Assembly: GCF_963921235.1 (NCBI RefSeq)
Contig: NC_086097.1
Location: 43,836,001 to 43,900,000, forward strand
DNA: 64,000 bases
Source: Mobula hypostoma
Taxonomy: Eukaryota
Direction: 5' to 3'
Below the pieces are notes generated by a model. The model was given only the letters and a program-made list of their open reading frames with translations. It made no database searches and was not told where the DNA came from. Position numbers and translations under genes: made by a program. Positions 1-64,000 of the stretch are shown here, in pieces (within the stretch, counting starts at the first letter, position 1; every line of letters begins with the position of its first letter).

Positions 1-891
1 GAACATGGGAGTCTGCCATCTGCAGCTTCCTTCCATCCCAGTCTGGAGAATAGTTTATGATCGTTCCTTCTTCATCTCTTGCTCAAGATCTTGTAACTGC
101 CTATCCAACAACACTGTTGTTCGATCTTCTCCACCTGGATGTAGCAGATTTAAAAAGATTGCTTATCACAGCCTTCTCATCGACAATTAGAGATGGACGC
201 TAAATGCTGCCTGTTCAAAGATATCTAAATGCTATAACTTAGTTCATTCAATGGTAGAATTATGTCAGACGCACAACGTAGAAACATCCTATTCAGCCAA
301 TTGTTCCATGTTGTTCTTCATGCTTCATTGAGCTTCAGCTCATCTTAGTGAACTAACCTATTTATTTACTTCCCTTTTGTTTACCAGCTTCCCATCAAAC
401 TTTGTCTGCTTCCTAGAACAATCAAGACACATTCCTTTGCTTGCTGTAATCCCAACAGCCCTGTATCTTTTTCAGCTTCAAATTCTCATCCTCAAAAACG
501 CAACAACCTCTGCCAAGTATGTAATGTTCTAATGCTCTGCATAATGACATTTCACGTACATTTCTGTTCATTTCTTAATAGGAACTTTAAAATGATGGCT
601 AAACATTATCTCCTAAACCAGGCGAAGTACCTTTTTTCCTATTCACTCCATCGAAGCTCAATATCATGTTAAGCTCTTTACTAAAAATTCTATTTTTTGT
701 TTTCTCATGAGTCAATTAGCTCCTTGGCATCATCCTAGTACAACTTTACTGTGACAACTTCCTCTTTCAATGGTTACCCAAGACTGCACTAAGTATGACC
801 TAACAATTAATATAGCAATAGTTCTTGTTCTGATTATCTCTATTTATAAACACAAAGCTTGGGTTTTCTACTACAGCCAAGGAATTATATA

Positions 892-980
892 CTCCAGAGA
901 TTCTTCAGATGCTGGAAGTCCAGAAGAACACACACAAAGCGTTGGAGGAACTCAGCAGGTGAGGCAGCATCTATGGAAAT
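892..980 (-). repeat. Degenerate Penelope-like terminal fragment
   Basis: cagatgctggaagtccagaagaacacacacaaagcgttggaggaactcagcagg matches the terminus attached to the GIY-YIG-bearing copies at 14608 and 44428. Confidence 0.65.
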
Positions 981-2699
981 GTATCCGGGTTAACTGTATC
1001 TCTTCTATTTCTCTCTATTGAGTATACAGCCCTGTTCTCCCCTTTCCTCCCAAATGTATTACCTTACACTTGCTTTTTAATAAATCCCCCATCAGTTTAT
1101 CTGCTAACATATCCAACTTTCCCTGGAGTCCTTTCCATATTTCCTTCATTGCTAAACTGTCTACTTGGTATTTTGATAATGTGGTTCATTAGATATTATC
1201 TCACATATATATTTAAATGAAAAAGCTGTGGTCTAATATCATTCTTCTGAAGGTAACAGAGTCTGCTTTTGATACAAGAATAAAGTGAACACGTAAAATG
1301 AAAAACTCATAACATATGGCATTCTAGTGTCCGTCTCAAGAAGGTCTTTTGTGATAGTATTTAAATATGTGGTCATAGAAAATAGAAAATACCAAGGTTG
1401 GCATCAAACACAAACAATGGACAAGAGTCCTGTTACTTGTTTTGTATTCATATTTCATACTCATGAAAGGAAGAATGCTACTTGGCCTATCTATGTGGAA
1501 ATCATTCTTCTCAAATCCCATTCTTCCACTTATTTCCCTGTAACACACGCCCTTTCACGTGCACATCAGCTATTTAGTTCTCCTACCACTCACCCACACC
1601 TGAGGCAACTGATAATGTTGAATTTATTTACAAAGGAGGGAAACAAGAACACCTAGGAAATTTAAGGGGATGGGAGTGGGGTGGAATGTATCGATTTCAA
1701 ACAGTGCCGTATTTAGGATCAAATACAGGCCAGTGGAGTGTGGGTTGGATACACTATCTGTTGTGCCACTGGAAATATTGCTTTCTACCATCTCTATTTG
1801 ACCTTCTAACTCCTGAAAACCACACAATTCTTAAATATTCTGATGAGGCCTGAATTTCAACTACTCAGCAATTTATTGTAGAATTCTGTTCTTCCCAGAT
1901 TCTCAACTCCCCAATTAATTTGTAATATATTCAATTAATAGTGCAGATCGCTGTTCTGCTCTACGTCTTTGATTTTCTTTGACTGAAAGCACTTTTTTTC
2001 TGTGAATTGAGGTTTGCGTCATGGCAGTAGAGAGCAGATGGAAGTGTGGGTGTGCATTGGTATTGATGTGTTGGTGTGGATCTGTTGGCATGGATTGGGT
2101 TAATGTTGGTTTGATGCTCATGCTGGTGAGGATCAAATTCACTTCTCCAGAATTCGGGTTACCAATGGGTCATATTTGAACAGGGCTTAAAATGCTTCAT
2201 GAAATGATTAAAATCTGTAATCTAAATTAGTTTTAAGATTATGCTTTGGAAAATATGCTATTGTAGAATAACAGTATAAATAAAAATCAATGCAAACTTC
2301 CTTGCACATTTTTCAATTTCTATATGACAATGGATAATTCATATAACAACAATAGGAAAATTCTAATGCAGCACCTCAGGGCCAAAGTAAATACATGATG
2401 GTAGTCATACAATGTGACTTTAGAAACTGTAGTGCAATGTAAATAATAAACCTGACAAATGGGAACATAGCAGCCAGTCTTTATAATGCAAAATAAGCAG
2501 ATATTAAAAGTGGCATACCTATATTTATTTTTTATAAACATTAAACGCAAAGATGAGATGGAATCTCAAATATCCACTGCAAAGGAAGAAATCACCTTCT
2601 CCATGTGGATAGCAATAGTAATAACTTATTTAAAAAGCACTTTTCTTACAGATAATGCAGTTCAAAGTGCTTTACAGTGGGATAAAGTGCAAACATAAA

Positions 2700-4240
2700 A
2701 ATAGAAACCATAGAAACCATAGAAAAAGTACAGCACAGAATCAGGCCTTTTGGCCCTTCTTGGCTGTGCCAAACTATTTTCTGCCTAGTCCCACTGACCT
2801 GCACACGGACCATATCCCTCCATACACCTCCCATCCATGTATCCGTCCAATTTATTCTTAAATGTTAAAAAAGAAACGCATTTACCACCTCATCTGGCAG
2901 CTCATTCCACACTCCCACCACTCTCTGTGTGAAGAAGCCCCCGCAATGTTCCCTTTAAACTTTTCCCCCCTCACCCTTAACCCATGTCCTCTGGTTTTTT
3001 TCTCCCCTTGCCTCAGTGGAAAAAGCCTGCTTGCATTCACTCTATCTATACCTATCATAATTTTATATACCTCTATCAAATCTCCCCTCATTCTTCTACG
3101 CTCCAGGGAATAAAGTCCTAACCTATTCGACCTTTCTCTGTAACTGAGTTTCTCAAGTCCCAGCAACATCCTTGTAAACCTTCTCTGCACTCTTTCAACC
3201 TTATGACTATCCTTCCTTGAATTTGGTGACCAAAACTGAACACAATACTCAAGATTTGGCCTCACCAATGCCTTATACAACCTCATCATAACATTCCAAC
3301 TCTTATACTCAATACTTTGATTAATAAAGGCCAATGTACCAAAAGCTCTCTTTACGTCCCTATCCACCTGTGATGCCACTTTTAGGGAATTTTGTATCTG
3401 TATTCCCAGATCCCTCTGTTCCACTGCACTCCTCAGTGCCTTACCATTTACCCCGTTATGTTCTACCTTGGTTTGTCCTTCCAAAGTGCAATACCTCACA
3501 CTTGTCTGTATTAAACTCCATTTGCCATTTTTCAGCCCATTTTTCCAGCTGGTCCAAATCCCTCTGCAAACTTTAAAAACCTTTCTCACTGTTCACTACA
3601 CCTCCAATCTTTGTATCATCAGCAAATTTGCTGATCCAATTTACCACATTATCATCCAGATCATTGATATAGATGACAAATAACAATGGACCCAGCACTG
3701 ATCCCTGTGGCACACCACTAGTCACAGGCCTCCACTCGGAGAAGCAATTCTCTACTACCACTCTTTGGCTTCTTCCACTGAGCCAATGTCTAATCCAATT
3801 TACCACCTCTTCATGTAGACCTAGCGAATGAATTTTCCTAACTAACTTCCCATGCGGGACCTTGTCAAAGGCCTTACTGAAGTCCATGTAGACAACATCC
3901 ACTGCCTTCCCTTCATCCACTTTCCTGGTAATCTCCTCGAAAAACTCCAATAGATTGGTCAAACATGACCTACCACGCAGAAAGCCATGTTGACTCTCCC
4001 TAATAAGTCCCTGTATATCCAAGTGCTTGTAGATTCTGTCTCTTAGTACTCCCTCCAATAACTTACCCACTACCAACGTCAAATTTACCGGCCTATAATT
4101 TCCCGGATTACTTTTCGATCCTTTTTTAAACAACGGAACGGCATGAGCCATTCTCCAATCGTCCGGCTCCTCACCTGTAGACATCGACATTTTAAATATA
4201 TCTGCCAGGGCCCCTGCAATTTGAACACTAGTCTCCTTCA
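2700..4240 (-). mobile_element. CR1 LINE, 5'-truncated (RT to 3' UTR), frameshifted
   Basis: ORFs 3573-4343 and 2882-3589 carry YRPVNLT, YMDFSKAFDKVPH, GVPQGSVLGP, KFADDTK and LVRPNLEYCVQFWSP; microsatellite tail (atagaaacc)n at 2701-2725. Confidence 0.95.
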
Positions 4241-4790
4241 TGGTTGAGAAAAAAGAGAGAGAAAGAAAGGGGAAAATAAATAAATAAATAAGGAATGGGG
4301 TAAGAAGGGGAGGAGGGGCATTAACAGAAGTTAGAGAAGTCAATGTTCATGCCGTCAGGTTGGAGGCTACCTGGATGGAATATAAGGTGTTGTTCCTCCA
4401 ACCTGAGTGTGGCTCTCTCTCTTTTTTCTCCCTCTGTCCCTCTCACTATATCTTCCTCTGGTGCTCCCCTCCCCCTTTCTTTCCCCCTAGGCCTCATGTC
4501 CCATGATCCTCTCCCTTCTCCAGCCTTGTATCCTTTTGCCAATCAACTTTCCAGCTCTTAGCTCTATCCCTCCCCCTCCTGTCTTCTCCTATCATTTCGG
4601 ATCTCCCCCCTCCCCCTCCCACTTTCAAATCTCTTACTATCTCTTCTTTCAGTTAGTCCTCCTGACGAAGGGTCTCGGCCTGAAACGTCGACTGTACCCC
4701 TTCCTATAGACGCTGCCTGACCTGCTGCGTTCCACCAGTATTTTGTGTGTGTTGCTTGAAATTCCAGCATCTGCAGATTTCCTCATGTTT
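4241..4790. mobile_element. Penelope-like element fragment with 5' inversion (GIY-YIG C-terminus on minus 4241-4414; 3' UTR and terminus on plus 4415-4790)
   Basis: Minus strand encodes ATLRLEEQHLIFHPGSLQPDGMNIDFSNF, the same C-terminus as ORF 63529-63855; the plus part matches the 3' UTR at 63900-64000 and carries the hammerhead motif. Confidence 0.88.
4655..4693 (+). ncRNA. Minimal type-I hammerhead ribozyme motif in Penelope terminus
   Basis: AGUC-(cuc)-CUGACGA-A-GGGU-CUCG-GCCU-GAAA-CGU-C-GACU: core CUGANGA and GAAA, stem I AGUC/GACU, palindromic ACGU stem III, GUC site; a 3-nt duplication separates stem I from the core. Confidence 0.7.
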
Positions 4791-5480
4791 GAGATGATAC
4801 TACTGTTGTTTGTTAAAATTTCAGATGGTGACAAGGAGGTGTGCAGAAATGAAGTAGATTGGCTGATTGTGTGATGTCGTAACATCAACCTTGCACAGTA
4901 ACAGCAAGACCAAGGAATTGATTGTGGACGTCTGGAAGGGAAAGTCAGGAAAACACACATCAGCTCTCATGGATGGTGAAAGGGTAAGCAGCTTTAAGTT
5001 ACTGGGTGTCAACATCTTGGAGGATCTGTGCTGGGCCAAATGCATTTATACAATCACAAAGAAATGACACGACAGCACTACTTTATTCACTACTACCATC
5101 AAGGGAGGATATTGAAGATTTACTTAATTATCACCTGTACATTGAAACATACACTGAAATGCACTGTTTGCATTAACAATCAATATACCTAAGAATGTGC
5201 TGGGGGCAGCCCGCAAATGTTGTCAAACATTCTGGCGCCAACATGGCATGCCCACAACGATGAGGTGCAGAAGCCTGAAGACCCACACTCAGTGAATCAG
5301 AAATAGCTTCTTCCCCTCTGCCATCAGATTTCTGAACCAGCCATTATCTCATTGTTGCACTTCATCTGCACTATTCATTTTGTGATTCATTGTAATTTTA
5401 TGCCTTTGCACTGTCCTGCTGCAGCTAAACAACACATTTTATGTCATATGAGATAGTGACAGTAAATCTGATTTTGATTC
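4790..5480 (+). mobile_element. Degraded Rex1/Babar-like LINE 3' portion
   Basis: ORF 4867-5067 SKTKELIVD...ERVSSFKLLGVNILEDL; RSLKTHT/NSFFPSAIR-like remnant; tail aaatctgattttgattct. Confidence 0.7.
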
Positions 5481-5589
5481 TCAATTACACCATAGAACCA
5501 AACAACAGTAATTGAATGTGTAATCTGGATTGCCACCATAAAATTGTCATTTGTTGGACACATGTCAACACGATGTTCTGAAAGTTGGT

Positions 5590-6845
5590 TTAGAATGGAA
5601 CACAGCACTAGCCTTTTGGCCCAGTGATATTGTGCCAATCCTTTAACCTACCCTAAGATCAATCTAACTATTCCTGACCACAAAGGCCCTCCATTTTTCT
5701 TACACACATGTGCTCATCCAAGAGGCTCTCAAATCTTCCTGCTGTATGTGTCTCTACCACCACCACTGGCAGTGTGTTCTACCACATCTACCACTCTCTG
5801 CATGAAAAACCTACCCCTGACATCCCCCCTATACTTTCCTCCAAATGCCTTAAAGTTATGCCCCTTTGTATTAGCTATTTCCATCCTGGAAAAAATTAAC
5901 TCTGTAGTTTGTCTTCAGGTTTGACCTTCCAAAGTGAATCACTTCACACTTTTCTGGGTTGATCTCCATCTGCCACTTCTGCTAGAGCTGGCCCCTCTAG
6001 CTGGAGAATTTACAGCTTATAGCAAGGAAATATGTCCTTTGGCCAAACATCTCCATTAACTCTAAACCAGTTGCCTACCTACCTGTCCTACTTGCCTACA
6101 TTTGGACCACATCTCATGAAATCTTTACTATCCACTTGCCTATCCAAATGTCTTTTAAACAATGCAACTGCACTTGTCTCTACAACTTCCTCTGGCAACT
6201 CATTCCATGTGCCCACCACACAGGTGCCCTTTAAATCTTCCCCTTCTTACTTTAAACCTATGTCCTCCAGCTTTGGACTCTCCTACCCTGGGAAAAAGAC
6301 AGTGACATTCACATTATCTATTTGCTTTATAATTTTGTATATCTTTAAGGTCACCCCTCAGCCTATCCAGTTTCTCATATCTCAAGCCTTTCTTCCCTGG
6401 TAACACCCTTGTGATTTGTCTCTGCACCTATTCCAGTTTCATGACATCCTTCCCTTAGCTGGGTGACTAGAACTACATACAATACTCCCAAGTATTGTCA
6501 CATCAAAGTCTTGTAGAATTGTAACGTCAACTCTTATACCCAATATTCTGACCAATGAAGGTGAGAGTGCCAAATGCCTTCTTCACCAGCCTGTCTGTTT
6601 CTGTAACCATTTTCAGGGAACTATATACTTGTACCCCTATATTTCTCTGTTCTACAATACTCTCCAGGTCCCTGCCGTATACTCTACAAGTCTTGCCTTG
6701 GTTTAATTTACCAGAATGTAACACTTCGCTCTTTCCCAGGTTAAATTTCATCCGCCATTTCCTGGCCCATTTTCCTAGCTGATCAGTATCTTGTTATAAT
6801 CTTTGGTAACTCTACTACTAATTTTGGTGTCATCTGCAAACCTTC
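5590..6845 (-). mobile_element. Old CR1 LINE fragments (several 3' pieces)
   Basis: ORF 6527-6751 MKFNLGKSEVLHSGKLNQG...VKKAFGTLTFIGQNIGYKS; CR1-type 3' UTR remnants at ~5595 and ~6020. Confidence 0.7.
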
Positions 6846-7089
6846 TGTCAAGAATTAAGGGATGAGGGAACAAGGGGTTGGCCATTGAGTGGAGGAAATA
6901 TTTTTTTGATACAGAACATAGATGTTTTTTTCACCTGATTGATCAAAGAAGAATGGATTCAGACAGTAATACAGAATAGAAATTGGCCAACTATTCCATG
7001 CTAGTGATATTGATATCAGAGAAAACCTGAGGGACAGATGGCTGTTTCCATTTTTTAAAGCTGTAGTTTAGTTGTTTCCAGAGCACTGA

Positions 7090-7160
7090 GGAAAGACTTG
7101 CAATTATATAGCACCTTTCATGACCACAGGAAGTCACAAAGCACTTCACAGCCAATTGCC
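7090..7160 (-). repeat. DeuSINE/SacSINE-like 3' tail remnant
   Basis: gaaagacttgcaattatatagcacctttcatgacc...caaagcacttcacagccaat resembles the reverse complement of the chondrichthyan Deu-domain SINE tail (recognised from memory). Confidence 0.5.
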
Positions 7161-8084
7161 TTGGGATTTCCTGTGGTTATGAAGGGTACCTTCTGAAGTG
7201 CTGCAGTAGATGAAGCCTTCCCTAGTGGAGTACAGTGTGTATAATACTCACAGTATTTGTATAGGTCTGCAATTAGGTAATGTATCCAGTGCTTAGACAG
7301 GAGCACCTTGTGGAGTGGTCACTTAGGAGTGCGTTTCTTAGTTGTTCACGCATCAATTGCTTTACTACTTATGCCTGTCTTACTAACTTTGATCAACTAA
7401 ATGCATTCAAGAGATGAGAATCAAGTAAAGTAATACTCAGCCTACTAGCCCGGTATAATTTGGGCACTGCTCCTATTTAAATAACAATAGATAGACACCA
7501 CATTTCAACCTAACTGTACGGATGTTTTAGGAGGGAGCAAAAGGAACCATGAACATGGAAATGTTTCTTTCCTGATAAGATATTTATCTGTGTGGCTTCT
7601 CAGAAGAAAAAGGTAAAGGATCATATTGGCTATTCACCACAAAGTGAATATTCTATAACAAGATCTCATTCAGTACTTATGAAGGAGATATTTTTGATTA
7701 TTGGAGTTCTTTAACCTAGAGAACATATTATTGACTTGACTGAACAAAATATTCTTTAATGTTTAACTTGTAAACATAATTGCAGCTCAGTTGCTCAAAC
7801 AACATTATCGACAACTTCATTAAACATTACTCAAAAATTGCATGTTCAGTTTGAAAACGAATTTTGCTTCAAACATAATATTGATTGTTCATCTTAGAAG
7901 TGTAAACAATTTCAAAGTGAAATGTCAATTGTTATCGTAAAGAAGTTTAATAGGGTTTAGCTGTCCTTAAATAACCACTAGTTTTTATTCATTTATAGAT
8001 AACTCATTGGACTATTGCAATCAATTGGTGTAAGAAAACTTCTTAGAAGTTTTTTTTCTAAGCACATTGGAAATAGTACACTAA

Positions 8085-10381
8085 CGTTAAGGATGCATAC
8101 AGCTCCTCTCCCCTCCCCCATTGGGAAGGTCAGATCACAACCTGGTGCATCTAAAACCCTGCTACGTGCCTCTGGTGAAGAGTAAACCTGCAACCTCGAG
8201 GACAGTGAGGAAATGGTCAGAGGAGGCTTATGGGACGCTCCAGGGTTGTTTTGAGGTGACAGACTGGCAAGCACTCTGTGAGCCACATGGAGAGGATATT
8301 GATGGGCTCACAGAGTGCATCACTGATTACACAAACTTCTGTGTGGACTGCAATGTTCCGACAAGGACTGTCCTTTGTTATTCAAATAACAAGTCATGGG
8401 TGACAAAGGACATTAAGGACATCCTGAATGCTAAAAAGAGGGCGTTTAGAGATGGAGAGAGGGAGGAGCTGAGGACAATACGGAGGGACCTGAAAGCCAG
8501 GATCAGGGAGGCTAAAGACAGGTACAGGAGGAAGCTTGAGTGGAAACTCCAGCAGAACAACATGAGAGAGGTCTGGAGGGGGATGAGGACCATCACCGGG
8601 TTCCGGCAAACTAGCAACAGTGGAGCTGAAGGCAGTGTGGACAGGGTCAACGAACTTAACCTTTAACAGATTTGACATTGTGACCCCTGCCCATCCCCAC
8701 ATGAGCCATCTGTTGTCGGCCTCCAACCAACACATATTCCACTCTCCCCTCCTACCCCTCCTCACAGTCCCCCACCCTGATCTCATGACTATACCCCTTC
8801 CCCACACGAAACCACCACGGTGGGCTTCACAGCTGAACAGGTGAGAAGACAGCTGAAATGTCTCAACCGAAGCAAGGCTGCAGGACTGGATGGTGTCAGT
8901 ACCAGGGCGCTCAAAGCCTGTGCCCCTCAGCTATGTGGAGTACTTCGCCATGTATTCAACCTGAGCCTGAGTCTCCGGAGGGTTCCTGTGCTGTGGAAGA
9001 CGTCCTGCCTCGTCCCTGTGCGGAAGACGCCGCGCCCCAGCGGCCTCAATGACTATAGACTAGTGGCATTGACCTCCCACATCATGAAGACCCTGGAGAG
9101 ACTTGTTCTGGAGCTGCTCCGGCCTATGGTCAGGCCACACTTAGATCCCCTCCAGTTCGCCCTACCAGCCCCGACTAGGAGTTGAGGATGCCATCGTCTT
9201 CCTGCTGAACCGTGTCTACACCCACCTGGACAAGCCAGCGAGCACTGTGAGGGTCATGTTTTTTGACTTCTCCAGTGAGTTCAACACCATCCACCCTGCT
9301 CTGCTGGGGGAGAAGCTGACAGCAATGCAGGTGGATGCTTCCCTGGTATCATGGATTCTTGATTACCTGACTGGCAGACCACAGTACGTGTGCTTGTAAC
9401 ACTGTGTGTCCGACAGAGTGATCAGCAGCACTGGGGCTCCACAGGGGACTGTCTTGTCTCCCCTTCTCTTCACCATTTACACCTCGGACTTCAACTACTG
9501 CACAGAGTCTTGTCATCTTCAGAAGTTTTCTGATGACTCTGCCATAGTTGGATGCATCAGCAAGGGAGATGAGGCTGAGTACAGGGCTACGGTAGGAAAC
9601 TTTGTCACATGGTGTGAGCAGAATTATCTGCAACTTAATGTGAAAAAGACTAAGGAGCTGGTGGTAGACCTGAGGAGAGCTAAGGTACCGGTGACCCCTG
9701 TTTCCATCCAGGGGTTCAGTATGGATATGGTGGAGGATTACAAGTACCTAGGGGTACGAGTTGACAATAAACTGGACTGGTCAAAGAACACTGAGGCTGT
9801 CTACAAGAAGGGTCAGAGCCGTCTCTATTTCCTGCGGAGACTGAGGTCCTTTAACACCTGCAGGACGATACTGAGGATGTTCTACGAGTCTGTGGTTGTC
9901 AGTGCAATCATGTTTGCTGTTGTGTGCTGGAGCAGCAGGCTGAGGGTAGCAGACACCAACAGAATCAACAAACTCATTCGTAAGGCCAGTGATGTTGTGG
10001 GGATGGAACTGGACTCTCTCACGGCGGTGTCTGAAAAGAGGATGCTGTCCAAGTTGCATGCCATCTTGGACAATGTCTCCCATCCACTACATAATGCACT
10101 GGGTGGACACAGGAGTACATTCAGCCAGAGACTCATTTCACCGAGATGCAACACAGAGCGTCACAGGAAGTCATTCCTGCCTGTGGCCATCAAACCTTAC
10201 AACTCCTCCCTTGGAGGGTCAGACACCCTGAGCCAATAGGCTGGTCCTGGACTTATTTCCTGGCATAAATTTACTTTTTACTATTCAACTATTTATAGTT
10301 TATTACTGTTTATTATTTATGGTGCAACTGTAACGAAAACCAATTTCCCTCGGGATCAATAAAGTATGACTATGACTATGA
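8085..10381 (+). mobile_element. Rex1/Babar LINE, 5'-truncated within the APE domain, relatively young, a few frameshifts and stops
   Basis: GRSDHNLV (APE C-terminus), DYRLVALTSHIMKTLERLV, GAPQGTVLSPLLF, KFSDDSAIVG, LYFLRRLRSF; AATAAA then (TATGAC)n tail at 10364-10381. Confidence 0.95.
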
Positions 10382-10633
10382 AAACATTCTGCACTACTTA
10401 TTGAGTCAGAAATTACTTGTGTAGACCCACTACCTTCAAATGTTGTCTATAGTTAACCTACACCTGCAGTAGGAGGTCTAGATGTGGAAAACCTATCTTT
10501 CTGGTCCTAAGCAGGAACTGAGTGATGTCATGGCCTCCCGTAGTGCATTGAAGCCTTGTTCCCAAAACACCATGTTAGTTAGTAAAATGTAAAAGCCTTG
10601 AGAGCTTTAAGGGTCACTAAGTATCTCTGATAT

Positions 10634-13600
10634 TCAGAATCAGAATCAGAATCAGGTTTATTATCACCGGCATGTGACGTGAAATTTGTTAACTTAGCAG
10701 CAGCAGTTCAATGCAATACACAATCTAGCAGAGAGAAAAAAAAAATAATAAATAAAATAAAACATAATAAATAAACAAGTAAATCAATTACATATATTGA
10801 ATAGATTTTTTAAAAATGTGCAAAAACAGAAATACTGTATATTAAAAAAAAGTGAGGTAGTGTCCAAAGATTCAATGTCCATTTAGGAATTGGACGGCAT
10901 AGGGGAAGAAGCTGTTCCTGAATTGCTGAGTGTGTGCCTTCAGGCTTCTGTACCTCCTACCTGATGGTAACAGTGAGAAAAGGGCATGCCCTGGGTGTTG
11001 GAGGTCCTTACTAATGGATGCTGCCTTTCTGAGACACCGCTCCCTAAAGGTGTCCTGGGTACTTTGTAGGCTAGTGCCCAAGATGGAGCTGACTAGATTT
11101 ACAGTCTTTTGCAGCTTCTGTCCTGAGCAGTAGCCCCTCCATACCAGACAGTGATGCAGCCTGTCAGAATGCTCTCTACGGTACAACTATAGAAGTTTTT
11201 GAGTGTATTTAGACCATAAGACCATAAGACAAAGGAGCAGAAGTAGTCCATTCAGCCCATCGAGTCTGCTCCGCCATTTTATCATGAGCTGATCCATTTT
11301 ATCCTATTTAGTCCCACTGCCCCACCTTCTCACCATAACCTTTGATGCCCTGGATACTCAGATACCTATCAACCTCTGCCTTAACTACACCCAATGACTT
11401 GGCCTCCACTGCTGCCCGTGGCAACAAATTCCATAGATTCACCACCCTCTGACTAAAAAATTTTTTTCGCATTTCTGTTCTGAAAGGGCGCCCTTCAATC
11501 CTTAAGTCATGCCCTCTCGTACTAGACTCCCCCATCATGGGAAACAACTTTGCCACATCCACTCTGTCCATGCCTTTTGAAATGTTTCTATGAGGTCTCC
11601 CCTCATTCTTCTAAACTCCAAGGAATACAGTCCAAGAGCGGACAAACGTCTCTCATATGTTAATCCTCTCATTCCCGGAATCATTCTAGTGAGTCTTCTC
11701 TGTACCCTCTCCAACGTCAGCACATCCTTTCTTAAATAAGGAGACCAAAACTGCCCACAGTACTCCAAGTGAGGTCTCACCAGCGCCTTATAGAGCCTCA
11801 ACATCACATCCCTGCTCCTATACTCTATTCCTCTAGAAATGAATGCCAACATTGCATTCACCTTCTTCACTACCGACTCAACCTGGAGGTTAACTTTAAG
11901 GGAATCCTGTACGAGGACTCCCAAATCCCGTTGTATCTCAGAACTTTGAATTCTTTTCCCATTTAAAGAATAGTCTGCCCGTTTATTTTTTCTGCCAAAG
12001 TGCATAACTATACACTTTCCAACATTGTACTTCATTTGCCACTTCTCTGCCCATTCTTCCAATCTATCCAAGTCTCTCTGCAGACTCTCCGTTTCCTCAG
12101 CACTACCGGCCCCTCCACCTATCTTCGTATCGTCAGCAAACTTAGCCACAAAGCCATCTATTCCATAATCCAAATCGTTGATGTACAATGTAAAAAGAAG
12201 CGGCCCCAACACTGATCCCTGTGGAACACCACTGGTAACCGGCAGCCAACCAGAATAGGATCCCTTTATTCCCACTCTCTGTTTCCTGCCAATCAGTCAA
12301 TGCTCTATCCACGTATGTAACTTTCCTTTAATTCCATGGGTTCTTATTTTGTTAGCAGCCTCATGTGTGGCACCTTGTCAAAGGCCTTCTGAAAATCCAA
12401 ATATACAACATCCACTGCATCTCCCTTGTCTAGCCTACTGGTAATTTCCTCAAAAAATTGTAATAGGTTTGTCAGGCAGGATTTTCCTTTAAGGAATCCA
12501 TGCTGAGTTCTGCCTATCTTGTCATATGCCTCCAGGTACTCTGTAACCTTATCCTTGACAATCCACTCCAACAACTTCCCAACCACCGACGTCAAGCTAA
12601 CAGGTCTATAATTTCCTTTTTGCTTCCTTGCCCTCTTCTTAAATAGCGGAGTGACATTTGCAATCTTCCAGTCTTCCGGAACCATGCCAGAATCTATCGA
12701 CTTTTGAAAGATCATCGCTAATGCCTCTGCAATCTCCACAGCTACTTCCTTCAGAACACGAGGGTGCATTCCATCTGGTCCAGGAGATTTATCGACCTTT
12801 AGCCTATTCAGCTTCCTGAGTTACTTTCTCTGTCATAATTGTGACTGCGCACACTTCTCTTCCCTGCCACCCTTGAGTGTCCGGTATCCTGCTGTCTTCC
12901 TCAATGAAGACTGATGCAAAATACTTGTTCAGTTCCTCTGCCATCTCCTCATCTCCCATTACAATTTCTCCAGTATCATTTTCTATCGGTCCTATATCTA
13001 CTCTCACCTGTCTTTTACTCTTTATATACTTGAAAAAGCTTTTAGTATCCTCTTTGATATTATTTGCTAGTTTCCTTTCATAGTTAATCTTTTCTCTCTT
13101 AATGACCTCCTTGGTTTCCTTTTGTAAGGTTTTAAAGACTTCCCAATCCTCTGTCTTCCCACTAATTTTTGCTTCCTTGTATGCCCTCTCCTTAGCTTAA
13201 ACTTTGGCTTTGACTTCTCTTGTCAACCACGGTTGCATCCTTTTTCCACTCGAAAATTTCTTCTTTTTTGGAATATACCTGTCTTGCACATTCCTCATTT
13301 CTTGCATAAGCTCCAGCCACTGCCGCTCTGCCGTCTTTCCCGCCAGTGTCTCTTTCCAGTCAACTTTGGCCAGTTCCTCTCTCATGCCACTGTAGTTTCC
13401 TTTACTCCACTGAAACACCGACACATCAGATTTCGGCTTCTCTTTTTCTAATTTCACAGTGAACTCAATCATGTTATGATCACTGCCTCCTAAGGGTTCC
13501 TTCACCTCAATCTCTCCAATCACCTCCGGTTCATTACACAATACCCAATCCAGTTCAGCTGATCCTCTAGTGGGCTCAACAATAAGCTGTTCTAAAAAGC

Positions 13601-13950
13601 CATCTCGCAGACATTCTACAAATTCTCTCTCTTGAGACCCAGTGCTGACCTGATTTTTCCAATCTACTCGCATGTTAAAATCCCCCACAATTATCATAAC
13701 ACTGCCCTTCTGACAAGCCTTTTCTATTTCCAGTTGTAATTTGTAGTCCACATCCCTGCAGCTGTTTGGAGGCCTATAAATAACTGCCATCAGGGTCCTT
13801 TTACCCCTGCTATTCCTTAGCTCAACCCATAAAGATTCTGCACCTTCCGATCCTATATCGCCTCTTTCTAATGTATTTGTTGACATGCCAAATCTCTTCA
13901 AACTCCTAATAAAGTATAGCCGCTGTCTTGCCTTCTTTATGACTACATCA
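10634..13950 (-). mobile_element. Rex1/Babar-like LINE 3' portion, split by the CR1 at 11211-13871
   Basis: (TTCTGA)n tail at 10634-10652; ORF 10872-11186 ...HPGHALFSLLPSGRRYRSLKAHT...NSFFP; continues at 13872-13950 as KKARQRLYFIRSLKRFGMST. Confidence 0.88.
11211..13871 (-). mobile_element. CR1 LINE, 5'-truncated in the APE domain, with 7-bp TSD
   Basis: APE motifs IYRPPN, GDFN, LDWVL, SDHNMI; RT motifs YLDFQKAFDKVPH, GVPQGSVLGP, KFADDTK; tail (agaccata)n; TSD tgtattt at 11204-11210 and 13872-13878. Confidence 0.96.
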
Positions 13951-14607
13951 AAGGCATTTAAAACCATTAGTACATGTGTAAGTAATGAATCCTATTAAAA
14001 TTATGAACATTTAAATGACAAACAGATATAATAAGAGGGAGGATTCCCCAGTTTTATTACTTGCAGTATCAGAATCCCCAGTGATATTGATGGGGCAGTT
14101 GGTCCTGATTTTAAGAGATGATCACCCAGCACAAGACTAGGGAATCTCCTGCAGGTGGAGTATCACTCCTAGACTTCACGCAGAGTCAGAAAAAAAAGAT
14201 AAATATTTACATTTATATGGCAACCCTCATGGCCTCTAGATTTCCTAAAGTAATAGCACCACTAGCAACTTGTATTAATGCTTTTTAATGCAAAAGAACT
14301 CTTTACAGCATTTATAGGTATATGATCAAAGAAAATAACTAGGAAACCCAAGAAGAGAATCGGAGATGGTCAAACACTTGGTATAACTAAGGTAAGTTTT
14401 GAGGAATATCTGAAAGGGGAAAGGAGAGATGGAGAAATTTTGGAGGCAGTTTTGGTATGTAATAATTTGACAACTAATATCAAAGATTCAAGATTGTTTA
14501 ATATCGTGTGCTGTATATAAGTGTAAGGAGAACAAAATAATTGTTACTAAAGGTACCTGCGATGGATTAAGTAAGTATGACGATGATAGACAACCAATAT
14601 TTTGGGG

Positions 14608-16520
14608 TAACACACACAGAATGCTGGAGGAACTCAGCAGGCCAGGCAGCATCCATGGAAGTAAATAAGACATTTCAGGCTGAGGCCCTGCTTCAGGACA
14701 GGAAATAAATAAAAAAATGGGAGGAGGGGAGGGAAGCTAGCTGGAAGGTGAAGTTAGGTGGGTAGGAAAGGCAAAGAGCTGGAGAAAGAAAGAATCTGAA
14801 AGGTGAGGAGAGTGGACTATAGGAGAAAGGGGAGGAGGAGGGGACCAAAGCAGAAGTGACAAGCAGGTAAAAAGAGGTAAACAGCCAGAGTGGGGAATAG
14901 AAGAAGAGGAAGAAAAAACAAAAAAAATTAACCTGAAGAAGAAATCCTGAAATATGTCATCAGGTTGGAGGCTTCCCAGATGATGTTGCTCCACCACCCA
15001 GCGTGGCCTCATCTTGGTGCAAGAGGAGTCTATGGACCAACATGTCAGAAAAGGAACGGGAATGGGAATTAAAATGTTTGGCCACTGGGAAGTTCCACTT
15101 TTAACAGATGAAGCAGAGCTGCACAATGAACTGGTCCCCCAATATACAATGGGTCTCACCAGCATAGAGGAGGCCCATCGAGAGCACTGGACTCAAAAGA
15201 TGACCCTGGCAGATTCACAGCTGAAGTGTTTGGGACCTTGAATGGAGGTGAGGGAGGATGGGAATGGGCAGATGTAACACTCAAAACATTTGCAGGGAAG
15301 AGTGCTGTGAGAGAGATTAGCGTGGAGGGGTGAATGAATGGACAAGGGAATCACGGAGGGGTTTCTGTGGAAAGCGGGTGGGGGGAGTGAATATATGCTT
15401 AGTGGTAGGATCCCTTTGGAGATGGTGGAAGTTGTGGAAGATGATGTGTTGGATGCTGGTGGTCAGTAAGGACAAGAGGAACTCTATCACTGCTAAGGCA
15501 GTGGGAAGATGGGGTGAGCACAGACGTCCAGGAAATGGAGGAGATGCGAGTGAGGGCTGTATCAACAGTGGAGGAAGGGGAACCCTGTTCTTTGAAGAAG
15601 GAGAATATTTCTGATGTCCTGGAAAAGAAAGCTGTTTCCTGGGAACAGATAGGGCAGAGGCAAAGGAACTGAGAAAAGGGAATGGCAGTTTTGCAGGAGA
15701 TCAGATGGGAAGAGGTATAGTGAAGATAACTGTGGGATCGGTAGGTTTAGAAAAGATGTCAGTTGACGGTTTGTCTCCAGAGATGGAGACAAAGAGATCA
15801 AGAAGGGGAGGGAGCTGTCAGAAACGAATCAAGTGAATTTAAGTGCAGGGTGGAAGTTAGAAGCAAATTTGATGAAATTGAAGAGCTCAACACGGGTGCA
15901 TGAAGCAGCACCAATGTAGTTGTTAATGTAGTGGAGGAAGAGTTGAAGAGTACTACCAGGGAAGGCTTCAAACATGGATTGCTTTTCTTAGCTAACATAG
16001 CTGGGGCCCACGTTGGTGTCTGTGGCTATGCTTCAAGTCTGGAGAAAGTGGAAGGAGCCAAAGGAAACATCGTTGAGGGTGAGGACCAGTTCCGCCAGAT
16101 GGAGGAGGGTGGTGGAAGGGGGAATGGATTGGTTCTTTTGTTAAGAAAAAAGTGGAGAGCTTTGAGGCCTTCTTGATGGGGGATAGAAATGTATAAACGC
16201 TGAATATGCATGGTGAAGATGAAGCAGTCAGAGCCAGGGAACTGAAAGTTACTGAGGAGATAGAGAGCATGAGAAGTGTCGCAGATGTAGGTGGGAAGGG
16301 ACTGAACCAGGGGCGATAGAATGGAATTGAGGTATGAGAACGTAAGTTCAGTGGGGCAGGAGCAGGCAGAGAGAATAGGCCTCACTGGAAAGTCAGACTT
16401 GTGGATCTTGGGTAGGAGGTAGAAGTGAGCAGTGTGGGGTGAGGAAACTATGAGTTGGGTGGCAGTGGATGGGAGTTCTCCAGAGCTGATGAGATCAGTT
16501 ATGGTGTCGGAGACAGTTTT
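14608..16520 (-). mobile_element. Degraded Penelope-like element (RT through GIY-YIG to terminus)
   Basis: ORF 16026-16523 FYLLPKIHKSDFPVRPILSACSCPTE...; ORF 15317-15565 HLQRDPTTKHIF; ORF 14737-15165 EQHH LGSLQPD; terminal motif at 14608-14700. Confidence 0.88.
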
Positions 16521-18239
16521 CAAAATTTTGTGGTGTCATAGGTCTGGCAAACTGACTGACAACGGTAATAGGTGCTTCAAGATCAAGTAATTTAAAATTG
16601 AAGAATTACTTAGCAAGGGACAATGTAGGTCAACAAACACCTGGGTGATAATTGTATAGCACTTGCTGTGAGTAAGGAACAGACATAAATAATCCATTAA
16701 TGCGATAATTAGAAATTGGTGAAATACTCTTCATGTATCGTTAATATTGTAATATAAGAAACTGGACAATGTAATGAGCAGAATAGATTCCTTCTATGAT
16801 TCTATCTACAGAAAGAAATCCACCCATAATACTGGTGACACAGTTGCTGCAAAGTGTCTCATCTATAAAATACACTACAGCTTTTCACTCAGGCTTTTCA
16901 CCACAAACCAATAAGGAGGAGGGCAGTAAGTGCATGGGAACATCTTCACCTGCAGGGTTCTCCCCAAGTAACTCATCACTCTGACTTATAAATACATCAG
17001 TTTCCTTCATCATGGCTGTGTCTGGGTTATGGAACTCTCTGCTAACCTTTACCAATACATTCTTGAGAGCAATTAGTGATGATCAATAAGCAGCAATGCC
17101 CAAATCCCAAAAATGAAAAAAAAGATTGTGTTTAAATATTTATTGTTTATAATGCACAAGGAAAATTCATTCTGACAGCTTTATTCCATAAAGCATAAAA
17201 TATCCAACTGTCTCAATTCAGCTATATAATTTAATAACATATAATTTTAATAATTTAAAATTATATTTCATAATTTAAGATTCATCAGCTTAATATGTGT
17301 TATGGTCCTGAAAATCTTTGGACTTTCCAGAATAGTAGCAGAACAAAGCATACTAATCTTAATCAGCATATTTTGCTGTCCACATGGTCTTTCGCTTCAA
17401 AGTAGATGTGGTTAGAGTGTAAATTTTCCAGTATAGTTTTCCTCAGTTATCATTTGGGATCAAAGATGCAAAATCAATGGAGGGTTTTCTTAAAAGACAA
17501 AAAAAATGCTTTCTTGAGAAGTGACATCAAGGATATGGAAAAAGGGGAAACATTGGGTCTTAATAGTGAGTTACAGATTGCTAAATAAATGGTAGAAGCA
17601 ACTTATTCAACAAAATGACCTATTTCCTATAATCATCTTTAAAACCATGGTTCATTGATTTGATGGCCAAGTATTTATTTTAACTAACAAAAACGTATAA
17701 AGCAAAATAAATTGTTATTCCAAGTATAGTGACACTTTAATAGTTGTTCCTTTCATTTCCAGTGTTGCATTAAAAGATAAATTGATGTCTGGCTACTTGG
17801 ACAATGATCTGAAATTTTTCGGTATTCATACATAAGACAGACAGGAATTTTGGGTCATTAAATGTGAAAAAGTTGTAACAGTGATATATTGCTGCCTTGG
17901 CCAGCTTTGCAAGTATAATTGGCACAGAATTATTGTTCCAACTTTAACTTCAATTTTCCTCCTGAAAAAAGTCATTGAAATTATTAAGCATTATTGAAAG
18001 AAGTTTAACAGCAAACTAAATCATTTATTATCGCTGACCAACTTCTTTCATAATTGTTGATTATTTTCCCTAATGTCCATGATAGGAGTCTAATAGGTCT
18101 TAAAGTAACAAAGATTAATCTATAAAAAGTATTTCATTCCTTGTTTGCTGCCATTTAGATTCCTCAAGCTGACTGGCAACTCAGCCATATTGGTCACGTA
18201 CAGCACACTCTCCTATAAATGGCACCAGTTTGAAATCTA

Positions 18240-18660
18240 CCCTCAGCGGCCACTTTATCAGGTACAGGAGGTACCTGTCAGCTTGAACCAGCTTGGCCAT
18301 TTTTCTCTGACCTCTCGCATTAATAAGGCATTTTTGCCTACAGAACTGCTGCTCACTGAATGTTTTTGTTTCTCACATCATTCTCTGTAAACTCTAGAGA
18401 CAGTTGTGCATGAAAATTCCAGGAGACCAGTAGTTTCTGAGATACTCAAACCACCCTGTCTGGCACCAACATTCATTGCCAGTCAAAGTCCCTTAAATCA
18501 CATTTCTTATCCATTCTGATGTTAGGTCCGAACAACAGCTGAACCTCTTGACCGTGTCTGCATGCTTTTACACATTGAGTTGCTGCTACATGATTGGCTG
18601 ATTAGATATTTGCAATAAGGAGCAGGTGTACAGGTGTACCTAATAAAGTGGCCCCTGAGA
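18240..18660. mobile_element. Tc1-like non-autonomous DNA transposon (MITE)
   Basis: Inverted termini ctcagcggccactttatcaggtaca / tgtacctaataaagtggcccctgag; internal sequence homologous to 24966-25513. Confidence 0.75.
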
Positions 18661-19031
18661 ATATGTTGAAATGATGGATATCAATGGGCAGAATTAATTT
18701 AGTTACTGGAGGCAGCTTTCAAGTCAGCAATGAGCAGGTGACCACAAAATCTAAGTCATTTCCTTTGTGTGCTGCAGGGATTGCTGCTGGGACCACTGTT
18801 GTTTGTCATCTATATTAAAAATTTGGATGAGGTGTAGTTGTCATGGTTACAAAGTTTGTGATAGAACACAGGGATGAAGGTTGTCTAAAGTTGCAACAGG
18901 GTTTAGATCAGCCGAGAAAGTTGTTCAATAAATAGCAGATAAAATTTAACTTGAACAATTGTGAAGTATTGTATTCCAAGAAGCTAAATCAGATCAGGAT
19001 TTACACAATAAGTGGCAGGGTCCTGCAAAGT

Positions 19032-19487
19032 TGAGTTGTCTGTCATCATAATGCCTTATGTATTCTCACGTACGGATGTGAGACGTGGACACTCACCAAG
19101 ACTATGTGAAAGTCTCTAGGTGGTTGCTATACATGAATGCTCCGGATGGCTCTTGACGTGAGTTGGCAACAGCACATGACGAACGTCGAGCTCTATGATG
19201 CTCACCACTAAAATCGAGGTGAGAAGACTGCAACTAGCGGGGCACTGTCTACGCCACCCCGAGCGACCTGCCAGCCTAGTCATCATATGGGAGCCCAAGC
19301 ACGGGAGGATGAACCCTGGACACCCTCCCAAGACTATGGTCAACATGCTCCTGGAAGACAGCGGCACGGCTAATGTAGATGAACTGAACACACTGATGAG
19401 GGAGAGGGAGAAGTGGAGAGTCCGTCATCGTGCCCGATGCCGGCCCCCTAGGCCTGAGTCGATGTAGTAGTAGTAGTAGTAGTAGTC
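19032..19487 (+). mobile_element. RTE-clade LINE 3' fragment
   Basis: ILTYGCETWTL, RRLQLAGHCLRH, GHPPKTM, REKWR motifs; (TAG)n tail 19465-19487; near-TSD gtcctg(c/g)aaagt at 19020-19031 and 19485-19496. Confidence 0.85.
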
Positions 19488-19563
19488 CTGGAAAGTGCTA
19501 TAGAACAGAGAGACCTAGGAGGACATCTATGCATTTCCTTGAAAGTGGCAACACAGGTATACA

Positions 19564-19734
19564 AACAAGAGAAAATCTGCAGATGCTGGAAATCCAAGCA
19601 ACAACACACAAAATGCTGGAGGAACTCAGCAGGCCATTCGGGACTGGCGAAGGGTCTCGGGCCGAAATGTCAACTGTACTGTTTTCCATGGATGCTGCCT
19701 GGCCTGCTGAGTTCCTCCTGCATTTTGTGCGTGT
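19564..19734. mobile_element. Palindromic mini Penelope insertion with 14-bp TSD
   Basis: Inverted Penelope termini; TSD aacacaggtataca at 19550-19563 and 19735-19748; decayed hammerhead ggcgaagggtctcgggccgaaatgtcaact. Confidence 0.85.
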
Positions 19735-20130
19735 AACACAGGTATACAGGTTGCTTAAGAAGTCATTTCACTCACTTGCCTTTATTGGTCAGGGCACTGA
19801 GTAGAAGAGTTGGGATGTCATCATATAACTGTATAAGACATTGGCGAGACCACACTTGGAATATCTGTTCTTGATCCCCAGTTATAGGAAAGATGTAATT
19901 AAGCTGGAAAGACTGTAGAAGAGATTCACTAGGATGTTAGAGAGCTGAGGAGATATAAGAAGAGATTAAATGGGTTGTGGCTTTTTTCTCTGCAGTGTAG
20001 GGAGCTGGGGGGTGACTTTATGGAGGTATATTAAATTATGAGGCTATAGTTAAAGTTAATGGCCACAGTCTCTTTTCCTAGAGTGGGATAGCCTGAAATC
20101 AGAGAGCATTGATTTAAGGGGAAAGATTTA

Positions 20131-20975
20131 CAGATGGCTTCTTTGTAATTTCATCAATATGTTGGGCCCAGGATAGATCTTCATAGATGTTGACACACAG
20201 GAACTTGAAACTGCTCACCCTTTCCACTGCTGATCTCTCGTTGTGTGTTCCCTCAAAAAACAGCAGCATGAAGTAGGCATTGCTATTGTCAGGATGACCC
20301 AAGCCAGTGAAATTGGATCTGCTCTAGACCTATTGTGGTGATAAGCAAAGTTGGGCAGAGTTGATTCTAGCCATGACCAACCTCTCAAAGCAGTTCATCA
20401 CAGCAGATGTGAGTGTCACTGGACGATAGTAATTGAGGCAGCTCACCTTGCTCTTCTCGGGGATTTGTGTGATTGTCTCGTTTTTGAAACAGTTGGGAAC
20501 CTACGTCTGCAGCAGTGAGATATTGAAGATGTCTTTGAACTCTCCCGCCAGCTGGTTGGCACAGGTTTTCAGAGCCCTACAAGTTACACCATCAGGGCCT
20601 GATGCCTTGTGAGTGTTCAACCACTTTAAAGGTGTTCTGATGTTGGCTCTGAGACAGAGATCATAGGGTCACCAGATGCTGCAGGGTTTTGCACAGATGT
20701 TTACTCTCCCTTGTATAGAAGGCGTTGAGCTCATCTGGGAATGAAAATCACAGCCATTCATGATGTTAAGTTTTGCTTTGTAGGAAGTAATGGCCATCAA
20801 CCCCTGCCAGAGTCTCTAACCTCAACTGGAATAGTTTTTTGCTCTTAAAATAGCCTGCCGTAGGTGGTGCTTGTGTGGTTCTGGATCACAGGTCTTGAAT
20901 GCCACAGATCTAGCCCTCAGGAGATTACAAATCTCCTGGTTCATCCACAGCTAGGCTTGGGCATGTCTGCTATGT
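20131..20975 (-). mobile_element. Degraded Rex1/Babar-like LINE fragment
   Basis: ORF 20114-20302 AVERVSSFKFLCVNIYEDLSWAQHID; upstream remnants resemble CANQLAG and CFERLVM. Confidence 0.7.
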
Positions 20976-21327
20976 TCTTGAACATACTGGCCATACCCAT
21001 CTAGGTTAGCAGGAATGTGGAATGAGCTGCCAAAGGAAGTGGTGAACATGGGTACATTACAATGGTCAAAAGACATCCGGATAGGATAGATACACGGATA
21101 GGATAGGTTTGGATGGAAATGGGCCAAAGGCAGGCAAAGGAGGCGAGTTTAAGATAGAAACTTAGTTAGCAAGAATCAGTTTGGCTCCAGGGCCTATTTT
21201 CATGCTGTATAACTGTTACACTCTGTCTATGACAAAATAATTGTCATATTATTTTCTATATTTGTAATTACTTCACTTTTCTTAAACTGATGGAAATGGA
21301 AATACCATGAACAATTAAAAAAAAAAT

Positions 21328-22160
21328 TTTATTACCTTAAACAGCTGTGATGTTTCTGCTGCTGGATTGTCGAGTCATCAGCCGGGTCCATCCGTCTTCA
21401 GACGTTTCATCCCCTAACCCGGGACATCCTCGGGATGGTGGGACAGCAGAAGGTGATCGGTCTTCTACCCCCGACGGTCAGACATCCAGCTACTGTTGTC
21501 CCTTCGCAGCCAAAGCCAACTGGAGGCTCTCTCTGCTGCCTGGGCCATGGTGTTAACGGCTCTTGTCCTGGTTCTCCCTTGTATCCCTAAAGCTGCCATC
21601 ATCTTCCAGCATGACATGGCCGGGAAATCCTCTTGCCCCCACTTCGACTGGGAAGTTCCACGTCTGCCAGCCTTGCCACCTGCAGTCCGCCACCAGGTCT
21701 TCGTACCTCGCAAGCTTCCTCTCATGAGCCTCTCGGCATCGGGTCTCCCATGGTACTGTTAGCTCTATCACCACGAGCTTCTTTGCACTCACTGACAATA
21801 GTAGAACGTCTGGTCGAAGTGTGGTCTCTACTATTGGTGGGAACACCAGCTTCTTTACAAGATCGACCTTCATCTCCCAATCCTTTGCCACGCTCAGGAT
21901 ACCGTTTCTACGCTTGTTTGTTGTGCAGCTTGTTCCCCGGTCCTGATGAAGTTGATGAAGTTTGGTTGGCTGTCCTTTTTGTGGTCCTTTTTCCTCTCTG
22001 TCTCCAAAGTGTGGGCGAGTGCTCTCAAAACCTGGTCGTGTCTCCATCTGTACCGACCCTGGGAAAGGGCAACCTGGCACGAGGAAAGAATATGCTCTAG
22101 GTTGGCTGCTTTCTGGCACAGATGGCACCTTGGATCTTCTGTTATTCCCCAGTTCCACAG
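21328..22160 (-). mobile_element. HERO-like non-LTR retrotransposon 3' end (CCHC zinc knuckle, restriction-like endonuclease, 3' UTR), frameshifted
   Basis: Minus-strand translation of ~22150-22000: PRCHLCQKAANLEHILSSCQVALSQGRYRWRHDQVL; ORF 21553-22158 LRPDVLL...IELTVPWE...AHERKLARYEDL...GWQTWNFPVEVGARGF; C-terminus AAERASSWLWLRR ends at 21465; AATAAA at 21333-21328. Confidence 0.9.
21364..21438 (-). ncRNA. Hammerhead-like RNA in non-circular (pseudoknotted) strand order in the HERO 3' UTR
   Basis: GGAUGU-C-CCGGGUU-AGGGGAU-GAA-ACGUCU-GAAGACGGAUG-GACCCGG-CUGAUGA-CUCGACAAUCC: stem I 7 bp, stem III 6 bp, intact core, GUC site; stem II unclear. Confidence 0.6.
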
Positions 22161-23510
22161 GTTTGTTGGAGTTGGTAATATATCAGTTAGAATCTACTTA
22201 CACTGGAATGATTTCTGTTGCACTTTATTTTATACAATTGTAGTAACGGAACTATAATAATGGAACTGCAATTTGATGTACCAGAAGTTGTCACATTCCT
22301 GATATATGAATGGCACTGCAACTTTATAGAGTTTTGTTTGAAGAAAGTTTTTTTTTGTTAAATTGGAATAGTTAGTACTGTGTCAACAAGCAACGTTTTG
22401 TTAAACAGATCTAGTGAAGTATATAAGTGGGAAGGTAATTATTCTGCATTTGTAGGCCTGTCCCATTTGTACCTGGCTTACTTTCCAGACTGCCCTTTGA
22501 AAATATGGTTTTCACTCATTTAGTGCCAGGTCAATGTGTCCTTAGACTTGGAACTGTGAATAAGAATGTGTGTGCAATATCCCCTTCCTAATCCTCTGTG
22601 ACTTATTAAATGATATTGGAACTAATTGGATGAAATACATGAAAGAGTGTTTGATGCATTTTCAATCAGAGTATCCAAGAAGAAGTTTACAAACCTCTCA
22701 GTAGGTAGAATCAATAATAGATCAAATTGTATAAGTGGGTGGCAGGAATTGATCTTTTATCTTTTTTTTATGTTCCACCGATTATTGGTCAAATTTCTAC
22801 AAGGTGAAGCCAGCAGCTTTGCATGAAATTGCTGCAATGCTCTCCTTGAATACCAACAAGTTTGGAATTATCATTCTTCAACAAACGTTAAATTTTTGAG
22901 CAACCAGACAGCCATTCAACAACTTTTATTGTGATTGCTCAGTTATGATTTGGCCATGATAGAGTTCAGTGTAGGAATGTGGAGCTGCAGCAATTCCTTG
23001 TCTTTTTGCTGGAAAATCCCCCGAATAACCTCCAAACCTGGTTAACAACTTCTTTCTTGGGCTAAAGTAATTGTTGGTAGGCTTAGATTAAAAAAAACCT
23101 ATTTGAATGCTCCACAAACAAAATGCTGGAGGAACTCAGCAGGTCAGGTAGCACCTATGGAAATGAATAAACAGTTGATATTTCAGGCTGAGGGTTCCTT
23201 GTTTACATTTTTAAATCACTTTTTATATTATGGCTATACTTAGTAGCTTCTAAATCTCTGAAATATTGAGTGTTTGGGTAAGTTAGCTAAGACAGGAGGA
23301 ATGCCTGGATGTATTCAGCTGTTCCTGTGAGTGAGTTTAGTTCTGATATCATGGCCATTCCTCCCCACAGGTGATGGGAGATTTGAGTGTGGAAGGTGCT
23401 GCTTCTGCTGCATGGGGCCTTGTCCTGAGGTCAGCACGTTCTCCGTAGAGAGGCTCAAGTGATCGAATGTAGGGAACCAACCAAAGGCTGGTTAATATGG
23501 TGAAGACTAA

Positions 23511-24031
23511 AACCTGATTTATACTTCTGCGTTAACTGGACGCTGTAACCTACGCAAGTAGCCTACGTGCGTTGTGAGCATTTATACTTGTGCGTTGGTG
23601 GGTGTGCGTCGCTCTGCAATTCGCGCTCATCACGCATGCGCACACAACTGCCTGTGCAAGGCTTCATGGTCATGGTAGTCTTTCGCGGGGTAAACAAGAC
23701 GCGAGTGTCTTTTTTCGTAAAAGCGAAATGTGTCCTCCATAATTTCGGAGGTCTATTAAGCTTTATGGAAAGCATTCCAGCCAGAGTTCCTTCCCTGCCC
23801 TTCAGTCGCCCAATGGGAAGCTATTGCAGTGTAGGAGGAAATGTGATGCTACCAAGCGGACCAATCACAGCTGTTGTATTCTGCGTTGCCGTGACGCGCG
23901 GTTACATTTTGGGAGAGGTGCACGTCGCGGCAACGCAGGCTCTGGCGTAGGTTTCTGCGTCGGCTTTGCGTAGGGTTTGCGGCGACACGGTACTTACGGT
24001 GACGCGTTGACGCAGAAGTACAAATCAGGCT
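23511..24031. mobile_element. PIF/Harbinger-type MITE
   Basis: TIRs aacctgatttatacttctgcgt / acgcagaagtacaaatcaggct; TAA target duplication at 23508-23510 and 24032-24034; CpG-rich, so likely young. Confidence 0.88.
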
Positions 24032-24965
24032 TAAGAGAGCACTTTCAGCTCCGTCAGCTTCCATTTGTTTCAGTGACACGGTAATCTCTAAAGACCAAAG
24101 TAGAAGGCAGGCAGCAAGCTGTCATAATTAGAGCAATCATAGAGACGTCCATCCATTCATTTTCACATATTCATATTTTTGATTATGATTCAAAATAAAC
24201 TATTAAAATTAATTGTAGACTCCAATTGATTTTTTTGGGATGACATGCAGTAACTAGTAAAATACCAGAGATCAGTGCTTGGGTCTCAGCTATTGATAAT
24301 AAATTGGATTTGGATGAGAGAACAGGATGTAATTTTTTTCAGCTTCGTCAGCAACACCTAGTTGAATGGAATTGTGAATTGTGAGGAGGATATAAAGGGA
24401 CATTATAAACCACGAGCTACCTGGACAACATGTTCTAAATATGTATGAAGAAACATAGATAATGGAGCAGGAGTAAGCCATTCAGCTCTTTGAACTATCC
24501 CACTTTTCATTATCATCATGCCTGCTCATCAATCTCGATATCGAAGTCCTGTGCTCCCCCCATCTGCTTGGTGCTCTCTGCACCCCTTGTTTCAGGCACC
24601 CTATAAGCAGTCTGTCATGGGTTTGAACTTTTGAATCAGATCCTCTCTCAATCTTCTGCAAGTGTGAAAGTAAACCCAGTTGAGTTAATCTCTAGACATA
24701 TGGCAGAATTTAGTCTGATGAACCTTCATTGGATTACTTCCATAGCAAGTATACACTTTAATTGGCAAAGGGTGTGGTCTCTCGATACCCTGTATAACAT
24801 ATAGCAAGATATCCTTGCACCCGTACGTAGGTTTTCTTGCTATTACAGTTGAAATACTATTTGTCTTCTTAACTGCTTGTTGCATCTCCATGTTTGCTTC
24901 CAGTAATTGGTGTACAAGAATACCCACGTGTCTTTGCATATGGACAACTCTGAATCTTTACATAG

Positions 24966-25513
24966 TACCCACAGTAGCTACTCTATTAGGAACCTCCTGT
25001 ATCTAATAAAATGGCCTCTAAGTGTAGGTTCATAGTCTTCTACCGCCGTAGTCCATCCACTTCAAGCTTTGATGTGTTGTGCATTCAGAGATGCTCTTCT
25101 ACACACCACTGTTGTAACATGCAGTTCTTTAAATTGCTGTCGCCTTCTGAACCAGTCTGGCCATTCTCCTTTGACCTCTCTCATTGACAAGGTGTTTTTA
25201 CAACCAGAACTGCAGCTTACTGGATGTTTTTTAATTTTTCGCACTATTCTCTATAAACTCTAGAGACTGTTGTGTGTGAAACTCCCAGGAGATCAGCAGT
25301 TTCTGAGATACTCACACCACTCCATCTGGCACCAACAATTATTCCACAGTCAAAGTCACTTAGTCATTTCTTCCCCATTCTGATGTTTGGTCTGAACAAC
25401 AGCTGAACCTCTTGACCATGCTGCATGCTTTTATCACTAAGTTGTCGCCACATGATTGGCTGATTAGATATTTGCACTAATGAACAGGTGTACCTCATAA
25501 AGTGGCCACTGAA
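24966..25513. mobile_element. Tc1-like non-autonomous DNA transposon (same family as 18240-18660)
   Basis: Right TIR gtacctcataaagtggccactga; degenerate left TIR; internal identity with the 18240 copy. Confidence 0.72.
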
Positions 25514-25524
25514 CATATGTTGGT

Positions 25525-25737
25525 AACACACATCAAAGTTGCTGGTGAACGCAGCAGGCCAGGCAGCATCTGTAGGAAGAGGTGCAGTCGATGTTTCAGG
25601 CCGAGACCCTTCGTCAGGGCAGCCTGAAACGTCGACTGTACCTCTTCCTACAGATGCTGCCTGGCCTGCTGCGTTCAACAGCAACTTTGATGTGTGTTGC
25701 TTGAATTTCCAGCATCTGCAGAATTCCTGTTGTTTGC
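25525..25737. mobile_element. Palindromic mini Penelope insertion with 14-bp TSD and hammerhead motif
   Basis: ~77-bp inverted arms 25525-25601 / 25622-25698; TSD gaacatatgttggt at 25511-25524 and 25738-25751; minus-strand CUGACGA-AGGGUCUCGGCCU-GAAA-CAUC-GACU. Confidence 0.9.
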
Positions 25738-26851
25738 GAACATATGTTGGTCTTCTGTTTTTCCTGCCAAAGTGGATAACTTCACATTTATACATATTCC
25801 TACTATCTTCTTCCTGTCTGTCAAACTATTCTCAATTCCTGCCAAAATATTACTACCATAACATATCTGTGGAAAATATTTCATAATCTACAGAATTTTG
25901 AAAATTTTTATCCTATACATTCAGTATTTCTGCAGTTAATTCCTTAGTACTCTGGGAAGCAAATTATCAGGCTCTGGGGATTTAGTGACTTTCAAAAGCA
26001 TTATAACCTCCAGCAGTATTTCTTTAGGGACAGTAATTTCCTCAACTTTATTGACTCTTGGTTCCCTGTCATTTCTGGAAAGTTACTTCTATCTTCTTCA
26101 GTGAATCAAAGTATTTGTTTAAATGTTTCGTAATTTCCCTGTTTCCCATTGTGAAATCTCCCATTTCTAAATATACATGACCTCACTTAACTTCCTCATT
26201 TTACATACAAGTGGAAGCGTAGAAGCATTTATAGCTTTCTTTTAAATTCCTTGCAAGTTTACTCTTAAATCTTTTTCTTGTTCTTATAAACTTTTTTTTT
26301 TGCTTTCTTTCACTTATATCTGAACCACTCTCAATTGCCAGGTTTGTAATTTTATATTACTTTGCTCTGGATCAATTGACTTTCCTTTAGTAATTTTACA
26401 ACAGGAAGGAATGTATAACTCTTATAGCCCCTGCATTTTTTCTAAAAGATAGCCATTGCTTACCTATATCATGTATTTTAATAAAAGTCTCCGGTCAACA
26501 CAATAACCTACACATAGACGAATTAACTTAAGCTATTTATTCATTAACCCTGATATTTGAGTTGAAGGTAACATACACTTCTCAGTAAATCCAATAGTGG
26601 CTTATTTTTCCTTCTGCAACATTACCTGCACGGTCTCCCTAATACTTACCCTTGGCTTCTTCCTCATTTACATGTTCCTTGCTGCATCATAGATGTGAGC
26701 CAAACACACATACATGTAGATTGCAAACAACTTCAACCTCCTTCAGGCGCTGTGGCTCATTGAAAGCACAATCCATTAGTTCAAAGACTTCTATTGAATT
26801 AAAGTTGAAGGCTAATAGCATATGCTGCACTTATACACATGGAGATTGGAA

Positions 26852-29146
26852 TGTATGGATCTGTTTCTTTTAGAGCGATGACTCCCCATAGCACTACGCA
26901 TTGATCTGTTGTCTACACATGCGTATTGATCAGTTGTATGTGCGTGTGCTTTGATTTCTCTCTCTCTCGTTGCAATATGAATATACCAGTTAAAGCTATC
27001 TCCCATGTGCATGCTTTTATTTAATTGATATGTAGTTGTACAGACACAACAAATAGGTGACAAGTATGAACCTGAATGTCAGAAAATATCACCAACAGTT
27101 AACGGCATGAAACAGCGAGAGGAAAGAGTGAAACAGTACTGAAGCTGTCACGGACGCTAACAAAGGGATGTGTGAGTACAGCATAGTACACAGTGAAAGA
27201 TGTGCAACGAGCAAATTTAAAGTGGAAATAGCATGGCGATGGCTTCAGTCAGGAAAGTTGACAAATTTGATCGTGCTAATGAAGGCTGAGAGTCATATAT
27301 TGAGGGGTTTGAATGTTTTGTAAGGTGAATGACATGGATGAGCAAAAGAAAACTCCCACACTTCTTAGCTTAATAGGGTTGCGTCTCTTACGCGACTTAG
27401 TAACCTCTACAAAGACAGCAAACAAGGTGTTTAATGAAATTGTTATAATTTTACAAAATCACTTGAGCCCTAATCTGCTGGTAATAGTTGAGAGATTTAG
27501 ATCTTACAAAAGGAAACAGTCAAAGGATGAAAGAATTTCTGAATACAAAGCAGAACTGTGCAGACTTTCCCAGTACTGTGACCTTAGAGGTGGAATTTCT
27601 GATGCATTAGGGACGGGCTTGTATGTGGCATGCGTAGTCAAACCACTCAGAAGATGCCTAGCTTTAGAATGGGCATTGACCATTGCAATATTGTTTGAGA
27701 CTGCAGCAAAGGAAGCAGCAGAACTACAAAAAAAGAGGCTAGAATGTGAGATACACAAAATGTCCTTGAATGGTGCAAAAAGCCAAAAATGTTGTCGATC
27801 TGGCAAATCTGCCTATGATGCAAATGACTGTTGGTTCAAAGAAAAAGTCTGCAGAGAGTGTCACAGATGAGGTCACATAGAGCAAGCGTGCAAGTCAGAC
27901 AAACTTTTCACTCAGTTGTGCTTTTTGTCTGACACAAAACCAAGCAAATGCATAAAGTGACTGAATATGAAACAGATTCAGACAACATGGAGTCCGACAA
28001 AGGTGAGCTGTCATGCCTAGAACTGCATAGTATTACTGAAGCAGATCACAACATCATATGGATCACAATGGACGTGGCTGGTGTAAAACTGAAAATGGAG
28101 CTGGACACAGGGCCAGCTTTGTCCATAATTTCAGATGCAGACTGTTTTCTAAGATACCATTAGAGAAGACCTCAGTGATGCTAAATACCTACTCGGACGA
28201 AAAAGTGTCTCCCAAAGGCAAACTGGAAGTAAACGTAACATATGGAGGCCAAACACAGCAGTTAGAGCTTTATGTGTTGAAAAGTGGGGGGCTAGTACTT
28301 TTTGAATGTGAATAGTTGAGAAAAATGCAACTAGACTGGCACTCAATCAAAGCTCACAGTGTAGCATCAACAGGCAACTGCAACCTCAATGGTAGCACTA
28401 ACCAGAGACGGGCACAGCTGCTTAAATGCTAGTCAGAAGGTGTTTGAGAAGGGAATAGATAAACAGATTGAAGACTTGGCCAAAAGCTTTGCCAGGATGC
28501 CAATAAGTTCAAGATGCACCCGCACAGGCACCGTTACACCTGTGGGAGTGGCTGTCGTCACTATGGCAAAGTGTTCATATTGACTTTGCTGGGCCATTCA
28601 TGAACCCAATGCTTCTGATTGCTATGGGTGCTCATTCAAAGTGACCGAAGTTTGTACCAATGAAGTCGGCTACCTCAGCAAAGACTGTCTCTGCCCTGAA
28701 GTCTATCGTCAACAAAAACAGCTCACCAGCACAACAGTGAGTGAAAACAGACCATAATACACATCAGAATTCCGACTGTTCACGAAGAAAGGTGGTATCA
28801 GACATTTCAAGTCAGCTCCTCACCACCCAGCAATGAATAGCTAAGCTGAAAGGCTTATCCAAACCTTCAAAGTCCATTAAAGCGATGGACAAGGGGGACT
28901 TTTCTCCACAGCACAAGGTGGGCAACTTCTTTTCTGTGTATCAGAACTCTGTTCATGTGATGACAAATCAAATACCTGCAATGCTGTTCATGAACAGGAA
29001 TCAGAGATCTCACATTGACCTCCTGAAACCAGATCTACAGAAGGAAGTGCAGAATAAACAATTTAACCAGTTGCCAAGTGAAGCAGCAAGGAGCTTTGAA
29101 ATTGGACAGGAAGCCCTAACGTGTGATTACTGAGAAGACAAATGAA
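26852..29146 (+). mobile_element. Gypsy-type LTR retrotransposon relic: putative 5' LTR, gag, protease, integrase; RT/RNase H absent
   Basis: LTR-like end ...acacaaca at 27051 then PBS-like aataggtgacaag; gag ORF 27313-27870 (ERFRSYKRKQ, Zn-knuckle remnants); protease MELDTGPALSII; integrase remnants VHIDFAGPF and SAPHHPAMN at ~28575-28850. Confidence 0.85.
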
Positions 29147-29815
29147 CTCCCCACCGATCTCCCTCCTGGCACTGTAAGCAGAACAAGTGCTACAAATGCC
29201 CTTACACTTCCTCCCTCACCACCATTCAGGGCCCCAGACAGTCCTTCCAGGTGAGGTGACACTTCACCTGTGAGTCGGCTGGGGTGATATACTGCGTCCG
29301 GTGCTCCCGATGTGGCCTTTTATATATTGGCGAGACCCGACGCAGACTGGGAGACCGTTTTGCTGAACACCTACGCTCTGTCCGCCAGAGAAAGCAGGAT
29401 CTCCCAGTGGTCACACATTTTAATTCCACGTCCCATTCCCATTCTGACGTGTCTATCCACGGCCTCCTCTACTGTAAAGATGAAGCCACACTCAGGTTGG
29501 AGGAACAACACCTTATATTCCGTCTGGGTAGCCTCCAACCTGATGGCATGAACATTGACTTCTCAAACTTCCGCTAATGCCCCACCTCCCCCTCGTACCC
29601 CATCCGTTATTTATTTTTATACACACATTCTTTCTCTCACTCTCCCTTTTCTCCCTCTGTCCCTCTGACTATACCCCTTGCCCATCCTCTGGGTCCCCCC
29701 CCAGTCTTTCTCCCCGGACCTCCTGTCCCATGATGCTCTCATATCCCCTTTGCCAATCACCTGTCCAGCTCTTGGCTCCATCCCTCCTCCTCCTGTCTTC
29801 TCCTATCATTTTGAT
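29147..29815 (+). mobile_element. Penelope-like element fragment (GIY-YIG endonuclease plus part of 3' UTR)
   Basis: ORF 29284-29577 IYCVRCSRCGLLYIGETRRRLGDRFAEH...GMNIDFSNFR; near-identical to 63417-64000. Confidence 0.92.
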
Positions 29816-30759
29816 GTCCATCTTTCCATTCTTTTCTAATGTTTCCTCTTTTAAGCTATTATTATCTATAACTTTCAATTTAATTTTTTAAGGGATACTC
29901 TGGTGCTTGGACCAACATCTCTTTCTTTTGGCACAAACTCTGTCTTCTTATCCAGGACTTCAGTTTCTTTACACCAATATTACAAAATGAATCACCCCAG
30001 AGACCTGTTCAATTCTAAGCTCAGGTTTTCACCTCAAGTTCAACATCCAAATCCATATTTTCACCATCAAAACAACTTTCAACATTCAATTCTGAAATAT
30101 TGCTTTCCTCCACCTCCCACCCCTGCCTTACCTCATGCACAGCCACGAACAGGACAGATTTTGCCGCTTCAAGTTTCAACCTGACCAACCACCCTTCATG
30201 CTCCATTAACTTCTGGTGTTGTACATAAATTGTGCCAAATTTCATTGACCTGCCATTTTACCCTTACCATGCCACATTGGCTCCCAAATGTTTAATGCCT
30301 CAGATTTAAATTTCAAATGTTCTCACTTAAATCCCCTCATGGTCTTTCACTTCTACAACTGTCAAACCTGTAGCTTTGGAATACCGCTCTTTTAAAACTT
30401 TCTCTCTGAGTGACGTAGCATCCTGATTTGGAAATGCATTATCTTTGCTTTAAATTTAAAGCTATCAGGGGAGCTTCTTCATTACAAAGACTACAAAGTT
30501 TCAAGGTGGCCGCTCACTAACATCTTCTTCGGTGTCTCTTTCTCATTCCTGAGAACGTTGACCTGAAACATAAACTGTTTTTCTCATTTCCCAGATGCTG
30601 CTTGGCTGTTCTTCCATTGTTTCTATTTTTGTTTCATATCCCAACATCTGCAATTTTATTTGTTTTCCATATCTATCCAAAATGCAATATTTTGTTATTA
30701 GATTAGAGCACATTTTTTTAAAACACTAATCGTTGTTTTGGAAACTAAGTCTGAGACTG

Positions 30760-30865
30760 TAACACACGTAAAATGCTGGAGGAACTCAGCAGGCCCGGCA
30801 GCGTCTATGGAAAAGAATAAACAGTTGACTTTTCGGGCCAAGATCCTTCATTGGGACTGGAAAAA
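30760..30865 (-). repeat. Penelope terminal fragment with decayed hammerhead
   Basis: aacacacgtaaaatgctggaggaactcagcagg...cagttgacttttcgggccaagatccttcattgggact. Confidence 0.7.
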
Positions 30866-32219
30866 AGACTTCAAATTTTAAGTTGCGTTATTTTTAAAAT
30901 ATGACAACAGAGTAAGAGATTTTGTTTTTTCACATCTGACAATAAATGTTACAAGATGTACAGAAGATTAATGTTATAAATATATCCTGTTCCCTTTTGG
31001 CAATGCTTGCACTATGAAGAATGTGAAAAATGGTGCCTATTGAAGTTTCTTACAACAAGCACCAGCTAATAATTATTGCTACTTAGCTCTCAGCCCCAAA
31101 TCTAACAACTAACGTGAGGTACTAAATGTCATTGAGTTGGACTTTGATTCCATTTCTCGGAAAGTCAAAGTGATGTGCCTTGCAGCAAAAATTATTCTGA
31201 AAATAAGATTACCTTTTGATGTTACTGCAGCTGGTGTTCTGCAAGGACAGCTAGTGCTATCCAAATGCTGTCCGCATTCTTCTTGCACTTCCAAGGGGAA
31301 AAGCCTTTCAAGGGGGATTTCTGCGCATACAGTATGTATGTATATGACCAAGTGAAGGTCTTCCAATGATTCATTGCTGAGCAGCAGGCTGCTCTCCAAA
31401 TCTGGACTGCCCATGGAAGGGAAAAGCCGAATGAGACTTGAGCAAGTTTGGTCATTAGATCTTCGTTATCTTTAGGGATGAACAAGCCGAGGACACCAAG
31501 TTCTTCATTGTCTCTGTACAAGTTTGTTGTATTGTTGGGCAATACTATCAATAACACTGGTTCAGTAAATTGTGTTTCATTTTGTTAGTTTTCCCTATAA
31601 ATCTCATTGTACGAGGGACAGAGTTCCAGATAATCACAGTGTATGGCAGAGGAATGGTTCTAAACGATGGACAAAGTTATATATTTGTGAAGGGTCTTGA
31701 AATGTCCTGAAAGCAGCTATGGAGAGCAGCAATTCCTCTTCATAGCTGCTGTCTGACTCGCTGAGTTTCTGCAGCATTTTCTGTAGGTTGCTCAGGATTT
31801 CAAGCATCTGCAGAACCTCATGTCTATGATTTCCCATCCCATTGAGATGTCTCTCTGAGGTATGCCTACCCTGAAGAAGTTTAAATCCTCTCTTCGACGA
31901 GCGTTCAGTGAGCCCCTCGTTTCATTGCTCCATCTTTGTGTTCTCTGCTTCTTTTTAGCTCTTGAACCACATACTTATCCAGACTTGCTGCCATAGCCAT
32001 GTATCCTTCCTGGGAACTTGCCTCTGTTGTCATCTTGTGCCACATGGCTTCCAGCTCCATTTCCAGGCCTCCCTGTATGGCCCCAGCAAGGACTTTCTCG
32101 ATCCCTTCGTCTCTATCTCCGGAGACGGAAGCAGAGAATCTGGAGGAAAGCCACATAGTCATGGTGAGAACATATGAATTGAACCCAGGTCACTGGTGCT
32201 ATGCTATCATGTCGGATTA

Positions 32220-32810
32220 AACAACATCTGCCATTTTTATGCCTACTTCACCAAACATTGACTTCTCTTTGCAGCTAAGGCTATTGTCAACACTATCAAC
32301 AACTTCATGGCCTCCCTGAATTTAATGATTCTGCATCCACATCCAAGTCACTACAAATGACATTTCTCCATAACAATCTCCCATTTGGGTTCATGTCAAA
32401 GACATTATTAAAACTGATATAACTCACATCTTCTGCCCTACTCTCAATGAAATATTTTGTCACCTCTTCAAAGAATTGAATCAAATTGGTCAGACAAATT
32501 CTCTCCTGACAAAGCAGGCTTTCCCTAATGAAGTCTTTGCCTTTCCGAATGATCATGAATCCTATCTCTCTGAATTTGTTGTAGTACCTCCCCTAACATT
32601 GACATTGGGCTCACAGATTTATAGTTAACAAGTGTTTCTCTATTGCCTTTCTCTAAAATGAGCCACATATGTAGCCCTTCAGTCACCTCACCAGTGTCTA
32701 GTGATATAAAAGTCTCTGCCAGAGCCACAGCAATCTCTTCCATTAAGTTCTCCAGCAACCTGCAATAAATCTCACCCACCTTAGGGAATTTATCCACTTT
32801 AAGCCTGCCT
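32220..32810 (-). mobile_element. Old CR1 RT fragment
   Basis: ORFs 32525-32797 (LVNYKSVS) and 32305-32556 (CLTNLIQFFEEVTK). Confidence 0.7.
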
Positions 32811-33884
32811 AGACATCAAATACAGGTAACTCCCATGTTATTGCCTATAGCTTTTGGCTGCATGCTCATACTGCATAAACTCTACTTTATTCTTACAGCA
32901 ATTATCTTAAGTATTCACCATTAGAGAATTCAAAAATCACGACCCAAAAATTTGAGAAATGGAATAAAATTCTCTCTCATGGCATTAGTGTGGGGAAAAA
33001 TAAATAAATGAATAATTTTTTCCCCAACTTGCATTTCTTGACACATGCACAGATGACATGGCTTGGTGTTACAGAAAATTGCAACACCGACTATTTTCTA
33101 GGAATGCAACAACCACTCCTTCACCCTGTGGGGCGGTGGGAGGGTCACCTATGTATCCTCTTTATTAATGAAAACCTTCGCCAGAATTTCAGTTTACCCC
33201 TTTTATTAAAGTCTGTTGCCTTTGTGACTACAGATGAAAAGTATTATTTTAGGGATTTACCTCTACCTTTTGGCTGCATGCTCAGACTGCATGAGCTCTA
33301 CTTTACTTTTACAGCCAATAATTATCTTAAAATGCACTCCGGTGTTCAGACTATCGCTTTACACAGTTTGTCCTTTCTAAATTTATCTTTGCTCTCAGCA
33401 AAGAGTTGCCTTTTGCCTATTACTTCTAGAAGTATGTTTCTACATACTTGACATGGCTGTTTGCCACTGCTATTCTCGAATCAGGCTCCATACGGCGAGC
33501 AGGAATTTTCAGATTTATGGCCAGAAATTCCCTTTGGAGTCAGGACTGGCAGCGGAAAACAAACAGCAAGGAGCGGAGCACAGTGATTTCCTTCTCAGAT
33601 CCCTTGGACACAAATTAGCTGTTTCAATGAGGAATTGCATTTAAATATTTTTCTTTTGCTAGCCAGGACATAAATTATACTTGCACATAAGCAAACCACA
33701 AATAGTTACATTTACCTGAAGGACAAAGCATTGAGAAATTGAGTCTTATGCATAAGCCTTTCATGGAAAGTGACAGGTAATCTGATTTTACAGTTAAAAT
33801 GAGTCGTAAATGTACTTTCCATCTGCCAAGACTTAGAACAGACTTAACTATCAAGGACAGGATTTTGCATCCTATTATGTGATA

Positions 33885-34635
33885 TAATAAGACCATAAGA
33901 CACAGAAGCACAAATAGGCCATTCGGCCCATCGGGTCTGCTCTGCTATTCCATTATGGTTGATTTATTACCCCTCTCAACCCCATGCTTCTGCCTTCTCC
34001 CCATAATCCATGACGTTCTGACTAATCAAGGACATATAAACCTCAGCCTTAAATATGCTCAATAACTTGGCCCCACAGCTGTCTGTGGCAATGAATTCCA
34101 CAAATTCACTATTTTCCGGCTAAAGAAATTCCTCCTCATCTCTGTTCTAAATGGATGTCCCTCTATTCCGAGGCTGTGCCCTCTGGTCCTAGACTTCCTC
34201 ATTATAGGAAGCATCCTCTCCACAGCCACTCTGTCTGGGCCTTTCTGTATTCAATAGGTTTCAACGAGATACCCCACATTCTTCTAATTTCATACATTAA
34301 CCCTTTCATTCCTGGAATCATTCTTGTGAACCTCCTCTGGACCCTCTCCAAAGACAACACATCTTTTCTTAGATAAGGGGCCCAAAACTGCTAACAATAC
34401 TCCACTCAGCCTGACCAATACCTTATAAAACTTCAGCATTTCATCCTTGTTCTCATATTCTAGTCCTCTTGAAATGAATAAAAATATTGCATTTGCCTTC
34501 CTCACCACCGACTCAACCTGCAAAATAACCTTTAGGAGATCTTGCACAAGGACTCCCAAATCCCTTTGCCCCTCTGATTTTTGAATTTTCTCCCATTTAG
34601 AAAATAGTCTACCCCTTTATTCCTTCTACCAAAGT
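33885..34635 (-). mobile_element. CR1 LINE 3' portion
   Basis: ORF 34290-34559 QVESVVRKANAI...GLEYENKD; tail ataagaccataagac; homologous to 11211-12000. Confidence 0.85.
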
Positions 34636-36687
34636 AATTGTCACCCATTTGATTTTGCCCCCATGTTATACTTCAACTCATCCCACTGACTACAATTTTG
34701 CCCTATCTGCTGCTTGTCCTTCCTCACATTCTCACTACACACTACATCTACTTGTATACCAACTGCCCCATCTTCAGCCCGATGATTCCGGTTCTCATCC
34801 CCTGCCAAGTTAGCTTAACTAATCCTCTTCCCAAAAGCCCTGGCAAAGTTATGCACAAGGATATTTAGTTCCCCTTGGGTTCAGGAGTAACCCATCCTTT
34901 TTGAACAGGTCAATTCTTCACCAATGTTCTAAAAATCTGAAACCTTGCCTCCTGCACAAATTCTTCAGCCATCCATTCACCTGCTAAGTCTTTCTCTTCT
35001 TACCCTCACTGGTGCATGGTAATGAGAATCCAATGTATAAAACGGAGAGTTGAAAACCTTTCCAAACCTGCATCTACCATCTCAAAGGACAAGGGAGCAG
35101 GCACAAGGAAATATCACCACATGTAGTTTCCCTTCAAGTAAAATACCATCCATTGTAGGAATGTATCACCATCTTGTAATCACTGCTGCGTCTAAATCCT
35201 GGGACTCCCCACCCATGGAAGGACGTTCAAGAAAATGGGTCACACTCATCTCATGAACACAAGGAAATGGGCGATAAATACAAGTTTTTTGCAGGGACAC
35301 ACTAATGCTGTAAAATAACTCAAAAGACAGGGTGCACTGTGTTGAGAGAAACAGAATTAAAATGTCATTTGATGGACTACCATCAGAACTGAAAGCAAAA
35401 TATTGCCGATGCTGGAAGTTGCAAATATACTAGATTTTGATCACATGGAAAAGAAGGGAAAGGGGTGGCAGTGAACGAAATAAAGGGGATTGTTCATGAT
35501 GGGATTAGTAAATGATGCGCAAGAAAGATTTAATAATTTAATGATAATACCCTACGATGTGCAATAAGAAATTACAAGAGAAGATGGAAATTGGAATCCC
35601 TTTTTGAGGAATTCTGAGAAAAAAATGGTGCATTAAATGACAGTTGATTTTGAGGGTTACCAGGAAGGAAATGTATCCAGCTTTCTGAATCAGCTGAGAA
35701 GCGTTTGAACCTTTAACAGTTAGGCAATGATGATAGTTCAACACAGGCCAATAAGCAAGTTGAAGAATTTTAACAGCAACATCTACACACTTTTTCTGTC
35801 TTTATGAAATAGAAAATAAATTTTGCTGGAACTTATGAGAGTAAGTGCAAATGTGACAAGGTAGATCTGTTGTAGGGAAAGAAACCTAATTACAAGTAAT
35901 TTAACTTTCTTATATTAAATTTTATTATGTAAATATTTTAATTCAGTATGGCTATTAGCAAGGAATTTAAATAATTTCCTTTCTATTTATGCATATTGTT
36001 ATTAAAAGATTGGAACTCAGGAAAAAGCTTCTGGAGTGGTTTGGGAACTTGGCTCACTACCACTCTTTCATGTGCAATTAAATGTATCAGAAAAATGGGC
36101 CTTGCCAGTGATATCCACATCCCAAAGAAATTAGAAAAATCTTTCGAAGTGTTTTCTTCTTTCAGATATTTCCTATTAAAGCTTATTTAAATAAAATACT
36201 TTCCTATAACAAACCTCTGCAATTGGTTAGAGAATTCATGCACTATCTGAGGCACAAGAAGCACAAATGATCGAGGCTTCATTGCCAGGCCATGCTAAAT
36301 TAGCTCATGCTAATTCTTTGGTAATTAAGTTCCATGATCTTGTTCGTTTTTCTATAGATATTTTCCACGACATGTTTAAAGAGATTTAAAAAAACAAGTG
36401 GCCTTCAAATGATTTGAAGTTAAGGAGGCAAGTTAAAGCAACATTAGAAAGTAGAGAAAGAAGAAAGTAGTTAGGTGGTGGGGAGAAAATTAAGCAAGCC
36501 AGAGGCTGGAAATGAAGAGAAAGGTAGACTATGATTAGAGGCTGATTAAGTTGCAAAATAGAGCAGTGCTAAGAAATACAATATGGCAGTGAAAATCCAC
36601 TCTGCTGGTTGGGAGGTAGGTCATGTATTGTGAGTGTCACAACTAGTACAGAGAGGAATTGAATTTAAAGCAAAGTGTAGCAAGGCT

Positions 36688-36889
36688 TTGTTGTTCTTCT
36701 CCATGCCTTTGGCACATTGGGTGGCAACCTTACCGTTTCTTTAGCTTTTGTCTTTTTTTTAATGACGCCGAGTTGCTAGCTGGAAGCTCAATCCAGCACG
36801 GATGGAAAGCATGAAAAGATCTGGCTGGATTCGAACCCAGGACCATTCTCCTTGAAGTCTGGTGCAGATGCCACTAACCACCAACGGGC
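36688..36889 (-). mobile_element. tRNA-derived SINE
   Basis: Minus-strand head gcccgttggtggttagtggcatc (A-box-like) and B box GGTTCGAATCC (36837-36827); (AAC)n-like tail; possible TSD gtagc(a/t)agg. Confidence 0.7.
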
Positions 36890-37929
36890 AAGTAGCTAGG
36901 CCGGAGTTACTCATATTTTATGGTAAACTTGTCAGGAATGGAGATTAGGAAAAAGATTCAGGATTCAGGAAACGCGAAGGATGAGGGAGAAAGTATGATG
37001 GAATGGAAGCTTAAGAAGGAAAGGGGAAGTTAGTGGACAGGGCATCTGTGGGAAAGGTCACAGGAAAATAAAGGGGAGGAGGATGGAGAAACTGCATAGG
37101 AGCAGTAGTAAGGAGAGAGCTGGGAATATAGCGGCTAAAGAGAGATGGCAGGTATCCATCGGACACCGGATTACAATCTGCTGACTAGGAAGAGAGATAT
37201 TCAGAATCAAGAATGGGAAGCAGAGTGTAGGAAGATAATGTAACCAACACCAAGTCAATATTAAATTGAGTACATAGATGAGATAGCTTTACATCCCAAT
37301 GTAACTATCCCAGTATGGCCCAACTACAGAACAGAACAAGAAAATGGGGATGCTTGGGTAAATGACATCTTATGAAGGGACAATCTGATAAGTTGCAAAC
37401 GCACAAACGGAACCTCTGATAATTAAGGAACAATAGTTTTGGTAACAACAGACCGGCACTAGCAGGAATTTGATGGGGCTAATTTGGATGAGGACTGAAT
37501 ATCAACATTCCCTCTAATAATTTTTATGTAGCTGCGCGGACCAACCACTGCTTTGAACAGGAAATTTTTACATGGCCTGAAAACTGCCAGGTACTTTAAA
37601 TGTTTAAATATTAAGAAAGTTCCAGCTGTGCGGCAACAAAGGCTATGTGCACGGGACCATTTCAGTTATTGCGTGGTCACACTCCCAGGCCGCTTAGAAG
37701 GAACAGTGTTGGATATGGCCATGTACTTGACAACTAAGAACCTAGCAATGTCTATAAGGAATGCGAAGGAATATACACAAGGGCACCTTGTGAGAATACC
37801 AGCAGCACTGAATCCAAACACTACAGACAAAAACCCAGAGACAAGGACTCAGGTAATAACTCATCAAGTTGATCCCCTGCTTGCTGTGTAATATCTGAAG
37901 ACAAGTAGTAGGTTTTGGAAGTTGTAAAA

Positions 37930-39430
37930 GCTAGCTGGGGTGTTTGCTGACATCTTCAACTGCTCCTTGCTTCAGTCTAAGGTACCCTCGTGTTTTAAGA
38001 AGGCAACAATAATCCCAGTGCCAAAGAAGAGCAAGGTGGCAGTCCTGATTGACTATCGACCTGTGGCTCTGACATCAATTGCTATGAAGTGCTTCGAGAG
38101 ATTGGTTATGGCACACATCAACCACAGCCTACCGGTCAACCTCGACGCTTTGCAATTCGCCTACCGGAGCAACAGGTCAACAGCAGATGCCATCTCTCTG
38201 GCCCTACATTCCTCCTTAGAACACCTGGAGAACAAAGACGCATATGTAAGGCTCCTTTTCATTGACTACAGCTCTGCCTTTAATACCATCATTCCAAATA
38301 AACTGATTCCTAAGCTCCGGAACCTGGGCCTTAGCACTCAGATCTGCAGCTGGATCTTCAACTTCCTCACAGACAGGACCCAGGCTGTAAAAATAGGGGA
38401 CAAGCTCTCCTCCACAATCACTCTGAACACCGGTGCCCCACAAGGCTGTGTACTCAGCCCCCTGCTGTACTCACCGTACACCCATGATTGTGTAGCCAAG
38501 TTTCCATCGAACTCAACATATAAGTTTGCTGATGACACCACAATTGTAGGCTGTATCTCGGGTAATGATGAGTTTGAGTACAGAGAGGAAATTAAGAACC
38601 TGGTGGCATGGTGCGAAGACAATGACCTATCCCTCAATGTCAGCAAGACGAAGGAATTGGTTGTTGACTTCAGAAGGAGTAGCGGACTACACGACCCCAT
38701 TTACATCGGTGGTGCACAAGTGGAACAGGTTAAAAGCTTTAAGTTCCTCGGGGTCAATATCACAAATGACCTGACTTGGTCCAACCAAACAGAGTCCACT
38801 GCCAAGAAGGCCCACCAGCACCTTCACTTCCTGAGAAAACTAAAGAAATTTGGCCTGTCCCCTAAAGCTCTCACTAATTTTTATAGATGCACCATAGAAA
38901 GCATTCTTCTAGGGTGCATCACAACCTGGTATGGAAGTTGTCCTGTCCAAGACCGGAGGAAACTGCAGAAGATCGTGAACACAGCCTAGCACATCACACA
39001 AACCAATCTTCTGTCCTTGGACTCACTTTACACTGCACACTGTCGAAGCAGTGCTGCCAGGATAATCAAGGACACGACCCACCCAGCCAACACACTTCTC
39101 GTCCCTCTTCCCTCGGGGGGAAGGCTCAGGAGCTTGAAGACTCATACGGCCAGATTTGGGAACAGCTTCTTTCCAACTATGATAAGACTGCTGAACGGAT
39201 CCTGACCCGGATCTGGGCCGTACCCTCCAAATATCTGGACCTGCCTCTCGATTTTTTTTGCACTGCCTTACTTTCCATTTTCTATTTTGTATTTATGATT
39301 TATAATTTAAATTTTTAATGTTTACTATCGATTTGCAATCCAGGGAGCGGGAAGCACAGAATCGAATATCGCTGCGATGATTGTACGTGCTAGTATCAAT
39401 TGTTTGGTGACAATAAGGTAAAGTAAGTAA
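37930..39430 (+). mobile_element. Rex1/Babar LINE, 5'-truncated, near-intact RT
   Basis: 349-aa ORF 37940-38989 with [37 protein letters not shown]-terminus PLPSGGRLRSL after a stop; (GTAAA)-like tail. Confidence 0.95.
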
Positions 39431-39634
39431 ATTAATGAGTTGTTTAACTAAAGAGTTAAGTGATTTTTTGTAAATAATAATAAATTTTATTGTTACATTT
39501 TATTTTATAAAATTATTTAAATTACATATTCTCATTATTTTTGTTTTAAATAAATAATAAAATGAAATTACCTTTCTCATGTGACTATACCTTTTTTAAT
39601 TGTAAGTAGTTCAAAAGCTCAAAGTTTAATTTTT

Positions 39635-40245
39635 AGAAACACAGAACACAGAAAACCTACAGCACAATACAGGCCCTTCGGCCCACAAAACTATGCCGAA
39701 CATGTCCTTACTTTGCAAATTATCCAGGGTTACCCATAGCCCTTTATTTTTCTAAGCTCCATTTACCTATCCAGGAGTCTCTTAAAAGACCCTGTTGTGT
39801 CCGCATCCACCACTGTCACTGGCAGCCCATTCCACTTACTCATCACTCTCTGCGTAAAAAAACTTACCCCTGACATCTCCTCTGTACCTACTTCCAAGAA
39901 CCTTAAAACTGTGCCCTCTCATGCTAGCCATTTCAGCCCTGGGAAAAAGCATCTGACTATCCACACGATCAATGCCTCTCATCTCATCATTTTATACACC
40001 TCTATCAGGTCGTCTCTCATCCTCCGTTGCTCCAAGGAGAAATGGCCAAGTTCACTCAACCTATTCTCATAAGGCATGCTCCCCAATCCAGGCAACATCC
40101 TTGTAAATCTCCTCTGCACCCTTTCTATAGTTTCCACATCATTCCTGTCGTGAGGTGACCAGAACTGAGCACAGTACTCCAACTGGGCCTGACCAGGGTC
40201 CTATATAGCTGTAACATTACCTCTCGGCTCTTAAACTCAATTCCA
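39635..40245 (-). mobile_element. CR1 LINE 3' fragment
   Basis: ORF 39979-40182 EYCAQFWSP...ERVQRRFTRMLPG; tail agaaacacagaacacagaaaacc. Confidence 0.88.
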
Positions 40246-40604
40246 CATATTAAAATGTTATTTTTTTAGTATTCTTAACTTACAATTTTAGCATGTTTAT
40301 AAATATTACAAATATGTTAAAAATTGTAAATTTATGAATAAAAAAATTTTAAAAATCAAAATTAAACTTTGTGATTTTGAACTACTTACAATTAAAAAAC
40401 ATACAGTTGATTGGGAAAGGTATTGTCTAGTGTGTTTTATCATGTACTGAATTTAATTGGTAATGGGAATAAGAGAAAATCAGTGAATTGGGATAGAGAA
40501 GAGAGTAAACGCAGTGGAAGGGAGAGATACGTTTATCAGGGAATAGTTCACACCTGCCACTTCTGAAGAGATTTGTAGCACCTTTCTCTCTCAGTTGGAC
40601 AATT

Positions 40605-41025
40605 ACATGTTGAAGTCCCACTTCAGAGGCCTGAAATCTAGATTGACACATTACGCTGTCCTGAAGAAGTGCTGTACAGTCAAAGATGCCTTCTTTCAAG
40701 TAAGAAAATAAACTAAGGATCTCTCAACATCCCAGGAAGACAGAAAAGGTTATGTAGTTTTACAGAACGGCATGGCAGGCTATATTTGGTATTGCTCTCC
40801 AATCTACGTTACCAGGAGATATGATAGGGCTATCATCAAATCCATATCTCATAGCAAATCATAAACACAAAAGATTCTGCAGATGCTGGAAATTCAAAGC
40901 ATAGCTATTTGTGTTTCCTTCATTCCAACTTTGACTACACTTTGAAAGGATATTATTGACTATAAGGTGCTTTGAGACATCAGTAAGTCCATATGTAAGG
41001 GGCTATGTCAATGTGTGCTTTTATT
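40605..41025 (+). repeat. Highly degraded DeuSINE/SacSINE-like element
   Basis: gttgaagtcccacttcagag...gtgctgtacagtcaaagatgccttctttc head/Deu-like region and gactacactttgaaagg...gtgctttgagacatc tail (recognised from memory). Confidence 0.45.
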
Positions 41026-42222
41026 CTTAATGCTCAATCACAAAGTTTCTACTTATATTGGAAAAAGCTGCAACAAACATTCTGTGGGAGAGCAGGGAAT
41101 ACTTGGCAACAACTTTTATATTTTCCTGTTCAGTTTTATACTGTATATGCACCTCAGAAGCTGTGATCAGATTTCCTTCATTATAATAACAAGGGCAAAC
41201 TGCCTCAATATTATTCTTATAGTGAACTTCACACTAATAAAGTTCCTATAAATACATCTATCCTGCCTTTTAATTCATGGTTGGAATACATCACTTTTCC
41301 ATAACACCATTATAATCATGGAAGCCACTGCAATATAGAACAGTACAGGCCATTTGGCCCATGAAGTAGTGCTAACCCTTTAACCTACTCCAAGATCAAT
41401 CTAACCTACCCTCTCACTTAGCCTCCGTTTTTCTTTCATGTGTGCGGTGATCTCTTACATGTTGCTAATGTATCAACACCAACAATGTGCTCTAATCACT
41501 TCCCGCTCTCTATGGAAAGTTCAAGTTCAAGTTTATTGTCATCTGACTGCGTCTATACAACCCAACGACACAATGTTCCTCGGGACCATGGCGCACCCAC
41601 AAAACATATGTCACACACAGCACATAAAACAAAATATTACCATAAATAAGTTTAATAAATTATAATTCAAAATGCATGTAGTGTGCAGCACAGGTAAACA
41701 GTAAACACTCATTGCTGCAGTGACAAGATTCTCAGTTGTGACAGGGTATTCATTAGTCACACAGCCTGAGGGAATGAGCTGTTGCTGAGCCCCAGTCCTG
41801 ATCCTTCTGTACCTCCTTCCTGATGGTAGCGGGTCAAAGAGATTGTGGCATGGGTGGTTCTGAACCTTTACCTACAATGTCACAAACAGGAGGGAGGAAG
41901 AGGCTGGTGATTTCTCATTGTTTTTTAGCTATCTTTGGTAGGCTCTTGCAGTCCAATTCCTTGTAGCTTTCATACCACACAGTAATGCAGCCAGACAGGA
42001 CACGCTTGATGGTGCTCCAGTAGAAAGTTATTAGAATGGAGACTGGGGAGTAAAAAAAAACTATCTTTGACATCCCATCATACTTTATTTCAATTCCCTT
42101 AAAAGTATATCCTCTTGTATCAGCCAACCTCCATATCATCTAATAAAACTTATTAACTCAGCCTTCTACTTCCCCATCCAAATCATTTATAAAAATCACA
42201 AAGAGCAGGGAGTCCAAGAACA

Positions 42223-42644
42223 TTACTACTACGTTGACTCAGGCCTAGGGGGCCAGCGTCGGGCGCGATGACGGACTCTCCACTTCTCCCTCTCCCTCAT
42301 CAGTGTGGTCAGTTCATCTACATTAGCCGTGCCGCTGTCTTCTAGGAGCGTGCTGACCATAGTCTTGGGAGGGTGCCCAGGGTTCATCCTCCCGTGCTTG
42401 GGCTCCCATATGATGACTAGGCTGGCAGGTAGCTCGGGGTGGCGCTGGTTGCAGTCTTCTCGCCTCGATTTTAGTGGTGAGCATCGGTAGGTCGTCATAG
42501 AGCTCGAGGTTCGTCATGTGCTGTTGCCAACTCATGTCAAGAGCCATCCGGAGCATTCGTGTATAGCAGCCATCTAGAGACTTGCGCATAGTCTTGTTGA
42601 GTGTCCACGTCTTGCATCCGTACGTGAGAATAGACTCTATGACT
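42223..42644 (-). mobile_element. RTE-clade LINE 3' fragment (same family as 19032-19487), nested in a CR1 remnant
   Basis: VIESILTYGCKTWTL...REKWRVRHRAR; (TAG)n tail; near-TSD gtc(c/a)aagaaca at 42212-42222 and 42645-42655. Confidence 0.87.
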
Positions 42645-43134
42645 GTCAAAGAACAGATCTCTATGAAAAACCACTGGTCACCAACCTCCAGGCAGAATAC
42701 AGTCCATCTACTACCAGCCTCTGCCTTCTGTGGGCAAGCCAATTCTGAGGACAAGGAACCACTTTTCCGTGGATCCAAACATTCCTGACTTTCTGACTGA
42801 GGCTACCTTGTCTCTGGTTTTGCTAACTTTGAGTGAGAGATTGTTCTGGCACCACACAACCAGACTTTCCTTAATTAGAGTGTTTACAAATTATAACTAT
42901 TACCAGGCTCCAAAGATGATATAATGATGATTAAAATTGTTGTTTTTATTATTAACATTGTAAAGCAGTTCAAATGAGTACGAGTTAAATTTTCTTTATA
43001 TTTTCCTCTCTTTTTATACATTTTCTGAAACATGCAGATTTTTTATTCCATTCCAACAAAAGCTGCAACATGTACAATCTGTCTTCTCTTGTTGCTCTTC
43101 CTAATAAAGTGCATAACCTCAATTTTTCCACATA

Positions 43135-43850
43135 TATAATAATAATACTTTATTGATCCCGAGTGGGAAATTCTTTTGTTATAGCAGCAACTTTTAAAAA
43201 CACACTTAGCAGTGTGCAGACCGAACTAATAATAAAGTACAGAATAATAATATACACAATAATAATTTACCAATGTGCAATACTGTGCAATAATAATGTA
43301 CAAAATAGTAAAACAGAGACTATTGTACTATGATGTGTGTTCTCCTGTTGCACCAAGAAGAACTATTATATATGCTTATTGCATTTGGTGGGAAAGATTT
43401 TCTGTAACAATCTTTGTGACAGCAGAGCTGAATGAACCTGTTCAAAAAGGTGCTTCACTGATTATTCAGTAGGTCATGGAGAGGATGTGCCAGATTGTCC
43501 ATAATGGGTAACAGTTTGTTCAGTGACCTCCTCTCCATCACTAACTCAAGAGTCTGGGTTGTAGCCAAGGACGGATCCAGCCTTCTTGATGAGTTTATTT
43601 AGTCTTTTAGCATCTCCAGCACCGATGCTCTTCCCCCAACATAAAGCCACAAAGAAGACAGCACTCGCTACAACAGACTGGTAAAGGATCTCCAACGTCC
43701 TGCTGCACACATTGAAGGATCTCAGCTTCCTTAGAAAATAGAGTCTGCTCTTCCCTTATTGTAAACAGCCCTGGTGTTGGTTTTCCAGTCAGGTCTGTTG
43801 TTGAGGTGAACACACAAGTATTTGTACTCCTCCACCACCGCAACTTCTTC
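43135..43850 (-). mobile_element. Rex1/Babar-like LINE 3' fragment
   Basis: YKYLCVHLNNRPDWKTNT and LYFLRKLRSFNVC-like remnants; gggatcaataaagtattattattat tail. Confidence 0.78.
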
Positions 43851-44039
43851 TCCCAGACTGTTTACAGGACTCATCACAGTCCCCTTCCTCCTAAAATCAA
43901 TCAATTATACTTCTTCTTCCATCCTATTGCCCACTTGTTTAACTTTCCTGCATCTTTTTGCAAATACTTTGCACTCACTTCTATTGCTTTCATAACTGCA
44001 CTGTTAAACTAAGATAAGGAATGCTTACTGTTCCAAGCC

Positions 44040-47000
44040 CAGACCATATTTCAGTAAATCTGATCACTTGTCCGTCCTCCTCCTACCTGCATACAGGCAA
44101 CGGCGAAAGAGCAAAGCTCCAGAGATGAGAACGAAGAGGTGGTAGTGGGAGGCTGAGGAGTTGGTGGACTGGACTGTGTTCAGGGGCTCATCTGTGGATC
44201 TGAATGAATACACCATGATTATCATGGACTTTATTAACAGTTGCAGACAAGTGTGTCTCCACAAAATCATTCGGAGTCTTCTCCAACCAGAAGCTCTGGA
44301 TGAGCCATGAGATCTGCAATTTGCCGAGGGCCAGATCAGAGTCGTTCAAATCTGATGGCCAAGAAAATTACAAGAGGTCCAGGTATGATCTCTGGAAAGT
44401 TATCTCACGGGTGAAGTGGTAATTTTAGACACAAACAAGAGAAAATCTGCAGATGCTGGAAATCCAAGCAACGCACACAAAATGCTGGAGGAGCTCAGCA
44501 GGCCAGGCAGCATCTATGGAAAACAGCGAACAGTCGAGATTTTGGGCTGAGACTGTTCACCAGGACTGGAGAAGAAAGATGAGAAGCTAGAGTAAGAAGG
44601 TGGGGGGAGGGGAGGAAGAAATACAAAGTAGTAGGTGGGGGTTGGGGGGTGAGGGGTGAAGTAAAGACCTGGGAAGTCAATTGGTGAAAGAGATAAAGGG
44701 CTGGAGAAGGGGGAATCTGATAGGAGAGGACAGAAGGCCGTGGAAGAAAGGGAAGGGGGAGGAGCACCATAGCTATGTGTTAGGCAGGTAAAGAGATAAA
44801 GTGAGAGAGGGAAATTGGAATGGGGAATAGTGAAGTGGTGGGGGTTCATTACTGGAAGTTCAAGAAATTGATGTTCATGCCATCAGGTTGGAGGCTACCC
44901 AGATGGAATATAAGGTGTTGTTCCTCCAACCTGAGTGTGGCCTCATTGCGACAGTAGGGGAGCCTAGGACTGACATGTTGAAATGGGTATGGGAAGTGGA
45001 ATTAAAATGGGTGGACACTGGGATACATCACTTTTTCTGGTGGACAGAGCATAGGTGCTTGGCGAAGTGGTCTCCCAGTCTATGCTGGGTTTCACTGATA
45101 TACAGGACGCCACACCAGGAGCACTGGATACAGTAGGTGACCCCCCACAGACTCACAGATGAAGTGTTGCCTCACCTAGAAGGACTGTTTGGGGCCCTGA
45201 ATGGTAGTGAGGGAGGAGGTGTAGGGGCAGGTGTAGCACTTGTTCCACTTGCAAGGATAAGTGTCAGGAGGGAGGTCAGTGGGGAGGGATGATGGACAAG
45301 GAAGTCACGTAGGGAGCGATCCCTGCGGAAAGCAGAAAGTGGGGTGGACGGAGGGATCCCGTTGGAGATGGCGGAAGTTATGGAGAATTATGTGCTGGAC
45401 ACGGAAGCTGGTGGGGTGGTGGGTGAGGACAAGAGGAACCCTAACCCTGATGGGTGGCCAGAGAATGGGACGAGGGCAGACGTGTGTGAAATGGAAGAGA
45501 TGCAGTTGAGGGCAGTGTTGATGGTGGACTTTCCTGGACTAAACTTGAATCAACGAAGTATGGTCGACGGTTGTGGCAGGGCTTGAATGCTATTACCTCT
45601 TATAAAGTAAAATCAGATGAAATAAGCGGCACCAGGGGTTTTCATCCAGATAAGCTCAAGGCCCTTTATGCTCATTGACCATCAAAACAAGGAGGAACCA
45701 TCATGAACTTCCTCAGCTCTTGATGATTCTATGATTTCATTCTCTGAGGGCGATGTGTGATCAGTCTCAGGAGGGTGAACCCACGAAATGCATCTGGCCC
45801 AGACAGCCAAATACAAAAGACCTGCGCTGATCAACTGGCTGGAGTGTTCACAGAGAACTTTAACCTCTTAGTTTGGCAGTCTGACGTACCTGCTTCAAGC
45901 AGACTTCAATTGTACCGATCCCCGAGAAGAACGTGGAAAACTACCTCAATGCCTGCTGTCCAGTAGCACCTACATCCACAATGATGAAGTGCTCTGAGAG
46001 GTTGGTGATGAAACATATCAACTCCTGCTTGAGAAGTGACTTGGGTCCACTCCAATTTGCCTACTGGAGCAATAGTTTTACAGCAGATGCCATCTCACTG
46101 CCTCTTCACTCAGCCCTAGAACAACTGGACAGCAAAGACACATATATTAGGATGTCCTTTATTGACACAGCTCAGCATTCAATACCATCATCTTCTCAAA
46201 ACTAATCAATAAGCTTCAAGACCTTGGTCTCAATACCTCTTAGTGCAATTGGATCCTCGATTTCCTCACTTGCAGACCCCAGTCAGTCCAGATTGGCAAC
46301 AAGGTCTCTACGATCTCCATCGGCAATCTCCTATGAGCCAGTATAAGGCCAATCTCAAATGAGCCAGCCTTCATTAGAGGATCGGAGGTAGAGAGGATCA
46401 GTAACTTTAAATTTCTTGGCATTATCATATCAGAGGTTCTTTCTTGAGATCAGCATGTAAGTGCCATTATAAAGATGACACAACAGTTTCTAAGAAGTTT
46501 GCATAGATTTGGCTTATCACCTAAAACTTTGTCAAGTCCTAACTAGTTGCATCATGGCCCGGTATGGAAACACCAATGCCCAGGATTGGAAAAGTCTACA
46601 GAATGTGGTGGATACAGGCTAGTCCATCACAGGAGAAGCCTCCCCAATCATTTACATTGAGCACTGCCACAAGGAAGCAGCATCCATCATCAAGGACCCG
46701 TACCATCCAGGCCAGGCTCCCTTTTTGCCACTATCATCGGGCAGGAGATACAGAAGCCTTAGGTCTCACGCTACCAGGTTCAGGAACAGATGTTATCCTA
46801 CAGCCATCAGCCCCCTGAACCAGTGGGGAGAACCTCACTTGGAACTGATCCCACAACCTACAGACTCACTTTCAAGGACAATACAACTCGTGTTCTCAGT
46901 AATATTTATTTTATTTGCACAATTGATCTTTTTTTCTTGAACATTGGCTGTTTGTCATTCTTTGCTTATGTATGGTTTTTCATAAATCCTATCATATTTC

Positions 47001-47090
47001 TTCATTTTGCTGTTAGTGCCTGGAAGAAAATGAATCGCAAGGTAGGTAGTATATTATATACACACTTTGAAAATTAATTTACTTTGACTA
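44040..47090 (+). mobile_element. Degraded Rex1/Babar-like LINE split by the Penelope at 44428-45525
   Basis: SDH-like start; [40 protein letters not shown]; coding remnant continues across the insertion. Confidence 0.8.
44428..45525 (-). mobile_element. Penelope-like element, 5'-truncated (RT C-terminus, GIY-YIG, terminus)
   Basis: Reverse complement of the 63170-64000-type sequence; terminus with tail at 44428-44570 and a decayed hammerhead. Confidence 0.88.
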
Positions 47091-48996
47091 TAAACTAAGG
47101 ACACAGTGATATCACACAAGTGTCTGTGCTATTGAAACATCCCATTTATTCCTATTCTTTGTTTTCAATCTTTTAATCAGCACTCCTTGATACTTTTTCT
47201 TCCTGGCCATCAGTTTTTTTATTTTAATTAACTGTTTATTTGGAGATACACCAAGGTGTACACCAACCAAATGAAAATTTGCGGCCTGATTTCACCTATG
47301 TGACCAATTAATTTACTAACCAGTACATTTTTGGATTGCGAGAGGAAATCGGAGGAAATTCACTCAGTTACAGGGAGAATGTATCTCCGTGTATTTATAT
47401 ACACACACACATTCATAGGGAAAGCTTCCGGAGTAAACCCTGAGCGAAAAATCCAGAGCAGGAGTCCCTAAGGCAGTCTTACATTGAGATCAATGCTGAC
47501 CAGAAACTCCTGTGACGTTGCTGGTGCTAAACTGTATTGGTCTCTGCCATTCCTTTGGGTTTATCATGATGCCTGGAGAGGGGGAGCTTGCTACGTGGGC
47601 AACAGATTGCTCTCCATATTGTACTGCCCTGACTTTCCTATCTAGACAGCTAGGACGCAACATTCGTGGTCGTCCCTAACCGATGGAGGCCTCATATACG
47701 GTGTGCATTCAGGCTTGGTGATGCTGGAAATGGCCAGCAGTGAAAATGAAGGATTTCACTACTTCAACAAGTAGAATTTGAAAGTAGTGACAATCATTTT
47801 GAATGTGATACAAGAAAATGAAGATTTGGAGGATGCAATCATTGAAAGCATTGTATGAAGACTGTCCATTATTTGCACTAGGTGTCTGTGCTGATTTTGT
47901 CCATTTACAATCAATCAAAAGAATGCAGCAGTGTACACTGGATGAATCACTCTGTCGATAACTATTAGTATTACAGTACTGTAGTAGTATTGGCTCAATC
48001 ACCTTTGGTCCCCGCTGGACACTCATTTGTTCTGTATTTCATTTAGATACATAATTTGTTACTCAGTGAAATGGTAGTTTTTCTTTTTTTTAATATACTT
48101 TTAACTAATTCCATGAAAATTCAACTAATTGGGGTAGCCACCTAATTGGGCCAAAAAGTACTGGGTCCAATGCATCACAATTAACTGTACATTTTATATA
48201 TACCGTATATATAAACACATATACACACACACACACATAGAGTATATATTTATGTATCTGTATGTGTGTATGTATACATTTTTTTCTTAGTGTAGTAATT
48301 ATTAAATGTCCTTGGAAATCCAGGTATATTCAATCTATGTTCTCTCCCTATTAAAACTTCTAGATAAATATTTAAATAGAACTTTCCATTTATTCACATA
48401 TACTTGGATGTATTGAAATCAAAATATACAGAATTCTTCAACATAATCCATATGAATTATTTCAATTATCAGTTTACAAAATAATAATTCAAAGAAAGAT
48501 TGATTTATCTATTGGATAAATGACTTTTTAAACTTTAAATCAAAGATTTGTATACTAATTGTATACTAATATCATTAAGAAGTAACCTATAAAAGCTTAA
48601 CAGAAGAATTCACTCTTGGAAATAGTTTAATGAGCTACTCATTTTGCTAATGGTACTGGAACACAAGGGCTGCCATCTTTCCAAAGATGTTGCAGGAATC
48701 ACACTCCCAGGTTCAGGAACAGTTATTACTCCTCAACAATCAGGCTCTTGAACCAGAGGGGCTAACTTCACTTTCCCTACTGTTTCCACAACCTATGGAC
48801 TTAGTTTCATGTTCTTGATATATATTTCTTATTTATTTATTAATTATTATTACTACTTACTTTTTTCTTTCTTTTTGTATTTTCACAGTTTGTTGTCTTT
48901 TGCACATGGGTTGTGTGTCTGTAGTATTGGATGTGGTCTTTCATTGATTCTATTCTGTTTTTTGTATTTATTGTAAAAGCCGGCATGAAAATGAAT

Positions 48997-50125
48997 CTCA
49001 GGGTACATGGTATTGGGGGCAGAGTACTGACATGGATTAAAAATTGGCTGGCTGACAGAAAACAAAGAGTAGGGATTAACGGGTCCCTTTCGGAATGGCA
49101 GGCGGTGACCAGTGGGGTACCGCAGGGTTCAGTGCTGGGACCGCAGCTGTTTACAATATATATTAATGATTTAGATGAGGGAATTAAAAGTAACATTAGC
49201 AAATTTGCCGTTGACACAAAGCTGTGTGGCAGTGTGAAATGTGAGGAGGATGTTATGAGAATGCAGGGTGACTTGGACAGGCTGGGTGAGTGGGCAGATG
49301 CATGGCAGATGCAGTTTAATGTGGATAAATGTGAGGTTATCCACTTTGGTGGTAAGAACGGGAAGGCAGATTATTATCTAACTTAGGAAAAGGGGAAGCA
49401 CAACGAGATCTAGGTGTTCCTGTATATCAGTCACTGAAAGCAAGCATGCAAGTACAGCAGGCAGTGAAGAAAGCTAATGGCATGCTGGCCTTCATAACAA
49501 GGGGAATTGAGTATAAGAGCAAAGAGGTCCTTCTGCAGCTGTACAGGGCCCTGGTGAGACCACACCTGGAGTACTGTGTGCAGTTTTGGTCTCCAAATTT
49601 GAGGAAGGACATTCTTGCTATTGAGGGAGTGCAGCGTAGGTTCACGAGGTTAATTCCCGGGATGGCGGGACTGTCATATGTCGAAAGATTGGAGCGACTG
49701 GGCTTGTAGACTCTGGAATTTTGAAGGCTGAGAGGGGATCGTATTGAAACATATAAGATTATTAAGGGATTGGACACGCTGGAGGCAGGAAGCATGTTCC
49801 CGCTGATGGGTGAGTCCAGAACCAGAGGCCACAGTTTAAGAATAAGGGGTAAGCCATTTAGAACGGAGTTGAGGAAAAACTTTTTCACCCAGAGAGTGGT
49901 GGATATATGGAATGCTCTGCCCCAGAAGGCTGTGGAGGCCAAGTCTCTGGATGCTTTCAAGAAAGAGATGGATAGAGCTCTTAAAGATAGTGGAATCAAA
50001 GGTTATGGGGATAAGGCAGGAACTGGATACCGATTGTGGATGATCAGCCATGATCACGGTGAATGGCGGTGCTGGTTCGAAGGGCCGAATGGCCTACTCC
50101 TGCACCTATTGTCTATTGTCTATTG
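48997..50125 (+). mobile_element. CR1 LINE, 5'-truncated, inserted in a Rex-like 3' tail
   Basis: GVPQGSVLGPQLF, LVRPHLEYCVQFWSP, FFTQRVVDIWN; (CTATTGT)n tail at 50107-50126; Rex-type tail aaaatgaatctcagggta...atggtgacatacatg flanks it. Confidence 0.93.
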
Positions 50126-50224
50126 TATGGTGACATACATGTAGTTTGATAATAAACCTACTTTGAACTTTTTAATTTTCAACTTCGAGCATCTCATTGC
50201 ATTTACAGCACAGAATTTTACTAT

Positions 50225-50345
50225 TTTACTGTTTTACTATTTAACTATTTATGGTTCTATTACTATTTATTATTTATGGTGCAACTGTAACAAAAACCAA
50301 TTTCCCCCGGGATCAATAAAGTATGACTATGACTATGACTATGAC
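50225..50345 (+). repeat. Rex1/Babar 3' tail fragment
   Basis: Matches 10275-10381, including the gggatcaataaag(tatgac)n tail. Confidence 0.85.
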
Positions 50346-50439
50346 CAGAAGCAGATCCCATGGCACACCAAGTACCCATTTACACGAATCCGATACCAAT
50401 TTTAATTTATTCTCCCCACATTATCTCATCACCCTTCGG

Positions 50440-50610
50440 ATTCTATCACTAGAGGCAATTCATTGTGGCCAACTATCCTCAGGATGTGGGAGGAAACCAG
50501 AGCATCCAAATGAAACCTACTCAGTTACAGAGTAGTCCACACAAATGTAACCCAGGGTCAGGACTGAACCTAGGTTGCTAGATCTGTGAGGCAGCTTCTC
50601 TACTGGCTTG
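50440..50610 (-). repeat. Degraded V-SINE/HE1-like SINE
   Basis: ggatgtgggaggaaaccagagcatcc (V-domain-like) and caggactgaacctagg (B-box-like, reversed). Confidence 0.5.
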
Positions 50611-50699
50611 CTCCTGTGCTCTGGGAGTTGTTCAGCCAAGGGCCCATCTCTCTCCTCAGGGGGACATAAAAGATTTCAGGCATCATTTCCAGAAAGGTC

Positions 50700-52340
50700 A
50701 GAGGTGCTCATGTAGATGTGCTCAATGGTGGGGAGGGCTTTACCCATGGTAGCCTGGGCCATATCCACTACTTTTTGTCGGATTTTCCATTCCAGGCTGT
50801 AATGCAACCAGTTAATATATGCTCCATCACACATGCATATTAAAGTCATGCCAAATCTTCGTAAACATCTAAGGAATTAAGGCGCTGCCTCTAATTCTTT
50901 GTAATTGTAGGTAAATGCTGGACACAGGACTGATCTTCAGAAATGATAACACTCAAGAATTTAAAGTTGCTGACACTCTCCACCTCTGATTCCCCCATGA
51001 GGACTGGCTCATGGACCTCCGACTTCCTCCTCTTGAAGTCAATAGCCATCTCCTTGGTCTTGCTGATATGAGTGAGAGGTTGCTGTTGATGTACCACGCA
51101 GCTAGATTTTCAATCTCCCTCCTATATGCTGATTCCTCACCACCTTTAATTCGGCTGACGATAGTGGTCTCATCAGTAGACATAAATATGGCACTGGAGC
51201 TGTGCTGAGCCTCACAGTCATAAGTAAAAAGAGAGTAGAGCAGGGGACTAAGCACACAGCTTTGTGATGCACCTGCGCCAATGGAGACTGTGGAGGCAAT
51301 GTTGCTAAACTGAACCGACTGGGGTCTGCAAGTGAGGAAATTGATAGTTTTGAGGAGCTGATGGAATTGAAAGCTGACCTGTTAAGAGCATTCTGATGTA
51401 TGCATGTTTGCTGTCCAGATGTTCCAGGTTTGAGTGAAGAGCCAATGAAATGACATCTGCTGTGGACCTGTTATGCCCATAGGCACATTAGAGCAGATCC
51501 AAGTCTTCCAGGAGATGATATGTTTCATCACTGGCCTCTCAAAACACTTTATCACAGTGGATGTAAGTGCTACTGGACAATAGTCATTGAGGTAGGTTAC
51601 CACGTTCTTCTTACGCACCCGTATAGTTGAAGCCAGCTTGAAGCAGCTGGGAACCTCAGACCGCCAAAGCGCATGGTTAAAGATATCAGTGAACACTCCA
51701 GCCAGTTAATCAGCACAGTCTTTAGTTTTAGGCCAGGTACCCCATCTGGGCTGGATGCTTTCCATGGTTTCAGCTTCTCGAAGGATGCTCACACTTTGGC
51801 CACAGAGACCGAAATCGCAGGGTCATTGGAATTGTGGGAGTTCATGAAGGCTTCTCCATGTGTTGACGGTCAAAGTCGGCACAAAAGACATTAAGCTCAT
51901 CTGGGTGCAAAGCCTTGTTATCACCTACATCTGTTGGTTTCACTTTGTAAGTGGTGATAGCATTCAAGCCCTGCCACAGTTGTCCAGCATCCTTCAGTGA
52001 TTCAAGTCTGGTCTGAATTACCACTTTGCCTGTGAGATGGCTTCCTGGAGGTCGTACTTGGACCTCTTGAATTTTACTTGGTTGCCAGACCTGAGTGCCT
52101 CTGATCTGGCCCTCAACAGATTGCGGATCTCATGGTTCATACAAGGCTTTTGGTTAAGGAAGACTGATTGATTTTGTGGGGACAACACTTGGCTACAACT
52201 GTTTTTATAATGTCTGTGACAGCAGTGGTGTATTCATTCAGATCCTCTGCGTCCTTGAACATGGCCCAGTCCACTAACTCCGAGCAATCCCACAGCAGCT
52301 CTTCTGCCCCCAACGACCACCTCTTTGTTTTCCTCGTCTC
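50700..52340 (-). mobile_element. Degraded Rex1/Babar-like LINE
   Basis: ORFs 51382-51696 DYCPVALTSTVIKCFER, 50953-51255 LSPLLYSLFTYDC, 50891-51097 SKTKEMAIDF. Confidence 0.82.
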
Positions 52341-53276
52341 AGAAGTTGCAATATTATGAACAAGTCTAAAGTTTAACAGTAGTACAGATATTGTTGAAAG
52401 TGAAATCTATAGTTGAAATAAACAAAATAATTATCAATTCTTTTCTGAATTATGACCATAAAGTATTTGACTTTTATCTAGGCTGTACTGATTAAAGTAA
52501 TAACGCGCCTTTATTAAAATGGCAACTTTCTTTATCACAATTACGAAGTGAAGTAGGGGACATTTATACCATAACATCCATGATTATATTCACATGGAAA
52601 CACAGTTCATGACAATAGCCTAGTATTCCATTCTTTTAAAGATTGGCGCATTCAGGTACAATAAACCTACGTTGCATGCTGAATCATATCTCACCCACCC
52701 CCCATCCCAGCTTTGCCACGGAGTTAACAAAATCGCATTTTCTTGTTTTGATATTCGGCTCGTTGACAGACCGCCCAGAGTTGAAATGCTGCCACAGAAT
52801 GGAGTTCATTTGGGGACAGCGTTGCTGCAATTCAAGTTGAATACTGATGAATGTGGTATTTATTGCTCAAAGAAATAAAATGGAGCTGGTTTTAATCGCT
52901 ACAATCCTGACTAAACTTTGACGAAAATCATTTTAATTATGAAGTTCGAAGCGCACACACTCACTCACTCACTCACTCTTCTAAATCACAGGTACTTAAA
53001 GAATTGAACAGCTGTGTTTCAGATCAGTATTGCGGTAAATTCCAAATACAGTATTTGAGAATCTACTCCCAAAGAACACAATACTTTAAAATTTGAAACG
53101 CCTACAAACTGTTAAAACAAAGAAATACACAACGAACGATAGATCATGACAAAACTTTTTCCCCAGAAGTTTTAGCTCATGTATCTTAAAAATATCACTC
53201 AATTACACCACTTTGAATTCTCCTTCCTGAAGTAAATAAAACAATAAAGTACTAATTTAACTAAATGTGCCATTAC

Positions 53277-53560
53277 CGCCACCATTTCCACTTAATCCGG
53301 GTTATCTGAGTACGAATACAATTTCAGAGTAAATTTCCTTATTAGGCTGCGTTTCCAAGAAAATTCCAGTCGAAATCTCTGTATCTGCCGAGATTCTTGA
53401 CTGTTCCTCCACTACAGACTCGACCTCGAAAGGCTTAACCTAACGGAAACCCGAACTCTCGGGGACTCTGTTCCGGTGAATTCTGAATTGGCGAGTTTTA
53501 TATATATTTAAGCTGACGTGTTTCGAAGGTACACATTTCCAACAAAGCCGGAAAAATCAG
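53277..53560 (-). promoter_or_regulatory. Candidate Pol II promoter and first exon (CRE-like site, TATA box, CpG-rich unique DNA)
   Basis: Minus strand CACGTCA (53520-53514) next to TATATATAAAA (TATAAAA at 53502-53496); visibly CpG-enriched non-repetitive stretch ~52640-53710; candidate donor GTAATG after 53277. Confidence 0.45.
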
Positions 53561-55242
53561 CGTGCTTGGATAAAAGGAAATGCAAAGTTTACCTAATATG
53601 AGAAGTATTTGCATTTACTTTAGCTTTGCTTTCTAGGAAAATGGATGTGTAAGGGCTCGGTATCTTAAATTAGTCTGAGATGCTTCGAATGTTGTGCAAC
53701 GTACATCGTTGATATAGAACTTTCACATTTATCTATTTTCTTTTACCAGAAGAACCAATGGAGTTTCCTGGAGGTGAAGGTAAATTGACAAAAAGTTGGT
53801 GCTCTTGACGAAGCAACTTCATTCCGTGGACAACTGATTGGAATATTCTGATGCTACAGTAACAGTTCGTCTTTCTATTTCATTTTGTGCGATTTAACTA
53901 ACTCTATAAGTTGATTAAAATCTTGGATAGATTCACAATTTCTTTTAAATTAAAATGTGTTTCTTTATCAGCATTCATAAAAATGTTAATGAGCGAGACT
54001 TCAAAAGAAGGATTCTACAAAATGGTCCAGACTTGTTGGATATAACGGTGGCTCCACTAGACTGAATTGGGGCAGCACATATGCTGAATTACTCTTGTAG
54101 ATAGGTTGAGGACATTCACAAGAGCAGGAAAGCCACTACATTTCATTCCAGTGAATGACGTGTCACCTACTCAGGTGACTATCCGATGCACCCCCCACCC
54201 CCATCCTCTGTTGGAGTTGTGGAAGCCTATTTGCAGAATCACTCTGTCCCATGTGATTTTACAAACTACCCATTTGACTGGGGTAAAACTGAATCTGTAC
54301 ATTATCATTCCTGTTATGACTTCTGTGCCTGGCCCTGACCCAGACTGGGCAGGGAGAAGCTAATCAAGATTCCAGAGCAGCACAATGCAGAACCCCACAA
54401 AACTGATGAATCTGTGTAACATTGCTACTAATATAATAACAGATTATTAAAAAAATCAGAAGAATTGTATGATAATAGGATTAGATGGTAAGTGTGACAA
54501 ATTATAATGAATTAACATGCTTTGGTGCAACCTTTGTACTATCTTATAATCTTGCCTGGCTTTCAACTATTAATTAACTGAAAATCCAATTTATGTGTAA
54601 ATAGTTCTAATCTTGGTTATGAAAACAGCTCACCACAGTGCTGCTGTCCCCCCCCCCCGCCATCTCTACATGTTGATTGAACCTGCTTATAGTTTCTCTA
54701 TAAAATTTCTCCCAGTTGCTTTCCTTTTCTAACTTCTCTTTTCATAATGTAAAAGAATCATGCTTTTGACAATTGATTTATGCAAACCCTCTCTTGTAAA
54801 ATTAGTCAGCTCCATCGTGGGTACTAGCCTCTGTAGTATCCAAGACTTCTTCAAAGAGCGGTGCCTCAGAAAAGTGGTGTCCATTACTAAGGAAGTCCTT
54901 TACCCAGGGCTGCCCTCTTCTCATTGATACCGTCAGGAAGCCTGAAGGCGCACACTCCGCAATTCAGGAACAGCTTCTTCCCCTCTGCCATCTGATTTTT
55001 TAAAATGGACATCGAACCCATGAACACTACCTCACTTTTCTTTATTATTTCTGGTTTTGCACTACTATATTTAATTTAACTATTTAGTATATATATATAC
55101 TTGCTGTAATTCATTTTTTAATTTTTCTGTATTTTATCATCTATTGCATTGTGCTGCTGCCGCTAAGTTAATGAATTTTACGACATATGCTGGTGATATT
55201 AAACTTGATTCTGAGTCTTTGTTACTGTCCCCTTTATTCAGT

Positions 55243-55410
55243 AATAGAAACATAGAAAATAGGTGCAGGAGTAGGCCATTCGGCCCTTCGAGCCTGCACT
55301 GCCATTCAGTACGATCATGGCTGATCATCCAACTCAGAACCCTGTACCTGCCTTCTCTCCATACCTCCTGATCCCGTTAGCCACAAGGGCCATATCTAAC
55401 TCCCTCTCAT
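55243..55410 (-). repeat. CR1 3' UTR fragment
   Basis: atagaaacatagaaaataggtgcaggagtaggccattcggccc, the reverse complement of the CR1 end at 50030-50110. Confidence 0.8.
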
Positions 55411-57574
55411 ATATAACTCCCTCCTAAATTCGTTAGGCACTATTAATTTTCACTGAAGGGTTGTCGTGGTGGAGAAGATAGTCAAAACTGCCCAACACAT
55501 CACCAGCACTAGTCTACCCACCATCAAGGACATGTATACAGAAAGGTGCCAGAATAGGGCCAGTAACAGTTTGAAGGATCCCACCCACCCACCCCTGCTC
55601 ATGGACTGTTTGCCCTCCTCCCATCAGCGATGAAACTACATAGCATCCATGCCAGGACCACCAGACTCAAAAACAATTACTTTCTCCCAGCAGTAAGGCT
55701 GATTAACACCTCCATCCACTAACCCACCCTCCACATCTCCCACCACCATGACTTTATCATTTCCAGTCAGTCACCTTGTGTCCAGCAAAGCTTTATAGAC
55801 ACACAATCTATATATACAAGTTATGTATTTATATTTAATTGTGTTTTTGTACTGCAGCAGTTCTGGAGTAACAATTATTTCATTCTCCTTTACACTTGTG
55901 TACTGGAAATGACATTAAGCAATTTTGAATTTCTGAACTTGCTTGGAGACGTTGTTCCAACTCAAAGGATAGCCTGTAAGCAGTCAGACTGTGGATAAAA
56001 CAGACAGCACATATTTCTAGGGTTAACCCCACTTGAGGAATAAACTTATTTTCTTTCTTTAATTTGTAGCATTCCAGCTCTCTGCAGCTCAAGAGATGTG
56101 AATGTCATCAATTTTTAAAAGTTGTTTTAAACAAGTCCCTATGTCTTATATAGCAAGTTGATGTTTGTAAATCACATCTTCCTGAAGGTGTGGCCCTTAG
56201 CCAATTAACCAAACCACATTATTTTTTTTTAAATTATGATTGCTTATGATAGGACAAATCTCAGAGTTGTGTTTTGTATACATACTTTGATAATAAATGT
56301 ATGTTTACTGTATAGGAAAAAACATACAACAATTCTGTTGGCTAAATGTATTCTAAGAGCTACTAATAGATGCTTAATAAAACAAACTGTTAACAAGTCA
56401 TAAAATGGTTATTACATCCAGAATTAGAATTAGATTTATTATCACTGACTTGTAAAACATGACATTTGTTGTTTTGCTGCAGCAGTACAGTGCAAAGACA
56501 AAAAATTGCTATAAATTACAGAAATGAATAAATAGTGCCCCCCCAAAAAAGTAATAATGAGATAGGGTTCATGGTGCATTCAGAAATGCAGAGGGAAGAA
56601 ACTGTTTCTGGTTTAATAAGTATGGGCCTTCAAGCTCCTGTACTTCCGTCTTGATGGTCAGAATGAGATGACATTGCGGCTGGTGAGAGTTCTTAGTGAT
56701 GGATGAGGAGGGGTGTCTGTTTTCTCGGCTTCCCCTTCCTGAAGTTCACTATCAATTTCTGGAGGCTGCAATAGATATCCAACTGATTAGGGGACAAGCC
56801 AATCACTGGAATGAAGTGGAGTGTTATTCCAGCTCTTTCCAGCTCGAGAGATGTGAATGTCACCAATTCATCCTGAATAGTACTTCAGCATAATACATCC
56901 AGGGTTTAACTGCCTGAATTCAGTCTAGTGGAGTGCCAGGTTGTTGTCGTGACATCACTCAACCTGCCAACTATCTTATACCTGCATGCCTGCTTGTTGC
57001 CATCTGAGATTCTACCCACAACAGTGGTACCATTGGCAAATTTATAGATGGCATTTGAGCTATGCCTAATCACTCAGTCATGAACGTAGAGAGAGTAGAA
57101 TAGTGGGCCAAGGTTCACTGGTGTTGATTGTCAGTGAGGAGCAGATCAGAATCAGAATCAGGTTTATTACCACCGGCATGTGTCATGAAAATTGTTAACT
57201 TAGCGGCAGCAGTTGAGAAAAATTTCAGGTGCTCAAAAGCCGAGTGAAAAGCTGGTGCGATTGTGTCTGCTGTAGACCTTTTGTGACGGTAGGTGAACTG
57301 CAGCAGGTCTGGGTCCTTGCTCAGGCTGTTAATTACAGCCATGACCAACCATGTTATTGCAGCGGATGTGAGTGCTATTGGGCAATACTCTTTGAGGTAG
57401 CTCACCCTGCTTTTCTTAGCCACTGATATGACTGGTGCCCGTTTGAAGCAGGTGAGAAAAGCAGTGAGGGGTTGAAGATGTTCCTGAATGCTCCAGCCGC
57501 TGAACATCTATCCATCATTAATGTTACGATCTCAGCAGTACAGCTCATGATATAATACGTCAGTCTCTGCATAT

Positions 57575-57655
57575 CAGGGGTTCCCAACCTGGGGTCCACG
57601 GACCTCTTGCTTAATGGTTTTGGTCCATGACATAATAAAAGATTGAGAACCCCTG
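57575..57655. mobile_element. Tiny hAT-type MITE
   Basis: TIRs caggggttcccaacct / agattgagaacccctg; no clear 8-bp TSD. Confidence 0.65.
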
Positions 57656-58658
57656 TTATAAATAGAGGGAAACTCTACAAAATACGGCAAGTCTGCTCAA
57701 TTACAAATAACATTCTTGGGTAAATTCAAAGTTCAAAATAAATTTATTATCAAAGTGCGCATGTGTTAACATTAATTTTCTTGCAGGTATTCACAGTAGA
57801 ACAAAGAGATACAATGGAATCAATGAAAAACTACACCGAAACATGGTTGGAACAGCATTGTGGGCCGAAGGGCCTGTAATGTGCTGTAAATTTCTATGTT
57901 CTCTATGTTATGTTCAAACAAAGGCTGACAATCAATGTGCAAAGGACACGTTGTGCAAATACAAAAATAGATAAATAAATACTGAGAACGTGAGTTGTAA
58001 CTTTAAGAGAGCTAAGTGTGAATGCAGGAAAACTGAACTCTTGGCACAAAGAATGAGCTGAAATCCTCGGCGATGTTTCAGCAATAAAGATTGTCATTTC
58101 AAAGTGGAGAATGAAGCCACAGCATTCCTGTTAAAAGACAGACAAATAATGGAACAATCAGAAATGAGAGGAGGCAGTTATTGTTTGGGGGAGGAAACTG
58201 GAGTAGGGGTAAGTGGATGGTGGATAGTCAGCTATGGTGGGAGGAAGGATCACAAGAGGCTGCAGAGGGTTGTAGGTTCAGCCATCTCCATCATGCATAC
58301 AACCCTCCCCACCACGAAGAACAACTTCAAGAGCTGGTGCTTCAAGTAGGTGGCTCCATCATTAAAAAAACCCCTCACCATCTAGGACATGCTTTTTCCA
58401 TATTACAACCATCAGGAGGAGAAACAGGGAGCTGAAGAGCAGCAGTCAGTGCTTTACGAACAGCTTCTCCCTTTCCGAGCAGTGGGTGCACCCATGAACA
58501 TTACCTCCTCATTTATCGTTTACACTACTTAATTTGTAAACTTGTAACGTTAATGTCTTGCACTGTACTGTAGGCACAAAACAACACATTTCGTGATATA
58601 CTGTATGCGTCAGTGACAATAAACCTGCTTCTGTTTCTAAGTCCGCTTTCTTGTTGTA

Positions 58659-59111
58659 CGAGGGGTGATTGCTAAGTTCGTGGCCTAAGGTAGAAGGAGT
58701 CCATTTTAGAAAACCTAGCACATTTATTTTTCAACATAGTCCCCTCCTACATGTACACACTTAGTCCAGCGGTCGTGGAGCATACAGATCCCTTCTTTGT
58801 AGAAGTGGTCCACAGCAGGGGTGATTGATAAGTTGGTGGCCTAAGGTAGAAGGAGATGAGTTATTAACTTCAAACTAGTTGAACTGCACGTGCATGTAAC
58901 GAGAGTGTCTTGGACCTCCAGGTGGTCCACAGCAGGGGTGATTAATAAGTTTGTGGCCTTAGGTAGAAGGAGATGAGTTACACAGCTCTTGTTAAATGCA
59001 CGTGCAGTTGAACTCTTTGAGTGAAAATGCAGAAAGTTTGAAGTTAATAACTCATCTTCTTTTACCTTAGGCCACGAACTTATCAATCACCCCCCCAGCA
59101 CCCCCCCTCCG
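58659..59111. mobile_element. Mariner-type MITE with internally repeated TIR
   Basis: TA + cgaggggtgattgctaagttcgtggcctaagg ... ccttaggccacgaacttatcaatcacccc; extra TIR copies at ~58817 and ~58936. Confidence 0.85.
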
Positions 59112-60466
59112 TATATCTGTATGACTCTATGAAACCCAGTACTTCACTTCTGCAAGTGCCTTTTCCCAAGATAATGTCTGATAAAGTCATACCACCTTTA
59201 TATTGACTGTTAGATTATCTGGAGTGATAAAAGGCACTTCAATCAGCTAAATGTAAAGCTTCCACCACAGTTCGGTTTCCATGACACCTAACATGCTTAT
59301 ACGGTTTCACAAGAGGCACTTGCCTTTTACAGTTATTCTCTGTTCTCAGCTTCCTCCCACACAAGAAAATGACACTGTTGTGAGATTTAGGGAGCTGCTC
59401 AACATAGAGAACAGCAATTTCAAGTGCCATTATAACATTATTTTGTTAAGGTAAAATGGGAACAAAGCACAATGCAATGGATATTTCTTTTAGGCTTGTG
59501 TTATTTAATAGGTGGAAGGTAACTTGCACTTTGAGCAGAAAAGCATTTTACATTTATTCAATCTTTTCCAACTGATGGCGTGGTGTAAAAAATATTCAGA
59601 GTTACATGTATGTACTTAGGGCAGCAGCACGGACACATAGCATTATGTAAGGATCATTTAGAAGGATAACAAACTACACACACTTTAGAAAATAAAACAC
59701 AATTAGAACAAAAAATGTAGTGCCAAGTGGTCAAAATGTTCATACTGCTGCTAAACTGGAGTGACTAGGGATGTGCCAGTTGGTTCAAGGATCAAATGAT
59801 TGAAGGGAAGGGGCTGTTCTTGAACCTGGTGTGTGGGACTTCAGGCTTCTGCACCTCCTGTCCATTGATTGCTGCAAAAAGATGGCATGGCCCAGATGGT
59901 GGGGCTCCTTGATGATAGATGGTGCCTTCCTGAGGCAGGGCCTCCTACTGAGGGGAGGGTTGTGCCCGTAATGTATTTGCCAGAGTCCACTACTCTCTGC
60001 AGCTTCTTACATTCTTGCACGTTTGAATTGCCATCCCAGACCATAATGCAACAAGTCTGGATACTTTCAACAGTACACCTGTAGAAGTTTTTAAAAATGC
60101 TCGATGATAAACCAAACCTGGACCCTTTCCTTGTGAATGCATCTATATACAGTACTGGGCCCAGGGCAGCTTATCCAATATGTTAACAGCTAGGAACTTA
60201 GAGTTGCTGATTCATTCCACTGTCAATTCCCCAACGCACCCGTCCATTGCGCAGTGGTTAGTCAGCAGCTCATCCCACTGTGGTCCCTTATCATTGCGGC
60301 CAAATGCTGTGTGCTATGAATTTTACACAGTTTGCCTAGCTAACAGGGTTTGTTAAATCTTGTGCAGTACAATGAGAAAAAAAATGATTAATTGTCATGC
60401 TGTGAAGTAGAATGTGGTCATAATGTGGTAGAACTAAGCTTTGGAAAAGCCAGAAGTGAATATAAC

Positions 60467-60650
60467 CAACACACATCAAAGTTGCTGGTGAACGCAGCAG
60501 GCCAGGCAGCATCTCTAGGAAGAGGTGCAGTCGACGTTTCAGGCCGAGACCCTTCGTCAAGACTTCCTTCAGTTAGCTTGGCCTGCTGCGTTCACCAGCA
60601 ACTTTTATGTGTGTTGCTTGAATTTCTAGCATCTGCAGAATTCCTGTTGT
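60467..60650. mobile_element. Palindromic mini Penelope insertion with 13-bp near-perfect TSD and hammerhead motif
   Basis: TSD aagtga(a/g)tataac at 60454-60466 and 60651-60663; minus strand 60564-60529 AGUC-UUGACGA-A-GGGU-CUCG-GCCU-GAAA-CGU-C-GACU. Confidence 0.88.
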
Positions 60651-60835
60651 AAGTGAGTATAACACTTGATTATTAATATTTGCTATACATGGCTAAATTC
60701 AGATTGCAATCACTTCCAATTAAAAAAAAATCACTATTAAAAATAAACTGATATATTATGAAACACAGATACTTTTAAAAAAACCTTATTCTTTTCTTCC
60801 ACAAGTAAAATTTCCATTCAGGGAAATAGTCTTAC

Positions 60836-61118
60836 AGATCCTGTAGCACATAATCTGGTTCAGGATTGATGAACAGGTGTGAATGCTGGGAATTTACAGT
60901 AATTTTGTGGAGTCCAGCAGCGGAGCGTGGTTGAGAAATTGCCAGTGGAGCCTTGCCAGCAAGTTCAGGACTTTGCATGGGAATCCTGAACTTCCTGGCA
61001 CTCATATTGAGAAAGGCACTGCCAGCCATTCTCAGCAGCCCTTTTCATCTATATTGTGGAGCACAGCATGAGCATGTTGTTTTGTTCAGGTTCCTTTGTA
61101 CTATGCTATACAAATTTG
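60836..61118 (-). CDS. Candidate host exon containing a start codon (product unknown)
   Basis: Unique DNA; acceptor ttcctttag before 61118; ATG at 61029 (in-frame upstream stop) open to donor CT|GTAAGA after 60836; peptide MAGSAFLNMSARKFRIP...EPDYVLQD not recognised. Confidence 0.3.
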
Positions 61119-61829
61119 CTAAAGGAACATTGTAAGTATACAAAAACTTTGACCTCAATAACCAAGGAAACAAATACAATTAAGATTTAAAGTACCAGAG
61201 CAGAACTTAAAAGAGGAACTGAACCCATTTTCAATGAAGAAAGTGTGTATTCGGGCCACAACTCAACAGAATAATGTAAATTTGGGTGTAGGCTATAATC
61301 ATTTTGGTATTACAATTAAACAGAGGTTACTTGACAGCTCAACTCACTGTGGCTCTTCACTGCTGCAGCCAAATGTGTGCTATGAATTGCATACAGGTTT
61401 GGCCAGCTAACAAGCTCTTTCAGATTTTGTGTTAGTATTGTGCAATGAGAAAGAATTGATTAATAGTCTTCATAAGTAGAGACTGCCCATGGTAGGGTTT
61501 TACAGTAGTGATTTAGTTCAATCAGAAACCAGAATTTTCAATCTTAACAAAGGAAACTATGAATGTCTGATGGATAGATAAGTTGCGATAGATAAGGAAA
61601 CAACATAAGAAGATTTGACAATAGATACCCAATACCGTAATTTAAAGAAACAATACATGATTTGTAACAAATATACATTTCTTTAGAAGGGCAGAATGGG
61701 AAATTCAATTTACGGTTTAATCCTCGTGTTAGAATCTTTGGTTCAAGTGTTTTCAGTGAGAAGAAGCTGAGGCTAGGTTAATGTTTTGTCAAGTTCTGTT
61801 TCTTTCGTTACTAGTGGCTAGTTAGAACA

Positions 61830-62420
61830 TTGAGAATGAATCCTGAGGCAGTGGTGTAATCCTCTTGCAAGATGTGGGAGATTGAGAAGACCTCCAGTGT
61901 CGCAACTGCAAAATCTGCAAGTGAATCGGGTGCAGCTCTTAAAGGCTCTCTTAGGGAACTGGAGCTGGAGAAAGGTGATCTACAGATCATTTGGGAAAAA
62001 GGCGAGTTGATGGATAAGAGCTACAGTCACACCTAAGTTGCAGGAGGCTGGGTGACTGTCAGGAAAGGGAAGGGAACAGGCAGACAATCCAGAGTATCTC
62101 AGTGGCCATTCCCCTCAGTAAAAAGTATACTGCTTTGGATCTGGCTGGGAGAGATGTCCTGCTGGTGGAAAGACAGAGCAGCCAGGTCTCTGGTTATGAG
62201 ACTGGCTCGATAGATCAGATGGGAAAGGGGGAGAAGAGGAGAGAGATGGTGATAAGGGATTTAATAGTTAGGGGTAATTATTGTTAATTACAATAATTGT
62301 GTGGATGTGAAAGAGACTTTCAAATGGCAAGTTGCCTCCCAGGTGCCAGAGTCAGGGACATTTCAGATTGGGTCCATAGCATTCTATATGGGGAATGAGA
62401 GCAGTCAGATGTTGTGGTAC
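61830..62420 (+). mobile_element. Degraded CR1 ORF1 (zinc finger/coiled-coil and esterase-like) fragment
   Basis: C..CKMWE, ELELE, WVTVR, AIPLSKKYTALD, VIRDLIVRG (GDSIVRG-like), CLPGARVRD, DVVVHI remnants. Confidence 0.75.
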
Positions 62421-64000
62421 ATATTCGTGACACTTCTCACGCTCTTAAACTTTTTGATGATTTTAAGTTCCCTGGCCCCCACCGCTTTATTTTCACCATG
62501 GATGTCCAGTCCTTATATACTTCCATCCCCCATCAGGATGGTCTCAAAGCTCTACGCTTCTTTTTGGATTCCAGACCTAATCAGTTCCCCTCTACCACCA
62601 CTCTGCTCCGTCTAGTGGAATTAGTCCTTACTCTTAATAATTTCTCCTTTGGCTCCTCCCACTTCCTCCAAACTAAAGGTGTAGCTATGGGCACCTGTAT
62701 GGGTCCTAGCTATGCCTGCCTTTTTATTGGCTTTGTGGAACAATCTATGTTCTGTGCCTATTCTGGTATCTGTCCCCCACTTTTCCTTCGCTACATCGAT
62801 GACTGCATTGGCGCTGCTTCCTGCACGCATGCAGAACTCGTTGACTTTATTAACTTTGTCTCCAACTTTCACCCTGCCCTCAAGTTTACCTGGTCCATTT
62901 CTGACACCTCCCTCCCCTTTCTAGATCTTTCTGTCTCTGTCTCTGGAGACAGCTTATCCACTGATGTCTACTATAAGCCTACTGACTCTCACAGCTATCT
63001 GGACTATTCCTCTTCTCACCCTGTCTCTTGCAAAAACGCCATCCCCTTCTCGCAATTCCTCCGTCTCCGCCACATCTGCTCTCAGGATGAGGCTTTTCAT
63101 TCTAGGACGAGGGAGATGTCTTCCTTTTTTAAAGAAAGGGGCTTCCCTTCCTCCACTATCAACTCTGCTCTTAAACGCATCTCCCCCATTTCACATACAT
63201 CTGCTCTCACTCCATCCTCCTGCCACCCCACAAGGAATAGGATTCCCCTGGTCCTCACCTACCACCCCACCAGCCTCCGGGTCCAACATATTATTCTCCG
63301 TAACTTCCGCCACCTCCAACGGGATCCCACCACTAAGCACATCTTTCCCTCCCCCCCGCTGCATTCCGCAGGGATCACTCCCTACGCAACTCCCTTGTCC
63401 ATTCGTCCCCCCCATCCCTCCCCACTGATCTCCCTCCTGGCACTTCTCCGTGTAAGCGGAACAAGTGCTACACATGCCCTTACACTTCCTCCCTTACCAC
63501 CATTCAGGGCCCCAAACAGTCCTTCCAGGTGAGGCAACACTTCACCTGTGAGTCGACTGGGGTGATATACTGCGTCCGGTGCTCCCGATGTGGCCTTTTA
63601 TATATTGGCGAGACCCGACGCAGACTGGGTGACCGCTTTGCTGAACATCTACGCTCTGTCCGCCAGAGAAAGCAGGATCTCCCAGTGGCCACACATTTTA
63701 ATTCCACATCCCATTCCCATTCTGACTTGTCTATCCACGGCCTCCTCTACTGTAAAGATGAAGCCACACTCAGGTTGGAGGAACAACACCTTATATTCCA
63801 TCTGGGTAGCCTCCAACCTGATGGCATGAACATCGACTTCTCTAACTTCCGCTAAGGCCCCACCTCCCCCTCGTACCTCATCTGTTACTTATTTTTATGC
63901 ACACATTCTTTCTCTCACTCTCCTTTTTCTCCCTCTGTCCCTCTGAATATACCCCTTGCCCATCCTCTGGGTCCCCCCCCCTTGTCTTTCTTCCCGGACC
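62418..64000 (+). mobile_element. Neptune-type Penelope-like element, 5'-truncated (RT, Cys linker, GIY-YIG, 3' UTR running off the window); one frameshift near 63360
   Basis: ORF 62414-63532 MDVQSLYTSIP, GVAMGTCMGPSYA, LRYIDD, LPFLD, VYYKPTD; CKRNKCYTC at 63451-63477 in frame with GIY-YIG ORF 63529-63855 (GVIYC...YIGET...RFAEH...GMN). Confidence 0.96.

Follow-up and report, generated by a model that had tools for sequence, protein, structure and literature searches.

Minimal hammerhead ribozymes reportedly occur in the terminal repeats of Penelope-like elements, in work said to be that of Cervera and de la Pena in 2014 and of Lunse, Weinberg and Breaker in 2017. These are canonical type I hammerheads, tiny and active as dimers, in elements that have a GIY-YIG endonuclease. 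HDV-like ribozymes have reportedly been found in R2 and other non-LTR elements by Eickbush and Eickbush in 2010 and by Ruminski et al. in 2011; it is this kind that is known in elements with a restriction-like endonuclease (RLE), where it is placed at the 5' end, cuts at the 5' junction and is thought to process co-transcripts. Non-circular permutations of the hammerhead are represented by the type-SGC ribozymes of Eckert et al. (2023, NAR), the HRIMA-1 motif and its variants, for which cleavage was shown and all four helices were needed; their hosts are metatranscriptome contigs that also carry hairpin ribozymes and are taken as circular RNA replicons, and block C is assumed there to be uninterruptible (PMC10085705).

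The 64-kb stretch of Mobula hypostoma DNA analysed here (the window) contains a complete hammerhead core on the minus strand, with CUGAUGA, GAAA, and A15.1-U16.1 followed by C17. The motif spans 21477-21367, at the end of a 5'-truncated RLE element, where it covers the final ORF codons and the beginning of the 3' UTR. From comparison of its copies we propose that this is probably a true hammerhead ribozyme motif that selection has maintained, with its strands joined in a way not previously described. A first-pass annotation had recognized a hammerhead-like RNA here from its non-circular strand order (site, GAAA, CUGAnGA) and had noted that such permutations were already reported; the order is indeed that of type SGC, although the extent it gave was too small (PMC10085705).

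Like the type-SGC ribozymes, the motif presents a site block, a GAAA block and a CUGAnGA block in that order with the same conserved core, a linker of about 3 nt between stems I and II, a fourth helix that ties the other sides of these two stems together and abuts stem I, and a stem III nested with this bridging helix. It differs from them in that the stem II 5' strand and the bridging strand precede the site rather than follow CUGAnGA, in that A9 enters a helix (P0) that forms a four-way junction with a hairpin (P1), so that block C is broken, in having an animal retrotransposon as host, and in that cleavage is predicted here and demonstrated there (PMC10085705).

In being a hammerhead borne by a retroelement, with a partial copy commonly found upstream of a full copy, the locus resembles the Penelope-like elements, but here a restriction-like endonuclease follows an R2-type reverse transcriptase (RT) and a CCHC motif, and the RNA is about 110 nt long with six helices. 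The likeness to the R2 HDV-like ribozyme lies in a putative ribozyme within the RNA of an RLE retrotransposon; the differences are the hammerhead class, the position at the end of the ORF, and a predicted cut about 92 nt before the 3' end. Our search of the literature outside subscription journals turned up no report of a hammerhead in an RLE or HERO element.

The host element and the distribution of the motif

The element (Table 1) encodes a CCHC zinc knuckle and a PD-(D/E)xK-like endonuclease, with one frameshift and without poly(A). The zinc knuckle is matched by Pfam zf-RVT (E 1.4e-06), the invariant RPD...E.T..WE...K is seen in the RLE alignment, and the RVT_1 domain is also detected for this type of element. 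On these domains the element would be classed as RT, CCHC and RLE only, and the clade name HERO goes beyond them. Protein relatives are found in bivalves, fishes (teleosts) and lancelets.

The stop codon UAG (21467-21465) lies within the 5' arm of P1. Termination inside P1 is found in families A, B and D, and in family C the ORF stops 7 nt before P0a. The motif thus overlaps the stop codon and lies 36–65 nt from the 3' end of the element. The end of family C is placed near L112:748-749, from contigs of other runs.

Table 1. Elements of the motif and its host, in window coordinates.
Feature	Position	Strand	Pairing or evidence
RLE-type non-LTR retrotransposon, 5'-truncated copy, ~870 bp	21331..22200	minus	ORFs, Pfam and RLE alignment
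P0a (CCGUCGGG), 5' strand of closing helix P0, last sense ORF codons	21470..21477	minus	pairs with 21374-21367
P1 hairpin, arms 21469-21462 and 21452-21445, loop 21461-21453	21445..21469	minus	8/8 pairs covary
Stem II 5' strand GUCCC, first base G10.1	21440..21444	minus	pairs with 21413-21409
Xa (CCAUCC), bridges far ends of stems I and II	21433..21438	minus	pairs with 21393-21388
CGA, non-bulged strand of k-turn-like internal loop between X and III	21430..21432	minus	
Stem III 5' strand GGAUGU, U16.1 at 21424	21424..21429	minus	pairs with 21405-21400
Position 17 (C), predicted cut between 21423 and 21422	21423..21423	minus	
Stem I 5' strand CCGGGU	21417..21422	minus	pairs with 21387-21382
Linker UAG (21416-21414), then stem II 3' strand GGGAU (21413-21409)	21409..21416	minus	
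G12 A13 A14 (21408-21406), then stem III 3' strand ACGUCU (21405-21400)	21400..21408	minus	
GAAGAC, bulged strand of k-turn-like loop (3-nt bulge, G-A, one base)	21394..21399	minus	
Xb (GGAUGG), adjoins stem I with no base between	21388..21393	minus	
Stem I 3' strand ACCCGG	21382..21387	minus	covariation
C3 U4 G5 A6 U7 G8 A9	21375..21381	minus	core base conservation
P0b (CUCGACAA), directly 3' of A9	21367..21374	minus	pairs with 21477-21470
Element 3' tail, ending ..UUUAAGGUAAU	21331..21366	minus	homology among 30 copies stops at 21331 (element 3' boundary)

Own-genome loci were gathered by protein searches and then scanned with cmsearch, using a covariance model built from own-genome copies. 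The motif is present at all 89 of these loci, which fall into seven families whose endonuclease domains are only 37–59% identical. The endonuclease search gave more than 8,000 candidates at first look; 74 of 80 metagenome loci encoding a related endonuclease carry the motif, always on the coding strand and 130–430 nt past the endonuclease match, and these 74 copies form 32 clusters at 80% identity. Within the window the model has a single match, of 101 bits, and on the opposite strand it has none in 193 kb of loci. We therefore give almost no credence to the idea that short hammerhead-like words came together by chance in the GC-rich tail of a retrotransposon, a reading against which the covarying motif in both sets of copies also counts, even though CUGAUGA alone is expected several times per 128 kb of sequence and the nested minimum-free-energy fold of 21470-21340 (-39.3 kcal/mol, z = -0.12) is no better than those of shuffles; this score is uninformative, as nested folding is blind to pseudoknots. 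The Rfam hammerhead models give no match at E up to 10 in the interval 20000-23000 of the window or in 11 motif loci, which is expected because the strand order is permuted.

Covarying helices and the opened core strand

Pairing was assessed in an alignment of the metagenome copies, with slid partners as control, and in an alignment of own-genome copies. In the metagenome alignment 88.5% of 2619 cells are paired (34–42% with slid partners), and in the own-genome alignment 89.5% (controls 31–45%), percentages that are inflated as the structure was derived from the same sequences. The covariation score of the metagenome alignment is 0.662, as against 0.07–0.10 for the slid controls, with changes on both sides at 39 of 40 pairs, and six helices covary. 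Covariation of stems I, II and III among related copies, which the first-pass annotation had put forward as a check on its proposal, is found in the metagenome copies. On these comparative grounds we regard the fold, the conservation and the position of the motif as demonstrated.

The bases and coordinates that the annotation had read are all correct (CUGAUGA 21381-21375, GAAA 21408-21405, GUC 21425-21423), and the complementary segments CCGGGU/ACCCGG, GGAUGU/ACGUCU and CCAUCC/GGAUGG are all present. Stems I and III are as it drew them. Stem I, which is absent from the covariance model, has changes on both sides at 7/7 pairs, with four or five standard pair types at each of pairs 1–5, while five of the six pairs of stem III covary. 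In family C stem III has a U-C mismatch in this genome, where most copies of other runs have G. The short covalent link proposed between the far ends of stems I and II is likewise there, 3 nt long in the window copy. CCAUCC/GGAUGG is a real, covarying helix (6/6 pairs, 96% of cells paired); it is not the extension of stem III that it was taken for but a bridge between stems I and II, here called helix X. The column between Xb and the stem I 3' strand is empty in 64 of 74 copies.

Helix X is separated from stem III by an internal loop of conserved sequence. Its non-bulged strand has the consensus N-G-A (G in 56/69 and A in 62/71 copies) and its bulged strand N-N-U-G-A-N (U in 56/69, G in 66/69 and A in 67/69). 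A kink-turn consists of a C-stem, a 3-nt bulge, tandem G-A / A-G pairs and an NC-stem. The order found here, stem III, NNU, GA, N and helix X, with N and GA opposite, fits this signature by sequence alone, and the loop (NGA opposite NNUGAN) may turn helix X around so that it leads from stem III back to stem I. A local CGUC-UGAA-GACG hairpin, previously considered as a competing fold in this part of the RNA, is unconserved in other families.

Stem II is where our model departs from the first. The earlier proposal was a type-SGC arrangement in which GGAU, preceding GAAA, pairs with a downstream AUCC (or GUCC) across a 7-nt insertion after A9. The window's family does allow a 4-bp helix of GGAU with GUCC or AUCC, but the pre-GAAA strand has no downstream partner in families B to F, and in all families the bases after A9 pair instead with the last ORF codons to form P0, with changes on both sides at 13/13 pairs among the 74 metagenome copies and at 11/13 in the own-genome set. 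Of the AAUCC (21368-21364) once assigned to stem II, 21368-21367 are the decayed 3' end of P0: the last two bases of P0b, which are GG in most family copies, have decayed in the window copy. The true partner of the pre-GAAA strand lies upstream and begins with G10.1 (Table 1). With the stem II 3' strand defined in both sets as the 5 nt preceding G12, because MAFFT gaps before GAAA split the strand in two families, 333 of 355 metagenome cells are paired (93.8%), a level reached in none of 1000 shuffles and compared with 18–55% in slid controls, as are 418 of 445 own-genome cells; pairs 2 to 4 show four Watson-Crick pair types each. It is thus exceedingly improbable that the downstream version of stem II is correct.

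Other pairings were tried and rejected. A canonical type III reading through the second GAAA of the window family's tail (with GAUGU/ACAUC as stem III) leaves no usable stem II, and this GAAA is missing from other families. A long-range CUGCUG/CAGCAG pairing is specific to the window's family and competes with P1, and pairing of the family C pre-GAAA strand with GGGUCU in the P1 arm and loop was superseded by the conserved partner just after P1.

From 5' to 3' the order is therefore P0a, P1 hairpin, stem II 5' strand, Xa, stem III 5' strand and H17, then stem I 5' strand, 2–4 nt, stem II 3' strand, GAAA and stem III 3' strand, and lastly Xb, stem I 3' strand, CUGAnGA and P0b. P0b comes directly after A9 and P1 directly before G10.1, so the A9-G10.1 continuity of the canonical hammerhead is absent; because the stem II partner is upstream and starts with G10.1, the chain is opened between these two bases. 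We know of no tested precedent for a chain break at this point. The joints P0a/P1, P1/G10.1 and A9/P0b have no spare bases, which places the core in a perfect four-way junction formed with P0 and P1, where stem II may stack on the core as usual and P0 on P1. The loop of P1 carries the palindrome UGAUCA in the window's family (CGAUCA, by mutation, in the window copy); a loop palindrome occurs in 77 of 86 own-genome and 42 of 65 metagenome copies, where shuffled loops give a mean of 5–6.

Core bases and predicted cleavage

The twelve fixed core positions are each 93–100% conserved in the metagenome copies, in line with the earlier expectation that CUGAUGA, GAAA and the site would be kept in related elements. 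Within CUGAnGA the counts are C3 69/70, U4 68/70, G5 69/70, A6 71/71, G8 67/71 and A9 70/71, with N7 free (U 45, C 11, A 10 and G 5 in 71 copies); within the GAAA block they are G12 66/71, A13 70/70, A14 70/70 and A15.1 69/70. The A15.1-U16.1 pair is kept as U-A in 64/67 cells. The pair 10.1-11.1 is G-C in 56/71 and G-U in 6/71 metagenome copies, and the window and its family have G-U, not G-C.

At position 17 the 71 metagenome copies have C 27 times, A 25 times, U 18 times and G only once, and the 89 own-genome copies never have G. In the window's own family it is U in 28/31; C is found in only three, the window copy among them. The GUC originally read as the site is thus present in the window but is not fixed, and since U is common here the site is better written GUH. 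This pattern, with the fixed bases kept, N7 free and G avoided at position 17, is typical of catalytic hammerheads, and the RNA is predicted to cut itself 3' of position 17.

Such a cut finds no trace in copied DNA: none of 40 scored family-A 3' ends starts at the predicted site, all 40 continue upstream of it, and there are no indels at the site among 30 aligned copies. Templates are therefore uncut or religated. A cut here looks self-defeating, as target-primed reverse transcription needs the tail that would be cut off. About 25–30 base pairs (P0, II, X and III) would hold the two cleavage products together, and for this reason the cut should be readily reversible.

The intact templates are also what one would see if the pseudoknot did not cleave and were a recognition module bound by the RT for target-primed reverse transcription, its core kept for shape and its RNA inactive in vivo through bound protein, translation through P0 and P1, or the broken A9-G10.1 link. 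The position of the motif, close to the element's 3' end and over the stop codon, would be ideal for cis capture of the nascent protein. This possibility we consider the less likely one, though it deserves attention. A structural role does not predict that G alone is avoided at position 17, nor that G5, G8, G12 and C3 are all kept with N7 free, and to our knowledge no non-cleaving natural hammerhead fold exists, which counts against it; structural and catalytic roles are moreover mutually compatible. R2 proteins do bind small pseudoknots within the terminal ~70 nt of the 3' UTR, which, like our motif, lie close to the 3' end of an RLE element; the comparison is one of descriptions, and the passages that describe the R2 RNA report no hammerhead core (PMC12222951).

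Possible uses of the motif and its significance

If the motif is a ribozyme, as we favour, its use may be to let the element process its own RNA. A 3'-terminal piece precedes 20 of 24 full-length 5' ends, and in 11 of those 20 it contains the whole motif; in 8 of 52 metagenome loci the N-terminal ORF of a next element lies about 200 nt past the motif. The ribozyme in a 3'-end piece ahead of a full-length copy would trim the upstream transcript, and two cuts would give unit-length RNA whose ends could re-pair. Against the proposal, the upstream partial copies are of all sizes, not the 92 nt of a cut RNA end. Since the reading frame closes within P1, ribosomes reaching the stop codon would have to melt P0 and P1, which would couple folding to the end of translation.

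A bolder and rather improbable extension is that an active hammerhead both cleaves and ligates, making circular or end-paired unit-length RNA, which would amount to rolling-circle-like retrotransposition in a LINE. In such a scheme a transcript running through the upstream partial and the full copy would be cut at both ribozymes, the half-ribozymes at its ends would re-pair through P0, II, X and III with the nick resealed, and reverse transcription would start from the tail and go more than one round. This would yield exact tail-to-5'-end junctions and variable partial copies, as at the 20 of 24 full-length 5' ends. The palindromic P1 loop might let two RNAs kiss, and translation termination inside P1 might time both folding and cis capture of protein.

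The finding would mean that hammerheads occur in nature with a core strand interrupted between A9 and G10.1 and a four-way junction as the clamp. A whole class would then escape the scheme of six permutations, as well as the descriptors and Rfam models that derive from it. LINEs with a restriction-like endonuclease would also gain their first hammerhead, in a class that is large and old, with seven families in one 3.5-Gb animal genome. With its products held together, such a hammerhead may favour ligation, which makes it interesting to RNA engineers. How these elements process their RNA, choose a template in cis and come to lie head to tail can be approached through three features: the stop codon that the motif overlaps, the palindrome in the P1 loop, and the partial copies joined head to tail at exact junctions. 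The motif would thus widen the definition of the hammerhead and points to an RNA-processing step in the life of these retrotransposons.

The host element and the strand order of the RNA

The copy that carries the RNA occupies 21331–22200 (-) and, judged from the ORFs of the window, is a 5'-truncated and frameshifted non-LTR retrotransposon. It encodes a CCHC knuckle (Pfam zf-RVT, E 1.4e-06) and a restriction-like endonuclease (RLE) that aligns with the invariant RPD...E.T..WE...K, and a longer copy outside the window carries the RVT_1 reverse transcriptase together with an N-terminal part some 1.2 kb long. Its 3' end was placed where homology among copies ends. Reverse transcriptase fragments of another, unrelated retroelement adjoin the copy at 20330–20668 (-). 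The family of the window (family A) has at least 40 copies of 91–94% identity in the 3.48 Gb Mobula hypostoma assembly, where an endonuclease-domain search gave 8289 first-look candidates, including families that share only 37–52% protein identity with that of the window; 52 loci from such diverged families were retrieved for comparison. Bivalves, teleosts and lancelets have annotated relatives of the full protein, about 1000–1170 aa long. Many of these relatives lie on contigs of 3.6–4.0 kb, roughly one element length, a size that may reflect transcripts of unit length, or tandem or circular forms that collapsed during assembly.

Reading the minus strand from 21560 to 21250 confirms all blocks listed by the first-pass annotation, together with the pairings CCGGGU/ACCCGG, GGAUGU/ACGUCU and CCAUCC/GGAUGG. 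The strand order it proposed (S-G-C in the terms of Eckert et al.) is correct, as are its stems I and III, in which 7/7 and 5/6 pairs respectively change on both sides in the metagenome alignment, the sixth pair of stem III being the fixed A15.1–U16.1. The extension of stem III that it drew, CCAUCC/GGAUGG, exists as a helix but is the bridging helix X rather than part of stem III. Its stem II, with an insertion of 7 nt, is wrong, as the real 5' strand lies upstream and the bases directly after A9 pair in every family with a strand at the extreme ORF end, forming P0. Rfam gives no hammerhead match in the window region at E up to 10 and leaves the motif undetected in 11 loci that contain it, and the nested minimum-free-energy fold of the window motif is no better than those of shuffles (z = -0.12).

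Features of the motif and its host element in the window
Feature	Position	Strand	Remark
P0	21477-21470 with 21374-21367	(-)	pairing in window
P1 hairpin	21469-21445	(-)	directly after P0a, the 5' strand of P0
Stop codon UAG	21467-21465	(-)	sequence read
Stem II 5' strand	21444-21440	(-)	5 nt, G first, directly after P1
GUC	21425-21423	(-)	sequence read
Stem II 3' strand	21413-21409	(-)	5 nt immediately before GAAA; partner of 21444-21440
GAAA	21408-21405	(-)	sequence read
CUGAUGA	21381-21375	(-)	sequence read
Element 3' end	21331	(-)	no poly(A)

Conservation and covariation of the fold

In each of the 52 diverged loci these blocks recur in that order some 230 nt past the endonuclease match, with different helix sequences; stem I, for example, is CCGGGU/ACCCGG in family A and GUGGUU/AACCAC in B, and families C and D share UGAUGUU/AACAUCA. 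A covariance model (R1) built from 19 real copies, with nested helices only and stem I left out, matches 89/89 loci of this genome and gives a single match in the 64-kb window (101 bits). Of the 89 copies, 58 retain CUGAnGA, GAAA and U16.1 and also have a base other than G at position 17; the others carry point mutations, as expected of decaying copies. Position 17 is U in family A, C in B, E and F (a seventh family, recognised ahead of full-length 5' ends) and A in B2, C and D, and is G in 0/89.

Scanning metagenomes with the endonuclease-domain alignment yielded 296 relatives, of which 80 loci were kept. R1 matches 74 of these (66 with E < 1e-5, top score 119.5 bits), always on the coding strand and 130–430 nt beyond the protein match, with zero matches on the opposite strand in 193 kb of these loci; the 74 copies group into 32 clusters when cut at 80% identity and into 17 when cut at 70%. 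Conserved in them are C3 (69/70), U4 (68/70), G5 (69/70), A6 (71/71), G8 (67/71), A9 (70/71), G12 (66/71), A13 and A14 (70/70 each), A15.1 (69/70) and U16.1 (69/71), with N7 variable (U 45, C 11, A 10, G 5) and position 17 being C 27, A 25, U 18 and G 1. These values follow the classic hammerhead pattern; R1 itself rewards the conserved core bases, although with 74/80 loci matched the bias from model selection is small.

For stem II, only the 5 nt before G12 were taken as the 3' strand and only the alignment column as the 5' strand. It pairs in 333/355 cells (93.8%) in the metagenome copies and in 418/445 in the M. hypostoma genome; 0/1000 shuffles reach the observed pairing, and slid partners give 18–55%. 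The 10.1–11.1 pair is G-C in 56/71 and G-U in 6/71 metagenome copies. Across all helices the metagenome alignment (A3) has 88.5% of 2619 cells paired against 34–42% with slid partners, a covariation score of 0.662 against 0.07–0.10, and changes on both sides in 39/40 pairs, notwithstanding that the structure was derived from the very sequences scored and that the alignment was fitted to four of the helices. P0 (13/13), P1 (8/8) and X (6/6) change on both sides throughout, and the covariation of stems I and III that the first-pass annotation had proposed as a check is seen in the 74 metagenome copies. In the M. hypostoma set 89.5% of cells pair against 31–45% in controls. No spare base separates P0a from P1, P1 from G10.1 or A9 from P0b, and so the core lies within a perfect four-way junction. 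There we infer the usual hammerhead arrangement for stem II, stacked on the core, and stacking of P0 on P1.

Two loops are also conserved. The internal loop between III and X has one strand N-G-A (G 56/69, A 62/71) and another N-N-U-G-A-N (U 56/69, G 66/69, A 67/69). Kink-turns consist of a C-stem, a 3-nt bulge, tandem G-A pairs and an NC-stem, a consensus that we take this signature to fit. A sharp bend here would let the distal end of III/X reach that of stem I, and so would answer a question of geometry that Eckert et al. left open (PMC10085705). The P1 loop holds a 6-nt palindrome in 77/86 M. hypostoma and 42/65 metagenome copies (shuffled loops: mean 5–6, maximum 14), whose word varies with palindromy kept (UGAUCA, UGGCCA, UGUACA, UCAUGA, CAUAUG), which suggests loop–loop pairing of two RNAs in a putative kissing-loop dimer. 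In the window (21461–21453) it is mutated to CGAUCA. In families A, B and D the reading frame runs into P1 and stops there, in D at the UGA within the palindromic loop; in family C it stops 7 nt short of P0a (window; L065, L098, L101). Ribosomes that reach the stop must therefore unwind P0 and P1, and the end of translation overlaps the putative ribozyme fold.

Relation to type SGC and prospects for cleavage

Eckert et al. 2023 (PMC10085705) treat the hammerhead as blocks S, G and C, assumed to be uninterruptible, and describe and validate a type SGC in which stem I joins stem II via about 3 nt, a fourth helix joins their other sides and cleavage requires all four helices. The present RNA shares the S-G-C order and the short I–II linker, and helix X is the counterpart of the fourth helix; strand Xb adjoins stem I with 0 nt between in 64/74 copies, and Xa comes one base after the stem II 5' strand. 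In type SGC, however, the stem II 5' strand and the bridging strand come after CUGAnGA, as the structure lines in the supplement agree (PMC10085705), whereas here both precede the site block and A9 runs into P0. In the literature searched, no hammerhead is described from RLE or HERO elements. We class the RNA as a hammerhead close to type SGC, the new features being the interrupted core strand, the four-way junction and the host element.

That the conserved hammerhead fold is real we regard as nearly certain; that it self-cleaves is a fairly probable prediction. We looked for fossil traces of cleavage, copies whose first base would be the 5' end predicted for the 3' product. All 40/40 scored family-A 3' ends run on upstream of the predicted cut and none starts there, and the predicted site has no indels among 30 aligned copies. 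The templates turned into DNA were therefore intact there, which would agree with cutting that is infrequent, reversible or blocked on the template. This intactness is also the main point in favour of a non-cleaving, protein-binding fold, like the R2 3' UTR pseudoknot (PMC12222951), a reading that the catalytic-type pattern of conservation speaks against.

Head-to-tail copies and a possible use of the RNA

Full-length 5' ends share a conserved start, whose first ~100 nt are about 76–82% identical in DNA between families with proteins only about 40–50% identical, and which contains CUGG..ACCAGUG (L029:1790-1915 and 32 other places in this genome). This marks it as a conserved 5' RNA or DNA signal. 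In 20/24 cases (places noted: L029:1589-1830, L195, L197–L217 and the element end at 21331 in the window) a 3'-terminal piece from its own family, from 15 to >290 nt long, lies directly before the full-length 5' end with an exact junction, and 11 of these pieces include the whole motif; they resemble the partial copy found upstream in Penelope-like elements. In 8/52 metagenome loci another element follows, its N-terminal ORF starting about 200 nt after the motif, and the like is seen in 3/82 loci of the M. hypostoma sample. At one M. hypostoma locus (L198) an upstream partial copy of ~88 nt starts near the strand preceding GAAA, right after a (GATA)n microsatellite, and on a 9.1-kb metagenome contig two elements of different subfamilies (L171 and L125) lie head to tail ~3.7 kb apart. 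Head-to-tail copies could arise if the reverse transcriptase jumps between templates, and copying of a circular or tandem template fits them too; the exact junctions incline us towards a templated junction.

Any particular biological role is considerably less sure than cleavage itself. A putative ribozyme ahead of a full copy could trim a read-through transcript, and two cuts would yield a unit-length RNA whose ends would re-pair via 25–30 bp.
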